Shown here one piece after another: positions 1 through 64,000 of a stretch of DNA of 64,000 nt; positions within the stretch are counted from its first letter, which is position 1; each line of letters starts with the position of its first letter. The notes under the pieces are model-generated. The model had not been told where the DNA came from. It saw only the letters and a list, made by a program, of their open reading frames with translations, and made no database searches. This DNA is from an uncultured Clostridia bacterium. GTDB taxonomy: Bacteria; Bacillota; Clostridia; TANB77; CAG-508. The stretch lies in contig CANQHI010000001.1 of assembly GCA_947623725.1 (NCBI GenBank), positions 37,442-101,441 of the forward strand, given 5' to 3'. Position numbers and translations under genes: made by a program.

Positions 1-10285: not shown

Positions 10286-11072
10286 CGTGATTTTCCCCTT
10301 CTTCTTTCTTTACATATTTTATATATTCAAAATCACTTTTTTTACTTCGATTTATCATTGTTTCGTATACTTGATTTCTAAGTAATTTTTCTGCTTCTTT
10401 GGTTGATACATTACTATCTGGATAAAATGGGCCATCAACATATTCTGTAATTTTTGGTTTATCATCTTTCCATTTATTATATGTAACTGTTATTGAATAT
10501 ACTGGGCAATTTAGCTTTACTGGATATCTAAATGATACTTCTTTAAAATTTCTAATTTTTGTATAATATGGCCACACATGTGCCTCTGGATATACTGCAA
10601 TAACATTCTTTCTTTTTATATATTTTTGTATTGCTTCTAAAAAATTTTTACTACTTTCAATATCTCCTGGAATTGGTAATGCACCTAACATTTTATTTGC
10701 AATTTTCATTCCTTTTATAGATACATTATTCGGATGAGCTATAATATATGCTCTTTTTGGAAAAGTAGTTAAAGTTGGCGTAAGCGTGTCTAAGATTTCT
10801 TGTGTATGATTTATATATACAAAATAACCAACATCTTTGCAATCCTTAAACTTTTGTCTATCTATAACTTTTACTTTAAACTTAATTTTAGAATAAATGT
10901 ATGCTAGAGGCATTGCTATCATTCTGTATAAAATAGTAGCTGATATATTCCAAAATATATTTTTATGTATATATTTATAATTTCCATCAATTTTTACTGG
11001 ATCTATTTTGCTACTTGTAAAATCATCATTTAGCTCATCTTTATAGTAAATTACTCTTTTTTCTTTACTCAT
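10278..11072 (-). CDS. PlsC-like acyltransferase
   Basis: 264 aa with an N-terminal TM segment, an INHTQEILD (NHxxxxD) motif and VYPEAHV. Confidence 0.7.
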   Translation of the reverse strand: MSKEKRVIYYKDELNDDFTSSKIDPVKIDGNYKYIHKNIFWNISATILYRMIAMPLAYIYSKIKFKVKVIDRQKFKDCKDVGYFVYINHTQEILDTLTPTLTTFPKRAYIIAHPNNVSIKGMKIANKMLGALPIPGDIESSKNFLEAIQKYIKRKNVIAVYPEAHVWPYYTKIRNFKEVSFRYPVKLNCPVYSITVTYNKWKDDKPKITEYVDGPFYPDSNVSTKEAEKLLRNQVYETMINRSKKSDFEYIKYVKKEEGENHDV

Positions 11073-11172
11073 AATTTTTCTTTCAAATTTTTAATCTCTT
11101 TAATTTTAATACAACAATTACAAAAAATCAATAATTTAAGTTAAAAAATCATTTTTTGTCGAATTATATAAG

Positions 11173-11301
11173 AAAGATTTAAAACATAATAGTTTGCAAT
11201 AGTGCGTAGCGACCAAAGGCGAAGCCTGCGAATGGAGCGATGAAACTTTTAAGTTTCATCTGCGACAACAAACTATAAAAACTATTATGTTTTAAATCTT
11301 T
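11173..11301. repeat. intergenic nested-hairpin element, copy B (full core)
   Basis: Perfect 22-nt AT-only inverted arms at 11173-11194 and 11280-11301. The core reads GCGTAGCGACCAAAGGCGAAGCCTGCGAATGGAGC, then an internal 10-bp hairpin (11239-11260), then TGCGACAACAA. Lies just 3' of obg. Confidence 0.75.
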
Positions 11302-11313
11302 ATAAATGTTAAA

Positions 11314-12606
<1,293 letters not shown>

Positions 12607-12756
12607 TCATTAGTTATAATATATATATTATACTAGATTTTATGTAAAATAGCAAGAAAAGTAGAAAGAACAATTTCTTTCCACTTTTTTACATATTATT
12701 ATATTTTTATTTGGTATTCTAATAATTAATTTTATATTTATTTTTAGGCTTACTTT

Positions 12757-13920
12757 TTATTTCATAATTTCTTCTGATAATTTGATTAAATTTTCTAAGT
12801 CTTTTTCTTTTAATGTTGATCTTATTGTAACAGTTGGTTCAACAATTTCTATATTTTTCATTGATGATAATATTTCTTTCATACATTTTGCTGAATTTGG
12901 AGCCCATGTTCCATTTTCCATAATACCAACTTTTCTATTTTGATAATTTTTTTCTTTTAAATCCATCAACAAATTTCTCATTGGTGAAAATATTTCCATA
13001 TCATGAGTAGATGAAGCAAAAATTATTTTTCCATATTTAAAGCAATTTTCTATTACTTCAGTCATATCTTCTCTTGCAATATCTGATAATTCTACTTTAA
13101 CTCCTTTTTCTTCTAATATTTCTTTTAATTTCTCACAAGCTTTATATGTGTTTCCATGAATAGATGCACATGCAATATATATGCCATCACATTCAACTTC
13201 ATACTTACTCCATATATCATATTTATTAATGTAGTAGTTTAAATTATCTTTTAATATTGGTCCATGTAAAGGGCAAATCATCTTTATATCCATTGACTTT
13301 GCTTTATTTAAAATAGATTGCACTTGCATGCTATATTTACCAACTATATTAAAATAATATCTTCTTGCTTCGCAATCCCACTCTTCATCTGTGTCTAGAG
13401 TTCCAAACTTTCCAAATCCATCAGCCGAAAATAATATTTTTTCTGTTTCTTCATATTCCATCATAACTTCTGGCCAATGTATCATTGGTGCCATAATAAA
13501 TTTAAGTTTGTGTTTTCCTAGATCTAAAACATCTCCATCTTTTACTTCTACTTTTCGTTTATCTAAATCTTTTATTTCAAAAAATTGTTGTAAAAATGCA
13601 AATGTTCTAAGATTTCCTACTAATTTTATATTTGGAAATTTACTTATAACTGTTTCTATATTATATGAATGGTCTGGCTCTAAATGAGATATTATTAAAT
13701 AATCTGGTTTTCTACCATTTAATGCCTTTTCTAAATTATCTAACCATTCTTCTGTTTTTCTTTTATCTATTGTTTCAAAAATTGCTATTTTTTCGTCTAT
13801 TATAATATAAGAATTATATGAAACTCCATTTGGAACTTTATATTGACTTTCAAATAAATCAATATCTTTATCATCTGCTCCTATATATTTTATATCATTT
13901 GAAATTACTATATCTTTCAT
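12757..13920 (-). CDS. FprA-family flavodiiron protein (MBL fold plus flavodoxin domain)
   Basis: 387 aa with the HLEPDHS metallo-beta-lactamase-like motif and a C-terminal flavodoxin-like domain. Confidence 0.8.
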   Translation of the reverse strand: MKDIVISNDIKYIGADDKDIDLFESQYKVPNGVSYNSYIIIDEKIAIFETIDKRKTEEWLDNLEKALNGRKPDYLIISHLEPDHSYNIETVISKFPNIKLVGNLRTFAFLQQFFEIKDLDKRKVEVKDGDVLDLGKHKLKFIMAPMIHWPEVMMEYEETEKILFSADGFGKFGTLDTDEEWDCEARRYYFNIVGKYSMQVQSILNKAKSMDIKMICPLHGPILKDNLNYYINKYDIWSKYEVECDGIYIACASIHGNTYKACEKLKEILEEKGVKVELSDIAREDMTEVIENCFKYGKIIFASSTHDMEIFSPMRNLLMDLKEKNYQNRKVGIMENGTWAPNSAKCMKEILSSMKNIEIVEPTVTIRSTLKEKDLENLIKLSEEIMK

Positions 13921-14036
13921 CTTTTTATGTATAATTTATGTAAATTTTCCTTTCTTTAATTTTGACTAAATTATTATATAAAGATTTTGTTACTTTGTAA
14001 ATATTTTTTTACTATATTTGTAATTATTGTTTGATA

Positions 14037-14075
14037 ATTTTACAAAATTGCATTTACTTTTTCACTTGACCTTAT
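14037..14075 (-). promoter_or_regulatory. conserved ~38-nt upstream motif shared with 22110..22146
   Basis: ATTTTACAAAATTGCATTTACTTTTTCACTTGACCTTAT versus ATTTTACCAAATCGCATTTACTTTTCACTTAACTTAT. On the gene strand it ends in a TAAAAT (-10-like) hexamer. Lies about 120-155 nt upstream of the fprA-like ATG. Confidence 0.4.
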
Positions 14076-14124
14076 TGTTTGATAATATCACATAATATAT
14101 TTAAAATATTATTTTACTTATCAA

Positions 14125-15220
14125 TTATATTTCACTAATTACTTTAGCTAAATATTTCATAGAATTCATACTCTCTTCTAAAGTATTTCCAGTTGCTCCA
14201 ACTTCTATTATACATCCACCTTTTGCTAGATGTTGATTATACTCTGCATTTCTTAAAATTAATGGTTTAAAAAGTCCGTGGATATAGTTCATTTGCCTTT
14301 TCCATAACCTTTACTGCAAACTTCAAATTTTGATTCCAATTATCATGATTTACACCAATTACAAACATTAGCTGTGATACATATTCTTCGCCAATTTTAA
14401 CTTTTGGAGCATAATTTGGATCAGCAATGGCATCTCTATGTAAATCAATTATTATATCAGTACCTTGATTATTATTTAAAGCATTTTGAGCAGTTATAAG
14501 TGACCTAGAGTAAGAACCATTATATGCTGGATAATCATGATATGTTTTGTCATGAATTACATTTATTCCATAAGTTCCAAGTGCTGCTTCTAATTCATCT
14601 CCAACTCTTGCAACTGAAAAATTCAAATCTATCGACCTATAATTTCCACTAGCTTCATAATTAAACTGCTCTGTAGGAGTATAACTTTCACAAGTATGTG
14701 TATGATAAATAATGACATTACTTTTATTAATATCAATATTAGGAATTAATATATCCTCATTAAGTTCTTTATCAGATGTATTATTTATTTGCACACCATG
14801 ATATTCATTTGTTGACCTTGCTGCAACACCGCTGTCAATTACTTCTGTTTTAAGTCCAGTTTTTGCTTCTTCAACTGTAATTTTATTTTCTTCACTTTTC
14901 TCTTCTATTTCATTTTGAACATCATCTTCTTTAATATTATTCTCTAAATTTTCTTTAAGATTTTCCATTATATCTAATTCTGACAAAAAAATAAATCTTG
15001 TCTTTTTTTCTTCTTTTGTAGTATTTCCATTTACTATATTTATTTGTGCTATTGTATCTGAGATGCAGCCTATAAGTGGTTTTTGAGTCTTTAATGATAT
15101 GCTTTGTGAATTATTTTTTTGTTTTGAAAAAGTTTGTAAAATAATTAATAACACTACTATTGGAATCAATACTCTTATAAAATATTTTATCAAATCTTTT
15201 ATTCTAAATACTTTTATCAT
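14125..15220 (-). CDS. spoIIP: stage II sporulation protein P; requires +1 shift at CGG 14276-14278
   Basis: The 317-aa ORF ends ...ANELYPRTF*. The +1 frame continues GLFKPLILRNAEYNQHLAKGGCIIEVGATGNTLEESMNSMKYLAKVISEI*, which is the conserved SpoIIP C-terminus. The junction restores LYPGL. Confidence 0.75.
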
Positions 15221-15404
15221 ATAAGTAATATATTCTTGTACTTATTATTTTATTCCTTTTTTATGTTGATTTATATTGACTCAAAAAAAATGTATATTTT
15301 TTCATAATTTAGAAAAAAATATACATAATTAATATATGTCAAACATTTCATAAATAAACAGTTTATAGGTATCTTTTTAAAAACCTAAATTTATTATATA
15401 AGGA

Positions 15405-17105
15405 ATGATTGAAATGGAGTTTAAAAAGCTAATTAAATCCTTATTTCAAGATGAACCAGATACTGATACCTCTTTTGTTTTGCCTGAAAAACCACAAGAT
15501 ACTGAAAATAAAAAACAACCAGAAGATCTATTAAAAAATAAAAGTGTATATCCTAATATAGATGTTAATTTAGAATATGTTCATTCTAGATTTAATTCTC
15601 TTATTAACTCTGATATTAAAATAAGAGAGTTCTTAATACATGTCAAAAATAAGCAATATAAATCTTTTATCATTTATATTGATGGAATGAGTGATAATGA
15701 TTCAATAAATGATTTTATTTTAAAACCTTTAATGATGAAAAATAATGCTAATTCTTATGATGGACCACAAATTATATCAGAAGCTATTGCTAATAATATT
15801 TCAGTTAGAAGAGTAAAAAAGTTTAATATGAACGATTACATTATGGATTGTTTACTTCCACAAAATGATGTAACGAGAGAAAATTCTTTTGATACCATCG
15901 CCGATGAAGTTGTCTCTGGCAATTGCGTTCTTTTTATAGATACACTTGATTTTGCGTTTAATATTTCAACAAAAAAGTTTGAAACTCGAAGTATATCTGA
16001 GCCTAAAAATGAACCCATCATAAGAGGTTCGCAAGAAGCTTTTGTAGAAAATTTAAGAACTAATACTTCTATGATTAGAAGAAATTTATCTAATGAAAAT
16101 TTGATTATTGAAAATTTAACAGTTGGAAAAATTGATAAAAATAAATGTGCTGTTTGTTATTTAAAAAATATTGCAAATCCTGATTTAGTAGCCGAAGTCA
16201 AATACAGAATTAATAATATTGATGTTGATTATTGCTTATCAGTTGGTGAATTAGAACAATTTATAAAAGACGATATAACAACTACATTGCCTGAGGCTGT
16301 TCAAACTGAAAGAGTTGATAGAGCTACATCATATCTACTACAAGGTAGAGTTGTCATTGTTTATAATGGTTGCCCCTATGTTTTAATAGTTCCTATTACT
16401 ATTTTTGACTTTTTAAAATCACAAGAAGATACCAACATAAATTATATTGCTGCAAATATGTTAAAAATTATTAGAGCAATTTCATTTGTTTTAACATTAC
16501 TACTTCCTAGTTTTTACATTGCAATTACGACATATCACAGTGAATTATTGCCCACTGACTTACTGTTTTCTATAGTTGCCTCTAGGTCATCAGTTCCATT
16601 CATGATAATTATAGAAATTTTGATTATGGAAGTATCTTTTGAAATTATACGTGAAGCTGGTTTAAGAGCTGCAAATTCTCTAGGTAATACTGTTGGAATT
16701 GTAGGAACACTTATATTAGGGCAAGCTGCAGTTGATGCTAGTATTGTTTCTCCAATTCTTATCATTATTGTTGCTATTACTGGTATTACTTCATTTGCAG
16801 TATTAGACTTTTCACTTAGTTTTCATTTAAGAATTGCAAGGTTTATTTATACAATTTTAGGAGCAATGGCTGGATTCTTTGGAATTGCAATTGGTTTATT
16901 TATACACTTAATTGCATTATGTTCTTTAAAATCTTTTGGTGTACCATATTTAGCACCTTATGCACCACTTAATCCTAGCAAAGATAACAGATACCTTTTA
17001 CGCCCTGCTTGGAAAAGAGAATTTAGAGATGACTATCTTGCTACAAAAAGACCTAGAACTCAAAGTCATATCAGCTTAAAATGGAGAAATTTAAAAAATC
17101 AATAA
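15405..17105 (+). CDS. spore germination protein, GerA (A subunit) family
   Basis: 566 aa with GerAA-type architecture: soluble N-domain plus a C-terminal TM bundle. First gene of a gerA-like tricistron. Confidence 0.85.
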   Translation: MIEMEFKKLIKSLFQDEPDTDTSFVLPEKPQDTENKKQPEDLLKNKSVYPNIDVNLEYVHSRFNSLINSDIKIREFLIHVKNKQYKSFIIYIDGMSDNDSINDFILKPLMMKNNANSYDGPQIISEAIANNISVRRVKKFNMNDYIMDCLLPQNDVTRENSFDTIADEVVSGNCVLFIDTLDFAFNISTKKFETRSISEPKNEPIIRGSQEAFVENLRTNTSMIRRNLSNENLIIENLTVGKIDKNKCAVCYLKNIANPDLVAEVKYRINNIDVDYCLSVGELEQFIKDDITTTLPEAVQTERVDRATSYLLQGRVVIVYNGCPYVLIVPITIFDFLKSQEDTNINYIAANMLKIIRAISFVLTLLLPSFYIAITTYHSELLPTDLLFSIVASRSSVPFMIIIEILIMEVSFEIIREAGLRAANSLGNTVGIVGTLILGQAAVDASIVSPILIIIVAITGITSFAVLDFSLSFHLRIARFIYTILGAMAGFFGIAIGLFIHLIALCSLKSFGVPYLAPYAPLNPSKDNRYLLRPAWKREFRDDYLATKRPRTQSHISLKWRNLKNQ

Positions 17106-17148
17106 ATTTATAAACAGCTTTGTAAAATATGAAAGGAGATAATAAATT

Positions 17149-18295
17149 TTGAATACTGATAAGTTAAATATAATTGAAGCAACTTTTTTAATTGTTATTG
17201 TTACTCTAAGCCACATTATTCTTAATTTGCCTAATTCTATTTTACGCTCAACCGGATCTGCTTCAATAATAAATGTTATATATATATCATTTTTAGCAAT
17301 AGTATTTTTCTTGATATTAAATAAATTATTTGAACCATTTTCTCGGAAAAGATATTCTTGATGTTTCAGAATATGTTGGTAATAAACCTTTACAAATAAT
17401 TACTTCTATTGTTTATTCATTATATTTAATTTTTGTATCAGGAATTTTAATATTAAATTTTTCTGAATTATTAAGATTAATATACTTTCCAAATGCAGCT
17501 ACTCCGCTAATAATTTTAATTTTCCTTTTGGTAGCTATGATTGCAAACAAATTAGGCTTTAAGAATATTGTAAAAAGCAATACATTAGTAATATTTGTTA
17601 TATTAGTAACTGTTGTTATAATATTTATAGCTTCGCTTGATAAAGTTGAATATCAACGAATCTTCCCTATAATGGGATTTGGAGTAAAAGAAACTTTTAT
17701 CGCCGGAAGTTTAAATGTATTTTCTTTTGGTGGATTACTTTTTCTATATTTAATCAGACCAAACCTTAAAGAACAAAAAGACTTTAAAAAAGTTGGAATA
17801 ATCTCAATTATACTTTCTGCAATCTATCTTTTATTAAGTGTTACTTCATTATTGTTATTATTTCCATTTTTAACAACAGGAACTGAAACCCTATCGGTAT
17901 ATATGAGTACTCGTACTATTGAATTTGGAAAATTTTTTGAAAGAGCAGATGCATTATTTATTTTAGTATGGATTTTTACATTTTTATCATATTTATCAGT
18001 TATAATTTCTTATATTACTAAAATGAATAAAAAAGCTTTTGGTGTAAAAAACTCTTCTCCTATAATTTATATAGTAGGAATCTTAATTTTTCTAGTATCT
18101 TTAATTCCTAAAGATTCTAGTCAAATATTATTTGCTGAAAATGTTATCTATAAATATTCTGCTCTTATAATAATTTTTGTATATAGTTTTCTAATTCTTT
18201 TAATTGGCTACTTTAAGAAAACTAGATTTAATTTAAAAAATAAAATACGTGCAAAAAGATTTTTAATTAATGTAAATAAGCCAAATACTAATTAA
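17149..18295 (+). CDS. spore germination permease, GerAB family; requires +1 shift at CGG 17344-17346
   Basis: TTG start after a GGAG RBS. Polytopic APC-like membrane protein split into 70-aa and 321-aa ORFs. The joined sequence reads ...LNKLFEPFS-GKDILDVSEYVGNKP... Confidence 0.75.
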
Positions 18296-18320
18296 GTATT
18301 TTTTAGAAAAAGGAGATCAA

Positions 18321-19559
18321 ATGAGGGCTAAAAAATTTTTAATACTATTGCTAGGCATATTAATAATATTATTTTCCTTTAGTAACAGTAGTTCTATAAA
18401 TTCAATTGATGAACTCGCATATGTTGTTGCTATTGGATTTGATGTTGGTCAAAATAATGATTTAACTATTAGTTTCCAGATTAATTCGCCATACTCATCA
18501 GACTCTGAAAAAAGTAGTGAAGGTTCTTCATCTGGAAGTTCTTCTACAATTAATACTGTTGAATGCAATAATCTTGATGTAGGAGTAAGTTTACTTAACA
18601 GTTATTTAAGTAAAAAAGTAAATATGACTCATTGCAAATATCTTATTTTTTCTGAGGAATTAGCTGCTAATGGTATAGGTGAATATATTTATAGTTTCAA
18701 AAATAATATTGAAATTAGACCAACTTGCAATATACTTGTTTCAAAATGCAGTGCAAAATATTTTTTAGAGAATTCTAAACCTGTTATTGATGAAGTTTCT
18801 GTAAAATACTTTGGTTTAGAAACTTCTTCTAAGAAAAATACAAGTTATACTGAACCTATTACATTAAAAGATTTCTTCTGTGATTTATCAGATACTTTTG
18901 GTAGTCCTTATGCAATACTTGGAAGTATAAGTGGATTAGATTCTAACAATGCAGGAAATGATTCTATGACACTTAATGATAAAGAATATACTGCAAAAGA
19001 ATCTGATGATAATTCTCAAAAAAATATAGAAAATCTTGGACTCGCTGTTTTTAAAAGTGATAAATTAGTTGGAGAAATTAGTGGATTAGAAACAATATGT
19101 CATTTAATTTTAAGTAACAATTTTGATAATGCTACTGTAGATATTCCAAGTCCTTTTGACGACTCAAATTATATTTCTTTATATATTTATAAAGCAAACT
19201 CTAAAAATACTGTTGAACTTGTTAATGATAATCCTTATATAAAATGTGATGTTAATTTAAAAATGAGATTACTAACTTCTTCAGAACATTCAAATTATAT
19301 GACTGATGAAAATAAGGCTTTAATTGAAGATTATGCTAATTCATATTTCTTAGCACATATTAACGACTATTTATATAAAACTTCTAAAGAATTTAATTCT
19401 GATATTTGTAAGTTTGGAAAATATGCTGTAAGCAAATTTTTAACTTGGAATGAATGGAAAAATTATGATTGGCTTAATAAGTATCAAAATGCATTCTTTA
19501 CTACTAATGTAAATAGTCATCTTTCTTCAAGTTATTTGCTAACAGAAACTAAGTCTTAG
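18321..19559 (+). CDS. Ger(x)C family spore germination lipoprotein
   Basis: 412 aa with an N-terminal signal/lipobox-like segment (LLGILIILFSFSNSS). Third position of the gerA-type operon. Confidence 0.8.
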   Translation: MRAKKFLILLLGILIILFSFSNSSSINSIDELAYVVAIGFDVGQNNDLTISFQINSPYSSDSEKSSEGSSSGSSSTINTVECNNLDVGVSLLNSYLSKKVNMTHCKYLIFSEELAANGIGEYIYSFKNNIEIRPTCNILVSKCSAKYFLENSKPVIDEVSVKYFGLETSSKKNTSYTEPITLKDFFCDLSDTFGSPYAILGSISGLDSNNAGNDSMTLNDKEYTAKESDDNSQKNIENLGLAVFKSDKLVGEISGLETICHLILSNNFDNATVDIPSPFDDSNYISLYIYKANSKNTVELVNDNPYIKCDVNLKMRLLTSSEHSNYMTDENKALIEDYANSYFLAHINDYLYKTSKEFNSDICKFGKYAVSKFLTWNEWKNYDWLNKYQNAFFTTNVNSHLSSSYLLTETKS

Positions 19560-19603
19560 AATATATTAAAAAGAGTAGTTGAAAAACTCTCTTTTTATAT
19601 AGT

Positions 19604-19638
19604 GAAAAAACACCTTGGGCTTTTATATTCCCCCAAGG
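19604..19638 (-). terminator. rho-independent terminator of rnr
   Basis: Stem CCTTGGG/CCCAAGG at 19613-19619 and 19632-19638, followed on the minus strand by TGTTTTTT. Confidence 0.6.
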
Positions 19639-19646
19639 TATATTTT

Positions 19647-21575
19647 TTAATCATCTGCTAACTTAAAATCAATTCTTCTTGTATCTTTATCTGCTGAAAG
19701 CACTTCTATTTTTATTTTGTCTCCAAGCTTATAAATTTTTCCTGTGTGTTCTCCAATTAAAGATTTATTATTTTCATTATAGATATAATAATCATCATCT
19801 AAATCATCAAATCTTATTAATCCTTCAATCGTATTTTCAAGTTCCACAAACATTCCAAAATTAGTTACACTTGAGATTATTCCATCATAAGTTTCTCCAA
19901 TTTTATCTTCCATAAATTCAGCTTTTTTCATATCTTCACTTTCTCTCTCAGCCTTTGTTGCAACTTGTTCACATTCTGATGAGCTTTCAGCATACTTTAC
20001 TGCTTGCATATTATATTTTTCTTTTAATTCTTCAGAAACATTATAGTCAGATTCTAAGTACTTACTAATTATTCTATGAATAAAAAGGTCCGGATATCTT
20101 CTAATTGGAGATGTAAAATGGCAATAATATTTACTAGCTATTCCAAAATGTCCTTTATTTTCTGCTTCATATCTTGCTACTTTTAAGGTTCTAAGTAAAA
20201 GATTAGATACAACTTTTTCTTCATCTTTTCCTTTAACATCTTCTAAAACAGTTTGAAATGCTTTTGGCTTTATATCATCTTTTTTGCCTTTAATTCTATA
20301 TCCAAAATTATATAAATATTTATTTAAGTCAGCTATTTTTTCCTCTTCTGGTTTTTCGTGAACTCTGTATATAAAAGGTGCCTCAAGCCAATAAAATCTT
20401 TCCGCTACTGTTTCATTTGCAAGTAACATAAATTGTTCAATGATTTCATTCGCAAAATTCGTATCATAAGCTCTTATATCTATTGGATAACCATATTTAT
20501 CAAGGGTTATTTTACTTTCTGGAATATCTAATGATAAATAACCATCTTTATTTCTTTTATTTTTTAATATAATAGCTAATTCCTTCATCCTATCAAAATG
20601 ATCAATATATTTTTCATATTTTTTTAATGTTTTATCATTTCTTCTTTCAATTATGTCAAACACATCATGATAATTCATTCTCTCAGTTACTCTAATTATG
20701 CTCTTTTTTATATCTGAATCAATTACATTTCCATCTTTATCTATTGTCATTATGCAAGATAAACAATATCTATCTTTTCCTTGATTTAAACTACATATAT
20801 CATTTGAAAGCTCTTTTGGAAGCATTGGTATAACTCTATCTAACATATACACACTTGTACCTCTTAATATTGCTTCCTTATCAAGTTTGCTTCCATCTTT
20901 TACATAATGGCTAACATCAGCTATATTTACCCCTAAAAGATATGTTCCATTTTCATTTTTTTCTACAAATACTGCATCATCTAAGTCTTTTGCATCTTCT
21001 CCATCTATTGTAAACATTTCTTTATCTCGTAAATCTAATCTGCCTTTAGAAATTATTTTTTCATTTAACTTTTTCTTAGCTTCATCTATAACATCTTGAG
21101 GAAATTCGTTTGGAAGTCTAAAAGCTTTAACAATTGAAAGCATATCTATTCCTGCTTCATCTTTATTCCCTAAAATTTCAATTATTTGCCCTTCTGCTTT
21201 TCTATTTCTTTCAGGATATTTTGTAATTTTTGCAACAACTTTTTCATTATTTTTAGCTTTTCCCCACTTTGACTTTGATACAAAAATATCACCTGTTATT
21301 TTTTTGTCATCAGGAATAATAAATCCAAAGTTTTTACTTTTCTTAAAAGTACCTACAACTTGGATTATATTTCTTTCTAAAACTTTTATAATTTTTCCTT
21401 CTAAATGGTCTCCTCTTTTCTTGCCTTCTATCAAAGCAAGCGATACTTTATCTCCATCCATTGCAGAATTAGAGTTTTCTTTTGCAATAAAAATGTCTGA
21501 TGAATTTTCCCCTATTTTTACGAAACCAAATCCTCTTTCGTTTGAATTGTATATTCCTTGAAGTAATTCCTTCAT
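19647..21575 (-). CDS. rnr: ribonuclease R
   Basis: 642 aa: cold-shock/OB N-domains, RNB catalytic domain (DGEDAKDLDDAV, HFTSPIRRYPD) and a C-terminal S1 domain. Confidence 0.9.
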   Translation of the reverse strand: MKELLQGIYNSNERGFGFVKIGENSSDIFIAKENSNSAMDGDKVSLALIEGKKRGDHLEGKIIKVLERNIIQVVGTFKKSKNFGFIIPDDKKITGDIFVSKSKWGKAKNNEKVVAKITKYPERNRKAEGQIIEILGNKDEAGIDMLSIVKAFRLPNEFPQDVIDEAKKKLNEKIISKGRLDLRDKEMFTIDGEDAKDLDDAVFVEKNENGTYLLGVNIADVSHYVKDGSKLDKEAILRGTSVYMLDRVIPMLPKELSNDICSLNQGKDRYCLSCIMTIDKDGNVIDSDIKKSIIRVTERMNYHDVFDIIERRNDKTLKKYEKYIDHFDRMKELAIILKNKRNKDGYLSLDIPESKITLDKYGYPIDIRAYDTNFANEIIEQFMLLANETVAERFYWLEAPFIYRVHEKPEEEKIADLNKYLYNFGYRIKGKKDDIKPKAFQTVLEDVKGKDEEKVVSNLLLRTLKVARYEAENKGHFGIASKYYCHFTSPIRRYPDLFIHRIISKYLESDYNVSEELKEKYNMQAVKYAESSSECEQVATKAERESEDMKKAEFMEDKIGETYDGIISSVTNFGMFVELENTIEGLIRFDDLDDDYYIYNENNKSLIGEHTGKIYKLGDKIKIEVLSADKDTRRIDFKLADD

Positions 21576-21687
21576 TTATATTGTTCGAATAATTTTATCT
21601 TTTAATAACTATTATTCGATTCTCCTTTCTTTATTTTCTCCTTTTTAAACGCAAAAAATGCATATATTTCTATATGCATTTCATATC

Positions 21688-21954
21688 TTATAATAAAACA
21701 AATACAATCGCTGTAACTACACTTAATATTGCAAATGTAACTCCTAATACTATTGTATTACGTTGTACTTTACCAGTTTTAGTTCTTCCTTTATTTTTTT
21801 GATAATATTTATTCGTGCTTGGATTCTCGTAAGTATCTTCTGCAGAATTGTTATTATCTTTTGATTGAAATGTTGTAATTAAAATTAATGCAATGCATAC
21901 TACAATATAAATTCCTAATAAGATGTATTTTACTACTGTCATTTTATGTATCAT
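21688..21954 (-). CDS. secG: probable preprotein translocase subunit SecG
   Basis: 88 aa with two TM helices separated by a polar loop. Located immediately upstream of rnr, as in the Bacillus secG-rnr arrangement. Confidence 0.5.
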   Translation of the reverse strand: MIHKMTVVKYILLGIYIVVCIALILITTFQSKDNNNSAEDTYENPSTNKYYQKNKGRTKTGKVQRNTIVLGVTFAILSVVTAIVFVLL

Positions 21955-22109
21955 TCCTTTCTTTTAAGAGATGTATTTATTTTTTGTTCTCTTGATTTCT
22001 TAAATTAGTATTAGCTTTAACTATTACTCTTTTTATATAACATATAATAGTTTATCACATATTTTAATAAAAATCAAGTATGCACATTTAGGATTTTTGA
22101 AATTACTGT

Positions 22110-31270: not shown

Positions 31271-32400
31271 AAATTACTCCTTTTTTTATCTTTTTGTTTC
31301 TTAATTCATTTATTGTTTTTATTATGTATAAGATTATCATAGAAAATATTAAAGATAATAATATTATTAAGATTAGCCTACACATATAGCTTAAATAATA
31401 AAATTTATTATGTATTATGTTAATAATCCATATATGATTTAAGTACAATGGCAAACTTAATTCTTCTAAATAATAAAATAATTTATTATTTGCCAAATTA
31501 TAAAAAATCGTCTTTTCACTGCATGCTATTGAAATTGATACTGCTAATATTAATACTGCTACAAAGTCGTATTTAACATTTTTGCCAATTTGAGCAAGAA
31601 CAAATATAGATAAAAAGCCACCTATTTCTATAATCGTTAATAATATTTTTGAGATCAAATTAAAGTTAATATTTTTCATTTTTTCTGAGATTTCATATAC
31701 TATTGTACCTAATGATAATTCAAAAAATCCTCTTAGGAAACCCTTATACGCAAATCCTGTCCATTCCCAAGGGCCACGTAAATTTCCATATTTTTGCGAT
31801 AAATAACCACCTATAAAAATAATAATTATTGGTGCTATTAAATAAGTAAAATTCTTTTTATATTTTCTTAATAATGGATATATGATAAGTATTGATATAA
31901 GCATTACAGATATATACCATGTTATACCTGATATATATGTCGTTTTAACACCTGACATATCTAAGAAAATTACATTCCATATTGAATTTATATAATGTTT
32001 TAATGAATATCCATTGAGTATACTATCAACTATCATAAACATTACAAAAGCTGAACAAGTATAAGGTAAAAATTTTTTTACTTTACCTAATATATATGAC
32101 ATTGTTTCTTTTCCTATATTTGAACAATCTTCCTTAACACTAAATGCTTTTTTTGCTATAAAATATCCTGATACTATAAAAAAGAATTCTACTCCTATAG
32201 AACCATATTTTAGTAAAGTGCTTTCATTTCCTTTATAATTGCCAGTAGTATGAAAAATCGCTATCATCAATGCAAACATAAACTTCCAGAAGCTTATTAT
32301 TCCATTATGTATCTTCCTATTATTTAATGTTACGTGTGTGTGTGTGTGTGTGTGTGTACTCTCGCAACGGTTTTAAGTTTTCTTCATTTTTTTTATTCAT
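31257..32400 (-). CDS. acyltransferase family 3, phase-variable, currently out of frame
   Basis: ATG at 32400 follows a GGGAG RBS. Leader MNKKNEENLKPLREY is followed by (AC)12. The acyltransferase frame is open through the tract (..VTLNNRKIHNGIISFWKFMFALMIAIFH..) and lies +1 relative to the ATG. Confidence 0.75.
32334..32357 (-). repeat. (GT)12 / (AC)12 dinucleotide tract in the 5' coding region
   Basis: Read directly. Confidence 0.95.
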
Positions 32401-32433
32401 ATCATTTTCACTCCCTTATATGCTTTATAAATT

Positions 32434-33888
32434 TTAGGTATTTTTATTTGTATTACTAAATATATTTATTATACGTTTTAGTAAATTATTTGTATATTTA
32501 TCCTTCAAAATAAATAAACTTCCAAAATAAACAACTATTCCTACTACTATTTGCGAAATAAGTTTTATTATATTTAATGAATAGCTTAACTTATTCATTA
32601 GTAATATAATTATAAACATTATAATTCCAGATATTAAATAATTTTTTATTTCAATTATAATTTGTTTAATATCAAAGTATTTTCTAATATAATAAAACTG
32701 GATTACAGTAACTGATGTTTCTGCCAAAACTGTTGCAACCGCCGCACCAATAGACATAAATTTTGGTATTAATAAAAAGTTAAATATCAAATTTACAATC
32801 GCTCCAACAATTACAGAAATTGTATATTGTTTTTGTTGCTTTGTAGGTAATAAAAACTGCGTTCCGATTACATTACTTAGTCCAATCATTAGTAATATAG
32901 GACTTATGACACATGTTATTATTGTGGATTTTTCATATCCTTTACCTAAAAACATTGGTATAAATGTTTTTGAAACTATTAAAATTCCAAATATCATTGG
33001 AATTGATAGAAAATAAACAAATTTAAATGAATTCATAATATTTTCTTTAATTTCTTCTTTTTTTCCATTTGCAAATTTATTTGCTATTCTTGGTAACATA
33101 ACTGTACCGAGAGATGTTATTATTGTTAAAATTAATTTAATAATTTTCTGTGATTGTTCATAAAATCCAACTTCAGCTTTATCGTTTATTATACTTCCTA
33201 TCATAACTTTATCAAGTACAGTATAAATTTGAGTCGCTATTTGCGGTATAAACAATGCTAATGTAGGCTTTATATGTTTCGCTATATTTAAATCTTTAAT
33301 TTTTACTTTCGTTAAATATTTTGGTAGGTAAAACCATAAAGATAAATTACCTGCAGTGGTTGATAATGCATATATAAGTAAATATTTTCCTACATCATTT
33401 TCTGATTTTATAAATATAAATATACATATTATACTAATAATTTTTACTATTAAATTTCTACCAATGATTTTTTTAAATTCTTCTAATCCTTGAAAGAAAC
33501 AACTTATATCAAAACAGTTTGCAAAAATTTCTAATAAAAGAATTTTATAGTATACTTTATATTCTCCATGAGAAACATATGTAATGTAAAATACTATCAT
33601 TGAAATCATTAAAGTAATAAATCTTAATATAATTATTTCCCAAAATACTTTACTTCTTTTTTCAGTACTGTCTTGCACATATGCAACTTCTCTTTGTGCA
33701 TATATAGCTATTCCTAAAGTACCAAAAAGTATAAAATAAGTTGTTACAGATATTGTATAACTATATATTCCTATTCCTTCAGCACCTAATACTCTTGATA
33801 TATAAGGAGTTGTTATTAATGGTAATATCATTAGTAAAATTTGATATGCTACATTATATATGTAATTTTTAGCTACTGATTTTTTCAT
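32434..33888 (-). CDS. wzx: oligosaccharide flippase (Wzx, MOP superfamily)
   Basis: 484 aa, about 12-14 TM. The N-terminus NYIYNVAYQILLMILPLITTPYISRVLG is typical of polysaccharide flippases. Confidence 0.8.
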   Translation of the reverse strand: MKKSVAKNYIYNVAYQILLMILPLITTPYISRVLGAEGIGIYSYTISVTTYFILFGTLGIAIYAQREVAYVQDSTEKRSKVFWEIIILRFITLMISMIVFYITYVSHGEYKVYYKILLLEIFANCFDISCFFQGLEEFKKIIGRNLIVKIISIICIFIFIKSENDVGKYLLIYALSTTAGNLSLWFYLPKYLTKVKIKDLNIAKHIKPTLALFIPQIATQIYTVLDKVMIGSIINDKAEVGFYEQSQKIIKLILTIITSLGTVMLPRIANKFANGKKEEIKENIMNSFKFVYFLSIPMIFGILIVSKTFIPMFLGKGYEKSTIITCVISPILLMIGLSNVIGTQFLLPTKQQKQYTISVIVGAIVNLIFNFLLIPKFMSIGAAVATVLAETSVTVIQFYYIRKYFDIKQIIIEIKNYLISGIIMFIIILLMNKLSYSLNIIKLISQIVVGIVVYFGSLFILKDKYTNNLLKRIINIFSNTNKNT

Positions 33889-35125
33889 TTTTTCTTCCTC
33901 GTATTTTATTTTTTATACTTGTATATGACAATAATTTTATATTCCCTATTTCAATTAATGGCAATAATGAAATAACAAAAATATTTCTTCCTATATTAAC
34001 TAGATGTTGTTCTACAAAAGACCATATACAAATAAATAATAAAGAAAATATTAGCCACTTATTTTTATCATAATTATGTGTTAAGGTAAAAGTATAACCT
34101 AATAATACTATACTGCAAAAAACGATTCCATAATCTAACATAACTCTTGCATACGAACTATCTACATAATTATAATTAAAACTTTCCATTTCGTCTGTGT
34201 CTATATATCCATGACCACCCCAACCATTCCATTCTATTTGTTCACCAAATAATGTAACTCCATACTCTTTATAAGCTTCACTTGTATATTTTAATCTATT
34301 ACTTAATAACTCATTAACTCTAATAGCAAAGCTATTATTATTTGTATATAATAAAGTTATAAAATTAAACATTAAAAATAATATTATAGGTAATGTGCAA
34401 CATAATATTTTAAATACTTTTTTATTCATAAAATAATTATATAATTTTTTTACAAATTTAAACTTAGATAAAAGCATTATTCCTAATATAATAGAAACTA
34501 ATATAAAGCTCAATCTTCCATCTGTAAATTTATATAAAAATATATTTATCGTTTCTAAAATCATTAATTCAATATATGTTGCTTTTGATTTTCTAATATA
34601 AAAATACATTATTATTATTGAAAGATATATTCCTATAGCATCTGTTGCATATACAAACCCTAAAGAATGTCTAACTATACTTCCTCTATAAAAAATCCAG
34701 TCCGGTATTATTCCCATTAATGATAAACTTATTGTTATTAAAAAAATAAATATAAAAATATTAAAAGTAATTTTTATTAATTTATCAAAATCTAGTTTTC
34801 TTAAAGAAATTAAGAAGATTAGCAATAAAAAAACATTCTTGTTATGTGCCACCAAAAAAATTAATATTGACAATATTGTTAACAATATTATTGTTAATGT
34901 AATATTACTTCCATTCTTCCAATCTATAATTATTCTTATACCAAATACTATATAGCATATATATCTAATTATTTTCATACATACAAGCAATATATCATTT
35001 GATAAAAATAAAGATGTATTATTAATTAATAAAATCATCATATATATACCAAAAAAAACATACATAAAACTATCTGATTTTATATAATTTTTTATCTTGT
35101 TATTCATAAAATACACGTCCTTCAT
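33869..35125 (-). CDS. O-antigen polymerase/ligase-like membrane protein (Wzy-like)
   Basis: 418 aa polytopic protein with one large external loop, adjacent to wzx. No strong motif, so the call rests on context. Confidence 0.55.
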   Translation of the reverse strand: MKDVYFMNNKIKNYIKSDSFMYVFFGIYMMILLINNTSLFLSNDILLVCMKIIRYICYIVFGIRIIIDWKNGSNITLTIILLTILSILIFLVAHNKNVFLLLIFLISLRKLDFDKLIKITFNIFIFIFLITISLSLMGIIPDWIFYRGSIVRHSLGFVYATDAIGIYLSIIIMYFYIRKSKATYIELMILETINIFLYKFTDGRLSFILVSIILGIMLLSKFKFVKKLYNYFMNKKVFKILCCTLPIILFLMFNFITLLYTNNNSFAIRVNELLSNRLKYTSEAYKEYGVTLFGEQIEWNGWGGHGYIDTDEMESFNYNYVDSSYARVMLDYGIVFCSIVLLGYTFTLTHNYDKNKWLIFSLLFICIWSFVEQHLVNIGRNIFVISLLPLIEIGNIKLLSYTSIKNKIRGRKNEKISS

Positions 35126-35143
35126 TATTACTTTTTTTATTTT

Positions 35144-36187
35144 TTAGATACTTTTAAAATATTTTATTGTCCTTTCTATACCTTCTCTCAATTTTACAGT
35201 TGGATACCAACCCAACTTTTCTAATTTTGTAGTATCTAACATTGTCCTTTTAAATTTTACATATTCATTATTATTTTCTTTTATATCAATTATTACATCT
35301 ACTTTATTATTTAATAATTCTTTAATTAAATATGCTAAATTTATGATTTTTATTTCTTCAGTTTCATTTGATAAATTATATATATCATTTTCTTTACCAT
35401 CTATTATAATTTTTAATAATCCAACTACGGCATCTGTAATATAACAAAATGCTCTCTTGTCTTCTCCTCTGCTTTTTAATATAATATTTTTCTCTTCAAC
35501 CGCATTTCCGATTAAATCAGACATTATCCTTCCATCATTAGTTATATTCATTCCTGGTCCATATACATGTGCTATTCTAGCTATTTTATATTTTATATTA
35601 TATTGATATTCATAGCTTATAATTAAGTTTTCAGCCATTCTTTTGCTTTCTGGATAACATGACCTCAATTGAGTATTATACAATTTTCCCATGTCAGTTT
35701 CTTTTATTTTTTTTATTGATTTATCCACTTCTCCATATACTTCTCGTGTTGATGTAAACATAACTTCTGCTTTTTTTTCTTTTGCCAATTCTAATACATT
35801 TAATGTTCCCATTACATTCGAATTGATAATTTCTACTGGATTATTAATAATACTTTTAGGATTTGCATTACTTGCCATATGTATAATATAGTCCAATTTA
35901 TCATTTATTTCTATTTTATCATTTACATCTTGAATTATAGGTATTACATCTTTTCTTTTTTCACAATTTGTATTTTTATTTAATTTATTTATATTCCTTA
36001 CCAACGCATATATTTTTATATTCATATTTTTATTATCATTTAAAAACATAAAATAATATATACAATACGTTGCTATCATTCCATTAGCACCTGTTATAAG
36101 TATATTTTTATTTTTAAATTTTTTATAATTATCAACCTGATTAGAAATAGAAAGTATATCCTTTTGAATTATTTCATTATTATACAT
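35144..36187 (-). CDS. NAD-dependent epimerase/dehydratase (extended SDR)
   Basis: 347 aa with the ILITGANGMIA Rossmann motif and YPESK (YxxxK). Confidence 0.8.
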   Translation of the reverse strand: MYNNEIIQKDILSISNQVDNYKKFKNKNILITGANGMIATYCIYYFMFLNDNKNMNIKIYALVRNINKLNKNTNCEKRKDVIPIIQDVNDKIEINDKLDYIIHMASNANPKSIINNPVEIINSNVMGTLNVLELAKEKKAEVMFTSTREVYGEVDKSIKKIKETDMGKLYNTQLRSCYPESKRMAENLIISYEYQYNIKYKIARIAHVYGPGMNITNDGRIMSDLIGNAVEEKNIILKSRGEDKRAFCYITDAVVGLLKIIIDGKENDIYNLSNETEEIKIINLAYLIKELLNNKVDVIIDIKENNNEYVKFKRTMLDTTKLEKLGWYPTVKLREGIERTIKYFKSI

Positions 36188-36221
36188 ATAAATTTCCTCT
36201 CATATTTTATTTTTATCATTA

Positions 36222-36947
36222 CTAATTTAAACCAAAAGTTTGCTCATTTTCTTTGTATTTTAAATATGCTTTAAACACATATACATCTTCAGGTGTAGTA
36301 ATTTTTAAATTTCCTCTATTTCCATTTACCATATGTGTTTCAATTCCTAATGTATTAAAAATTGTACAAGCATCTACCATATTTTCATATCCTTCTGGTC
36401 TTTTTCTAATATTTTCATGTGCATTTACAATATCTTTTAAATAAAAACTTTGTGGTGCTTGACCTATAAAAGTCTCTCTTCTATATGGCACGTTTGTAAC
36501 CTTATTTTCATCTTGACTTATTAAAATTGTTTCATAACTCGGAATACTTGTAATAGCACTTCCATACTTCATCACTGCATTTATATTGTCTGTAATTAAT
36601 TTTTCAGATATAAATGGTCTTACTCCATCATGAAGTAAAACGATTGAATCCTCTGGATTTTCCTTTTCTGCTTCTTTTATGCCATTATAAATAGATTCTT
36701 GGGCTTGATTTCCGCCTTCTACAATTTTTACTATTTTATCAAGATTATATTTTTTCTTTAAATTTTTCACATATTGAATATATTCTTTTTGAACGACTAC
36801 ATATATTTTATCAATCATTTTGTGGTATTCAAATATTTCAATAGTATGAATCAAAATGGGCTTTTCATTTATTTTCAAAAATTGTTTTGGTATTACACTG
36901 CCCATTCTTTCTCCCTTTCCGGCAGCAAAAATAATAGCTATATTCAT
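36222..36947 (-). CDS. IspD/TarI-family cytidylyltransferase (ribitol-5-phosphate type likely)
   Basis: 241 aa with N-terminus IIFAAGKGERMG. Adjacent to a TagF-like polyol-phosphate transferase. Confidence 0.8.
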   Translation of the reverse strand: MNIAIIFAAGKGERMGSVIPKQFLKINEKPILIHTIEIFEYHKMIDKIYVVVQKEYIQYVKNLKKKYNLDKIVKIVEGGNQAQESIYNGIKEAEKENPEDSIVLLHDGVRPFISEKLITDNINAVMKYGSAITSIPSYETILISQDENKVTNVPYRRETFIGQAPQSFYLKDIVNAHENIRKRPEGYENMVDACTIFNTLGIETHMVNGNRGNLKITTPEDVYVFKAYLKYKENEQTFGLN

Positions 36948-36969
36948 TATTTACCTCTTCTTAAAAATA

Positions 36970-37968
36970 TTATTTAAATTTTTGTCTTTTATAAAAAGAT
37001 AATATTCTATATAATTTATAATTTGTCTTCCTTAGTAATTTTATTAATCTACTTTTTTTTTCAATATCAAAATATAATTCTTTATTATTATCATATATAT
37101 AATTTTCAAAATCTTTGATTTTTTGCAAATTCTCCTTATTGCATGGCAATAATATAAGGAAATTACCAATTGAACCCGCAACCATATATCCTATATATTT
37201 TTGTAAATATTGTACTTTATTTGGTGTTAAACTTTTTTTTATTTTATTAAAAAATGAGACTAATCTTTTTGAAACTTTTATATGATCCTCATAATATTTT
37301 ATTCTGCTGTCTAGTCCTATACTTTGGCCTATTCTTCCAATTCTATACATATATATTGGAATATGTGTAATATAAATTGTATTACAATATGCCATTGGAT
37401 ATATCGCATATTCTGTATCTGTATAAAAACAATTCTCCAATAATCTAATATTATGTTCTTTTAAAATTTCTGTTTTATATGTTATTGTATACATATTTAA
37501 ATACCTTGGAATTTTTAACAATACATCATCAGTATTATATTCTCCATTATAATCATTTGAAAAACCATCAATTAATTTTGTTTTTTTGTTTTTTTCATAA
37601 TATTCTATATATGGTGTAAAAACTACATCCGTATTCGTATTTTTTAATATTTTAATGATTTTCTTTAAATTATCTTTTTCAAACCAATCATCTCCATCTA
37701 ATTGCTTAAAGTATTTTCCCTTTGCTAATTTTATACTACTATTTATTGTTGAACCATATCCTCCATTTTCTTTATGTACTAATTTTACTATGTTAGGGTA
37801 TTTTTTTTCATATTTTTTTACAATTTCACCTGTTTTATCATTTCCTCCATCATCTTGCACTAATACCTCAATTTCTTCCATTTCATCTATTAATAACGAT
37901 TCCAAAGCATTTTCAATAAATTTTTCAACATTATAAGCAGCTATTGATATAGTTAAAACTTTGTTCAT
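36970..37968 (-). CDS. glycosyltransferase family 2
   Basis: 332 aa with the LTISIAAYNVEKFI start and QLDGDDW (DxD). Confidence 0.8.
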   Translation of the reverse strand: MNKVLTISIAAYNVEKFIENALESLLIDEMEEIEVLVQDDGGNDKTGEIVKKYEKKYPNIVKLVHKENGGYGSTINSSIKLAKGKYFKQLDGDDWFEKDNLKKIIKILKNTNTDVVFTPYIEYYEKNKKTKLIDGFSNDYNGEYNTDDVLLKIPRYLNMYTITYKTEILKEHNIRLLENCFYTDTEYAIYPMAYCNTIYITHIPIYMYRIGRIGQSIGLDSRIKYYEDHIKVSKRLVSFFNKIKKSLTPNKVQYLQKYIGYMVAGSIGNFLILLPCNKENLQKIKDFENYIYDNNKELYFDIEKKSRLIKLLRKTNYKLYRILSFYKRQKFK

Positions 37969-39110
37969 AATATTTTCTCCCCTAGATATTTTGCAAATAA
38001 TTTACTTGCCTCTCCTTTTTCATATGATTCTAACATTTTATGGTGTTTTTCCATATTATTTTTATAGTCTTCTAATTTAAATTCATCCACATTTTTTAAT
38101 AATTCTCCATTAGATTCTGCAACTGGAAATCCCCACTCATGTATGTCTATTACAAAACCTCTTTTCTCTATATAATCATTTAAATCTGGGCAAAATAAGA
38201 AGCATGGCTTATTTAAAAACGAATAATCCCATATCGATGATGAATAATCTGTAATTAATGCGTCAGAAGTTATTAGTAATTCCTGCATATCTTCATATTC
38301 AGATACATCAATTAAATCATTTATATTTTTTTTCTTTGTAATAGTATGTTTTCTATACATTATAACCACTTTTTTATTAAATCTCTTTTCAAATTGTTGT
38401 TGTAATGCCTTAAAATCAATTTGTTCTAAATGATTATCTTCATTATATCTCCAAGTAGGTGCATACAAGATAATAAATTTATTTTCATCTATACTATATT
38501 TATTAAGAACTTTATTTCTAATTTCTTTGTGTAAATCTGAATTAAATAGTATATCATTTCGTGGCATACCAAGCTCAAGAACTTCACCTGTATAATAAAA
38601 ATTTTTTCTAATTACTTCTTCTGTAAAAACTTTACTACTTGATATAAAAATGTCTGTATTTTTTATGTTATTTTTAGTTCTAATTTTAAAAAATTTAGTT
38701 CTAGCTTTTTCTACCATACCTACATTTTTATAGCATCCTCCACCATGCCATGTTTGGACTTTTATTTGTTTTTTCTTTTTTGGAACTTCTCCTCCCTCAA
38801 TAGAATTAGATATTACAACTGTTGACAAAATTCGATAATAATAATATCTAATACTTCTATATTTACAAATAATTGTATTTTCACTTTTTAAAAACATATA
38901 ATCTTTTGGATTCTTAAAACTCCATACAAATTTATAGTTCGAAAAATTATCCATCTCTTTTAGATATAAATATATATATTTAGGATTACAAAAAAAACCT
39001 GCTCCTGAGTTAGTGCAAAACATAATACTTTTTTTTAAACCTAATAATTTTACTGGTGATAATATAATTTTTACTATATACATAAATATTGTTTTTATTA
39101 TTTCTTTCAT
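37965..39110 (-). CDS. CDP-glycerol/ribitol glycerophosphotransferase family (TagB/TagF/TarL-like)
   Basis: 381 aa. Blocks QTWHGG, YAPTWR and ITDYSS are characteristic of the TagF family. Confidence 0.8.
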   Translation of the reverse strand: MKEIIKTIFMYIVKIILSPVKLLGLKKSIMFCTNSGAGFFCNPKYIYLYLKEMDNFSNYKFVWSFKNPKDYMFLKSENTIICKYRSIRYYYYRILSTVVISNSIEGGEVPKKKKQIKVQTWHGGGCYKNVGMVEKARTKFFKIRTKNNIKNTDIFISSSKVFTEEVIRKNFYYTGEVLELGMPRNDILFNSDLHKEIRNKVLNKYSIDENKFIILYAPTWRYNEDNHLEQIDFKALQQQFEKRFNKKVVIMYRKHTITKKKNINDLIDVSEYEDMQELLITSDALITDYSSSIWDYSFLNKPCFLFCPDLNDYIEKRGFVIDIHEWGFPVAESNGELLKNVDEFKLEDYKNNMEKHHKMLESYEKGEASKLFAKYLGEKIL

Positions 39111-39162
39111 TTAAAATTCTTTTATCCCTTCTTATATGAAATTTAATTTTTATCATATTTAT

Positions 39163-40065
39163 TTAGTTTACATATTCAATATCTGGATAAAATTTTTTTC
39201 CGTCACTTATAGATGAAAAGATAATTTTTATTCTTTTCATTTTATCATTTTTATTTGACTTTAATATTCTTATAATATGAATAATTAATCTAATATATAG
39301 CAAAATCCAGCCTTTTAATCCTTCTCTTCTATAAAGTACAACATCATTTCTATATAAGTATTTAAATCTATCTAATCTATCATCATTTACCGTTGCTATA
39401 TCTGCACCTTCATTTTTTTGCGATTTATGTGTAACTATGCTATTGGTTACATAATAACAATTGTATTTTCTAGATATTCTTCTAGTATATTCCCAATCAT
39501 CAGTCCAAATAAAAAATTCTTTAATTGGTAGTCCTATTTTTTCTACAACTTTAGTTTTTAAAAATAATGAAACAAATGAAGCCATAGCTATTTTTTGAAT
39601 TGGTCTATCAAAATTCTTCTGCCATGTATGAAAATTTTTTTTAGGTATATTCATTTTGCATATTTGATTATTTTTCCATAAAACTTTGCTTGATAGAAAT
39701 CCATATTCTCCATTCAACTTGGAGTCCGCATCTATTAATTTAGTTAATGTATCTTTGTGAACTATGCAATCGTCATCCATTAACCACATAAAATCACATC
39801 CTATTTTATATGCTTCTTTAATTCCATAATTAAATCCGCCTGCTCCACCTATATTTTTATTTGTATTTTTATATATAATCTTCTTTTCATCAATAAGTTT
39901 TTGAATATAATCTTTTGTACCATCTGTACTATTATTATCTATAACCAATATCTTGCAATTTTTATAATTTTGTTCCATCAATGCCTCTATAGATTCTTTT
40001 AATAACTCTTTTCGATTATATGTAACTATAATTGCAACAACCTTTTTGCTTTCTTCTTTTTTCAT
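39163..40065 (-). CDS. glycosyltransferase family 2
   Basis: 300 aa with AIIVTYNRKELL and WLMDDDC (DxD). Confidence 0.8.
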   Translation of the reverse strand: MKKEESKKVVAIIVTYNRKELLKESIEALMEQNYKNCKILVIDNNSTDGTKDYIQKLIDEKKIIYKNTNKNIGGAGGFNYGIKEAYKIGCDFMWLMDDDCIVHKDTLTKLIDADSKLNGEYGFLSSKVLWKNNQICKMNIPKKNFHTWQKNFDRPIQKIAMASFVSLFLKTKVVEKIGLPIKEFFIWTDDWEYTRRISRKYNCYYVTNSIVTHKSQKNEGADIATVNDDRLDRFKYLYRNDVVLYRREGLKGWILLYIRLIIHIIRILKSNKNDKMKRIKIIFSSISDGKKFYPDIEYVN

Positions 40066-40287
40066 ATTAAAAATTTTTTATCCTTCACTGTATTATTATG
40101 TGCTATTTTATAATATATTGTCGTAAAAATCAACCATTTTTGTTTATAAATTGCAAATTGATACTTCTACAATCGTACAATATATATATAAATATTGTAC
40201 GTACAACAAAAAAAGGAATTATAGTTTTTTTGACTTTAATTCCTTTATACAAATTTATTATTTTTTATCTCCAATATCTTAAAAATT

Positions 40288-41592
40288 TCATTTTCCATCA
40301 TATCCTGGTTTCTTTAATAATTTAAACATGTTCGTTTTATATTTTTCAACCCCTGGTTGATTAAATGGATTAACCTCTAAAAGTTCAGCCGACACTCCAC
40401 AAGCTTTTTCAAAAAAGTAAATTAGTTCTCCTAAAGACTCTTCATCTAATTTTTTTATATTTATTACTATATTTGGAACTCCTCCATCAACATGTGCTTT
40501 AATAGTTCCTTCCATAGCTTTTTTACTAACATAAGATAATTTCTTTCCTTGTAAATAATTCAAATTATCTAAATTATCTTCATCAAAATTTATTTCTATA
40601 TCAGATTCACTCTTTTCAATATTTAATACAGTTTCAAACATTAATCTTCTTCCATCTTGTATATATTGACCTAAAGAGTGTAAATCTGTTGTATAGTCTG
40701 CTCCAGATGGAAATAATCCTTTTCCATCTTTTCCTTCACTTTCGCCAAATAATTGTTTCCACCATTCTATAAAATAGTGCATTTTAGGTTCATAATTAAT
40801 AAGCATTTCAATTGATTTATCTTTTTCATATAACATATTCCTAACTACTGCATACTTATAACATTCATTATATTTTAAAGATTTATCTAAATATTTATCT
40901 TCTGCTATAGCTGCTCCTTCCATAAGTTTATCTATATTTAATCCACTTGCTGCAATTGGTAACAAACCTACAGCTGTTAAAACAGAAAATCTGCCCCCAA
41001 CATTATCTGGAATCACAAAAGTTTCATATCCTTCTGAATCAGCTAATGTTTTTAATGCACCTTTTTTCTTATCAGTTGTAACATATATTCTTTTTCTTGC
41101 TTCTTTTATGCCATATTTATTTTCTATAATTTCCCTAAAAATTCTAAATGCAATCGCTGGCTCTGTAGTAGTACCCGATTTAGATATAACATTAATACTA
41201 AAATCTTTCCCCTCTAATACTTCAATTACATCATTTATGTAATTAGGACTTAGATTATTTCCTACAAAAATAACTCTTGTCCCTTTTTTATCTTCATCAT
41301 AAATTGAGCTATGAAGTGATTCAATAACTGCTCTTGCACCTAAATACGAGCCTCCTATACCAATAACTAATAAAATTTCTGAATCTTTTTGGATTTTACT
41401 TGCTGATTTTTTTATTCTTGCAAATTCCTTTTTATCGTAATTAGTTGGCAAATGTAACCAGCCCGCAAAATCTTTCTCATCATTACTTTTTTCTTCTAAT
41501 TCATTATGTATATCTTCTACTACATCTGCATGTTCTAATATATCTTTCTCCTTGACATCAGCATATTTAAAATCAACTTTTATATTTGGCAT
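40288..41592 (-). CDS. pgi: glucose-6-phosphate isomerase
   Basis: 434 aa with [10 protein letters not shown] and [17 protein letters not shown]-domain motifs. Confidence 0.9.
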
Positions 41593-41616
41593 TTTTTTCT
41601 CCTTTGTTTAAATTTA

Positions 41617-42339
41617 CTATATTGCCCCAGTTTTATTTATTATAGATATTATTGTTTTAAAGAAAATCTTTATATCTAACCATAAAGAAATATTTGTGGC
41701 ATAATAATATTCCATTTTAACTCTCTCATCATAAGAAATTTTGCTTCTTCCATGTGATGCCCAATATCCTGTTATACCTGGCTTAACTTTTAATATATCA
41801 TCTTTATATTTTCCAAATTTTTTCAATTCATTTGGAACAACTGCTCTTGGACCTATCAAGCTCATCTTTCCCATTAATACATCTATAAAATTAGGAAATT
41901 CATCTAATGAACTTTTTCTTAATATCTTTCCAACTTTAGTTATTCTAGGGTCTTCTGAAAGTTTTCTATTTTTTTCCCATTCTTTTTTTAACTGCTCATC
42001 TTCTGATAATATCTTTTCTAATTTTTTGTCTGCATCAACACACATCGTTCTATATTTATGCATTTTAAATGGTTTTCCGTTTTTTCCTATTCTAATATGA
42101 GAATAAAATATAGGTCCACTTTCTTTATTATATTTATTAATAATCCATACAATTACTGTAAGAGGTATTAATATAATAATTCCTACAACACCTGCTATTA
42201 TATCTAATACCCTTTTTATAACTAAATATATATTTTTACTGATATCTTCAAAACTTCTCTTTTTTATTTTTTTATTGATATGTTTTATTGTTTTGTTTTC
42301 TTCTTTTTCAGCAGTTTGCATATCAGTCAATTTTCTCAC
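41617..42339 (-). CDS. undecaprenyl-phosphate sugar phosphotransferase (bacterial sugar transferase family)
   Basis: 240 aa with one TM, then the KFRTM-like block (KMHKYRTM), DEFPNF and SLIGPR motifs. Confidence 0.85.
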   Translation of the reverse strand: MRKLTDMQTAEKEENKTIKHINKKIKKRSFEDISKNIYLVIKRVLDIIAGVVGIIILIPLTVIVWIINKYNKESGPIFYSHIRIGKNGKPFKMHKYRTMCVDADKKLEKILSEDEQLKKEWEKNRKLSEDPRITKVGKILRKSSLDEFPNFIDVLMGKMSLIGPRAVVPNELKKFGKYKDDILKVKPGITGYWASHGRSKISYDERVKMEYYYATNISLWLDIKIFFKTIISIINKTGAI

Positions 42340-42492
42340 TCCTTTTTGAAAGTATTTCGTTATATCGATACTAGTAAATTATATAATATTTAACAAACTT
42401 AGTAAATAGTTTATTATATTTTATTTTTAGCATTTTTTCACATAGAATGATATTTTTTCTATTTTTTTATTAATATTTATATTTTCTATTAC

Positions 42493-64000: not shown

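Follow-up and report, generated by a model that had tools for sequence, protein, structure and literature searches.

A dinucleotide repeat in the 5′ coding region of an acyltransferase-3 gene as a probable phase-variation switch in a polysaccharide locus of an uncultured Clostridia bacterium

An acyltransferase-3 (AT3) gene within a putative surface polysaccharide locus of an uncultured Clostridia bacterium carries a perfect (AC)12 repeat in its leader, and with good confidence we read this repeat as a slipped-strand switch that would act at translation and make the O-acylation of a Wzx-type surface polysaccharide phase-variable. The window, by which we mean the whole stretch of 64,000 nucleotides that was analysed, has a G+C content of ~25%, and the features on which the argument is built are collected in Table 1. 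Observed are the tract itself, the arithmetic of the reading frames on both of its sides, a conserved N-terminus that is fused to the leader, and a polymorphism in repeat length between otherwise identical sequences. In the proposed mechanism, slipped-strand mispairing in replication would add or remove AC units in a presumably reversible manner, and at unit numbers of n = 1 mod 3 translation would proceed from the Shine-Dalgarno (SD) sequence and the ATG at 32400, cross a (Thr-His)n linker and continue through the conserved N-terminus to the remainder of the enzyme.

Table 1. Features of the window around the repeat tract, the two sister tracts and the polysaccharide locus.
Feature	Position	Strand	Basis
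(AC)12 simple-sequence repeat, putative hypermutable switch element	32334..32357	-	Tandem Repeats Finder and sequence
Shine-Dalgarno-like AAGGGAG, 10 nt 5′ of the leader ATG	32411..32417	-	Read from sequence
Leader ORF, present OFF frame: ATG 32400, 26 codons (MNKKNEENLKPLREYTHTHTHTRNIK), stop 32322-32320	32320..32400	-	Translation
Conserved acyltransferase N-terminal part (VTLNNRKIHNGIISFWKF), +1 frame; K40 of K-X10-H and first half of TM1	32280..32333	-	Frame translation, Pfam, homologues
Rest of the acyltransferase-3 gene to its stop; first in-frame ATG encodes Met42 in full-length numbering	31257..32279	-	ORF and PF01757
(AC)9 in the leader of the second AT3 gene (ATG 23317, body to 22242)	23271..23288	-	Tandem Repeats Finder, translation, Pfam
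(AC)12 in the leader of a PMT_2-type membrane glycosyltransferase (43746-45299), leader ATG 45299	45247..45270	-	Tandem Repeats Finder, translation, Pfam
LytR_cpsA_psr	42493-43569	-	Pfam
Bac_transf	41617-42339	-	Pfam
Candidate Wzy, polytopic ORF	33869-35125	-	Pfam and NCBIfam without match
wzx-type flippase (Polysacc_synt), immediately 5′ of AT3, 33-nt gap, stop 32436-32434	32434..33888	-	Pfam
glf (UDP-galactopyranose mutase; GLF), immediately 3′ of AT3	30131..31270	-	Pfam
FkbH-like protein	28274-30070	-	
Glyoxalase-family ORF	27335-27760	-	
MBOAT-family membrane acyltransferase	24491-26020	-	

The tract is an array of period 2 with 12.0 copies and 100% matches (Tandem Repeats Finder), as the preliminary description of this DNA had reported for the leader of the gene, and it starts 43 nt past the leader ATG, inside the 5′ coding region. 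The string ACACACACAC is confined to three tracts of the window and had 0 matches in 100 dinucleotide-preserving shuffles; because even (AC)5 was present in 0/100 shuffles, the tract at 32334-32357 did not arise by chance. All of its frames code for (Thr-His)n. Translation from ATG 32400 agrees with the earlier account of a leader that enters (Thr-His)n and ends at the stop at 32320-32322, which at n = 12 falls 11 nt past the tract; here ribosomes would halt and no functional enzyme would be made. The acyltransferase frame (..STHTHTHTHVTLNNRKIHNGIISFWKFMFALMIAIFH..) is indeed +1 relative to this ATG, and it stays open from just 5′ of the tract (..NRCESTHTHTHTHVTLNNRKIHNGIISFWKFMFALMIAIFH..) until its stop codon at 31257, with the AT3 body open over 31257-32333 on the minus strand. 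Tracts rebuilt in silico with n = 8 to 16 gave full-length products only at n = 10, 13 and 16 (379, 381 and 383 aa), the remaining lengths giving products of 20-28 aa only, and fusion of the leader to the AT3 body needs n = 1 mod 3 (10, 13, 16). The frame arithmetic given earlier, by which one unit gained (n = 13) or two units lost restore the frame, is therefore right, and the statement that the gene is currently OFF holds for the consensus sequence, in which n = 12 is out of frame.

An alternative in-frame start between the tract and 32279, which the preliminary description had raised as a possibility, was looked for: in the acyltransferase frame no ATG, GTG or TTG lies between the upstream stop and 32279, only ATA codons, and the first codon of this kind is the ATG at 32279 itself. 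The ATG at 32305 was rejected as a start, since it lies in the third frame and reads M-E-stop. ATA is a very poor start codon; a weak SD-like AGGAAG lies 12 nt 5′ of the in-frame ATA codons at 32300-32295, and together they may permit trace expression of a slightly shortened protein at n = 12. At this length no normal start codon gives access to the conserved enzyme form.

The conserved form is defined by comparison with the AT3 family. The reconstructed 381-aa protein matches the Pfam profile Acyl_transf_3 (PF01757) with 69.5 bits at a cutoff of 31, residues 37-358 corresponding to profile positions 5-325 of 326, and as this is its sole Pfam match the protein has no fused SGNH domain and is of the AT3-only type. 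The match begins at S37 and therefore starts upstream of Met42. A near-invariant segment, HNGIISFWK, is encoded 5′ of ATG 32279: among 35 aligned homologues K40, F41 and H51 are invariant, H32, N33, G34, I36 and W39 are at least 90% conserved, and nearly all of the best 120 database homologues start a few residues ahead of the KHNGIISFWKFMF motif (KHNGIISFWKF). The stretch K40-FMFALMIAIF-H51 fits the R/K-X10-H motif of the first transmembrane segment (TM1), a motif that is essential in OafA/OafB (AT3 review PMC9558356). Hydropathy places TM1 at about residues 31-52, so that a start at Met42 (ATG 32279) would halve it and would also strip the product of seven residues that are invariant or nearly so, K40 included. 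Because the residues encoded 5′ of 32279 are invariant or at least 90% conserved and no other start is present, we take the leader-fused protein to be the real gene product. The N-terminal tails of the homologues are 1 to about 70 residues long, and since they vary in length a variable (TH)n linker should be tolerated. An exact-protein look-up with the 340-aa shortened ORF gave no match, a search of NCBIfam returned no match for the AT3 protein and no equivalog, and a PDB sequence search returned no homologue of it.

These data also bear on the view that the enzyme is expressed independently of the tract, from ATG 32279 or from an ATA codon, the leader ORF being an unrelated upstream peptide. 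We regard this as very improbable. Several database entries do begin at an internal Met (340, 338 and 334 aa; P0022, P0036 and P0140), and GGAAG lies 3 nt before ATG 32279 in addition to the AGGAAG ahead of the ATA codons; however, the short entries that were checked, P0140 and P0022, turned out to be frame-shifted leader alleles, from locus L089 with (AC)12 and from locus L129 with a decayed tract, respectively. Moreover, every in-frame allele is read from its leader ATG across the tract without interruption, whereas a start at Met42 would come at the cost of K40, the other conserved residues and half of TM1.

Length heterogeneity, which the preliminary description had suggested looking for, is present between contigs. 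Sibling contigs were recovered through exact-protein look-ups of neighbouring genes. One of them (L004; ENA ERZ27249368) shows 0 mismatches to the window in 2529 nt upstream plus 291 nt downstream of the tract (2820), with (AC)10 instead of (AC)12 between identical flanks and with a 25-nt insertion in the leader, and a more distant relative (L002; Logan ERR14656744; 93.9% identity to the window) carries (AC)8 followed by GCGC, its leader being in frame with the AT3 N-terminus (P0002). A further contig of the first assembly (L001; ERZ27249368) is 100% identical to the window over 2380 nt with the tract lying outside the contig, and another (L005; ERZ27249370; 99.94% identity) ends inside the tract, which is only a hint of mixed lengths. 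The insertion in L004 (2529-2553, at window ~32372) consists of AAACAAATAAATTATG flanked by duplicated AAACCGTTG; the net length change relative to the window is +21 nt, and hence the SD-proximal ATG stays in the OFF frame, and the insertion creates a new ATG without SD that is in frame with the enzyme. As L004 has a coverage of only about 2x (2-3x among the sibling contigs), the insertion may be an assembly artefact, and with this coverage and the 25-nt insertion L004 is not a clean single-variable comparison. We also observed a contig (L006; ENA ERZ27249337) of which nt 1-128 align to the window in the orientation opposite to 122-1483, within the AT3 gene, probably because assembly at low coverage has produced a chimera. 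A metagenome scan for the gene's own leader and tract (CCGTTGCGNGAGT(AC)5) gave no match.

A second alternative is that the OFF call is an artefact of assembly or sequencing and that the true majority length is 13 or 10, with the gene ON. A 24-nt tract lies well within one short read, and consensus callers normally give the majority length; moreover, the independent contigs show discrete lengths, 10 and 12, without the plus-or-minus-one spread of stutter. These points make an artefact quite improbable in our estimation, although PCR and polymerases tend to stutter on dinucleotide runs, the sequence apparently derives from a metagenome assembly (its best relatives are MAGs, and the sibling contigs have the low coverage given above), and the end of L005 in the tract suggests that the assembler had trouble there. 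An artefact would alter only the assignment of the present state as OFF, because the tract would still be hypermutable.

The cleanest case of length variation comes from the homologous AT3 tract of two other loci, L087 and L088, which stem from two different assemblies. Only 1 mismatch separates them over about 21 kb, but their tracts are (AC)11 and (AC)17, respectively, both ON. The AT3 protein of L087, L088 and L089 is a paralogue that is ~50% identical to the AT3 protein of the window, and its tract is homologous. In these sequences the AC tract is the hypervariable site against near-zero background divergence, and slippage would be the cause. The homologous AT3 gene of L089 has (AC)12 and is OFF, and it has been called from an internal Met as a 334-aa product; the AT3 tracts of L003, with (AC)14, and of L090, with (AC)11, are in frame and thus ON. 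Judged from the reading frames, ON and OFF lengths both exist in nature. In L087-L090, which are related polysaccharide loci, the AT3 tracts comprise 11, 17, 12 and 7 units and that of a Glucos_trans_II gene comprises 10, with tracts at 10030-10063 (L087/L088), 218-241 and 1423-1436 (L089), and 10030-10051 and 11183-11202 (L090), and L089 contains two adjacent AT3 genes with nearly identical leaders. An AT3-alignment scan of species-representative genomes gave 80 loci, none of them from the window's own genome, and a 5′ AC tract on the AT3 gene was found in 1/80 (L008, on the same contig as L003). Because of this ratio, the AC tract is not general to the AT3 subfamily but confined to a narrow lineage.

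The window contains two sister tracts of the same layout, consisting of SD, ATG, a short Lys-rich leader and the tract. The second AT3 gene (22242-23317) is at present OFF, and tract lengths of n = 8 or 11 would switch it ON; its leader, MKKAETQEAV(HT)n, measures exactly 29 nt from ATG to tract. The leader of the PMT_2 gene is likewise OFF, and its frame opens at n = 11 or 14 and stops after about 116 codons. The 438-aa PMT_2 ORF lies in another frame than its leader, and a second frameshift is consequently present near 44990, which could be due to a pseudogene, a sequencing error or something else. Thus all three tracts of the window are OFF, with a chance probability of about 0.3 if frames are random.

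That 3/3 AC-tract genes of the window are out of frame, and that the PMT_2 gene has this second frameshift, fits a third alternative, according to which the AT3 gene is a decaying pseudogene, the AC run a neutral microsatellite and the frame shift an inactivating mutation rather than a switch. It is also in line with L129 (Logan SRR27675774), in which the AT3 tracts at 5885-5935 and 7080-7125 have decayed to the interrupted forms GTATACACACGGG and (AC)3AT(AC)3, and in which the first AT3 gene (GTATACACACGGG) is fixed out of frame; these tracts look like the end stage of such switches. We nevertheless consider a pseudogene improbable. The body of the gene is intact across 358 codons and gives a full-length Pfam match, the tract is perfect and long with its 12 units, and a single slippage step (+1 unit) restores the frame. 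Furthermore, AT3 genes of only 50-56% identity retain a tract at this position, several of their alleles being in frame, and in L002, the closest relative, the leader and the enzyme share one frame.

The proposed role of a switched AT3 enzyme follows from the locus in which its gene resides. Every gene between about 43.6 and 22.2 kb lies on the minus strand, in the order LytR-CpsA-Psr, Bac_transf, PGI, GT2, Glyphos_transf, GT2, IspD, epimerase, candidate Wzy, Wzx and AT3, followed by Glf, FkbH-like, glyoxalase-family, SDR, MBOAT, an ORF of no family and the second AT3. The position of the gene between glf and wzx, given in the preliminary description, is thus borne out, and this same-strand cluster holds parts of a putative Wzx/Wzy locus, namely Bac_transf, LytR_cpsA_psr, Wzx, GT2, Glyphos_transf, IspD and epimerase, with a polymerase candidate that has no family match. 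The ORF at 33869-35125 is likely the Wzy polymerase. Within or beside the polysaccharide clusters, Pfam gave no match for 33869-35125, 45325-47082, 23393-24451 and 48242-49279, and NCBIfam none for the first three of these. The MBOAT and FkbH-like genes of the cluster suggest further acyl or glyceryl decorations of the polymer. The stop region of the AT3 gene overlaps the start of glf by 14 nt and a terminator scan found no terminator-like sites between wzx, AT3 and glf; as glf has its own AAGGAG ribosome-binding site, an OFF state of AT3 need not silence it. A promoter scan was uninformative (77 promoter-like sites versus 87.5 expected). The window also contains GerA and SpoIIP genes, from which we conclude that the host is a spore-forming Firmicute, and the genomes closest to it are MAGs from rabbit gut and mouse gut that carry the label uncultured Clostridia or Bacilli; the organism itself is known from metagenomes only.

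That the AT3 enzyme modifies the repeat unit of its own locus, as proposed earlier, is a reasonable inference from position. In the ON state it would most likely O-acylate a sugar of the polysaccharide that is made by this locus. The AT3 gene adjoins or is near glf also in L003, L087, L090 and L129, and this recurrent linkage points to galactofuranose as a possible target sugar, which by analogy is plausible. A change in acylation would alter the surface antigenicity and the phage-receptor properties in part of the population.

The leader around the AC tract may have a wider distribution than the AT3 family. A stereotyped leader is common to the two sister tracts of the window and to L003, L087, L088, L089 and L090, with exactly 29 nt from ATG to tract, an upstream flank that ends in TGT and a downstream flank of GG; the TGT-ending flank reads GATACTGT in L003, L087-L089 and the first tract of L090. 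Compared without gaps, the 29-nt leaders of this group share 20-29 of 29 positions, whereas the leader of the tract at 32334-32357 reaches only 13-17 of 29. The downstream flank in L002, GG-AACATTAAATAAT, resembles the flank in L129. In L090 the stereotyped leader also stands ahead of a Glucos_trans_II gene. A scan of metagenome and viral contigs with a generic leader pattern, a small and pattern-selected sample, gave only about 10/36 matches that are low-GC bacterial leaders; most matches were eukaryotic microsatellites (GC 0.35-0.56) and were set aside. An (AC)11 leader in L021 was discarded as it runs into no long ORF. In one match of the scan (L109, n = 10) the leader precedes an N6_N4 DNA methylase whose frame opens directly at the tract, the leader being out of frame, which makes this gene a candidate phase-variable methylase. 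L127/L095 (n = 9) have the leader joined in frame to a NUMOD4 protein, here on an IMG/VR viral contig, and in L097, L102, L110 and L128 (n = 16-18) it is a separate small ORF, one frame of which ends in TAATG overlapping the next start codon. This next gene encodes 161 aa and occurs also on a viral contig. The leader of L108 reads ..DTV GT(AC)n with n = 10.

With somewhat less than even confidence we therefore put forward that the low-GC (about 25%) gut Clostridia-type clade and its phages share a lineage-wide, semi-portable (AC)n leader module that would place many unrelated genes under phase control, the tract described here being a diverged copy of it. The cassette would consist of SD, ATG, exactly 29 nt (..D-T-V) and GT(AC)nGG, and its carriers would include AT3 acyltransferases, the PMT_2 glycosyltransferase, the Glucos_trans_II protein, the N6_N4 DNA methylase and the NUMOD4 protein. 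Where the leader is a separate ORF, the TAATG overlap might act as phase-variable translational coupling. The tract at 32334-32357 would have diverged in such a way that its downstream flank matches the family, whereas its upstream leader does not.

Repeat-driven phase variation of surface glycans is textbook knowledge in Haemophilus, Neisseria, Campylobacter, Helicobacter and pneumococcus, while inversion-based switches dominate the literature on gut Firmicutes. A full-text literature search returned no report of AC-repeat switches in Clostridia, gut MAGs or uncultured low-GC gut Firmicutes. If the three (AC)n switches in the surface-polysaccharide clusters of the window work independently, a single genotype could give up to eight surface states, a potential that bears on phage escape and on host immune recognition in gut commensals and could in this way be of selective benefit. 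The finding also matters for annotation, as gene callers shorten or split such genes, with called products of 340, 334 and 33 aa as examples, and assembly is interrupted at the tracts.

Among the genes with a known function, oafA of Haemophilus influenzae encodes an AT3 O-acetyltransferase of heptose III of the LOS that is switched by a 5′ tetranucleotide repeat (PMC9558356). Both systems, likened here through their descriptions as AT3-family, combine a membrane O-acyltransferase acting on a surface glycan, in our case by prediction, with a repeat in the 5′ coding region that turns translation on and off; oafA differs in its tetranucleotide unit, in contrast to AC here, in its Gram-negative pathogenic host, in its LOS target and in its location outside a Wzx/Wzy operon. 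In Streptococcus pneumoniae, the number of (TA)n units in wciZ sets the acetylation of the capsule and thereby 15B versus 15C, according to the account of van Selm et al. 2003 that is cited in PMC5266551. By that account, wciZ is an O-acetyltransferase gene with a dinucleotide repeat in the Wzx/Wzy capsule locus of a Gram-positive species, and the AT3 gene with its AC tract in a putative Wzx/Wzy locus would be its counterpart here; the two differ in that wciZ has (TA)n, a single switch per locus and a cultured pathogen as host, while here (AC)n occurs in three tracts of the window. In logic and in genomic context wciZ would be the closest analogue. The wciZ tract is generally placed in the body of the gene, and wciZ is not known to have a separate N-terminal leader for it.

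The pneumococcal enzymes WcjE and WciG are stand-alone AT3 proteins of cps loci that O-acetylate galactofuranose or phosphoglycerol of the repeat unit (PMC9558356). Similarly, the gene described here is AT3-only, adjoins glf and lies near a glycerophosphotransferase gene, but WcjE and WciG are lost via irreversible mutations (e.g., serotype 11E) rather than through a repeat switch, and the substrate in our case is assigned by analogy. The presence of several surface-structure genes per genome with 5′ coding repeats, which gives combinatorial ON/OFF states, is a likeness to the oipA-type CT-repeat switches of Helicobacter pylori and to the 'phasome' of Campylobacter and Neisseria. These hosts differ in being Proteobacteria or Campylobacterota, and their tracts are mostly homopolymeric G/C or CT tracts; to our knowledge, no shared leader sequence has been reported among these genes. 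What sets the present system apart from oafA and wciZ is the AC unit, the dedicated (Thr-His)n leader, the three switches and the uncultured low-GC gut Firmicute as host, so that the mechanism is well known and the host lineage and the repeat type are new.
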